Source: Eledone cirrhosa (taxonomy: Eukaryota). Taken from it: DNA of 64,000 nt. Positions within the stretch are counted from its first letter, which is position 1. Every line of letters begins with the position of its first letter. Of this stretch, positions 1 to 64,000 are shown piece after piece. The notes under the pieces were generated by a model. That model saw only the letters and a program-made list of their open reading frames with translations. It made no database searches and had not been told where the DNA came from. The position numbers and the translations under genes are program-made. The stretch spans positions 148,800,001 through 148,864,000 of the forward strand of contig OZ024740.1 of the NCBI GenBank assembly GCA_964016885.1. Reading direction: 5' to 3'.

Positions 1-119
1 TCATCCTCATTTGTAAGCTTCCTTTTCTTTTTTTTTCTTTCTTTTTCTCTTTTTCTTTTTCTCTTTATGTTTTTTTCTTTTTCTCCTTTTCCTTTGTCCA
101 CTTATTCTTAGGGATGTCA

Positions 120-1000
120 TGAGGGCAGATCCCACAAGCTCACCTTCTAACGGCTCCTGCTAGAATTAACCATCTCCAATTGATCGGGCTGGATGTCCAA
201 GTGAGACAAGCCGAGCTCATGTATGTTATCCAACGATCTTGCTCGAGCTCTTCCCTGGGTTTCTTGCCCGTTGGTTTTGCCTGTAAATTCTATCCAGTGA
301 CTCTTTACTTAGACATTCTGAGCACATGTCTGTAATATCGGAGCTGCGATCTCTCAATTCAGAAAAGTAGCGGCTCTAATTGGAGCCTCACTTCCGAGCT
401 GTCTCTCTCTCTCTATCGAGTAACGTTACTTCAAAGAATCTTTGGTGGAACCCCATTTCACCATTTGTATTTGTGATCGTATTCTGTCGGTCATTACACA
501 ACTTTCAAAGTTCTCCCATTTCTTAACTTTGGACATCTTTACTGTCTCTGCTGCAACTTTTGCGCGTGCTTATATTGCAAGTGCAGGGAGGGGTACTTAT
601 TTCCAAGCCAAGCTTTATAAGCTTATTTCTTTTCTCTGACAGCATCTATAAACTCCCGATTGAATTTACTTTCACCCGCAACATGTAACAACAAAATTAG
701 AAACTACTTCGCTGAAGAGTCTCCATTCCGTTTAAACGTCCTCAGCTTGCGCATGGAGTTATCTGAATTTGGATGCAATAGTATCCACATACATTGTCCT
801 CACGCTCTTATTCGCCAGCATTTCCCACTTTGACATGTAGGTCGAGCTAGGCCTGCCCTATTTTTTAGATTTTCATGGTTTAAGTAGTATGAGGTTGCAG
901 ATGCCTAAACGGTGATCAACTAAAAGCTTTGAGAACTGGCGATGAGCCTGCAACGTGTTCTGGGAGGCATTAGATGGATGCACAATGGCTGTGTATCTGA
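120..1000 (-). mobile_element. Degenerate RTE-clade LINE, internally deleted (RT domain absent)
   Basis: The minus strand reads ESCVMTDRIRSQIQ..EMGF..VTLLDR..IERSQLRYYRHVLRM..AKPTGKKPR (RTE C-terminus, with stops and frameshifts). 510-930 aligns by eye with the RTE EN/linker region at 63330-63800. Confidence 0.75.
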
Positions 1001-1571
1001 GACCCCAAAGAGAGTCCAAAAGGGAGCAAATCTTACGTTAACTCTTGACTTTTATTTTAGATGTCATAAGTAATTTAAATATTTATGTGATTATTTATAA
1101 ACTACTTTCAATGGATATTGATCTAAACTTTTACACTCCTCGCCCCAAAGTCACTATAATTTTTATCAACATTGGCTAGATGGTATTTGCACAATGTTAA
1201 ATATTTTCTGTTGTCAAACAATGAAAAAACATATTGAGTAGTCTCCTCGGGACTTCAAACAAATAAGCGAATTGATATTCTATATTTCAACTGGGTCAAA
1301 AGCATTATGTTAAGCCTTTAAGACCAGATGTTTTTATTTTATTCGTTTTGAATCAATAACATTATATAGTAGACAAATTTGATACCTATCGCGTATGAGA
1401 ATTGTCTCTTCTTGGAAAGATTTTCCCGCAAAACTTGATTCCCCTAATAGATATACTGAAACGCCCTGAATGGTAATCGATGAATATGTAGGCTAACTAT
1501 CACTCTATATTTCTTATTTTCCTTTACTTGGCAACAAAAAAATACATGATGAATCAGAATTTTATTATAAA

Positions 1572-2406
1572 CTAGCAGTGGTACCCGGCGTTGCACCGGA
1601 TAAGGTATTTTGGAACGCGGGCCGCCAACAGACCTAATCGTGGAAAAACTGCATGCCTGGACAATATGTAAAGAAAATAAACCGAATACTCTGATGGCTG
1701 GATAATCTTTAAGATTTTCCTCGATGAAGCAGGAAAAATGCAGGTTTTCACCTAGGAGATCAAGAAAATGATTTTTTTTTAATGTGCATAACATGCCTTG
1801 AAATTTCGGGAAAATGGGCTAGAGGTAACGCCTCAAAAAGCCCTAAAAAGCTGAAAAAATGAAGTTTTTCACCTAATGCGGGCCCTAGGCCAAAAAAAGT
1901 AGGATTTTCTTTGCTCACTGTATGAAGAAGAGACTGACTAATACATAGTTACAATTTCCAGGACAATCGCTTTGACGTAACGCCTCAAAAAAACCTCTAA
2001 AAAGCTGAAAAAACGCAGTTTTTCACCTAATGCGGGCCCTAGGGGATCAAACATGTGCATAACACTCCCTGAAACATAAGTAATACAGATGTAAAGTTTG
2101 AAAAAAGTCGGTTGGGTACTTCTCGAGTTTTAGAGATTCAAACTCACAGACACACACACACAGACAGACATCCGCAGGGAAGTGACGTAATACAGACAGA
2201 TATTATAAGGGCGCGACGTTATAAGTATGTATCTATCTAAAAAGAGAAAGACTAAGAATTATAGAGAGAGATCGCTAAATCGCCTAATGCGGTCTCTAGG
2301 GCATTAAAAATTTGAAATTCTTTTTGCTCAGAACACTCCCTGAAACATAAGTATTACATGTGTAAAGTTTGAAAACAGTCGGTTGGGTACTTCCCAGGTT
2401 TTAAGG

Positions 2407-2454
<48 letters not shown>

Positions 2455-2475
2455 CCTCAATTTTATATATATAGA
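1572..2475 (-). mobile_element. Non-autonomous Helitron-like element
   Basis: On the minus strand it starts A|TCTATATATATAAAA and ends ..CCGGTGCAACGCCGGGTACCACTGCTAG|T (subterminal hairpin + CTAG, inserted between A and T). It has internal direct duplications and a (CA)n tract. Confidence 0.75.
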
Positions 2476-2476
2476 T

Positions 2477-2665
2477 AATTTTTCTACTTTTGGCACAAGG
2501 CCAGAAATTACACCAGTACATTACTAGTACTTTATTTTATCGACCCCGTAAGGATGAAAGGCAAAGTTAACCTCGGCGGGATTTGAACTCAGACCATAAA
2601 GGGCCGTAATTCTATGCTGCAAAGCATGGTGTCCGACTCTCTGCCGATACTTCCAATCCACCGCC
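2477..2665 (-). mobile_element. tRNA-derived SINE family A (MetaSINE-like central domain)
   Basis: B box GAGTTCAAATCCC, central GCCTTTCATCCTTACGGGGTCGATAAAATAAAGTAC. Six further copies occur in the window. Confidence 0.85.
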
Positions 2666-3849
2666 ATTAATGATGATAATAATGATATATATGGGGTGGG
2701 GGTGATATAGCTACGGTGTGTGTGTGTGTGTATAAGGAGTATCACGGACTGTGAAAAAATAAAAATCAAGGATGACTGACAAAGCAATTGCAAAGTTTGA
2801 AATTTGAAAATGTGGTCTCAGAAAGTTTTGAAATGGTCTTGATTTATGGAAACTGTTAAAAATAATATTTGTTAAACTTGTAATATTTTATTTGATATTC
2901 ATTTCCCTTAGGTTTTTGTTGTTGTTTCGGAAAGATAATTGAGTCCTCATTCAACCCTTTGCTTTTGATCGTTGTTTCCGAAAAATAACTGAAGATTATT
3001 GCAGTCCTTATTCAACAATATTTGATTCGACTTACATCCATCATTAACAGAAAAATTGTTAATTATAATATTGACTCTGGAAGCTGCAAGCAAAGAATGC
3101 CACTGAAGAATAGATCTTCATTTGAAAGAAAGTCTCATAAAGCTATGTCAAAGCAGCTACAAAGGTAGATTGAAAGTAAGGAATAGCTAAAAGAATGACA
3201 CCAAAACCAAAGAAAAGAACAGCAAAATATAGGCAAAATGAATTAGAGGAAAAAGAACAAAAAGCCTTGCTCATGATAGGAAAAGTAAATCAATTATTCC
3301 TCAATAGGCATCAGATGTACAAAAATGATAAAAACACCAGAGAAATAAGCAGCCTAAACACTGCATGAAGAAACTGAAGTTCAAAGAACTCAAAGGTTAT
3401 GTGAACATGGAGCAAGAACAGAAGATTTTCGATTCAAAAAGGTTGCCAAGTGGTAGTTGGCTGCTTTTAGTGACAATCCACATGAAGACTATGCCTCAGA
3501 ATCTTTAATTAAAAATTCCTGAAGAACAAGTCCAAATTTTGGTATTAAAAATGGAATTGTGAGTCAACTTGCTTGTGCTCTTCAAATGAAAAGATTAAAT
3601 CGAGACTATTACCTGAACCACCAGAATCCTGAATCAAAACATGATCTTCAAGATATCCAGAAGTACAATAATACAGATGCTCACGGGTTGGAAGTTTAAA
3701 CAATCTTTTCATGTATACTCCATTGAGAAAAGGTCATGCATTATTTCATAACTTGCTTTTATCTGTTTTATATTTCAAGTTTATTATCGTTGATGATGTG
3801 CTATCTAAGGAGGGTGATCAGAGAGCATAATAACTAGAATAAGGATAGG

Positions 3850-4175
3850 ATGGAAAATGTTTAGAGAGCTACTCCCACTGTTGACAACAAAAGGTTTCTC
3901 TCTACGTACAAAAGGACGACCGCATGTCGCCTCTCTACGAAGTGCCAAGTACAATATGGGTTGTGACTGCGGCAGACATGCGTAGGCTGGCGAGAAATGA
4001 AGCAACCATGCTTCGCTGAATGTGAAATGTAAGTGTGAGAGAAAGGCAGAGCTAGCTTGGATGATTTGAGGTAGAAACTGGGTTTAAGTGGAATCAGAAG
4101 CGGTGTGCAGGAGAGAAGACTGTATTGGTACGGGAAGGTGGTGCGCATGGATGATGATCACTGTATGAAATAGTT
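3850..4175 (+). mobile_element. RTE-clade LINE 3' remnant
   Basis: Translates with stops to WKMFRELLPLLTTKGFSLRTKGR..RNEATMLR*M..RRLYWYGKVVRMDDD. Confidence 0.7.
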
Positions 4176-4239
4176 CAAGCCCTCCGCTATCAACACGCAA
4201 ACTCAAGGACACTACAACGAACTAATACCGGACCAGCAA

Positions 4240-4830
4240 CAAATCGATATTCCTGAGTTGAAATCAATACGGGACCTGTGTATTGACATTGATGCATCGT
4301 TTCATGCTCACATTATCAAAATGGCAGCAATATGCAGGCGACTGGCTGGTTGTATTCTGAGGACGTTCAGCACAAGAGACCGGACATCACTGTTGGTCCT
4401 CTGGCGGACATTTGTCCTCTACCAACTTGACTATTGCAGTCACTCCACAGTTTTAAGCTAACCGTAGAACTTGAAGCAAACCATTGAAGCTCCACCAATA
4501 TTGCGTCAATAAAGGTGATGAGTTACTGGGGAGGCTGAAAGAACTAAAGTTGTACATCCTGGTAGGAAGACAGGAGACATGTACAGTAATATACATATGC
4601 ATGTTTTGGGAACGGCTACCTCGAAATTTGGCATTGAGAGCTGGAACAACCCTACTACAGAACTCTCCACTGTAGTGCCAAAGGACCCAACATTTGGAGT
4701 AAGATACTTACGGTTCAAGTTTTTAATAAGCTGCCAAAAGATCTCGAGATATTTGTATAGTGTGAATGAAAATGTTTTCAAGAAGCATATCAACAGAATG
4801 GCACACAGTGTATCAACCTCGGTGCATTGA
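4240..4830 (+). mobile_element. Old CR1/L2-group LINE 3' remnant
   Basis: IRDLCIDID..RRLAGCILRTFSTRD..LDYCS is homologous to [29 protein letters not shown] in the 9220-10734 ORF. Confidence 0.7.
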
Positions 4831-5443
4831 AACTCTAGTGGTTTCGGGGGTTGAATGATGGGAGAGGATTGGGGGACTTTCCGTTTTCATTTCCTTGTCT
4901 TTCTCCTGTATACCCCACTCTTTTGGATTCATATTCCGAAGTTTTAACCACCACGTGTGCTTTTTTGAACCTATCTAATAAGACATTCCACAACCTCATT
5001 TGTCTTCATCTTTACCTCCGTCCTAACTTCTCTATATCTCCAACCCATATTTCTTTTTCTGTATGTTGGAGTGCAGTCCATATATATATTTTCTATTTCT
5101 CTCCTTTAGTCTAGCTATCGCCCACCGTTACTATATCTTTTCTTTCAGTTGGTGCACTTTGGTTCGTAGCATTTTTTCTGTTTTTCGTCTGTATGTACGT
5201 AAATCGAGGAAGGGTATATTTCCAGTGTCTACCTGTTGTGTTGCATCCCAGTGTGCACTGAAATGGATTATAATTTGATGCACTACAACTGTTGTGATCT
5301 CCGGTAATTTAGATAAGAGACTGTCCGTTTTTTTCCCGTTGTTTCCGTTGTTTTTTTTTCTTGTGTGCCTTTCCCGTTTTGGGCTTATTTGAATATATAT
5401 ATATATATATCATATATATATGTATGTATATCATAAACATACG

Positions 5444-5480
<37 letters not shown>

Positions 5481-5482
<2 letters not shown>

Positions 5483-5579
5483 TCTACCTGGAGTTGCGAC
5501 CGATAGATAGTAGAAGCAATTGGAAAGACCAACGGAAACATTGTTCCCTCGGTCCGATTTGACGAAAGTCGATCGTCCT
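5481..5579 (+). repeat. ~100-bp interspersed repeat; 3' part of SINE family B
   Basis: Near-identical to 24304-24402, where it follows a tRNA-like head. Flanked by TA arrays. Confidence 0.75.
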
Positions 5580-5695
5580 AAAAAAAAATATATATATATC
5601 ATATATATATGTATGTTTATATATATCATATATATATGTATGTTTATATATATCATATATATATATATATCATATATATATGTATGTTTATATAT

Positions 5696-5739
<44 letters not shown>

Positions 5740-5744
<5 letters not shown>

Positions 5745-6543
5745 ATTAGAATACTGGAGCGTGTTTGAGTCAAACACCCTCTTCGTATATAGAAATGACA
5801 GTAAAAGGTATAGCTCAATGCAGTTAAACAGAGCCAAAAAATTAAGAGAGTAAAACAAAGAATCCTTTAATACATCAAAAGATTATCTATTCTACTTTAT
5901 TATATTGTATTGAATTATATAATTTTGTTGTTTATTATTTGTTATAAGTGTTCCTTGTAATTATATCATATTATTGCCTCATGTATATTGGGTAGATGTA
6001 TTAGTATTATTTTCACTATTACCATGCTTATTTTTAATATTCAAACTTCTAATAGGGCTTAATTTCTGTGTAATAGAATATAGATATGTGTATTGTTATA
6101 TGTGTGTGTGTGTGTGCGCACATATATACATGTATATATTGTACCTTTTGATTTTTAATTTGGAATTTTAATGTTGGTATAAATATATTATTATTATAAT
6201 GTATTATATTGTGTTATATATAATTCCTGCTCTATATAACCAAATTTGTTTAGATTTAGGTTGGTGGCTTTGGACTATATTTGTAATATGGTTCTTAATG
6301 TTATCTACATCCTTAGTTATTATAATTTTATTATTTTTATCTTTATTTTCATTTTTATTATCGTATATCTTTGCAAGATACTAGTGTATGTACACTCCAT
6401 ATTCTTCAGAGTTTCTGGCTTGTATCTGCCGATATTACCTCTTGTTGTTTTGATTGCCCTGATGAGTCCTTAATAGGACGAAACATTGTCGGCTGATAAA
6501 AACTTTTGATGTATTAAAGGATTCTTTGTTTTACTCTCTTAAT
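5740..6543 (+). mobile_element. PLE-like non-coding terminal repeat with HHR and inverted terminal copy
   Basis: HHR at 6454-6495. Perfect 41-bp inverted repeat 5841-5881/6503-6543. Embedded in TA arrays. Confidence 0.55.
6454..6495 (+). ncRNA. Minimal type-I hammerhead ribozyme
   Basis: GCC-CTGATGA-GTCCT(TAAT)AGGAC-GAAA-C(ATT)G-TC^GGC. Core intact, stem I short. Confidence 0.75.
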
Positions 6544-8047
<1,504 letters not shown>

Positions 8048-8530
8048 ATGGATGTATATATAATGTATTTTGCAATACACTTTATGCTTAATTAAAAGCA
8101 TTTTGAAGACCGTAAGCTATTGTTTTAAAGTAGTGACAAATTCACTCACTTTGATCTTTATATATACATTATATATACATCCATATATATATTGCTATTT
8201 CAGAGCTCCAATAATTTTTAATTTCTGCCTGACCAACAACCGCTTTGCATAATCAGCTCCTGATTATTTACTAGATTTCTATAAGAATATAACATCAATG
8301 ATCTCAGTAAACAGGTGGGGTAGTTGGCCTTGATAAGCTTCAACCAAAGCGAAACAAGTCTTGTCGGCTTATCTCCCCTGTTTGCTGAGATCAAAGTGAG
8401 TGAATTTGTCACTACTTTAAAACAATAGCTTACGGTCTTCAAAATGCTTTTAATTAAGCATAAAGTGTATTGCAAAATACATTATATATACATCCATGTA
8501 TATATTGCTATTTCAGAGCTCCAATTCTAA
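8048..8530 (+). mobile_element. PLE-like non-coding repeat with fold-back and hammerhead
   Basis: 110-bp inverted repeat 8048-8157/8388-8497 and a direct repeat of ~8167-8212 at ~8478-8525. Homologous to 43015-43210 in the opposite orientation. Confidence 0.65.
8326..8369 (+). ncRNA. Hammerhead ribozyme, U3-A8 core variant
   Basis: GGCC-TTGATAA-GCTT(CAACCA)AAGC-GAAA-CAAG(T)CTTG-TC^GGCT, enclosed by an outer helix CTCAGTAAACAGG/CCTGTTTGCTGAG. Confidence 0.7.
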
Positions 8531-8547
8531 TTTTTATATATATATAT

Positions 8548-8605
<58 letters not shown>

Positions 8606-8607
8606 AT

Positions 8608-8894
<287 letters not shown>

Positions 8895-8895
8895 A

Positions 8896-9072
<177 letters not shown>

Positions 9073-9097
9073 ATATATATTATATATATATATATAT

Positions 9098-9129
<32 letters not shown>

Positions 9130-9132
9130 ATA

Positions 9133-10732
9133 TAACTTTGAATAACTTTGAAATGTTTTGGCCAGTATTGGCCCAGGCCATGTCTAACTTAATAGCACCA
9201 CCTGGCGAAGTCTTTCAATTCAGGATTTGGGCACCGTGGCCCATTCGAGAAGAGAATTACTGTTTGCGGAGACATATCCGGGTGTGGGTGGTTTGTCCGG
9301 GATTACTTGGAGGAATTTGTCCAAAGACTTCTTGAATTTTGTGTGGTCAGTTTCTGTTTTGACGTGTCCTGGTGTGATGTTGAAGAGAGCAGGGCCGATT
9401 GAGGTGAAATAATTGTGCCGTATTGTTGTTATGAGTTGCGATTTAGATTTTTGAATGGGACGGATAGCACGGGGCCCAAGCCTTGGGTGTATCTTGAAGG
9501 CGATGCCAACATCATTTGGGCAGTGATGATGGAACATTTTCCACATCATGCAGATAATATAACGCTCACGGCGACGTTGGAGTGAGTAAAGTTTCAGGTT
9601 TTCCAATCGACCCCAGTAGTCAAGGTCTGACATGCCATCTATCTTTTTCGTGATTGCCCTTTGAGGAGCTTCAAGTTTCATGATACTTTGTTTCGTGTGG
9701 GGAGACCACAGTGGACAACAGTATTCAAGGTGTGGTCGGGCGAAAGTAGAGAAGAGAAGGATAATGGTGCGGGAATCTCTCGACTGGAAGGTTCTGAGGA
9801 TCCAGGAACACATTCTGCGGGCCATGTCAACTTTGCTGCTTATATGCGTGGTCCAGCCTATGTTGCTGTCCACGGTTACTCCCAAGTCTCTGATGTTGTT
9901 AGATGCCACGAGAGTTTCCCCGGAGGGAAGGGAGTACGGGAGTTTCAGAGCATCCTCTTTTCCAAAGTGGATCAGTTCGAATTTGTCTTCGTTCAGTAAC
10001 ATGTTGTTCTTTTCTGCCCATTGGGTAACAGCCAGTAGGTCTGACTGAAGGCTTATCCGGTCATCCACGCCATTGATGACCTTTTGGAGCTTGGAATCAT
10101 CAGCGAAAAGTTTAATGTTGCTGTGTTTGATGATGTCAGTGATGTCATTAATATAGATGATGAAGAGAAGTGGGCCCAACACAGTGCCTTGTGGGACTCC
10201 ACTACTGACTTTGGCTGGGCTTGATTTGACTCCCTCAACTACAACATGTTGGGTTCTGTTTGACAGGAAGCTCTTGATCCACTGCAGCAGCTTTCCAGTG
10301 ACACCAATATTGGACAGCTTTCTCAGTAGAATGTTATGATCAACCCTGTCAAAGGCCTTGCTGAAATCAAGGTAGATAACATCAGTGTTGGAACCCTCTC
10401 CCAAGGCTCTCAAAATGTCATCAAAGTGATGCAGTAGTTGCGTCAGGCAATCCCTTCCATTACGGAATCCATGCTGGTTGGAGTTCAGCATATTGTTACT
10501 CTCAAGGAAGTGGGTCATTCGCGATCTCACCACTCGCTCAAATACCTTAATGATATGAGAGGTGAGTGAGATTGGACGGTAATTCACGGCAAGGGATTTG
10601 TTTCCCTTTTTGAAAACTGGGACAACAGACTGGGATAGAAGGTTTTCTGGCACATATCCAGCATCCAGTGAGTTCCGCCACAGATTGGCAAGAGGAGAAG
10701 CAAGTTGGTGTTGACACGCCTTCAAGACACAC
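9133..10732 (-). mobile_element. 5'-truncated CR1/L2-group LINE (RT + 3' end), young
   Basis: Uninterrupted ORF 9220-10734 with YRPISLTS, QHGF, YLDFSKAFD, GVPQGTVLGPLLF and FADD. 3' tail (TTCAAAGTTA)x2. TA arrays on both sides. Confidence 0.95.
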
Positions 10733-10737
10733 ATATA

Positions 10738-10770
<33 letters not shown>

Positions 10771-11029
10771 GGTATATATATATATATATATGATATATAT
10801 ATATATATGATATATATATATATATGATATATATATATATATATGATATATATATATATATATATATATATGATATATATATATATATATATATATGATA
10901 TATATATATATGATATATATTTATATATATATATATATATGATATATATATATATATGATATATATATATATATGATATATATATATATATGATATATAT
11001 ATATATATCATATATATATATATATATAT

Positions 11030-11086
<57 letters not shown>

Positions 11087-11613
11087 TATATATATCATAT
11101 ATATATATATATATCATATATATATATATATATCATATATATATATATATATCATATATATATATATATCATATATATATATATATATATCATATATATA
11201 TATATATATATCATATATATATATATATATATCATATATATATATATATATATCATATATATATATATGATATATATATCTATATATATATCTATATATA
11301 TATATATATATATATATGATATATATATATATATATCATATATATATATATATATATGATATATATATCTCTATATATATATCTATATATATATATATAT
11401 ATATATCATATATATATATATATCATATATATATATATATCATATATATATATATATATCATATATATATATATCATATATATAAATATATATCATATAT
11501 ATATATATATCATATATATATATATCATATATATATATATATCATATATATATATATATATCATATATATATATATCATATATATATATATATATCATAT
11601 ATATATATATATA

Positions 11614-11671
<58 letters not shown>

Positions 11672-11850
11672 GTATATCATATATATATATATATATCATA
11701 TATATATATATATATACCATATATATATCATATATATATATATATCATATATATATATATATCATATATATATATATACCATATATATATCATATATATA
11801 AATATATCATATATATATATATACCGTATATATATCATATATATATATAT

Positions 11851-11893
<43 letters not shown>

Positions 11894-11950
11894 TATATAT
11901 ATATATATATATATCATATATATATATATCATATATATATATATATATAT

Positions 11951-12010
<60 letters not shown>

Positions 12011-12291
12011 CATATATATATATATATATATATCATATATATATATATATATATCATATATATATATATATATATATATACCATATATATATATATATAT
12101 ATATCATATATATATATATATATATATATATACCATATATATATCATATATATATATACCATATATATATCATATATATATATATATATATCATATGTAT
12201 ATATATATCATATGTATATATATATATCATATATATATATATATATATATATCATATGTATATATATATATATCATATGTATATATATATC

Positions 12292-12353
<62 letters not shown>

Positions 12354-12375
12354 TATAAATATATATATATATATA

Positions 12376-12960
12376 CGTTATTCCGGGTTGAATCGGAGGT
12401 AACCACAGTAAGTAAGGTACTCAATACATTGCAGAGTATAAAAGTTTTAATATAGATGAGATTCTACAGGACTAGAACTGTTTCATTCTTTAGAAATCAT
12501 CAGGAATCTTGGTATCAAAAAATATGTATGGTATTTCTAGATCTCTACAAGTGGTAGGAGAGGGTGGGGAGTGGGATGGGTGTAGGTCATTGGTTGATAG
12601 AAAATTCATTAAAAGTTAATTCTACAAAGCTATAGTTTATTTATATTTTTAGAGTAACAAAGGCAAAAAGAATTCTATAAACAGGTTCAGGATGGCATGC
12701 CACTCCTTATTATTAAGTTTCTCTTAAGCTAACAGGTGTCTATAAGATCAGTGGGGGTCAGTCATTGTAGATAGATTTAAAGGAAAGGGAGTTTCTTTAA
12801 AAGCTAAATTCTTTACTGAGTGACAAAGGTTTAGAGAATTCTGTAGACAAATTCAAAATATTGGGTGCCTATCTTACAATTATCTTCAATTTTCTCTTAA
12901 ACTGTTCAACTATATGCCAAAATCAACAGACACATTCACAAAACACACTCACTCACACAC
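12376..12960 (-). mobile_element. PLE-like non-coding terminal repeat with HHR
   Basis: Contains the HHR at 12459-12509. Partial copy at 18400-18657 and inverted copy at ~22165-22525. Confidence 0.6.
12459..12509 (-). ncRNA. Type-I hammerhead ribozyme
   Basis: Minus strand: AGATTC-CTGATGA-T-TTCT(AA)AGAA-T-GAAA-CAG(TTCTAGTC)CTG-TA^GAATCT. Confidence 0.8.
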
Positions 12961-13016
12961 TCGCGCGCACCTATAAACACACACACATACACATATATAT
13001 ATATATACACACACAC

Positions 13017-13077
<61 letters not shown>

Positions 13078-13164
13078 CACATATATATATATATACACAT
13101 ACACATATATATATATACATACACACACACATACACACATATGTAAATATATATATATATATAA

Positions 13165-13233
<69 letters not shown>

Positions 13234-13337
13234 TATACAGACATATATATATACATATACACGTATATACACACACACACATATATATATACACATATAC
13301 ACCATACATACATATACCCATATATATACACACATAG

Positions 13338-13382
<45 letters not shown>

Positions 13383-13470
13383 CACACACACATGCATGCA
13401 TGGTGCATGCGTGCACACATATGCGTGTGTATGTGTGCATATATGCACATATGTATATGTATGCATATAC

Positions 13471-13511
<41 letters not shown>

Positions 13512-13611
13512 TATATATAGATATACATACATATATACATATACACATATATATATATATACACACACACACACATATACACACACATACAATATAAATA
13601 TATATATATAT

Positions 13612-13652
<41 letters not shown>

Positions 13653-13661
13653 CATATATGC

Positions 13662-13760
<99 letters not shown>

Positions 13761-14345
13761 TCTTGCTCTGAGGCTCTGTGTAATTGCCTAAATAAGGAAG
13801 CATGCCCACTTGAAAACAAATGCCTCACAAATGATATCGTATACAAATGCGATGTCATCTCAGGCACCGATAATTGCAAAAAAACTTACATCGGCATGAC
13901 CTCCAACAATTTTAAGCCCCGTTGGTATGCTCATACCCACTCCTTCAGAAGACCGGACAAATCAAACCAGACAACACTCGCCTCCTATGTTTGGGACCTC
14001 AAAAGGAACTCCACCCCTTTCACGCTTAAATGGAAAATACTGCAGAAAGCGCGCTCTTACAACGGAGGACAAAAGGGCTGCGACCTTTGTATCTCAGAGA
14101 GCTACGAAATTTTACCGCCAAGGGCCCGTAACTGAACAAACTCTCTGAACACTGCCCGAACTGCATGCACAAGAACTTTGCAACTTTCAAACACTTTAAG
14201 CCAGTGTTAAAGCCCGATGGCTAAAAACGACGTCCCCCTGTTAGCCCCTATATCTCCTTCCCACCCTACCCCCACCCCTCCTCAACCTGAAATACGGCCA
14301 CTATCGTTATGTGAATAGCTCTTACTATCTGCATTTTCTGCCCGT
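13761..14345 (+). mobile_element. Naiad-type PLE 3' fragment (GIY-YIG endonuclease)
   Basis: [55 protein letters not shown], with a frameshift before LNKLSEHCPNCMH. Confidence 0.88.
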
Positions 14346-14524
14346 AGAGCTGTTTTTATATGCCTGTGTATATGCGTATATTTATTGAGTACTTATTTAT
14401 TTGTATGTGTATATATTTGTGTGTATGTGTGTATATGTATGCATATGTATGTGTATGTATATGTATGTGTGCATATATGTATGTGTATGTGTGTGTGTAT
14501 ATATGTATGTATATATATATATAT

Positions 14525-14878
14525 GTCAGGTCACCAGTTGGTGCTACTGGTAACATGTATCCCAGTACAACCTGTCTCATGGTCGGGTCGTTGGCGACTA
14601 AACTGGCAACCCCACCAAGGTTTCTTGGTGAGGAGGGTGACTTTGGACATCCTGCAGGACTAAAAACAAAACCTGTCAAAGGGCAAAGGAGCTCTTAAGA
14701 GTCAATGGCCATCCAAAATCACCGGGAGAGATGACCCCTTAGCCTTTGTCAAGGCAGAATTCTAGGAGAAGGAAAACTCTGATATAACACCTGCAACCCT
14801 GATGGTATCCAATGATGTTGACTTGTTCTTCTTTTTGGTAAATATCATCTTGGTTAAGAGAGTGGGACTGGCTTTGTG
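14525..14878. repeat. Interspersed repeat family X (cut by the gap)
   Basis: Near-identical to 24741-25362 and 50586-51146. Confidence 0.85.
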
Positions 14879-15078
14879 NNNNNNNNNNNNNNNNNNNNNN
14901 NNNNNNNNNNNNNNNNNNNNNNNNNNNNNNNNNNNNNNNNNNNNNNNNNNNNNNNNNNNNNNNNNNNNNNNNNNNNNNNNNNNNNNNNNNNNNNNNNNNN
15001 NNNNNNNNNNNNNNNNNNNNNNNNNNNNNNNNNNNNNNNNNNNNNNNNNNNNNNNNNNNNNNNNNNNNNNNNNNNNNN
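14879..15078. other. Assembly gap (200 N)
   Basis: Run of N. Confidence 1.
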
Positions 15079-16664
15079 TTTGAAATGTTTTGGCCAGTAT
15101 TGGCCCAGGCCATGTCTAACTTAATAGCACCACCTGGCGAAGTCTTTCAATTCAGGATTTGGGCACCGTGGCCCATTCGAGAAGAGAATTACTGTTTGCG
15201 GAGACATATCCGGGTGTGGGTGGTTTGTCCGGGATTACTTGGAGGAATTTGTCCAAAGACTTCTTGAATTTTGTGTGGTCAGTTTCTGTTTTGACGTGTC
15301 CTGGTGTGATGTTGAAGAGAGCAGGGCCGATTGAGGTGAAATAATTGTGCCGTATTGTTGTTATGAGTTGCGATTTAGATTTTTGAATGGGACGGATAGC
15401 ACGGGGCCCAAGCCTTGGGTGTATCTTGAAGGCGATGCCAACATCATTTGGGCAGTGATGATGGAACATTTTCCACATCATGCAGATAATATAACGCTCA
15501 CGGCGACGTTGGAGTGAGTAAAGTTTCAGGTTTTCCAATCGACCCCAGTAGTCAAGGTCTGACATGCCATCTATCTTTTTCGTGATTGCCCTTTGAGGAG
15601 CTTCAAGTTTCATGATACTTTGTTTCGTGTGGGGAGACCACAGTGGACAACAGTATTCAAGGTGTGGTCGGGCGAAAGTAGAGAAGAGAAGGATAATGGT
15701 GCGGGAATCTCTCGACTGGAAGGTTCTGAGGATCCAGGAACACATTCTGCGGGCCATGTCAACTTTGCTGCTTATATGCGTGGTCCAGCTTATGTTGCTG
15801 TCCACGGTTACTCCCAAGTCTCTGATGTTGTTAGATGCCACGAGAGTTTCCCCGGAGGGAAGGGAGTAACGGGAGTTTCAGAGCATCCTCTTTTCCAAAG
15901 TGGATCAGTTCGAATTTGTCTTCGTTCAGTAACATGTTGTTCTTTCTGCCCATTGGGTAACAGCCAGTAGGTCTGACTGAAGGCTTATCCGGTCATCCAC
16001 GCCATTGATGACCTTTTGGAGCTTGGAATCATCAGCGAAAATTTTAATGTTGCTGTGTTTGATGATGTCAGTGATGTCATTAATATAGATGATGAAGAGA
16101 AGTGGGCCCAACACAGTGCCTTGTGGGACTCCACTACTGACTTTGGCTGGGCTTGATTTGACTCCCTCAACTACAACATGTTGGGTTCTGTTTGACAGGA
16201 AGCTCTTGATCCACTGCAGCAGCTTTCCAGTGACACCAATATTGGACAGCTTTCTCAGTAGAATGTTATGATCAACCCTGTCAAAGGCCTTGCTGAAATC
16301 AAGGTAGATAACATCAGTGTTGGAACCCTCTCCCAAGGCTCTCAAAATGTCATCAAAGTGATGCAGTAGTTGCGTCAGGCAATCCCTTCCATTACGGAAT
16401 CCATGCTGGTTGGAGTTCAGCATATTGTTACTCTCAAGGAAGTGGGTCATTCGCGATCTCACCACTCGCTCAAATACCTTAATGATATGAGAGGTGAGTG
16501 AGATTGGACGGTAATTCACGGCAAGGGATTTGTTTCCCTTTTTGAAAACTGGGACAACAGACTGGGATAGAAGGTTTTCTGGCACATATCCAGCATCCAG
16601 TGAGTTCCGCCACAGATTGGCAAGAGGAGAAGCAAGTTGGTGTTGACACGCCTTCAAGACACAC
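15079..16664 (-). mobile_element. CR1/L2-group LINE, duplicate of 9133-10732
   Basis: Same 5' truncation point. Two compensating 1-nt indels (~15868 and ~15942) split the ORF. Confidence 0.95.
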
Positions 16665-16669
16665 ATATA

Positions 16670-16706
<37 letters not shown>

Positions 16707-16826
16707 TATATATATATATATATGATATATATATATTATATGATATATATATATATATATAGATATATATATATATATATATATGATATATATATATATA
16801 TATAGTATGAATATATATATATATAG

Positions 16827-16857
<31 letters not shown>

Positions 16858-16954
16858 ATATATATATATATATGATATTATATATTATATATGATATATA
16901 TATATATATGATATATATATATATATATGATATATATATATATATATATATATC

Positions 16955-17007
<53 letters not shown>

Positions 17008-17076
17008 TATATATATCATATATATATCATATATATATATATAATCATATATATATATATATATCATATATATCAT

Positions 17077-17127
<51 letters not shown>

Positions 17128-17293
17128 ATATCATATATATATATATATCATATAATATATATATATCATATATATATATATATATCATATAATATATATA
17201 TATATCATATATATATATATATATATCATATATATATATATATATATCATATATATATATATATATATATATCATATATATATATCTATATAT

Positions 17294-17352
<59 letters not shown>

Positions 17353-17586
17353 ATATATATATATATGATATAATATCTATATATATATATCTATATATAT
17401 AATATAATATATATCATATATATATATATATCATATATATATATATATCATATATATATTAATCATAATATATATATATATATAAATAAATATATATCAT
17501 ATAATATATATATATATATATCTATATATATATATATATATCATATATATATATATATATCATATATATATATATATCATATATAT

Positions 17587-17617
<31 letters not shown>

Positions 17618-17661
17618 CATATATATATATATATACCATATATATATATATATATATATAA

Positions 17662-17693
<32 letters not shown>

Positions 17694-17875
17694 GTATATC
17701 ATATATATATATATATATCATATATATATATATATATACCATATATATATACATATATATATATATCATATTATATATATATCATATATATATATATACC
17801 ATATATATATCATATATATATATATATCATATATATATATATACCGTATATATATCATATATATATATATATCAT

Positions 17876-17906
<31 letters not shown>

Positions 17907-17927
17907 CATATCTATATATATATATAT

Positions 17928-17968
<41 letters not shown>

Positions 17969-17977
17969 TATATAATC

Positions 17978-18047
<70 letters not shown>

Positions 18048-18066
18048 TATATATATATATATATAT

Positions 18067-18109
<43 letters not shown>

Positions 18110-18305
18110 TATATATATATATATATATATATATACCATATATATATATATATATATATACCATATATATATCATATATATATATATATATATCATATGT
18201 ATATATATATCATATGTATATATATATATCATATATATATATATATATATATCATATGTATATATATATATATATCATATGTATATATATATCATATGTA
18301 TATAT

Positions 18306-18357
<52 letters not shown>

Positions 18358-18483
18358 TATATATATATATATATATATATATCATATATATATATATATA
18401 CGTTATTCCGGGTTGAATCGGAGGTAACCACAGTAAGTAAGGTACTCAATACATTGCAGAGTATAAAAGTTTTAATATAGATG

Positions 18484-18534
18484 AGATTTTACAGGACTAG
18501 AACTGTTTCATTCTTTAGAAATCATCAGGAATCT
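18484..18534 (-). ncRNA. Hammerhead ribozyme (duplicate of 12459-12509)
   Basis: Identical core, with one stem-I mismatch next to the cleavage site. Confidence 0.7.
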
Positions 18535-18666
18535 TGGTATCAAAAAATATGTATGGTATTTCTAGATCTCTATAAGTGGTAGGAGAGGGTGGGGAGTGGG
18601 ATGGGTGTAGGTCATTGGTTGATAGAAAATTCATTAAAAGTTAATTCTACAAAGCTATGCATATAC

Positions 18667-18707
<41 letters not shown>

Positions 18708-18803
18708 TATATATAGATATACATACATATATACATATACACATATATATATATATACACACACACACATATACACACACATACAATATAAATATATATA
18801 TAT

Positions 18804-18848
<45 letters not shown>

Positions 18849-18857
18849 CATATATGC

Positions 18858-18908
<51 letters not shown>

Positions 18909-18909
18909 C

Positions 18910-18948
<39 letters not shown>

Positions 18949-19540
18949 TCTTGCTCTGAGGCTCTGTGTAATTGCCTAAATAAGGAAGCATGCCCACTTA
19001 AAAACAAATGCCTCACAAATGATATCGTATACAAATGCGATGTCATCTCAGGCACCGATAATTGCAAAAAAACTTACATCGGCATGACCTCCAACAATTT
19101 TAAGCCCCGTTGGTATGCCCATACCCACTCCTTCAGAAGACCGGACAAATCAAACCAGACAACACTCGCCTCCTATGTTTGGGACCTCAAAAGGAACTCC
19201 ACCCCTTTCACGCTTAAATGGAAAATACTGCAGAAAGCGCGCTCTTACAACGGAGGACAAAAGGGCTGCGACCTTTGTATCTCAGAGAGCTACGAAATTT
19301 TACCGCCAAGGGCCCGTAACTGAACAAACTCTCTGAACACTGCCCGAACTGCATGCACAAGAACTTTGCAACTTTCAAACACTTTAAGCCAGTGTTAAAG
19401 CCCGATGGCTAAAAAACGACGTCCCCCTGTTAGCCCCTATATCTCCTTCCCACCCTACCCCCACCCCTCCTCAACCTGAAATACGGCCACTATGGTTATG
19501 TGAATAGCTCTTACTATCTGCATTTTCTGCCCGTAGAGAT
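18949..19540 (+). mobile_element. Naiad-type PLE GIY-YIG fragment (duplicate of 13761-14345)
   Basis: Near-identical sequence and ORFs. Confidence 0.88.
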
Positions 19541-19544
19541 GTTT

Positions 19545-19867
19545 TTATATGCCTGTGTATATGCGTATATTTATTGAGTACTTATTTATTTGTATGTGTA
19601 TATATTTGTGTGTATGTGTGTATATGTATGCATATGTATGTGTATGTATATGTATGTGTGCATATATGTATGTGTATGTGTGTGTGTATATATGTATGTA
19701 TATATATATATGTGTGTATATATGTATATATATATATGTATATGTATATATATATATGTATGTGTATGTATGTGTATATATATATATATATCTATATATA
19801 TGTATGTATATGTATATATGAATTGAATGTATGTGTGTATGTATGTGTATGCATGTATGTATGTATG

Positions 19868-19900
<33 letters not shown>

Positions 19901-19955
19901 ATATATATGTGTATATGTATATATATGTATGTGTGTTTGTATGTGTGTATATATA

Positions 19956-19986
<31 letters not shown>

Positions 19987-19993
19987 ATATATG

Positions 19994-20034
<41 letters not shown>

Positions 20035-20479
20035 GTGTGTATATATGTATATATTATGTATATGTGTGTATATGTATGTGTATGTGTGTATGTGTGTATG
20101 TGTGTATGTATATGTATGTATATATGTATATGTATATATGTGTATATGTATATATATATATATATATGCGTGTGTGTATGTGTTTGTGTGGTTCTCTCTC
20201 TGTGTTTGTATTTATTTATTTATTTATTATTTATGTGTGTGTGTGTATATATATGTGTACATATGTGTGTGTGTGTGTATATATATATATATGTATGTAT
20301 ATATATATATATATATATGTATATGTATGTGTATGTGTATATATGTGTATGTGTATGTGTGTATATATGTGTGTGTATATATACATATATATATATATAT
20401 ATGAATGTATATGTGTGTGTGTATATATATGTGTGTATATATATAATATATATATGTATGCGTGTGTGTGTATATGTGT

Positions 20480-20525
<46 letters not shown>

Positions 20526-20526
20526 A

Positions 20527-20575
<49 letters not shown>

Positions 20576-20659
20576 GTATGTGTGTATATATATGTATATA
20601 TGTATGTATGTATTGTATGTGTATATGTATATATAATATATATATGTGTGTATGTGTAT

Positions 20660-20692
<33 letters not shown>

Positions 20693-20807
20693 ATATATGT
20701 ATATATATGTATGTATATTTATATGTATTTATATGTACATATGTGTATATATGTGTGTGTGTATATGTGTATATGTAGGTGTATGTATGTACGTGTGTGT
20801 GTGTATG

Positions 20808-20841
<34 letters not shown>

Positions 20842-21101
20842 TATGTATATATATATGTAAATATGTATATATATATATATATATATATATTTATTTATTT
20901 ATTATATATATATATTTATTTATTTATTTATGTATATGTAAGTGTGTATGAATGTGTGTATTTGTGTGTATGTGTATATATGTATATTATATGTGTGTAT
21001 GTATATGTATATGTATATATATGTATATATATATGTGTATATGTGTGTATGTGTATGTGTATGTATATATGTGTATATATGGTTGTGTATATGTGTGTGT
21101 T

Positions 21102-21142
<41 letters not shown>

Positions 21143-21358
21143 ATATATATATATATATATAGAGGCACATGGCTTAGTGGTTAGAGCATTGGCCTTGCAT
21201 TCGAAAGGTTGTGAGTTCAATTCTCAGATCGGGTGATATGTTGTTTCATTGAGCAAGATATATGTGTGTCTATATATATATATATATATGTGTGTGTGTG
21301 AGTGTGTGTATATATATGTATGTATGTGTGTATATATGTATATATATATATATATTCA

Positions 21359-21393
<35 letters not shown>

Positions 21394-21879
21394 TGTATAT
21401 ATGTGTATATATATATATATATGTGTGTATATGTGCATGTGTGTATGTATGTGTGTGTATATCTATATGTATATATGTGTGCGTATGTGTGTATATGTAT
21501 ACAATATATATATATATATATATGTGTATATATGTGTGTGTATATGTGTGTGTGTGTATATATATATGTATATATGTGTATATATGTGTGTGTGTATGTG
21601 TGTGTGTATATGTATATATGTATGTGTGTATATGTATATATGTATGTATTATATCTATATATATGTGTATATATATATATGTATATGTATATGCATATAC
21701 ATACATATGTGCATATATGCACACATACACACGCATATGTGTGCGCGCATATACCATGCATGTGTGTGTGTATATGTATATACATATATGTACATCTATG
21801 TGGGTATATGTATGTATGGTGTATGTGTGTATATACATGTTTGTGTGTATATATGTATATGTATATATATATGTGTGTA

Positions 21880-21910
<31 letters not shown>

Positions 21911-21920
21911 GTGTATATAT
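19545..21920. repeat. Compound (TA)n/(TG)n/(TATG)n microsatellite
   Basis: Direct inspection. Confidence 0.95.
21162..21257 (+). mobile_element. tRNA-derived SINE family B, head only
   Basis: A box TGGCTTAGTGG, B box GAGTTCAATTCT, followed by ..TTGAGCAAGA (CORE/V-like). Confidence 0.7.
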
Positions 21921-21922
21921 AT

Positions 21923-22068
21923 ATATTGTTATACTTTGGGAGGGTCATGTTGCCAACAAGAAACACGCGCACCAGTGTTATTGGCAACATGACCCTACCA
22001 AAGTATAACAATATCGGTTTCAACACACGATTTCAGATAAAGAATCTTGCTAAACAAATTCAGAAACG
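21923..22068 (+). repeat. PLE terminal fragment with 37-bp fold-back
   Basis: Inverted repeat 21923-21959/21978-22014. Sequence matches the PLE terminus at 47290-47395. Confidence 0.75.
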
Positions 22069-22164
22069 ATATATATATATATATGTATATATATATACAT
22101 TTATATATGTGTGTGTGTGTATATATATGTATATGTGTGTGTATATATATGTGTGTGTGTTTAT

Positions 22165-22525
22165 GATACCGCGCAAGTGTGTGAGTGAGTGTGTTTTGTG
22201 AATGTGTCTGTTGATTTTGGCATATAGTTGAACAGTTTAGGAGAAAATTGAAGATAATTGTAAGATAGGCACCCATATTTTGAATTTGTCTATAGAATTC
22301 TCTAAACTTTTGTCACTCAGTAAAGAATTTAGCTTTTAAAGAATCTCCTTTTCCTTTAAATCTATCTACCATGACTGACCCCCAATGATTTTATAGACAC
22401 CTGTTAGCTTAAGAGCAACTTAATAATAAGGAGTGGCATGCCATCCTGAACCTGTTTATAGAATTCTTTCTGCCTTTGTTACTCTAAAAATATAAATAAA
22501 CTATAGCTCTGTAGAATTAACTTTT
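22165..22525 (+). repeat. Inverted copy of part of the 12376-12960 repeat
   Basis: Reverse complement of ~12610-12960 with scattered substitutions. Confidence 0.85.
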
Positions 22526-22556
22526 ATATATAAAACTATATATTATATCATATTAT

Positions 22557-22598
<42 letters not shown>

Positions 22599-22996
22599 AT
22601 ATATATATATATCATATATATATATATATCATATATATATATCATTTACATATATCATATATATATATCATATATATATATCATATATAACATATATATT
22701 TATATATATGTATATATATATATATCATATATATATATATATGTATATCATATATATATATATATCATATATATATTATATATATATATATCATATATAT
22801 ATATATCATATATATATATTATATATATATATATATATGTATGTATATATCATATATATATATGTCATATATATATGTATGTATGTATATATATATGTAT
22901 ATTTATATATATATATATATATATCATATATATATATGTATGTATATATATATATAAATATGTATATATATATATATATATATATCATATATATAT

Positions 22997-23068
<72 letters not shown>

Positions 23069-23781
23069 ACTAAGATAACTAGCTAGTTACCTCCCCTTAC
23101 GCATTAATTCCCCTTAGTCATTCAGGCAATTCCGGAATCTGGACAGCATGATATATTAATTAAGAACCGACTGGATACGGTTTATGGCTTGACTATATGC
23201 TGAACCTCTGCGAATTATACGATAGACGCGTGTTCTCTATATATATATTGCGTCTCATGGATTATGTGAGTGGTGGTGTGAGCAAGGACAGTGGTACGAC
23301 CTTGCCTACGATACAATAAGGTTCATAGTATGTTGAAGGTTTTTGATATTTTGGCGTTTCCCCGCATCCGAGACTGTATATCATACAGATGTATGACAAT
23401 AAATGACTTAATAATTCAGCCTATATAATAAGATCGATTGCCTGCTTCAGCTGCCTGACCCTGCATATATCATTCTGACGCACTCTAATCATGTATAGAT
23501 AAGACACGCGTGCATGCTACACGGGAGATTGTTTCATACACTGACTTCTCGAAGCTTTCGTCTTGCTTTATCTTCATAGACTGCCAACGCTTCATGTTTA
23601 TCTTTATTTTCATTCTTATTTTCACTCTTGTTTTTATTTTATTTTATTTTTATCCTGTAACCTTTATATGTAAACTGCCATGCTATATCATTTGATGAAT
23701 GTCACCCCACTGTTGATCAATATGCGCATATGTTTTATGTGTCTCTTGGGTTGAAAAGGAGGTCAAGTATGTTATAAATAG

Positions 23782-23830
23782 TTGCTCCGAAGAATCCAAA
23801 CCTCGGTTTGGAGGAAACAATTGTAAGCAA
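23782..23830 (+). ncRNA. Minimal hammerhead ribozyme (U4C substitution) at the end of non-coding block 23068-23860
   Basis: TTGCT-CCGAAGA-A-TCCAAAC(CTCG)GTTTGGA-G-GAAA-CAATTG-TA^AGCAA, with a palindromic stem III. Confidence 0.7.
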
Positions 23831-23864
23831 ATAAATGACTTAAACTGAACTTTGATTACTGTAA

Positions 23865-23911
<47 letters not shown>

Positions 23912-24091
23912 GTATGTATATGTCATATATATATATGTCATATATATATGTATGTATATATATATATATATATCATATATATATATATGTATATATATAT
24001 ATGTATATATATATGTATGTATATATATATATGTATATATATATATGTATGTATATATATTTATATATATATATGTATATATATACGTATG

Positions 24092-24165
<74 letters not shown>

Positions 24166-24185
24166 TATATATATATATGTATATG

Positions 24186-24400
24186 GAAGGCGTGTGGCTG
24201 AGTGGTTAGAGAATTGGATTCGCAATCGTAAGGTTGTGAGTTCGATTCCTGGACCAGGCAATGCGTTATGTCCTTGAGCAAGACACTTTATTTCACGTTG
24301 CTCCTTCTACCTGGAGTTGCGACCGATAGATAGTATTAGCAATTGGAAAGACCAACGGAAACATTGTTCCCTCGGTCATTTGACGAAAGTCGATCGTTCC

Positions 24401-24402
<2 letters not shown>
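24186..24402 (+). mobile_element. tRNA-derived SINE family B (head + CORE/V-like domain + 100-bp tail)
   Basis: A box TGGCTGAGTGG, B box GAGTTCGATTCC, GTCCTTGAGCAAGACACTT. The tail matches 5481-5579. Confidence 0.75.
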
Positions 24403-24435
<33 letters not shown>

Positions 24436-24487
24436 TATATATATGTATATATATATCATATATATATGTATGTATATATACCATATA

Positions 24488-24532
<45 letters not shown>

Positions 24533-24553
24533 ATATATATATATTTATATATG

Positions 24554-24595
<42 letters not shown>

Positions 24596-24612
24596 TATAT
24601 CATATATATATG

Positions 24613-24648
<36 letters not shown>

Positions 24649-24740
24649 TATATCATATATGTATATATATATATATGTGTGTATATATATATATATATCA
24701 TATATATCATATATATATGTATGTATGTATATATATATAT

Positions 24741-25362
24741 ATATATATCATGTATCATATGTCAGGTCACCAGTCGGTGCTACTGGTAACATGTATCCTA
24801 GTACAACCTGTCTCATGGTCGGGTCGTTGGCGACTAAACTGGCAACCCCAACAAGGTTTCTTGGTGAGGAGGGTAACTTCGGACATCCTGCAGGACTAAA
24901 AACAAAACCTGTCAAAGGGCAAAGGAGCTCTTAAGAATCAATGGCCATCCAAAATCACCGGGAGATATGACACCTTAGCCTTTTTCAAGGCAGAATTCTA
25001 GGAGAAGGAAAACACCTATATAACACCTGCAACCCTGATGGTATCCAATGATGTTGACATGTTCTTCTTTTTGGAAAATATGATCATGGTTAAGAGAGTG
25101 AGACTGGCTTTGTGCAGTGCCTTTGCTCACTATAAAAGCTTCACGGCACAGGCATTGCTTTATATCTGGAGATCTCTCTGCACTTGTCGTCACATGGTAC
25201 CCTGCCCTATGTGTCAATAATTGTCTCAAGGGTAGTGTTTGTACCAGAGTTTTCAAGTCACTGGCTGGAATAAATAGTCACATTCATTCAGCGCATCGGT
25301 AGGGGTTCTCCTACATGGATATAAAGTAGTGGCCGTACTCGAAAACGAGTTGGCAGCCACCA
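24741..25362. repeat. Interspersed repeat family X (longest copy, ~620 bp)
   Basis: Four copies in the window, all inside TA arrays. No credible ORF. Confidence 0.85.
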
Positions 25363-25379
25363 TATCATATATATATATG

Positions 25380-25589
<210 letters not shown>

Positions 25590-25590
25590 C

Positions 25591-25638
<48 letters not shown>

Positions 25639-25646
25639 TATATATG

Positions 25647-25717
<71 letters not shown>

Positions 25718-25815
25718 CATATATATATATATATTATATACATATATATATATATTATATATATACATATATATATATATATTATATATATATATATATA
25801 TATATCATATATATA

Positions 25816-25847
<32 letters not shown>

Positions 25848-25857
25848 CATATATATA

Positions 25858-25889
<32 letters not shown>

Positions 25890-25899
25890 CATATATATA

Positions 25900-25933
<34 letters not shown>

Positions 25934-25937
25934 CATA

Positions 25938-25968
<31 letters not shown>

Positions 25969-25995
25969 CATATATATCATATATAGATTTATATA

Positions 25996-26026
<31 letters not shown>

Positions 26027-26053
26027 CATATATATCATATATAGATTTATATA

Positions 26054-26084
<31 letters not shown>

Positions 26085-26102
26085 CATATATATCATATAT
26101 AG

Positions 26103-26140
<38 letters not shown>

Positions 26141-26234
26141 TATATATCATATATAGATTTATGTATATATATATCATATATATCATATATAGATTTATGT
26201 ATATATATATCATATATATGTATGTATATATATC

Positions 26235-26269
<35 letters not shown>

Positions 26270-26360
26270 TCATATATATATGTATGTATATGTATATATA
26301 TATATATATATATCATATATATATATGTATATATATATATATATCATATATATATGTATG

Positions 26361-26391
<31 letters not shown>

Positions 26392-26433
26392 CATATATAT
26401 ATATGTATATTATATATCATATATATATGTATA

Positions 26434-26470
<37 letters not shown>

Positions 26471-26738
26471 TATATACATGTATATATATATATATATCAT
26501 ATATATATGTATTTATATATATATGTATATATATATCATATATGTATGTATGTATATATATATATTATATATATATATATGTAAGTATATATATATATAT
26601 ATATCATATATATATGTATGTATATATACAGTATTTTCCGTTGTGTTGTAATATAAATATTACACACAGTAGATTGACAGCTCACGTAGAGTTTGCTCGA
26701 CGGTTCCAGTTGTAGTTCCAAAAGTAATCCGGAGAAAA

Positions 26739-26958
26739 ATAGAAAGATTTGAATGGATACAGTTTAGTTGAAAGGAATTTATTGACACGTGTTTCTATAA
26801 CAGTTACATAACCTGAAAACAGCTGCTATCTACAAAGTTTTAGTTATATTTAACTAAAACTTTGTAGATAGCAGCTGCTTTCAGGTTATGTAACTTTTAT
26901 AGAAACACGTGTCAATAAATTCCTTTCAAATAAACTGTATCCATTCAAATCTTTCTAT
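26739..26958. repeat. Fold-back palindrome (108-bp arms, 4-nt loop)
   Basis: Arms 26739-26846/26851-26958 with few mismatches. The right arm has GAAACACGTGTC-AATAAA (HHR-like 3' half). Confidence 0.9.
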
Positions 26959-27291
26959 GTATGTATATATATATGTATGTATGTATATATATATATCATA
27001 TATATATATCATATATATATATGTATGTATGTATGTATATATATATATATATCATATATATATATAATATATATATGTATGTATATATATATATCATATA
27101 TATATATGTATGTATATATATATCATATATATATCATATATATATATGTATGTATATATATATCATATATATATATGTATGTATATATATATCATATATA
27201 TATGTGTATGTATATATATATCATATATATATATGTATGTATATATATATATATATGTCATATATGTATGTATATATATATGTCATATATG

Positions 27292-27368
<77 letters not shown>

Positions 27369-27450
27369 TATATGTATGTATATATATCATATGTGTATGT
27401 ATATATATCATATGTGTATGTATATATATCATATATGTATGTATATATAC

Positions 27451-27719
27451 CATTAAGGTATTTGAGAGAGTGGTGAGATCGCGAATGACCCACTTCCTTG
27501 AGAGTAACAATATGCTGAACTCCAACCAGCATGGATTCCGTAATGGAAGGGATTGCCTGACGCAGCTACTGCATCACTTTGATGACATTTCGATGTTTTC
27601 TACCTTCTCTTCTCGAATGGGCCCAAATCCTGAATTGAAAGACTTCGCCAGGTGGTGCTATTAAGTTTGAATGGCCTGGGCCAATACTGGCCAAAACATT
27701 TCAAAGTTATTCAAAGTTA
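27451..27719 (+). mobile_element. Internally deleted copy of the CR1/L2-group LINE
   Basis: [13 protein letters not shown] (27451-27588) is joined through a short filler to the family's last ~110 nt. Confidence 0.85.
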
Positions 27720-27899
27720 TATGTATGTATATATATATGTATGTATATATATATATCGTATATGTATGTATATATATATGTATGTATGTGAGGTAAAAAC
27801 GTTTTAACGTTTTAGCAAAATGTTTTTAGTCAATGGCCCTGTGTTTGTGTATGTGTGCTAAAACGCTTTTCTTTAACTGACACGTTGGGATGAGAGCGT

Positions 27900-28094
27900 C
27901 TCTGCACTTGTCGTCACATGTTACCATGGGCCCAGCACTATGTGTCAATAATTGTCACAGGTGTAGTGTTTGTACCAGAGTTTTCAAGTCACTGGCTGGA
28001 CTAAAAAGTCACACTCGTTCAGCGTATCGGTAGGGGTTCTCATACATGGATATAAAGTAGTGGCCGTACTCGAAAACGAGTTGGCAGCCACCAT
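27900..28094. repeat. Repeat family X, right-end fragment
   Basis: Matches ~50950-51146. Confidence 0.85.
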
Positions 28095-28215
28095 ATATAT
28101 ATATATATATCATATATGTATGTATATATGTATATATATATATATATATCATATATATATATGTATGTATATATCATATATATGTATCTATATATATATA
28201 TCATATATATATATG

Positions 28216-28246
<31 letters not shown>

Positions 28247-28486
28247 GTAATATATATATATGTCTGTATATATATATATATATATATATATTAATATATA
28301 TATATATCATATATGTATGTATATATTTATATATATATGTATAACATATATAGATGTATATATATATGTATGTATCTATATATATATATATATATATCAT
28401 ATATATATGTATGTATATATATATCATGTATGTATGTATATATATATCATGTATGTATGTATATATATATATATATATCATATATG

Positions 28487-28525
<39 letters not shown>

Positions 28526-28528
28526 ATG

Positions 28529-28575
<47 letters not shown>

Positions 28576-28613
28576 TATATATATATATATATATATCATA
28601 TATATATATATAT

Positions 28614-28652
<39 letters not shown>

Positions 28653-28667
28653 TATATATATATATAT

Positions 28668-28698
<31 letters not shown>

Positions 28699-29490
28699 CA
28701 TATATATATATATATATCATATATATATATCATATATATATATATATATATATATCATATATATATATATATATATATCATATATATATATATATATATA
28801 TATATCATATATATATATATATATCATATATATATATATATATATATCATATATGTATATATATATATATCATATATATATATATATATATATATCATAT
28901 ATATATATATCATATATATATATATATATATATCATATATATATATATATATAATATATATATATATTTCATATATATATATATAATATATATATGTATA
29001 TATATATATATATATAATATATATATGTATATATATATATATATAATATATATATGTATATATATATATAATATATATATGTATGTATATATATATATAT
29101 ATATATATCATATATATATATGTATATATATATATCATATAATATATATGTATATATATATATCATATATATTTGTATGTATATATACCTATATATATCA
29201 TATATATATATGTATGTATATAAATATATATATAGATCATATATATATGTATATATATAATATATATATGTATGTATATATACATATATATCATATATAT
29301 ATATGTATGTATTTAAATATATATATAGATCATATATATATGTATATATATATATATCATATATATATATATATATATCATATATATATATATATATATA
29401 TATATCATATATGTATATATATATATATCATATATATATATATATATATATCATATATATATATCATATATATATATATATCATATATAT

Positions 29491-29521
<31 letters not shown>

Positions 29522-29907
29522 TTCATATATATATATAATATATATATGTATATATATATATATATAATATATATATGTATATATATATATATATAATATA
29601 TATATGTATATATATATATATATATAAATGTATGTATATATATATATATATATATATCATATATATATGTATATATATATCATATATATATGTATATATA
29701 TATATATATATTTGTATGTATATATACCTATATATATCATATATATATGTATGTATATAAATATATATAGATATATATATATGTATATATATATAATATA
29801 TATATGTATGTATATATACATATATATATCATATATATATATGTATGTATTTAAATATATATATAGATCATATATATATGTATATATATATCATATATAT
29901 ATATATG

Positions 29908-29978
<71 letters not shown>

Positions 29979-29982
29979 TATA

Positions 29983-30043
<61 letters not shown>

Positions 30044-30073
30044 GTATATATATATATCATATATATATAATAT

Positions 30074-30158
<85 letters not shown>

Positions 30159-30177
30159 TGATATATATATAATATCA

Positions 30178-30220
<43 letters not shown>

Positions 30221-30655
30221 TATATGTATATATGTATGTATATATATATATATATATATGTATATCATATATATATGTATATCATATATATATATGTATA
30301 TCATATATATATATATATGTATATCATATATATATATGTATATCATATATATATATGTATATCATATATATATCATATATGTATATATATATATATATAT
30401 GTATATCATATATATATCATATATGTATATATATATATATATATGTATATCATATATATATATATATGTATATCATATATATATGTATGTATATATATAT
30501 CATATATATATATATGTATGTATATATATATATATATATATATCATATATATATATGTATGTATATATATATATGTATATCATATATATATATATCATAT
30601 ATATATATGTATGTATATATATATATGTATGTCATATATTTATATGTATGTATAG

Positions 30656-33600
30656 TTTGTTATCCCGTATACGTAGCTCCCACCTGGTTGAGCAACACCA
30701 TTAGCGCACGGCAACAACACGGAAAATCACCGTATAGGAATATCACTGAAAAACATACCTATACCTACAAATAAGGACTATACACTAGGCTTGATTTCAT
30801 CCGTAGGGTCCGATGGAAGGCTTATCACTTCGACAAAAGACCAGCTATTAATACAAGAGAATTTTCTAAGGAAAATTACGGATTCACATCCTGCAAAAAC
30901 CCTCCAAACCACCCCGCACTCGATTAACTTCGAGCTGGACCTTATGAATATGATAAGTGGAACTAAATTTAAAAAAAGAACACACCACAACAAATTACAA
31001 AATGACATCAATACACTACTAAAAAAACTAAAAGACACCAACGGTATCATAGTAAAGGCAGACAAAACATCAAACGTATATTCTATGGACCTTAACACGT
31101 ACAATAATTTCATTCAGCGTGAACTACACAAAAAATACAAAAAAACAAATGAATCCACACTCACCAGCATTAACGTGGAGGGCCTTAGGATAGTAAATAA
31201 ACTCGGAATATCCGATAGAACCGAGCCTCTAAGCCCATGCAATCCCACATTTAACCTTAAGGATCACAAAATTAATTTTGAAACAAATCCTACTATCAGA
31301 TTAATATGCCCATCTAAGTCGGATATAGGTAAAATTAGCAAGAATATTCTAGATAGGGTAATCGCACAAATAAAGGGAAAACTAGAAATCAATTTATGGG
31401 GTAACACTAACGAGGCGATTGAATGGTTCAATAAAATAAGAAATAAAGAGACATGTAACTTCATACAATTCGATATAAACGATTACTATGCGTCCATATC
31501 CCCAGCCACCCTAGATACAGCGCTTATATTTGCCCAAAATAACTCCGATCTTACCCCTGATGTAATTGAAATAATAATTGTTTCTATTTTAGGCACAAGG
31601 CCAGCAATTAACCACTTTATGTTATCGACCCCGTAAGGATGAAAGGCAAAGTCAACCTCGACGGGATTTGAACTCAGATCGTAAAGGGACGTAACTATGC
31701 TGGACAGCATGGCGTCCGACCCTCTACCGATACTGCCAATCCACCGCCTTGAATTTGAAATAATAATAGCGGCTAGAATGACTATCATAAAATTTGAAAA
31801 TAGCTACTGGGTAAGAAAAGATAGGATAAACAGCTTCGATATGACAATGGGATCAAATGATTCAGCGCAAATCACTGACGTCGTGGGGCTATTTATAGCA
31901 CACAACCTACATAAAGAATTCAGTAACATCCAAGGAGGGATTTATAGGGATGACACGCTCCTTATAGCTAGGAACTTAAACAACCAGAGCATGGAAAGAT
32001 TAAGAAAAAACATTAGAACATTCTTCAAAAAACTAGGCCTAAGTATTACCTACGAACTGAATCATAAAAAGGTAAACTTTCTAGATGTGACTCTAAATCT
32101 AAATACGGGATTAATAGAACCCTTCCACAAAAATAATGAGAATCTGGCCTACATTAGTTATAATTCAAACCACCCCAGATCCATAATCAGATCCATAGTA
32201 CGTAGTATATCCCTTAGAATATCCCGCTTATCCTCAAATCTACAAATGTTTAATGAACATGCTAACTATTATAACGCGGCATTACATAGGGCCGGACACA
32301 AAGAAAAGCTGCAGTTTATAACGGATAAAGACAACTCAAACAAACCTACTAAAACTGACACCAACCGCTCACACAAAAATAGAGGTAACAGGACTAGACA
32401 TCGAGGTAGGCACGTAGCACCTAGAGTAAGTGGTCCAAACACCAATAATGTAAACCCTGGAAACAATAGAAGAATTAGAGAAAGAAAATACCTGTGGTTC
32501 AATCCAATCTTCAACTCCTCTGTAAAAACTAGACTGCCGTCTACGTTCTTTAAACTAATAGATAAACACTTCATAAAATCCTCAATAGAAAAACTATGAA
32601 ACTCTCATACTCTACGGCTGCAAATATAGAATCCCACATACGCAAGATTAACCACAAAAATACCTCTAGGGAAACCGCCCCACCTATGCGCAACATAGCA
32701 CCAAATTCTAAACATAAACACATCACAGTATCACAACCGCAAACGCATACAAGCACGCAGCAGCAAAACCTCAACGGGCACGAATCACAACTCACTTATA
32801 GCAGTGTACAAAACAGCAGTGTGGAAGCTGCACAGAATAACACCTCAAACTGCAACTGTCAACTACCAGATAGATGCCTATTGGCGAACAGATGCCTTGA
32901 TTCGAGCCTAGTGTACATGTGTACGGTGAACTCGGGCAACTCCACTTGGCATTACATTGGATCCACCGCTGGTACTTTTAAAAAAAGATGGTATGTGCAC
33001 AGACACTCGATGAACAACCGTGCACTTATAGGTTCTACAACTCTCGCCAAAAAGATCTGGGAACTTAAGGACAATAACATCAACTACAATATCAACTGGT
33101 CGAGGTTGTCGGCCGCAAGAGCATATAGCACCGGTATGTCCTATTGTAGGCTCTGCGATCTTGAATTACTGTATATCCTTAGGAATGAAAAAAGGCTATT
33201 CAACAAGATAGAAAGATCAATTTTCTGCAGACACAGGATCGCCACTAAATTCACAAGATTTAAGCCACCGTGAATCGAACCAACATAACTTAGCATTCAA
33301 CATATGAAATCCACACTATTACACAGACCACCACAGAACTATAATATTCATTACGCAGATTTTAGCCTCCTTAATTCTATACCACAGTAATGTCTGCAAA
33401 TATCTTATCAACCCATAAATATATCTCTTCTCAGCTGCTGTCAACACAACTTCCTCACCTTTGATTCTCAACAGATGAACCTAAATCCAAGTACATTATC
33501 AGAATACTACCACAGTAAAACATCACCTTCATCCTGTTATAATTGTAGTCAGCATGTTTTCTCTCTATATATATATATATACTGCTCCCTTAACCTCTGT

Positions 33601-34362
33601 ATTAACTTACCTATTATATTGCTACTCTGTTAATGTTATCTTATACATGTATGTTATTGGTGATGTGAAAGCTAAACAACCCCATGATTCGAACTAACAA
33701 TCCTTTCATCTAATATAGACCACTTAAATATTGAATCCACTTCACACCACCAAAATTACTATCCTCACTACAATGAAAATATTTTATCTGTCAGATAATA
33801 AATAATTCTTACGGTCAGCAAACCTACGTAAAGGAAATGGCACATTGTTTAAAGCCCCGGCTTATCTCTACACTATATATAATACACCACATGACAGCTT
33901 TTACATGTCAATTTCATACATCTGCCTCATATCCGCTTGTTTTACATGCTTAAGTCATAAGTATACTCTATGTCTTACTTAGATTGATGTTGTGATTATT
34001 TCAACTAATTTATTGCTAGCAGTGTTAGTATTGTTATTATTGTTCTGATTTAATGCCACTACTATATATAGAAGCCATGCCTGTGTATTCCCTTCATTCT
34101 CGCTAGCTCTAATGAATTGACTGGTTATAACTATGTACTGGTGATCGATTGACGCAGAAACAGCCGGGGAACGTTCTCTAGACCCACCAGTTCAGAGAAA
34201 CAATTGTCAGCAATGTGATTAAAGCCCTTATTGTATAGCAAACCGTGTCACTCTTCTTTCTTGATTTATCATTACTCCAAGTGTAAACAACATAGAAATC
34301 ACCGCGTTCTCGCAACATCACTATGGAAGCGCCTTGTTGAGTCAAACTTAGCCAAACTTAGC
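30656..34362 (+). mobile_element. Near full-length degenerate Naiad-type Penelope-like element (RT + GIY-YIG + 3' non-coding region)
   Basis: KADKTSNVY, LKDHKINF..RLICPSKSDIG, QFDINDYY, FDMTMGSNDSA, YRDD, VNFLDVT, CNC-x5-C, LVY..YIG, CRLC. Contains frameshifts and a SINE insertion. HHR 3'-half remnant GAAACAATTGTCAGCAA at 34197-34213. Confidence 0.9.
31579..31748 (-). mobile_element. SINE family A inserted in the PLE RT
   Basis: 13-bp TSD TTGAAATAATAAT at 31566-31578/31755-31767. Confidence 0.92.
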
Positions 34363-34409
34363 CATATATATATATATATATATCATATATATATGTATGT
34401 ATATATATA

Positions 34410-34478
<69 letters not shown>

Positions 34479-34643
34479 TGTATATATATATATATATATC
34501 ATATATATATTATGTATATATATATATCATATATATATTATGTATATATATATATCATATACATATGCATGTATATATATATATATATATATATATCATA
34601 TATATGTGTATATGTATATATATATATCATATATGTATGTATG

Positions 34644-34674
<31 letters not shown>

Positions 34675-34685
34675 CATATATATGT

Positions 34686-34725
<40 letters not shown>

Positions 34726-34789
34726 TATATATATGTATGTAAGTATATAGGTATACATATATATAAATATCATATATAGATATAGATAT

Positions 34790-34820
<31 letters not shown>

Positions 34821-34843
34821 CATATATATGTATATATATATAT

Positions 34844-34888
<45 letters not shown>

Positions 34889-34968
34889 CTTTGCGAGGTT
34901 TTTGATATGAAATCGTGTGTCGAAACAAATATTGTTATACTTGGGGAGGGTCATATTTGTGTAATAAT

Positions 34969-35143
34969 TGTTTCTATTTTAGGCCAAAGGCCAGCAATTA
35001 TCCAGTACATTACTGGTACTTTATTTTATCGACCCTGTAAGGATGAAAGGCAAAGTTAACCTCGGCAGGATTTGAACTCAGATTGTAAAGGGACGTAACT
35101 ATGCTGGAAAGCATGGCGTCCGACCCTCTACCGATACTGCCAA
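34969..35143 (-). mobile_element. SINE family A (GTAC/TTAAC variant)
   Basis: TSD GTGTAATAAT at 34959-34968/35144-35153. Confidence 0.92.
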
Positions 35144-35323
35144 GTGTAATAATATTGCCAGAATTAATAACAGAACACACTCACTGTTTGGTTGGTTTTC
35201 GCTTCTGTCTCTTTTATATCGGTTGATTTATTAATTTATTAAATAAAGGACACAGAAGCGAAAACCAACAAAATAGTGAGTGTGTTCTGTTATTAATTCT
35301 GGCAATATTATTACACAAATATG

Positions 35324-35507
35324 GGCGATGGATTGGCAGTATCAGTAGAGGGTCGGACGCCATGCTTTCCAGCATAGTTACCTCCCTTTACGATCTGAGT
35401 TCAAATCCCGCTGAGGTTGACTTTGCCTTTCATCCTTACGGGGTCGATAAAATAAAGTACCAGTAATGAACTTTGTATTTGCTGGCCTTGTGCCTGAAGT
35501 AGAAACA
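35324..35507 (+). mobile_element. SINE family A (GAAC/TTGAC variant)
   Basis: TSD ATTATTACACAAATATG at 35307-35323/35508-35524. Confidence 0.92.
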
Positions 35508-35558
35508 ATTATTACACAAATATGACCTTCCCCAAGTATAACAATATATTTATATATA

Positions 35559-35594
<36 letters not shown>

Positions 35595-35903
35595 TATATA
35601 TATCATATACATATATATATATATGTATATATATATTATATATATATATATATCATATATATATATATATATATATATAGATAGATAGATTTCTTTATTT
35701 ACCATAAAGGTATAAAAAGAAGGGACAAATACAAAGGGGGAGTTTACATAAAACCGAGTAAAAAGGGTATAAATGAAAATAATCAAAAACAACCTCAAAA
35801 GGGAGGGGACGTGATGGGGGTTGCACACACCCCCGAAAAAGTGTGCAATCCTTTGCCCGGGGAGCACATGGAGAAGGTGCTCCCCTCTCCTTGACTTCTT
35901 TAC

Positions 35904-38900
35904 CTACAGGATGGTATACAGAGAAGACCCATTTACACGAGCCATTCTCGCCACTATCACCCACCTTTCATAAAACTGCCTGTGGCCAAGCACCTCTCTC
36001 TCCATTCTTATCCTTCTTCCGAAGTGATATCGGAAGAAGTAGACCAGACTATAGCCAGAGAGTAAGTTGCCTGACCTCAGACCTTTCAATCGTGTCCACC
36101 AAACAACCTCTTTCAACATGGCTAGAAAAACCGCCTTTGCTTCCTTTGTGAAGAGGGGAGGCGGCTTGATTGTCATCACGGACTCGGCGGTCAATCGAAT
36201 CGGCGCCACCCGCGACAGCAGTCGTTCGGCGTAGCCCCACAGATCAGCCACGCCCGGACAGTGCACCAATGCGTGCGCAACGGTTTCTTCGTGACGCACG
36301 CATCTAGGGCAAATCTTTTTCGAGGGATCCCTGCCCGGGCGCCCGTGTCTGTAGAGCTTTTCTCGAACGGGTAGAGCCCCCCGGTAGCACTGCCAGGCCA
36401 GTGACTTCTGGAAGTTGTCCATTGGTCCCGGGCCGAAAGTCCTACCGAACAGGCTGGCCAGTTCGTCCTCTTCTATGTCCAGCGACTCTCCAAGGATGTC
36501 ATCGCCCCTGCTAGCCACCAGCCTTCTATAGAATGACGAGGTGGATTCTCCACCGATGGCCGGGTCTGCTTGCCAGAGAGCCCTGAGCGCCTGGGCACAC
36601 TCAGTGTGCCAGTCGCCCACTTTTCTGGATCTTTGCTTGACCCAGGACTGCAGCTCGGTGAGAGAGACGAGTCTCGGAAAGGCTCGTCTCACGAACGGAG
36701 CCCACACCGGTTGACCAGTCAGGAATACCTGTAGGTGCCGTAGCCTTAATGCGTGCCTACGCATCATAAACCACGGCATCCCCAGCCCTCCTTTCGAAGG
36801 TTGTTGGCAGCAGATGGATCTTCTCACCATAGGAGGGCGCTTCTTCCAAAGAAATTGAAAGAGCATGCGTTCCATGGTGGTGAGTGTTTCCTTAGGGCAA
36901 GGCACGACAGTCAGGCGGTAGTAGGTGACGGACGCTATGTAAATGTTCCGACCTCCGTCCGACCTTTCAGGGACAGCTTACACTTGGCCCATTTCTGGGT
37001 TAGTGCAAACCCCTTGTTCGTAACCTCGCCTCAGTTCTTTTCCACCTGGAGGTCCGGTCCAAACCAGACCCCAAGCAACTTCACCGGGCCCTCCGTCCAG
37101 TGTCCGACGACACAGTCGGGAGGCATCGGTCTGCCTGTCCACGTTCCGAGTTGCAGCCCGATGGATTTTTCCCGGTTCAGTTTCGCTCCTGACAACCTTT
37201 CGTATTCCTCCAGTAAGGTATCGATCGCCTCGATCTCCGAGTTGGTCGATACCATTACTGTTACGTCATCGGCGTAGGCCGACACCGCTTTGCTCAATCC
37301 TGGTTCCAGGGGGATACCCTGCAACAACTCCAACTTCCTCAGTAAAGGCTCGGGAGTCAATACGTACAGAAGGGAGAAGAGAGGGCACCCCTGTCGAATG
37401 GATCGTGTGATTTCGAACGGCTTCGAAAGGTAGCCGTTCACCTTGATCCTAGAACAGATGTGGTTGCTATGTAGGCAGTGATCCAGCCTCTGAAAACAGG
37501 ACCGAACCCAGCCGCCGCTAGCACCGCATCCAGGTAACCATGGTCGACCCTATCGAACGCCTTAGACTGATCCAAGTTGATCAGGGCCCCACCGAAGCCG
37601 GGTTTGTTTCCAACCCTCTCTATAATGTATCTTATGAGGTGGAGGTTGTCGTGAATGGACCTGGATGGGATAGCACATGTCTGCGCATCTCCCACGACAA
37701 GCGCGAACCTCTTTGCTAACACCTTGGCAAAAAACTTTAACTCTGTGTTTAGCAGGGTTATGGGCCGAAAATTATTTATACTATCCCCCCTGTTCTCGTC
37801 CTTCCTCACCAGCGAGACTACGCCCTTGGCTACAGAACAAGGAACTCTCCCGTTCTGCTGCCAATTGCAGTAGACTGCTTCGAGGAGTTCGGAGAAGAAG
37901 ACCGGCATTGCTAAATAAAGTTCGTAAGGTATACCATCGAGACCTAGAGATTTGCGTCTGCTGCATTGGCTCAGCGCATCCCCGATCTCATCAGCCGAGA
38001 TTGGTCCCTCGCAGGACTCTGTCTCTTCGCTCGAGAGCCGCGGCAGGCCGTCGAGGTATGGACCGAAATCCACGTCCCCCGCCCGGACCCTCGCCTCCTC
38101 CGAACAATCGGGCAAAGTGCCTTTGAAAAGCCTCGCACATCTGCTTAGGCTCCCGGATCACCCGTCCATCCTCGTCTTGCAAAGACCGGATGGTGGATCG
38201 ATTTCCACTCTTAGCTTCTGTCACGCGGGCCCAGCCAACGGCTTTGGCCCCCTCATTACCCAAAGCACGTATGTTACTTCGAACGACGCAGCCTTCGTGC
38301 TTTGCATCGAAAAACTGGCTCAAGGCCGTCCTCGATGCCAGCACTCTGGCCACATCTTCGCTCTTGATTGCCTCTTCTAATTTACCTGTTAATTCTTTCT
38401 CGTTCCTATTCCTATCGGCAGCTAACATCTTGCTATAACTTTCTTATTCTGTTCTAATCTCTCTTTTGAGAGATGCCCAGCATCGGTTGTTGACGATTGC
38501 ACCCGTCAACCTCCCCTTAACTAATCTGCTAATCCGGTCTCTGTAAGCCTCTTTTGCCGGTAAAGACAAATTAAGTTTCCAGTAACCGGGACCCTGTCTA
38601 TGTGTTCTCTCGAGGTTGACTACGCAGGTCACTAATTTGTTATCTGTATAGCCAACCGTGAGCATTTCTGGACAGCTTAATATGTCCTTATCCTTACTTC
38701 TAACTAAGAATCTATCTAAGTACGATCTAGATTGACCACTGTGGTTCGTCGAAGTCCAGGTTGGCACAGTTGGAAAATCTAGTCGATATCTATCGACCAA
38801 GTTAAAACGGTCGAGTAACCCCTTGAGGCTGTTACACCCCTCTCTATTAGGACATGCTCCTGCATAGTCCCAACGTTCATCTAGGATGTCATTCCAGTCG

Positions 38901-39319
38901 CCCGCTAGAAGCAGGGAACGCGACATTCCCAGAAAATTCTCCAGACGCTGGAAGAAGTCGGGTCGTTCAGCTTCGAAAGGGGAGTAGACGGCGACCAGTC
39001 TCAAGGCCGCACCTCCACTACTGCCAACGTCTAGCACCAACAAACGACCTTCCGGGTCCGAGTGAACAACCTGTACGGCGAGACCCAGGTTTTTTTCCAG
39101 CAGTACGACAACCCCACCCCCACCTCCAGGTTGACAGAGAGATGCGTGCACCTCAAAGTCATCGAAGGTAGGGGCCAGCTGCCGCACGACGCTGATCCGA
39201 GTCTCACAGATAACCATTACATTTATACCACGTGACCTGAGGTCATTTAGAAGCTTTGCTTGCTTCTAAGTTGAGCCCAGGCCACGTGCATTCAAACATG
39301 CTACTCTTAACACATCCAT
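35904..39319 (-). pseudogene. Tx1/L1-type ORF2 (APE endonuclease + RT + Zn finger), disrupted
   Basis: Split over ORFs 38444-39217, 37991-38428, 37438-38115, 37031-37441 and 35904-36905. Confidence 0.9.
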
Positions 39320-41044
39320 GTGGGCGTCAAAGCCAAAGGAGAGTGTAGAGACCTACCTTTCTGCTTCCCGGGGTTCGGGTCGCACGACTTCCATGGGGTC
39401 GGGGGTGTTGGGTGAAGGGGTGTCTTGTGGTGGTGTGGGGTCGTCAGTGTGTGGTTGGGTTGGGGTGTTTGGAGTTGTGTTGGGGAGGGGAAGGGGAGGG
39501 GGAAAGCTTTTTAGGAGGACGCGGTTTATGGGTTTGACAGAGGGTGGTCCTACGTCCTCCTTAAAATCCTTTTTTAGTTTTTGGTAGAGGTTCATTGGGA
39601 TCTTTATTAATTTTAAATGTGGGTAGTTTTCTGAACAAACCAAGTTTACTCCTTCGGTTTGTACCGAAGGGTTATTGTTTATGAGTTCATTTAATTTATT
39701 ATTGTTTCTGTTGATGTAAGTATAGTCTAATCTCTTTTTTTTCGGATGGTGTGGGTGTTTCGAAGAGGGGAGGGGCAGGTTTGGTTTTGTTTGTTGCTGG
39801 AGGGGTGTTTTGTGTTTTGTTGGATTGTGTTGACATTTGGGTAGGGGCTGTTTGGCCTTGTGTGTTTTGCACATGTTTTCTTTTTTTCCTTTTAATCTGT
39901 CTGAAGGACTCCGTTTCTTCCTCCGAATTCGTTGGGTTATCTTCAGTGTTGGAGGGAAGAGGTATGTTTGCTGGTAATGTTTCCGTGTTGGTTTTCTTTG
40001 TGGGGGAGGTGGATGTCACTATGTTAGACTGTGTTGTGTGTTGTGGCTGCGGTGGTTGTGTTGTTTTATTGAGTGAGGGGTTGGGTGGGACTGTGTTTTG
40101 TTTTTGGGTAATGTGTTGTGTCTGTTTGTGCTGTGGTGGTGGTGTAGTTTTACTGAGGGACGGGTTGGGTGGGACTGAGTTTTGTTGTTTGTTTATCTGT
40201 TGTGGTGGTGGTGGAGCTGGTATTGGTAGCAGGGTTTTCTTCTTGTTGAGTTGAGGACAAGCCTCCTTCAGGTGCCCTCTGCCTGCACAGATATGACAGG
40301 ACGGCCTTCTCCCCTCCACGCTAATGTTTATATACCCGTGGCCCTCTAATAGGATTCTGTCGGGTATTTGGGCAATGCGTTCAGGCTTCATTTGCACTAC
40401 AAGTTCTATACCTGTTCCACTGAACGCATTGCCTGTGGTTTTCCCAATGGAAATCACGTTGTCATTCGCTGGTTCGATGAAGCCAGCTATGAGCCAGCAG
40501 TGGTCCATATCTGGCATCATCGCATCCAGCCATATGCACTGAGTTCTTTTACCCATATAAGATGGATAAAAGGTAAAATTTGTCGAACGAATCGGCAACT
40601 AATCATATTTTTTTGCCGACGATTCGTTCTTCATAATAATGGCCAGGCTTCCATAGAGCCTGTCTCTTCTTATGAAAGTGGCTTCATTAAGTACTTCTCT
40701 AAGTACCGCTTTAATTTCTGCTTGTGTTGGTTGTTGTGGCTTTTTTGAGATGTTGTTGATGGTGCGGAAAACGACCGTCCGACTTTCAATATCTCTGGTG
40801 AGTTCTTGGGGCATTTTTACTGACAAGGCTCCATTTTCCTCTTGAGTTATGAATTGTTTGGCGTTTTTTATTCTTTGTGCCACATCTGAAATATTTTCAG
40901 GTATGTATGTTAAAGATTTTTTGTTGTTTGTGCAAATGAGATGTTATTGGTGTTGACTTTGTCGTCTGTTTTCCTTTCTGTTATGATGTTGTTGTTTTCA
41001 AATGTTATTTTTGCGTTTGTTGTTTCTTTGTTTGTGGTATTAAT

Positions 41045-41227
41045 ATTGTTTCTACTTTAGGCACAAGGCCAACACATACCCAGTTCATTACTGGTACTTT
41101 ATTTTATCGACCCCGTAGGGATGAAAGGCAAAGTCAACCTCGGCGGGATTTGAACTCAGATCGTAAACGGACGTAACTATGCTGGAAAGCATGGCATCCG
41201 ACCCTCTACCGATACTGCCAATCCACC
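41045..41227 (-). mobile_element. SINE family A inserted in the Tx1 5' region
   Basis: TSD AATATTGT at 41042-41049/41228-41235. Confidence 0.9.
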
Positions 41228-41863
41228 AATATTGTCATGCAATTCTTTCATATTTTTTTGTTGTTGGAATCAATCTCCAGATTTGTGTTTTCGTCGACAT
41301 TTTTCTCCGCAGATTCGTCTGTTTTTATTTTATTTTTTCTTTCCTTCTCTATGACGTTAGTTGGGAAGGAAGGGGAGACTAAAGCGTGCGAGCTTACAAC
41401 TCTTACCGCTGTCCCCCACCACTATTTTCGTTAGCTCGTTTAACATTTCTCCCAGACGATTGAAATTTTATGCAACAAAATTTTTAAAAACAGGTTTTTC
41501 ACCCCTGGGAGGGGCGAAAATGAGCTGACCCACCGCCTGACAGTTCAGACGGGGGGGTCAAGCTACACAATAGTATCAAAATTAAAATTAAACTTACAAA
41601 ATTTCCGCAATAAATTGGAACAAAACTTCTGCGCGAAGTGAATTACGTCTACGCTATCGAACAGACGACAGCTAGATAAAATAAATAGATAGATAGATAG
41701 ATAGATAGATATACACGGGTGTGTATGATTGTGTATAGAAGATTATATTAATAAGAGGAATTCCAACTTTGTCTGATTTACTCGTTTTATTTACAATCCT
41801 CTAAAATTTATAATGGTATTATAATGAAATAGTATGATAGAATATTAAATGTTAAGTGTTAAT

Positions 41864-41902
41864 TGAACAAGTACTTTCATGCTTTCGCAATCTTCAGATT
41901 CA
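41864..41902 (-). ncRNA. Minimal hammerhead ribozyme
   Basis: TGAAT-CTGAAGA-T-TGC(GAAA)GCA-T-GAAA-GTAC-TT^GTTCA. Confidence 0.72.
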
Positions 41903-42714
41903 TAATGTGTGGTGACAGTCAAGTTTGCAATTTTCAATTGTAATGAGATGGGTAAATTTTGTACCTTATATACAGTGAAAAGTGGCTCCCGAATGCTAAA
42001 TCTTGCAAACTGTATTTCGACCAATCGGTGTGTAGTTTCACTGAATTACTAAAGCTGATTGGTTTAAGCGTCACGGTTGGTTGAGCATGTTTAACGACCA
42101 GTAATTGATCCTATCCAAAGCATCAATTGTTTTGCTATTTTTAGAAATGATGAAAATAGCATTTTCTAGTAATCATCACCATCAACATCACTTTTATTAT
42201 TATTATTATTATTATTGTTGTTGTTGTTGTTGTTGTTGTTAGTGGTCGTAGTCGAAATGGTTGTAGTCATAGTCATAGTAGAAGTAATACCCGTAAGCGT
42301 TATTATTGTTCATTTAGTTTGGGTTTGAATTTATCAATAAGGGGTATTACTTCTACTATGACTATGACTACGACCATGTCGACTACGACCACTAACAACA
42401 ACAACAACAACAACAACAACAATAATAATAATAATAATATAAGTGATGTTGATGGTGATGATTACTAGAAAATGCTATTTTCATCATTTCTAAAAATAGC
42501 AAAACAATTTATGCTTTGGATAGGATCAATTATTGGTCGTTAAACATGCTCAACCAACCGTGACGCTTAAACCAATCAGCTTTAGTAATTCAGTGAAACT
42601 ACACACCGATTGGTCGAAACACAGTTTGCAAGATTTAGCATTCTGGAGCCACTTTTCACTTTCACCCATCTTATTACAGTTGAAAATTGCAAACTTGACT
42701 GTCACCACACATTA

Positions 42715-42753
42715 TGAACCTGAAGATTGCAAAAGCATGAAAGTACTTGTTCA
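42715..42753 (+). ncRNA. Minimal hammerhead ribozyme
   Basis: TGAAC-CTGAAGA-T-TGC(AAAA)GCA-T-GAAA-GTAC-TT^GTTCA, with palindromic AAGTACTT stem III. Confidence 0.75.
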
Positions 42754-42865
42754 ATTAACACTTAACATTTAATATTCTATCATACTATTTCATTATAATA
42801 CCATTATAAATTTTAAAGGATTGTAAATAAAACGAGTAGATCATACAAAGTTGGAATTCCTCTTA

Positions 42866-43006
<141 letters not shown>

Positions 43007-43133
43007 TGTATATATAGTGTATTTTGCAATACACTGTATGCTTAATTAAAAGCATTTTGAAGACCTTACGCTATTGTTTTAGAGTAGTGACAGTCTCACT
43101 TACTTTAAATTTTCAGCAAACAGGGGTAGATAA

Positions 43134-43178
43134 AGCTGACAGAGCTCTGTTTTGTACTATTTGGTACTTATCAAAGCT
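43134..43178 (-). ncRNA. Hammerhead, U3-A8 variant, probably inactivated (G12A)
   Basis: AGCT-TTGATAA-GTAC(CAAATA)GTAC-AAAA-CAGAGCTCTG-TC^AGCT, within repeat 43015-43210 homologous to 8290-8480. Confidence 0.6.
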
Positions 43179-43369
43179 AAGTACTCCACCTGTTTGCTGA
43201 AAATCATGAATGTATATATATGTATATATATATTGTCTTCCTGTCTTCCTCCGGTTGCAACGTTTTTGAAATATTCACTTCTGCGTTCACAGATTGACTT
43301 TCTTAGTTTCAGAAGATCCCGTTAAGGGCGAAAGCAGCGATTCTTTGCTTAAACTTTAATCTGTTATTT

Positions 43370-44281
43370 TAATAACCTACCCTTTTAGGAAAACCCACTG
43401 TACCAATAGGAAATGTATCATATGTAAGGTAATCCCCCGGATAAACTGTAAAACTAGAAACGTAGTCTATAGCATAAGATGTACAGAGGGTACTTGCAGA
43501 AATATGACAAAAACATACATAGGTGAGACAGCTCGTAGCATAGGTGAAAGGATAGACTAACACTGGGAGGAACTAAAAGGACGAAAAAACGGGTCAGTAC
43601 TATACGAACATGCTAGACAACAACATGACGGTAACATAGACAACATAGAAATTAGAATAATATCTAAACATAGAAATGACCCAGCAGATAGGCAAATCAG
43701 AGAGGCCAGTGAAATAGAAATTAGAAGACCAAGACTAAACAGAAAGAATGAATGGAATAACAACAACACCCAAACAAACAACACTGACCTAAGAGAAGTA
43801 TAAATAAGTAAATACTATAAGATAAATAAATAAATACATACACAAGCACAATAACAACAAGCACATAAACACACACTACTCACCCATCACACAGCAATCA
43901 AAACACTATACACACACGCAAACGCATGCGCAAAGAAGACAAAAGAAAATAAACAAACAAGCAAATAAATAAATAAATATATAGACAGACTGAATAAAAA
44001 TGGCATAGACATACAATACAACAGGAGGAAAAGATAGCACAACTGACGATGTTGCAGATGTGCAACGAAAGATTTATGATAAACTATATATATGTGTTTG
44101 TGTCTATATTGTATCTGTATTATTTTTGACCGTCGGTCAGTCAATGGCAACATTGAGGACCGAGTAAGTCAGATTACCGATATAAAAGACACAGAAGCGA
44201 GAAGCGAAAACCAACTAAACAGTGAGTGTTTTCTGTTATTAATTCTTGCAATATTACACAAATATAACCCTCCGCAAGTAT

Positions 44282-44290
<9 letters not shown>
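43370..44290 (+). mobile_element. PLE 3' fragment (GIY-YIG + 3' terminal repeat)
   Basis: CKTRNVVYSIRC..TYIGETARSIGERID*H..RQIREA..PRLNRKNEW, homologous to 46317-47395. Confidence 0.85.
44038..44081 (+). ncRNA. Hammerhead ribozyme, stem I eroded
   Basis: CTGACGA-T-GTTGCA(GATG)TGCAAC-GAAA-GATT-TA. Stem II covaries with the homolog at 47133-47177. Confidence 0.6.
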
Positions 44291-44354
<64 letters not shown>

Positions 44355-44379
44355 ACATATATATATACATACATATATG

Positions 44380-44409
<30 letters not shown>

Positions 44410-44411
<2 letters not shown>

Positions 44412-44623
44412 TAGAAAATATATAGCTTTCACCGTATTTTTAACTAAAGGAATTTTAGCTTGATAACGGGGTTTAGAACCCTCAGATAAATGGAAAAAGA
44501 TGATTATTGAGGTACATGTACGTCAATACTCATCTTTTTCCACTTATCTGAGGGTTCTAAACCCCGTTATCAAGCTAAAATTCCTTTAGTTAAAAATACG
44601 GTGAAAGCTATATATTTTCTAAT
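44410..44623. repeat. Spacer-less palindrome (107-bp arms)
   Basis: Centre TACA|TGTA at 44516/44517, with few mismatches. Confidence 0.92.
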
Positions 44624-44722
44624 TTCAAACTCGCTCACTGTTACAAAACATACTTACTATATATATATATATATATATATATCATATATGTATGTATATA
44701 TATATATACATACATACATATA

Positions 44723-44829
<107 letters not shown>

Positions 44830-44847
44830 TATATATATATATATATA

Positions 44848-44896
<49 letters not shown>

Positions 44897-44991
44897 CATA
44901 TATGATATATATATATATATATACATACATATATGATATATATATATATATATATACATATATGATATATATATATATATATATACATATA

Positions 44992-45083
<92 letters not shown>

Positions 45084-45222
45084 TGATATATATATATATA
45101 CATACATATATGATATATATATATATACATATATGATATATATATATATATATATACATACATATATGATATATATATATATACATATATGATATATATA
45201 TATATATATATACATACATATA

Positions 45223-45300
<78 letters not shown>

Positions 45301-45453
45301 ATACTTTGGGAGGGTCATGTTGCCAATAAGAAACACACGCACCAGTTGCTTTCACTTCAATTTAATTTAATATATATTTATAAATTTACAAATTTATAAA
45401 TTTCTGGTTGGTTGGTTGGTTCCACAACCAGATAGTTGTTTATATATATATAT

Positions 45454-45498
45454 AGTCATAGTTCTTTCGTCACACACTCTGTGACCTCTTCAGTGACT
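45454..45498 (-). ncRNA. Minimal hammerhead ribozyme (mirror of 47133-47177)
   Basis: Exact reverse complement of the plus-strand copy. Confidence 0.78.
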
Positions 45499-46317
45499 GG
45501 GGATTTCTTTCTTCGTTTCTGTGCCTTTCCTTTCTTCTATCCTACGCCATTTTGTTTGTGTGTGGGTTGCGTGCTCAGTTTGCGCATGCGCCACATCCGG
45601 CTGTCTGTGTGTGTTTGTGTTCATTTTTCTATTTTTCTATTTTTCTATTTATATTTGTTTGTTTATTTATTTATTTATTGTTGGTTGGTTGTTTGTTCTA
45701 TGTGTGTGTGTGTTTTCATTTTGTCTTGTGTGTGTTTTCATTTTGTGTGTGTTTTCAATTGTAAGTTGTTTGTTCTATGTGTGTGTGTGTTTTCATTTTG
45801 TCCTTAATTGTAAGTTGTGATGTTGCTGTTCCACTCATATTTTCTATTTAATTTTGGTTTTAATTCTTTTATGCTTACTGCCTCTGTAATTTGCCTAAAC
45901 ATTGCGTCTTTCTTGTGTGTGGATTCTATTTTTATTTCTATGCTCTCTAATTTACCCCTGTGTTCTATCTTAGCATGTTGGTAGAGCACAGATGATTCTT
46001 TACTATCTTGGAGGTCTCGCCAGTGTTCATTTATTCGTTCCCCTATACTACGAGCTGTCTCACCTATGTACACTATATTTTTGTTTCTACATTGTCCCTC
46101 AGTACATCTTATGCTATATACTACATTTCTAGTTTTACAGTTAATATGGGGGCTTATTTTACAGGTTATACATTTCTTATCTATACATGAGGGTCTTTGG
46201 AACGGGTATGTCTTGCTAATAAGTGTTTTTACGGAGGTACCAGGTCTTTCTACTATCTTAATATTGAGATTATGTTTCTTTAGGGCCCTTCTAAATTTGT
46301 AGGCTAGTTCGCCTCTA

Positions 46318-46827
46318 GGCGAACTAGCCTACAAATTTAGAAGGGCCCTAAAGAAACATAATCTCAATATTAAGATAGTAGAAAGACCTGGTACCTCCGT
46401 AAAAACACTTATTAGCAAGACATACCCGTTCCAAAGACCCTCATGTATAGATAAGAAATGTATAACCTGTAAAATAAGCCCCCATATTAACTGTAAAACT
46501 AGAAATGTAGTATATAGCATAAGATGTACTGAGGGACAATGTAGAAACAAAAATATAGTGTACATAGGTGAGACAGCTCGTAGTATAGGGGAACGAATAA
46601 ATGAACACTGGCGAGACCTCCAAGATAGTAAAGAATCATCTGTGCTCTACCAACATGCTAAGATAGAACACAGGGGTAAATTAGAGAGCATAGAAATAAA
46701 AATAGAATCCACACACAAGAAAGACGCAATGTTTAGGCAAATTACAGAGGCAGTAAGCATAAAAGAATTAAAACCAAAATTAAATAGAAAATATGAGTGG
46801 AACAGCAACATCACAACTTACAATTAA
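46318..46827 (+). pseudogene. PLE C-terminal linker + GIY-YIG endonuclease (mirror copy 45804-46313 on minus)
   Basis: Open from the apex: ELAYKFRRALKKHNLNIKIVERPG..CIDKKCITC..CKTRNVVYSIRC..YIGETARSIGERINEH..RQITEAV..PKLN. Confidence 0.9.
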
Positions 46828-47132
46828 GGACAAAATGAAAACACACACACACATAGAACAAACAACTTACAATTGAAAACACACACAAAATGAAAACACA
46901 CACAAGACAAAATGAAAACACACACACACATAGAACAAACAACCAACCAACAATAAATAAATAAATAAACAAACAAATATAAATAGAAAAATAGAAAAAT
47001 AGAAAAATGAACACAAACACACACAGACACCCGGATGTGGCGCATGCGCAAACTGAGCACGCAACCCACACACAAACAAAATGGCGTAGGATAGAAGAAA
47101 GGAAAGGCACAGAAACGAAGAAAGAAATCCCC

Positions 47133-47177
47133 AGTCACTGAAGAGGTCACAGAGTGTGTGACGAAAGAACTATGACT
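47133..47177 (+). ncRNA. Minimal hammerhead ribozyme in the PLE 3' terminal repeat
   Basis: AGTCA-CTGAAGA-G-GTCACA(GAGTG)TGTGAC-GAAA-G(AA)C-TA^TGACT, ~300 nt downstream of the GIY-YIG stop. Confidence 0.8.
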
Positions 47178-47745
47178 ATATATATATATAAACAACTATC
47201 TGGTTGTGGAACCAACCAACCAACCAGAAATTTATAAATTTGTAAATTTATAAATATATATTAAATTAAATTGAAGTGAAAGCAACTGGTGCGTGTGTTT
47301 CTTATTGGCAACATGACCCTCCCAAAGTATAACAATATCGGTTTCAACACACGATTTCAGAAAAAGAATCTTGCTAAACAAATTCAGAAACGAAATATAT
47401 ATATATACATATATGATATATATATATATATACATACATATATGATATATATATATATATATATATATCATATATATATATATATCATATATATATATAT
47501 ATCATATATATATATATATCATATATATATCATATATATCATATATATATATATATCATATATATATCATATATATCATATATATATATATATCATATAT
47601 ATATATATATCATATATATATATATATCATATATATATCATATATATATATATATCATATATATATATATATCATATATATATCATATATATATATATAT
47701 CATATATATATATATCATATATATATATCATATATATATATATAT

Positions 47746-47776
<31 letters not shown>

Positions 47777-47777
47777 C

Positions 47778-47867
<90 letters not shown>

Positions 47868-47904
47868 ATGTATATCTATATATATATACATATATATATA
47901 TATC

Positions 47905-47976
<72 letters not shown>

Positions 47977-47977
47977 A

Positions 47978-48057
<80 letters not shown>

Positions 48058-48189
48058 TATATAATGTAGGAGGTGAGTTTTTTTGTAGTACAATAAAGCA
48101 ATGCAGATATCGGATAAGAAGCACTCTACAGTTTGTAGGACTGGAGTATACATAATATAAGATCAAAAGATGGTTAAAGGGGTTCCATG

Positions 48190-48260
48190 TATTTTATTAT
48201 GCGCATTTCAAAAACAAACATCATCAGGCAATAATATTTGTGTTTTCATCAGATAAAACA
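48190..48260 (-). ncRNA. Hammerhead ribozyme with long stem II, in non-coding block 48062-48500
   Basis: TGTTTTAT-CTGATGA-AAACACAAATATTAT(TGCCTG)ATGATGTTTGTTTTT-GAAA-TGCGCA-TA^ATAAAATA. Confidence 0.7.
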
Positions 48261-48659
48261 GGAGAACATGATATGAAGGCTAAAAAACACTAAAATCAAC
48301 ATATGAAAAGTGGTTTTAGATTGATGTGTGATATTGGGAAAAATATTTTATTTAGAGAGGGGGGGGTGGAAAGGATGAAAAAGGGGAGGAGATGAGAGGG
48401 AGAGATGGGTGATAGAGAGAAAGAAATAGTTTTTATAACTGAGAGGAGATATATTGTTTTACATAGAGAGGTTGAAAACCGTTCTTCCACGCTAGCCTGA
48501 ATATATATATACATATATATATGTATGAATATATATATACATATATATATGTATGAATATATATATACATACATATATATATGATATATATATACATATA
48601 TACATACATATATATATGATATATATATATATATATATATATACATACATATATATTTG

Positions 48660-48691
<32 letters not shown>

Positions 48692-48746
48692 GATATATAT
48701 ATATACATACATATATATATGATATATATATATATACATACATATA

Positions 48747-49612
48747 TAACTTTGAATAACTTTGAAATGTTTTGGCCAGTATTGGCCCAGGCCATGTCTA
48801 ACTTAATAGCACCACCTGGCGAAGTCTTTCAATTCAGGATTTGGGCACCATGGCCCATTCGAGAAGAGAATTACTGTTTGCGGAGACATATCCGGGTGTG
48901 GGTGGTTTGTCCGGGATTACTTGGAGGAATTTGTCCAAAGACTTCTTGAATTTTGTGTGGTCAGTTTCTGTTTTGACGTGTCCTGGTGTGATGTTGAAGA
49001 GAGCAGGACCGATTGAGGTGAAATAATTGTGCCGTATTGTTGTTATGAGTTGCGATTTAGATTTTTGAATGGGACGGATAGCACGGGGCCCAAGCCTTGG
49101 GTGTATCTTGAAGGCGATGCCAACATCATTTGGGCAGTGATGATGGAACATTTTCCACATCATGCAGATAATATAACGCTCACGGCGACGTTGGAGTGAG
49201 TAAAGTTTCAGGTTTTCCAATCGACCCCAGTAGTCAAGGTCTGACATGCCATCTATCTTTTTCGTGATTGCCCTTTGAGGAGCTTCAAGTTTCATGATAC
49301 TTTGTTTCGTGTGGGGAGACCACAGTGGACAACAGTATTCAAGGTGTGGTCGGGCGAAAGTAGAGAAGAGAAGGATAATGGTGCGGGAATCTCTCGACTG
49401 GAAGGTTCTGAGGATCCAGGAACACATTCTGCGGGCCATGTCAACTTTGCTGCTTATATGCGTGGTCCAGCTTATGTTGCTGTCCACGGTTACTCCCAAG
49501 TCTCTGATGTTGTTAGATGCCACGAGAGTTTCCCCGGAGGGAAGGGAGTACGGGAGTTTCAGAGCATCCTCTTTTCCAAAGTGGATCAGTTCGAATTTGT
49601 CTTCGTTCAGTA
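48747..49612 (-). mobile_element. 5'-truncated CR1/L2-group LINE, independent insertion
   Basis: Nearly identical to 9133-9998 but with a different truncation point. TA arrays on both sides. Confidence 0.95.
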
Positions 49613-49821
49613 TATATATATATATATATATATCAGTATATATATATATATATCAGTATATATATCAGTATATATATATATATATCAGTATATATATCAG
49701 TATATATATCATATATATATACATACATATATATATCATATATATATATCATATATATATGTATGTATATATATATATATATATCATATATATATGTATA
49801 TATGTATATATATATCATATA

Positions 49822-49864
<43 letters not shown>

Positions 49865-49935
49865 ATATGTATATGTATATATTTATATCATATATATATG
49901 TATATATATATGTATGTATATATGTATACATATAC

Positions 49936-50003
<68 letters not shown>

Positions 50004-50510
50004 GTAAATGTATATATATATGTATGTATGTATGTATGTAAATGTATATATATATGTATATATGTATGTATGTATGTAAATGTATATATATATGTATATA
50101 TGTATGTATGTATGTAAATGTATATATATATGTATATATGTATGTATGTATGTAAATGTATATATATATGTATATATGTATGTATGTATGTAAATGTATA
50201 TATATATGTATATATGTATGTATGTATGTAAATGTATATATATATGTATATATGTATGTATGTATGTAAATGTATATATATATGTATATATATATGTATG
50301 TATGTAAATGTATATATATATGTATATATATATGTATGTATGTAAATGTATATATATGTATATATATATGTATATATGTATGTATATATATATACGTATA
50401 TATATATGTATATATATATGTATGTATATATGTATGTATGTATATATGTATGTATATATATATGTATGTATATATATATGTATGTATATATATATGTATG
50501 TATATATATG

Positions 50511-50545
<35 letters not shown>

Positions 50546-50585
50546 GTATATATATATGTATATATATATGTATGTATATATATAT

Positions 50586-51146
50586 GTCTCATGGTCGGGT
50601 CGTTGGCGACTAAACTGGCAACCCCACTAAGGTTTCTTGGTGAGGAGGGTGACTTTGGACATCCTGCAGGACTAAAAACAAAACCTGTCAAAGGGCAAAG
50701 GAGCTCTTAAGAGTCAATGGCCATCCAAAATCACCGGGAGAGATGACCCCTTAGCCTTTGTCAAGGCAGAATTCTAGGAGAAGGAAAACTCTGATATAAC
50801 ACCTGCAACCCTGATGGTATCCAATGATGTTGACTTGTTCTTCTTTTTGGTAAATATCATCTTGGTTAAGAGAGTGGGACTGGCTTTGTGCAGTGCCTTT
50901 GCTCACTATAAAAGCTTCACGGCACAGGCATTGCTTTGTATCTGGAGATCTCTCTGCACTTGTCATTACATGGTACCATGGGCCCAGCACTATGTGTCAA
51001 TAATTGTCACAAGTGTAGTGTTTGTACCAGAGTTTTCAAGTTGCTGGCTGGACTAAAAAGTCACACTCGTTCAGCGTATCGGTAGGGGTTCTCCTACATG
51101 GTTATAAAGTAGTGGCCGTACTCGAAAACGAGTTGGCAGCCACCAT
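50586..51146. repeat. Interspersed repeat family X
   Basis: Shares the right end ..GTTGGCAGCCACCAT(AT)n with the copies ending at 25362 and 28094. Confidence 0.85.
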
Positions 51147-51624
51147 ATATATATGTATGTATATATATATGTATATATATATGTATGTATATATATATAT
51201 ATGTATATATATATGTATGTATATATATATGTATATATATGTGTATATATGTGTATATATATATGTGTATATATGTGTATATATATATATGTGTATATAT
51301 ATGTATATATATATATGTATATATATGTATATATATATATGTATATATATGTATATATATATGTATATATATATGTATATATATATGTATATATGTATAT
51401 ATGTGTATATATATATATGTATATATATATATGTATATATTTATGTATATATATATATGTATATATTTATGTATATATATATATGTATATATTTTTGTAT
51501 ATATATATATGTATATATATATGTATATATATATGTATATATATATGTATATATATATATATGTATATATATATGTGTATATATATCTGTATATATATAT
51601 ATGTGTATATATATATATGTGTAT

Positions 51625-52275
51625 AATCTGGCAGAAAGGTATACGTTGCAAACGATAGCTAATAAGCTTGAAAATAGTACAGCGTTCCTTTATCAGTGTT
51701 GAACAAGCGAGCAACGATGGTTGCTAGACACTACGGCTTAATACGGGATGTTTGTTTATGTACATATATGCATGTACGTGTACATACTTATATTTAAGTA
51801 ACCGCCGTACTAAGAGTGGGAAATGAAATTTCGTTTCATTTTTTTCGTTTATCGTTTTCGGTGCCCCCGGCCGATTAACCCACTCGATATGCAAACTGGG
51901 CTACTCAGCCGTTAATATGCATAAGGTAAGTATATACGTTCAACAATCTGGCAGAAAGGTATACGTTGCTGACGATAGCTAATAATCTTGAAACTAGTAC
52001 AGCGTCCCTTTGTCAGTGTTGAACAAGCGAGCAACGATGGTTGCTAGACACTACGGCTTAATACGGGATGTTTGTTTACAAACACACCGAGCATTATAAT
52101 AAATATTTGGTGAATCCATACGTGCATATATATATATATGTGTGTGCATGTATGTATATATACATAGAACTGTACGTCTGTATACATATATATATGTACG
52201 TGTACATACTTATATTTAAGTAACAGCCGTACTAAGAGTGGGAAATGAAATTTAGTTTCATTTTTTTCCGTTTAT
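51625..52275. repeat. Tandem duplication of an unclassified non-coding unit
   Basis: 51625-51757 matches 51945-52077, and 51773-51852 matches 52195-52275. Confidence 0.85.
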
Positions 52276-52318
52276 ATATATATATATATATATATATATG
52301 ATATATATATATTATATA

Positions 52319-52372
52319 TGAGTACTTTGGTGCGTTATGGTCCACCTGCTTCCTTACCACATTTCCTTCGTT
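52319..52372 (+). repeat. Truncated copy of the repeat in the U6 chimera
   Basis: Matches 57962-58015. Confidence 0.85.
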
Positions 52373-52468
52373 ATATATATATATATATATCATATATATA
52401 TATATATATATGATATATACATATATATGATATATATATATGATATATATATATATGATATATATGTA

Positions 52469-52505
<37 letters not shown>

Positions 52506-52583
52506 ATATATATATATGATATATATATATATGATATATATATATATAATATATATATATGATATATATATATATAATATATA

Positions 52584-52628
<45 letters not shown>

Positions 52629-52678
52629 ATATATTATATATATATATATATATATCATATATATATATGTATATATAA

Positions 52679-52894
52679 GAGAAAGAGAAAAAAGGGGAGG
52701 ATAGGTGATACATATAGTTATTTGCCAAATAGCGTATGTAAAAGGTGCTCAATAGCTCTGCTAACTCTCTAGCCCACTAAATATTAACACTTCTAATATT
52801 TAATACTGCCGGCACTAGTATTGAGCACCCTTTGCATACGCTATTTGACAAATAACTATATGTATCACCTATCCTCCCCTTTTTTTCTCTCTCT
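52679..52894. repeat. Inverted repeat (76-bp arms) at the 5' end of a PLE
   Basis: Arms 52679-52754/52819-52894, directly upstream of the Naiad-type ORF. Confidence 0.88.
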
Positions 52895-52917
52895 CGATAC
52901 GTAAATACTTTATTACC

Positions 52918-55130
52918 GTGCTCCTTTTTGTAGAGCATCTCACCTTATTTGCCATAATGTTGGAGAACCAGCCCTTACCCATGTCTCTCAAATGTATCCC
53001 CTTACCCAGCAGAAAAACCTACCTGAAACTGCTTATAGACGCTACTAACTCGTTTATACGGAGAGTCAGATGGAAGGTCTACCACCTGGATAAGAACACC
53101 CGCAACCTTCCTGAATCTAAAGAGAGGTATGGCTTCAAAACATACCGAAACCCACCGCACAACACCTTACTAGACTCTTTTGAGAAGGACCTGCTGAAAG
53201 TGATTAAAAACGTTAAGTTCAGAAAGAAACACCGATGCATCAATCCATTCTTAACGTCCCTTGATACACTAATAACTAAGATCAAGAATGACCTGCACCT
53301 CTTCGTCACCTCTGTCAAAACCAAGAAGCTGTACAAGATGGACGCGAGCAAGTATAAAAAATTCATTTAAAAGGAACTACACAAAGACTACAAAAAGACA
53401 CCCTTTAGTACCCTAAATGACATAAATAGAGTAGGGAAGGATATAGTTACCAGCTTAGAAATAGAAAAGTACACTAACCCGTACGTCCCTCTGACGCCTA
53501 GATTCTCTCTTAAGGATCACAAATGTAACTTTAATGAAAACCCCTCTATTAGACTAATATGCCCCTCTACATCTGATATAGGTAAGATTAGTAAAGTGAT
53601 CCTCAACAGAGTACTACTGGAGCTTAATAGAAAGGCTAAGGTCTGCCTCTGGGGCAACACCGACCAGGTCTAAATTGGTTCACCAAGTTGCCGGATAAAG
53701 CGACCCTGAAGTTCATCCAGTTTGACATAGATAGTTACTACGCCTCTATCTCCCCCATACTCTTAAATAAGGCACTTATATTAGCAAAATCTAACACTAG
53801 CCTCACTAAAAAAGAAATAGACATAATTCTAGCGGCGCGTAGAACCATTATCCAGTTCGAAGGCTCCCACTGGACCAGAACCAACCGTCCTGATAACTTC
53901 GATGTCACGATGGGGTCCAGTGACTCAGCGCAAGCAACTGATCTGGTCGGGATATACCTCCTCCATAAGCTTAGGGACAAGATACCGGCCTTACAAGGAG
54001 GTGTATATAGGGACGACGCCGTTTACCGTTAGGAACCATAGCCCTCGTAGGATAGAGAACCTTAACAAACATATACACATGTTCTTCAAGTCATACGGCC
54101 TATACGTAACTATGGACCTCAACCACCAGGTTGTCAACTTCCTGGACGTGACCCTGGAGTTGAGTACGGGCCTATACAAGCCATACCATAAGCCTTGGAG
54201 AGTGCCTTTCTTATATTAATTATGCCGCCAACCACCCTAAGCAGACTCTCAACTCCATAGTCTATAGCATCTCACATAAAATCTCGAGGTTCTCTGCCAA
54301 TGAGGATATCTTTAACCAAGCGGCAGATTACTACAATAGGGCCTTGATAAGCGCCGGCTTTAACCGAGGAATTTCCTACATCCCTAACGCTAGCTCTAGA
54401 AACCACCCCTCATAAAACGAACGTTATAGTAAGCTATACCTATAACCGATCACGCAGCGACTTCGTAGGAGACGGATATAATAGTATAGATAATCGCACT
54501 AAGGAACACGCCCGCAACGTTTATTACTCTAGCGATAGTATTGGTAACTTACCACACAATAAAGATCACGAACCGGTGACAGTAACCACTGTAGCCTACT
54601 CGAATTATTCCCCTACTACAAAATCAACAAAGGTGATGGCCTACTACCAACGCCTTACAACCAACATTTTCCTGTACATAAACATGGAAGAAGGAAGAAG
54701 AGTGCACCCAAGCATAAAATGAAAGGGGCACGTAACGGGCTACAGCGCATTAACATACATAAGAACGGTCACCTTGATGGAACCACCCGTAGCAAACATA
54801 CAAGGACACGTAATCGCCACGGTAACGTCCTATGGCTCCACCCCACCCCCCTACTTTCGGAATGTGGCCTCCAACATACCCCGGATATTCTTCGAAGCCT
54901 TAGAGAAGAACTTCCCGCCCAACTATAGGTATAGAAAAATTCTTAATAGGAACAATATAAAAATATCCTTCTCTACAACTCCTAACCTAGCAGACATCAT
55001 AGGAACAACGAACCACAGTAAGATCACCAAGACACAGAACCTTAGCACAGACGCACCTACACCTGACAATAACTATATCGGCCTTAACAACTCACTAGCA
55101 GCATTCAATAGTGCTGGCAACGACCTCTAA
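52918..55130 (+). mobile_element. Degenerate Naiad-type PLE (N-terminus + RT; endonuclease missing)
   Basis: SLKCIPLP..RRVRWK, LKDHKCNF..RLICPS, QFDIDSYY, FDVTMGSSDSA, YRDD, VNFLDVT, ILNRNNIKISFS. Contains stops and frameshifts. Confidence 0.9.
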
Positions 55131-55654
55131 AGACGCAACCAGCATAATTCAAGCTACAAGCTTCCATGGTTACGGAGAAAATCGATGAAACAGTAATTTC
55201 CCATTCAAATTGAACTGAGAGTAATCTGTGAACGCAGAAGTAAATATTTTGAGAAACGTTGCAACCGAACGAAAACAGGAAGACGATATTTTGGTTCGTG
55301 AAGACGTTCCCTGGCAATGAACGGGAAAAAAACGAGGATAATACGTCGTTATGTGGAGCGCCAAGAACAATTTCATGCAAAGACAAGACCAAGTTCATGG
55401 TATAAATGGAGTCGTTAGACTAATATTCTATTTAACATAACAGAATGATTTCCAGCCCCGGAATTTAAGAATGATGTAAATAAAATTGAAAACGAAAATG
55501 ACAGAGGTTATTAAAATAGTAAAAGTAAATAGTGAAGATTTAGGCCAGTACATACGTATGCCCCGACGGACATACACATAAAAACGCACACACAAATACA
55601 TACCCCCCCCCTCACACAAACACACACACACGCGCGCGCACGCGCACACACACA

Positions 55655-55687
<33 letters not shown>

Positions 55688-55699
55688 GAACGCACGCGC

Positions 55700-56138
55700 G
55701 TATGTATAAACCATATGCATTTCTACAGTATTTTCACCAAACTTAAGACATAGGTTACTTATGTACTACGGATGGTCATGGGCACTTTCATTTTTCCAGA
55801 TATTGATTATAGGGCCTCCCGGCAGATAACCCCCTTTAACCACCTCCTTGGACTCGACTGAAGCACTGCAGTGCAATGCAACAAAACGTCATAACTTCTG
55901 GGGTTCGCAACCGATTTTCACAAAACTTGACACATGGGCTATGTTTGTCCTACAGATGAATGTGAACTCTCAGAATTGGCACATATTGGTTAGGGGACCT
56001 CTGGGGGCAGGAACCCCCTTTTGGAAAAAGCCGATGATTTTGTAAATGTATAGTTTTCGAAGCAGCACTGAAGTATTGACATAAATGGTATACACAACTG
56101 CTATTTAATATCCGAGCAACGCCGGGTACCTCTGCTAG
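55700..56138 (+). mobile_element. Helitron-like element 3' part (5' boundary uncertain)
   Basis: Ends ATCCGAGCAACGCCGGGTACCTCTGCTAG|T, nearly the same terminus as 1572-1601. Confidence 0.65.
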
Positions 56139-57147
56139 TATATATGTGTGTGTGTGTGTATGTGTGTATATCCGAGTATATGTGTATGAGTGTTTATATG
56201 TGTGTGTGTACATGTATGTGTGTGTACATACATATATATGTGTGTATAGGTATGTATATGTAAATATATATATATATAAATATATGTGTATATGATTGTG
56301 TGCACATGTGTAGCTGTATGTATATGTTTGCATCTATTTATACGTATGTATATTTTTAGTTGAGTATCAATATAACTATACCTCGATCTCTAATGTGGGT
56401 ATATACACTTTGTAATCTATGAAATGTATGCGTTTTGACTATGTCAACATGTATTTATCTGAGTTTGATTATTTATACATAGACATACTTGAAAGTATTT
56501 TAAGGCGTATCATACGCTGTATTATACTAAGTACAATTTACCACACCGTACTATATTGTGTTACATTATATTATATTATTGTATTACTGTATTTCATTAT
56601 CTTATTATAATTTTCATCTTTTAATATACTATCTTTGCTAGCCATGACCTTAATTTATATTCACCTAAAAACTCCATACAACACAACTCAACATTTAATT
56701 TTTACATTCCTTTTAAACTTCACTATACCATATACATTCAACTATCAATTTGATAATCCCTTTCTTCCTAATAGATTTGTTATGGCAATTCTGTTATTAA
56801 CACCATTCAACCATTCCTTTCAAAGGGTCATGACCTCAACTAAAGTGAATTATTTTTCATCTTAACATCATATGGAAAAAAAACAATCTGATTGGTTAGT
56901 TCTTCAACTACCTCTAAAGAAGGTCATCGAACTAAACATAATACTAATTTACTACTAATTTTGAATAAAATTAGTATTGCTTTTGACAACAGCTGGTGAT
57001 ATGCATGTAAGTAAATATTCTCTTTATCTGATATTTTATAACTAACCTTACATAGATCGATATCGAAGTACAGTTTCGCTGTATTATCATCACCTAGAGA
57101 CGATCGTAAAGCAGTGAAGTATATTTTTTTATTTCTTTGTTTTAACT

Positions 57148-57180
<33 letters not shown>

Positions 57181-57248
57181 CTCATACATATTACACATAC
57201 ACACTAAACATACATATGTATTATACTATACATATTCTGTACATACAC

Positions 57249-57338
<90 letters not shown>

Positions 57339-57487
57339 GTGTGTATCAAATACATACAAATATATATTTTCTACATACATACATATACATATATACATAC
57401 ACACACACATACATACACATACATATATATATATATGTATATATATATATGTATGTGTATGTATGTGTGTGTGTATGTATATATGTA

Positions 57488-57543
<56 letters not shown>

Positions 57544-57767
57544 CTATAAATATATATACATATATTTCAAACACATTTAATATATATATAATATACACAC
57601 CCATATATATATATTTTCTTTACACATGCACCATACATACATGTTATATACACACCATATATATCCTATACATATACCTCACATATATCCCACACATATA
57701 TCATATACATCCTATATATACACTATACATAACCTTCATACATATTATATATATCTCCCACATATAT

Positions 57768-57798
<31 letters not shown>

Positions 57799-57815
57799 GG
57801 AACCAGTAGGACCCC

Positions 57816-57852
57816 AAAAATATGGAACGCTTCACGAATTTGCGTGTCATCC
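57816..57852 (-). pseudogene. U6: U6 snRNA 3'-terminal 37 nt (inverted copy)
   Basis: Minus strand GGATGACACGCAAATTCGTGAAGCGTTCCATATTTTT is the canonical metazoan U6 3' end. Confidence 0.95.
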
Positions 57853-57880
57853 ATGGATGTCACGCAAATTCGTGAAGCAT

Positions 57881-57917
57881 GGATGACACGCAAATTCGTG
57901 AAGCGTTCCATATTTCT
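57881..57917 (+). pseudogene. U6: U6 snRNA 3'-terminal 37 nt fused to a PLE-like repeat (57918-58015)
   Basis: GGATGACACGCAAATTCGTGAAGCGTTCCATATTTCT|GGGGTC. A further partial copy lies at 57855-57878. Confidence 0.95.
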
Positions 57918-58079
57918 GGGGTCCTACTGGTTCCTATTACCCACTCTACTACCTCAAGTATTGAGTACTTTGGTGCGTTATGGTCCACCTGGTTCCTTAC
58001 CACATTTCCTTCGTTATATATATATATATATATATATACAAATATATATATATATATATATACAAATATATATATATAT

Positions 58080-58160
<81 letters not shown>

Positions 58161-58454
58161 AATATAAATTTAGCGTGAATCGCATTTCGTCGGGTAGAAA
58201 TTACCGAAACGCAACTTCCATATTGTGCAGACAAGCGCTCCATGGATATGAAGAAGATACCAGAGCTATAAACATAAGTTAAAATGGTCATACACGCTGA
58301 GACGATGGTTAAAAAGCCATTAACCACCATAGCCAAAAAAGCGAACAAGCTAAACGAGTCAAACAAAATGAGATATGATTGAAATATTTACCCGGACCCT
58401 CAGGGAAGATGGAATACTCCGAAATTGGGTTTCTGCAACACCTAAATCAATAAT

Positions 58455-58638
58455 TGTTTCTACTTTAGGCACAAGGCCAGCAATTAACCAGTACATTACT
58501 GGTACTTTATTTTATCGATCCCGTAAGGATGAAAAGCAAAGTTAACCTCGGTGGGATTTGAACTCAGACTGTAAAGGGACGTAACTATGCTAGAAAACAT
58601 GGCGTCCAACCCTCTACCGATACTGCCAATTCACCACC
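58455..58638 (-). mobile_element. SINE family A
   Basis: 14-bp TSD CCTAAATCAATAAT at 58441-58454/58639-58652. Confidence 0.92.
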
Positions 58639-59467
58639 CCTAAATCAATAATACTATCTGCTTATAAAATATAAGCTTTTGGTACAATGATCGAACAAGG
58701 CATCGCTTTCTCAACGGGTTTTTGTTCTTCTTGTGCCAGAATCTCGCTGTTAATGAAAGCACTTGCGAGATTCTAAGGGGAGAAAACCCCTATTTTGGCC
58801 AGTGAATTCATATATATATATATATATATATCCCATATACACACATATATATTTTATACATACATACACACACATATATACATACACACACACGCACATA
58901 CATATACATACATATACACATATACAAATATATATATATATTCCCCACACATTTTATATACACATAGATACGTACATATATATATATTTTCCATATAAAC
59001 ACATTTTATACCTCCTACATATATGTATACTACACATATATACATATAAATATATTATACATATATACACACACATATACACATACATATATATCTATCT
59101 CACACATACGCACGTGCATACAAACATACATACATACATAAATATACACACACACATATGCACACATACACATAAACATGTACACATATATCTGTACACC
59201 TACAGGCACATATATAAAAAAAAACCACATCTATACATACATATATCTATACACACATCCACTCAAGTGTTTAAGTTCATATATACATTGGTGTGGGGAA
59301 GGGGAAATTAATGAAATGTTATTGTACATCTGAGGGTTTTTCTTCCCTTCAGCGATCGAATGTGTGAAAGTAAGGGTGTCATCAGCTATTTTTCTTTTTC
59401 AATATGAGATTTTTTTAAAGAAAAGAGTGGGGGAGAATCCCGTTGTTTGTGTGTGTGTGTGTGTGTG

Positions 59468-59543
<76 letters not shown>

Positions 59544-60644
59544 TTATGTATACTTTAATTCCTCAGGACCTTCATCATCATCATCAACACTCATTAACAC
59601 CGCACGCCACAACCCAGACTCATCCAAATCTCTCTCTTATATATAGTCACACATTTCAACACAACCTGATCTCAGTTTGACAATCGCCACAGACAGACGA
59701 ATGGGAGAAAGTTCTCCAGCCCAAGTTAACCAGGAATCTCTAAAATTCTTCCCACCGAAGTTAACAAAGAACTTACTGGATCTACCAACTCATAATATTA
59801 TATTATTATATTATAACATTAAATCATAACATTTTTTAACACTACAAGTGAAGTCATTCTTTTCCTTTTTTTCAAATATATATATCTACAGATACATACT
59901 CATACACACATCTACATGTTTATATACATACACATACTCACATGTACATTCCTAGATATGTTTGCTTGTATATTTACACATATTTCTACATGTACAGACA
60001 GAACAGAGATCATTCAATAAAAACTCTAACTGCATATATCACCAAACATTACGACACCTATCAGAAAATGAAGAAAAAAAACAAGAGAATGCGAAATAAC
60101 CGATAGACCACATGCTGAGTAGCCATAGCCCAGTCAGAAACTAGAAAATTCTTAAAGATTACAATAACCAATCAGAAAACTAATACATATACTACTAAAA
60201 CCTAACATAGAGAAAATCCATATGCCGAACTACTTCACTATGGGATGGATGTGCATGTCTACCGGCATATCAAATGACTGCATAACTGCACCAATGATTG
60301 CGTAAGAATCTGATAAAGTCTCATGAATAACCATGTTACAGAAATATGTATAATGCAATAAAAAATTATGGTGATTTAACCTAGCAAATATTTTTCATCA
60401 TTTCTAATGCAAGCTTGGTATAAAATTTATACTTTTATTCTGTAAATTTCAGAAAATCATTAAGGCATATTCCAAGAGAAGAAACAAAATTTATAATAAT
60501 TGATGATATATATATATATATATATCCAAAATTAAGATAAATTAAATGAATTTAATCCAAATCGAAATTGTGGGTGTCATGCCATAACGGCATGCGCCAT
60601 ATCGCCTGGAAATATATAGGATATATAATATATATATATATAAT

Positions 60645-60783
60645 ATAATTGTTTCTACTTTAGGCACAAGGCCAGCAATTCACAGTGCATTACTGGTACT
60701 TTATTTTATCGACCCCGTAAGGATGAAAGGCAAAGTCAACCTCGGCTGGATTTGAACTCAGATCGTAAAGGGACGTAACTATG
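60645..60783 (-). mobile_element. SINE family A, head truncated
   Basis: Same tail and central domain as the other copies. Abuts a PLE remnant. Confidence 0.88.
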
Positions 60784-61560
60784 GCGGATAAGCAACAGAT
60801 TGCAGCAAGGGTAGCGACAGACATTCTAGCACGGTGGAATACCAAAGAGTACTCAACGAAAATGGCTACCCTACTTATCTCATTAAACACAAAAATGCCA
60901 AAGCAACAGCACGTAAAAGAACAAGGACAAGTGTCCTTAAGGATGACATATGCTACCTAAAGCTTCACATTTTAATGCCACCAGACAAGCAATTCGTAAG
61001 GAAGGACTGAATATACGGCTGGCACACTCGGGACCTTCATTGAAAGACTGCTTCACAGACACCGCCCCACATACATCGATATACACAGACTTTTCAATTG
61101 TCCCGTCAACAACGCATACTTATGCACGAAAGCATATGTGGTCTATAAGATAACGTGTAAAACGTGTAGCTCCACATTCATCGGAAGTACTATAAGATGA
61201 ATACCCATACGAATCAAGAAACACGTGACAATCAGAGCCTCCTCCGTTAAAAACATTTTGACAGATGTCGCAGCCAACACATTGAGGTCACCTTAGAAAC
61301 GACTTAAAGGAATATCGGAAATGTATAGATTAAAGAAGCCATTTTCATCACCCGAATAATACAGAGATAAAAAATAGGTCAGAAATGCACGATGCAGAAT
61401 GGTTACTGAACGGATTCCGCGGATGCGCATGCGTTTTGCAAGCACAGAACAGTTCGGGAAGAAAACTTTCCTGTACATAGGAAATCATAAGAGGTTTTGA
61501 AACGTCGCATTCTTAACAAGTTTGAGGCTTTGAATCATTTTGTTTGGGTGTGGAATGGTG
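60784..61560 (+). mobile_element. Degenerate PLE 3' fragment
   Basis: ..VLNENGYP.. and VVYKITCKTCSSTFIGSTIR*IPIRIKKH (GIY-YIG). Confidence 0.75.
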
Positions 61561-61684
61561 TTTCTACGAAATGCGTAATGATTGACTCTTTGTGTTATTG
61601 AAAGTGGCTAAGAGCATTGCAGGTTGTTACGATGGTCTTTCTTCGTGGCGATAGTGTGATATATATATATATATATATATATAA

Positions 61685-61868
61685 AGAAGGAAGTGTGGTA
61701 AGGAACCAGGTGGACGATAACGCACCAGAATACTCAATACTTAGGGTTGTAGAGTGGGTAATAGGAAAATGTTCAAGACCCCGACGGCAGAGCTCAAGCC
61801 GTTTCGACGGCTAAATAGCCGCCGAAACGGCTTGAGCTCTGCCGTCGGGGTCTTGAACATTTCCCTAT
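61685..61868 (-). repeat. PLE-like terminal repeat with hammerhead 3' half and 53-bp fold-back
   Basis: Arms 61761-61813/61816-61868. GAAA-CGGC(TTGAGCTCT)GCCG-TC^GGGGTC. Body homologous to 57918-58015. Confidence 0.8.
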
Positions 61869-62329
61869 ATATATATATATATATATATATTCAAATGAAA
61901 AACATTTCTATATCCAGTTCGTTTTCACCATTTCTAATTTCTACTTATATTTCGGTTCAAACATTTAAACTTCTCCTCTGACATGTAAAAAATTTATAAT
62001 TGAATGAAGGAAATTGAATCTGTCATGTTTCCCGTTATAAATATATTATGCATTCAATAATAAATACCGGACATTTACTGGAGTCGATTCAGTCGACACA
62101 TTGGTAATTAAACAAATAACGAAATATAGGGATATTATTTATTTGAGAATAATAGAGACAAGTAAATATCTTGAGTAGCAATTGATTAAAATACATGCTA
62201 AATATTTCAATTCATATTTGTATTATGAAATATGCTAATACATTTGATATTTTACATTGTTAAAATAAATAAATATTTATCTTCAGAAAATCATCTCCTT
62301 ACTATATTTTTATTTCTTTTAACAGGACT

Positions 62330-62516
62330 ATGGAAGAGGCTCAAACTCAAGAAACTGTTAAATATGACTCTCGAATACGCAAAGCTAATCTTTCTACTGG
62401 AGACGATAAGGAAGATCTCCGTTACGGCTTTGGATGCTTTCGACCAATATGGTTGCAAATGTTCAATAATCCTAAGATTGTTCTTGTTATCCTGTCTTAT
62501 GCCGCATTCGTTCAAG
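62330..62516 (+). CDS. First coding exon of a solute carrier organic anion transporter (SLCO/OATP, 4A1-like)
   Basis: Polypyrimidine acceptor ..TTTTAACAG (62325), ATG at 62330, donor CAAG|GTATGC (phase 1). Peptide YGFGCFRPIWLQMFNNPKIVLVILSYAAFVQG matches the OATP N-terminal/TM1 pattern. Confidence 0.85.
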
Positions 62517-62984
62517 GTATGCTACGTCGGTCTTCAGTAAACAATTATCGATTACATATAAATTTGATCTATATATATATGTGTGTGCGTGTGTGTGTGT
62601 GTGTGTAAATAGTGGTTCTTCCCGTCAATATTTCAACTTTGAGCGGATCTTGGAAAGTATTTTTTTAAATAATACAGCTATAGTTAAATTATAAATTGAT
62701 ACTAAATGTAATCTTTTATATTCTCTATATTACATACTTATTATGAAATATTACTCTCCTCATTCAAGCAAATGATTCAATCATTAAATTATTTTGTTAT
62801 CATTAACAATTCTAGATATTCGTTTAGTTGGAAATAAAAATTGATTAGCTTAAATAGATAAAATCTAAATGTTTCCACTTTAACCCAAATGACAATGCTT
62901 CTTGTTGAATATATTGTGTTACACAGATGCAAGTTCTGGGGCAAGACTTGTGTTTTTACCATAACCACATTTTTATATTTCACC

Positions 62985-64000
62985 AAGACTTTAGACTTTT
63001 CCGGTGGGTATTAACAAGGATATCCCTCCGTAATTGGAAGTCACTCTTGTCTCCATTTTTGAAGAATGGGATTATCACTCCAGATTGCCATTGCTTAGGT
63101 GCCTTTTCAGAGATACAGGCCACCCGGCACACACGAGTCAGCCAGAGAATGCCTCTATTGAAGGCTTTTAACATCTCGGGCCGGATTTCATCTTCCCCAG
63201 CGGCCTTGCCACATTTAAGCGCTTTAACTGCTCAGGTGACCTCAGCCTCCAAGCAACTAGTTACCACTCCAAGATGCACTTCGTGTACATCTAAAAATAC
63301 TGTTGTGATCGGGTTAAGGAGATCAGCAAAGTATTCTTAACACCAAAGTCCTCGCATGTCATAACTTTGGATGCCTCAATTGTCTCTGCTGTGATTGTTC
63401 GTTCCTGCTTGAACCGCAAATGAAAGGACTTATCTCCAAGCCAGGCTTTGTAGGATACTTTCTTTGTTCGGATGGCATCTTTGAACTCTTGATTGAACCA
63501 TGGTGTCCTTCTGCCCTCCGGCGCGACACAGAACTTTTTTCGCCAATCGCATTTAACAGCTGAGGCGGAAACTGTTTGACTGAACAATCTCCACTCTCTC
63601 TACGTCCTCAGTTTGCTTAGGAAATTCTCTGAATTTGGATGCAATAATATCTGCGTACCTAGTCCCGAAATCCTTATCCACCACCGTTTCCCACTATATC
63701 CTGTAGTTCACCCTGTACCTGCCAGTTTTTGGAGCTTCTATAGCTTTAGGTAGTCTCAATTTGCAGATAACTAGATGGTGATCAGTTGATAGTTCAGCCT
63801 CTCACTTAACACGAACATCCAGCACAGAATGGAAGAGATCGGAGACAATGACAAAGTCATTTATTTATCTCTGTCCCTGATTCCCCTTTTACTAAGTATA
63901 TTTATGGATGTCTCTGTGCTGGAAGAATGTGTTCGTAATAGAGAGTCCATTGCTAGAACAGAATTCTAATTCTAATTCTGATGGGTGTAAAGTCAGTCGG
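62985..64000 (-). mobile_element. Degenerate RTE-clade LINE fragment (EN end, linker, RT start)
   Basis: NTFFQHR..KY, SVLDVRV..ELSTDHHLV, RTPWFNQE, GKAAGEDEIRPEMLKA, WQSGVIIPFFKNGD. Confidence 0.85.

Follow-up and report, generated by a model that had tools for sequence, protein, structure and literature searches.

Recurrent joins of U6 and U6atac snRNA 3' ends to Penelope-type tails at predicted hammerhead cleavage sites in the genome of Eledone cirrhosa

The window analysed here, a stretch of 64,000 nucleotides from Eledone cirrhosa (G000:C1:148800001-148864000; genome 3.0 Gb), contains between two TA arrays a fold-back in which the 3' end of U6 snRNA is joined to a Penelope-type tail, an arrangement that can be read directly. 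The mirror arm, on the minus strand, consists of tail positions +1 to +19 past the predicted hammerhead cut (57797..57815), which abut the left TA array, and of the last 37 nt of U6 including its five T (57816..57852), identical by eye to genomic U6 genes at 37/37 positions. At the centre of the fold-back a 26-nt piece of U6 is duplicated on the plus strand (57854..57879; 24/26 identical to 57880-57905), likely through a slip of the reverse transcriptase. The main arm follows on the plus strand with the same 37 nt of U6 (57881..57917; 36/37 by eye), whose five-position T tract carries a single T>C at 57916. Rfam matches to U6 in the two arms (57816-57857, minus, E 0.0015; 57876-57917, plus, E 0.007) are weak because the U6 piece is short, both lying under the gathering score, and a scan of the whole 64-kb window gave nothing above that score. 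U6 then runs into a 98-nt tail (57918..58015, plus strand) with no extra or missing bases at the junction (57917..57918), which coincides with the cut predicted from the position of the hammerhead motif in full copies of the partner element, here called family A. By sequence comparison, the tail belongs to the pseudo-LTR (pLTR) of that element and comprises the 3' strand of helix I and the region with both apparent reverse-transcription start sites; beyond it lies a TA microsatellite, the right portion of the target array (58016..58158). The abutment of the 37-nt U6 end on the tail had been described in an earlier note on this DNA, together with a sister copy of the tail, and direct reading bears out both. 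The sister is a family A fold-back on the minus strand without U6 and with the hammerhead 3' half only (61684..61867), which reads GAAA box, helix III, GUC and homologous tail in that order, the predicted cut lying between 61783 and 61782.

The U6-tail feature is real and the pattern goes beyond chance. The tail at 57918-58015 is 97/98 identical to the pLTR of a full element in locus L089, and at least 36 further genomic copies are 100% identical to it. The family A junction pattern had four matches genome-wide, representing three loci that each differ in tail variant and U6 length, and the reversed-pattern control had none. The suggestion that the tail might simply be the downstream flank of a genuine U6 gene was rejected, as the 12 best U6 gene loci listed show a run of 7 to 11 T followed by an AT-rich flank and never this tail, genes overall carrying 6 to 11 T. 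More generally, a U6 gene or DNA-level U6 retrocopy may have come to lie beside the tail by chance, or the assembly may be at fault; the locus is indeed a palindrome within TA arrays, and the junction was read from the assembly. However, promoter and U6 5' part are both absent, genuine U6 genes are flanked differently, the 5' portion of the ribozyme is lacking, which fits a cut RNA and would not be expected of DNA inserted into the element, the arms differ at one base, and 29 loci on many contigs follow the same rule, which leaves this origin scarcely credible. Elsewhere in the window, 62330-62516 is an exon-like stretch relative to which the U6-tail feature would sit upstream or in an early intron; we take its translation to resemble the start of an organic anion transporter, and Pfam returned no match to it.

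A 20-nt anchor in the family A tail has 19,267 matches, the pattern sampling about three quarters of copies. The full element was taken from a tandem array with a period of 3.54 kb (L089) and carries an ORF of 768 aa in which RWR, DKT, CxCX5C, a C-terminal GIY-YIG-like segment without CCHH, CxxC and CxH were recognised by eye. Copies are inserted in (TA)n and occur in tandem and inverted order with pLTRs. Set against the published description, these motifs fit a Hydra-clade Penelope-like element (Craig et al., 2021; PMC8557442), for which the available text gives RWx, DKT, CxCX5C, a GIY-YIG-like C-terminus, CxxC, CxH, TA targeting, tandem and inverted copies and a pLTR hammerhead. Family A differs in its length of 3.54 kb, the described elements being generally under 3 kb, and in its U3:A8 core and long loop II; the same text mentions no snRNA chimeras. 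The earlier note had proposed a Penelope-like element or a retrozyme as partner, of which the former holds, the tail being part of the pLTR of an autonomous element, while a non-LTR retrozyme, with short non-coding tandem units bearing one hammerhead each, was rejected in view of the 3.54-kb unit and its 768-aa ORF. Animal non-LTR retrozymes are nevertheless alike in that their type I hammerhead ends are ligated by RtcB in vitro, according to the portions available (PMC7229834; 10.64898/2026.07.22.740005), and unlike in that family A is coding and autonomous and is joined to another RNA and not to its own other end. The window also contains decayed sequences related to the family A protein, at 34-49% identity, in 13779-14114, 18967-19302, 30728-33267 and 52948-55025, and a decayed Penelope-type fragment at 60800-61660 includes a GIY-YIG-like stretch recognised by eye (61099-61197); Pfam returned no match to the 768-aa ORF or to this stretch.

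Full family A copies show, in order, helix I, UUGAGAA, helix II with a long loop, GAAA, helix III, GUC and the tail, and the predicted cut of this complete motif falls at the join, so that GGGGTC is, as had been claimed, the first sequence past the predicted hammerhead cut; a family with an incomplete motif, or one cut elsewhere, is not what was found. The upstream core is another matter, since CUGANGA had been expected (as GACCCC-CTGANGA) and the actual UUGAGAA is a U3:A8 variant with a long loop II. CUGANGA does occur upstream of the family A GAAA box in 49 matches, rejected on inspection as chance joins or fold-back products and not the family core. The family A core agrees with the YUGANRA and GAAA boxes, with a 3:8 pair (U3:A8) and with an NUH triplet (GUC), and between copies position 7 is G or A while positions 3 and 8 are constant. 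Both the unconstrained lowest-energy fold and the centroid fold form a type I three-way junction in which the core remains unpaired; the fold energy is not more stable than that of shuffled sequences (z -0.32), and Rfam hammerhead models had no match in L089 7050-7400 at E up to 10. Taken together, the boxes and the folds indicate that the family A pLTR holds a complete type I hammerhead motif with a predictable cut site. Hammerheads of Penelope-like elements have been described as type I pLTR motifs with a minimal or palindromic helix III, as here, and the U3-A8 core variant has previously been reported from Schistosoma, so far as the accessible text goes (Cervera and de la Pena, 2014; PMC4209133).

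The ends of family A copies point to where reverse transcription may begin. In DNA reads, mapped only onto the family A pLTR, joins to TA pile up at about +19 and about +98 (+19/20 and +98/99), the former being the second commonest TA join of the family (place 7199 of L089, 2907 reads), and from this analysis we infer that +19 and +98 are the reverse-transcription start sites. At the other end, 17 of 30 unselected copies (L112-L141) start at -35 to -45 from the cut, inside loop II, three start at -1 to +1 and none extends past -45; the depth of public DNA runs on the pLTR falls about twentyfold at the same -35 to -45 zone, one run being of RAD type, in which the abrupt end seen at 7252 reflects cutting by a restriction enzyme. 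This start (L089 7259-7263, loop II) lies at a motif that we presume, by likeness, to be initiator-like. If it were the transcription start, such RNAs would be without the ribozyme 5' half and would not cut themselves alone. Starts at the cut are common as well. Of 1060 listed family A copies with a non-family base at cut -3, the first 100 were judged by eye and about half of these truly start there; among the first 100 copies of family G, about 17 do. At G000:C1:98560523 an internal stretch of the family A ORF directly abuts the tail at the predicted cut, possibly through another ligation or an internal deletion.

The count of independent joins at the same nucleotide, which the earlier note had called for, was made with a pattern that required exactly five T after the U6 3' end and tolerated CpG decay, which had 66 matches at 63 loci; for some of the loci the partner was traced through local BLAST and searches of the genome, most SINE-type partners being classed from the listed letters. 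Penelope-type tails are the partner at 23/63 loci, with 17 joins exactly at the cut in ten families (A 2, B 3, C 3, D 1, E 1, F 2, G 2, H 1, I 1, J 1), five probable ones in diverged relatives (L097, L099, L100, L104, L174) and one off by one, at -1 (L176); no U6 at another position of a Penelope-type tail was identified among the 63. A further 35 loci join pieces that we take to be SINEs or LINEs, at scattered positions that include SINE heads and SINE or LINE 3' tails (e.g., L086, L087, L088, L108, L077, L080), and the remaining five have other or unclassified partners (among them L084, L098, L107 and L109). Two of the partners traced proved not to lie at a hammerhead cut, that of L078 being a LINE piece and that of L102 a degenerate TA run. 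Outside the census, exact joins are found at L036 (family A, one substitution in the tract) and L075 (family D, seven-position tract), and a probable one at L076 (D-like). U6atac had 15 matches, three of them joined at cuts (L166, family A; L165, family G; L156, family K); at L161 a 3'-truncated copy is joined inside the family G tail, and of the others two are gene-like. The partners of the remainder are other repeats, in several cases SINE or LINE pieces, or simple repeats. In all, 29 loci comprise 22 exact joins in 11 families, U6atac included, six probable joins and one off by one. Both arms cross the junction at the main locus and at least at five others (L072, L075, L093, L095 and L165). 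The U6/U6atac chimeras of family A number four among roughly 25,000 tails. Families G and J adjoin Penelope reverse-transcriptase ORFs, which from their motifs we take to be Neptune-like, and the assignment of families B to F, H, I and K to Penelope is by TA targeting, fold-backs and hammerhead only.

Positions 3 and 8 of the core are paired in the representatives of all 11 families (U:A in seven, C:G in three, U:G in one), in a scan that tolerated a C:A mismatch at 3:8 but demanded the rest of the box. Seven families use the U3:A8 core (L089 minus 2600-2690; L005, L069, L070, L146, L151, L047), long loop II inserts are present in families A and H, and family G has a long helix III insert. Standard descriptors likely miss such U3:A8 cores and long inserts, as well as the GCAA that replaces GAAA in family D. 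Family G had at first seemed ribozyme-free, an impression rejected on finding a U3:A8 core with the long helix III insert 93 nt upstream of the join; a copy of its pLTR including the hammerhead region lies in the window at 59690-59870. The lowest-energy fold is not a hammerhead for most families besides A, and in examined copies of D, E, G, I, J and K helix I has only two to three contiguous pairs. These thin helices, the GCAA of family D and a cut predicted from sequence alone would all suit a hot spot of another cause, such as a nuclease site, a start site or a structural stop, with the hammerhead motif incidental. However, the 11 families have unrelated tails and are all joined at the nucleotide past an NUH triplet, and the 3:8 pair is kept in every one of them; a hot spot of that kind is accordingly very unlikely, and cutting by the hammerhead in the germ line, which a ligation and a template jump would need alike, is in our judgement very likely.

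The mechanism that best explains the joins, and that we hold to be probable, is cleavage by the ribozyme, RtcB-type ligation of the product to U6 or U6atac bearing a cyclic phosphate, and subsequent retrotransposition. The hammerhead would act on a transcript holding both of its halves, whether by read-through of a full pLTR or with the 5' half supplied elsewhere, and cleavage in germ cells would leave a 5'-OH on the downstream RNA. An RtcB-type ligase could then link mature U6 or U6atac, through its 2',3'-cyclic phosphate, to this 5'-OH. As the downstream piece keeps the +19 and +98 start sites, the chimera would be copyable, and the enzyme of the element may copy it from +98 and +19 into a TA array off both target strands, which would yield two arms that both cross the junction. 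RtcB does join U6 with a cyclic phosphate to a ribozyme-made 5'-OH in vitro, U6 and U6atac being the snRNAs known to end in this way (Moldovan et al., 2019; PMC6789731), and it joins hammerhead-cut retrozyme ends (PMC7229834), as the available parts of these reports describe. Alternatively, the ribozyme cuts and no ligation follows, the reverse transcriptase running off the 5'-OH end and jumping onto a free U6 or U6atac 3' end. Run-off at the cut is evidently common, given the many copies that start there, and U6 is joined to SINE heads and to scattered LINE positions as well. Further, at L242 a 5'-truncated U2 copy lies within a Penelope-type fold-back, its join being about 20 nt upstream from a hammerhead core, which shows that the capture of snRNAs by these enzymes is not confined to the cut. 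However, the joins are seamless, with a five-position T tract in 21/22 exact cases, whereas U6-free copies that start at the cut often have one to four extra bases; the only snRNAs seen at cuts are U6 and U6atac, which end in a cyclic phosphate according to the accessible text of PMC6789731; and both arms cross the junction at several loci, which would need two jumps or a snap-back copy. We therefore regard a template jump as unlikely to account for the joins at cuts, although SINE heads are unlikely to start with a 5'-OH, and template switching probably operates in this genome as a second route. The claim of the earlier note that U6 was joined to a ribozyme-cut RNA is supported, and of the two routes that it offered, ligation and jump, the controls lean toward ligation.

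Among these controls, family A has three U6 joins at the cut and none in the upstream start zone (Fisher p 0.011; 0.003 with U6atac), a comparison that separates the two models poorly since ends at -35 to -45 may be capped, blocking jump and ligation alike; a search for U6 joins in the 1-30 nt that precede the GAAA box region of family A, where most copies begin, had no match genome-wide. A five-position T tract is present in 11/12 hammerhead joins vs 13/35 joins to other repeats (p 0.002; first 100 of 122 matches), genes, TA-only and unassigned rows being left out and the difference being confounded by partners that start with T. All 34 full 3' ends of U5 are genes, the five dispersed pieces examined are 3'-truncated and none of the five is at a hammerhead cut, and neither is any of the four non-gene U2 3' ends, although both RNAs are weak controls, having structured 3' ends that are seldom retroposed at all. 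U6 was the only small RNA recognised by eye at the family A cut among the first 100 of 1060 matches; the small-RNA searches covered U6, U6atac, U2 and U5.

The closest known system is that of the RtcB-ligated U6/LINE-1 and U6atac/LINE-1 chimeras, which share with the present ones, in the parts of the report available, a sense U6 3' end with about five T, a partner RNA with its own reverse-transcription start site and the occurrence of U6atac (Moldovan et al., 2019; PMC6789731). The main locus likewise has a complete U6 3' end with about four to six T in sense to its partner, which is not a variably 5'-truncated LINE-1. Whereas the 5'-OH there comes from an unidentified nuclease and the join in L1 is variable, the partner here is Penelope-type and is joined at one set position, that of the predicted hammerhead cut; the chimeras here also have no poly(A) tail or target duplication, with TA arrays and fold-back arms instead. 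For hammerheads of Penelope-like elements, ligation of compatible ends has been proposed as self-circularisation, not as joining to a host snRNA, with in vivo evidence stated to be absent (PMC4209133, available text). In vitro the anole Poseidon element has two internal start sites downstream of the hammerhead, which the +19 and +98 sites of family A match, and both target strands are cut and extended, as proposed here (Frangieh et al., 2024; PMC11167929). According to the accessible text, its insertion in vitro did not require cleavage, uncut RNA was its main template and no RNA reads ended at the cut, whereas the present chimeras speak for cut RNA as the template in a minority of cases. The U6 chimera is most likely a rare by-product and not a required step for the element.

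The in vivo activity of the weak hammerheads in animal Penelope-like elements has been an open question, to judge by the parts seen of PMC4209133 and PMC11167929. The 22 exact joins in 11 families and two clades, Hydra-like for A and, as judged from motifs, Neptune-like beside G and J, are likely a heritable record of such cutting. If this is true, U6 ligation chimeras would extend beyond mammalian LINE-1, and the 5'-OH, whose source is unknown for L1, would here have a defined origin. U6 joins at Penelope-type hammerhead cuts were not found in print in a literature search that took in few subscription papers and no supplements; the available portions of PMC11838501 mention neither ribozymes nor Penelope, and those of PMC13247085 do not mention ribozymes. 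U6 ligation-type chimeras as such are known, and what appears to be new is a ribozyme-defined join that recurs in 11 families and extends to U6atac. We incline, with some reserve, to a wider reading in which Penelope-type hammerheads, including those whose cores or long inserts escape descriptors, cut in the germ line, their 5'-OH products would be routine substrates for trans-ligation to U6 and U6atac, and the chimeras may serve in any genome as a natural nucleotide-level tag of in vivo cuts, also for motifs that no model detects. What follows U6 and five T in a genome would then be a simple screen to locate ribozyme cuts.

Some further features of U6 in this genome were seen alongside the census. 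A short tail element is joined to U6 within a few bases of its usual start at more than a dozen loci. Tandem gene arrays of U6, U5 and U2 lie at G000:C19:31.78-31.84 Mb, C9:32.79-32.83 Mb and C3:307.35-307.45 Mb, respectively, and in many of the chimeras the U6 part is of the variant found in the C19 array.
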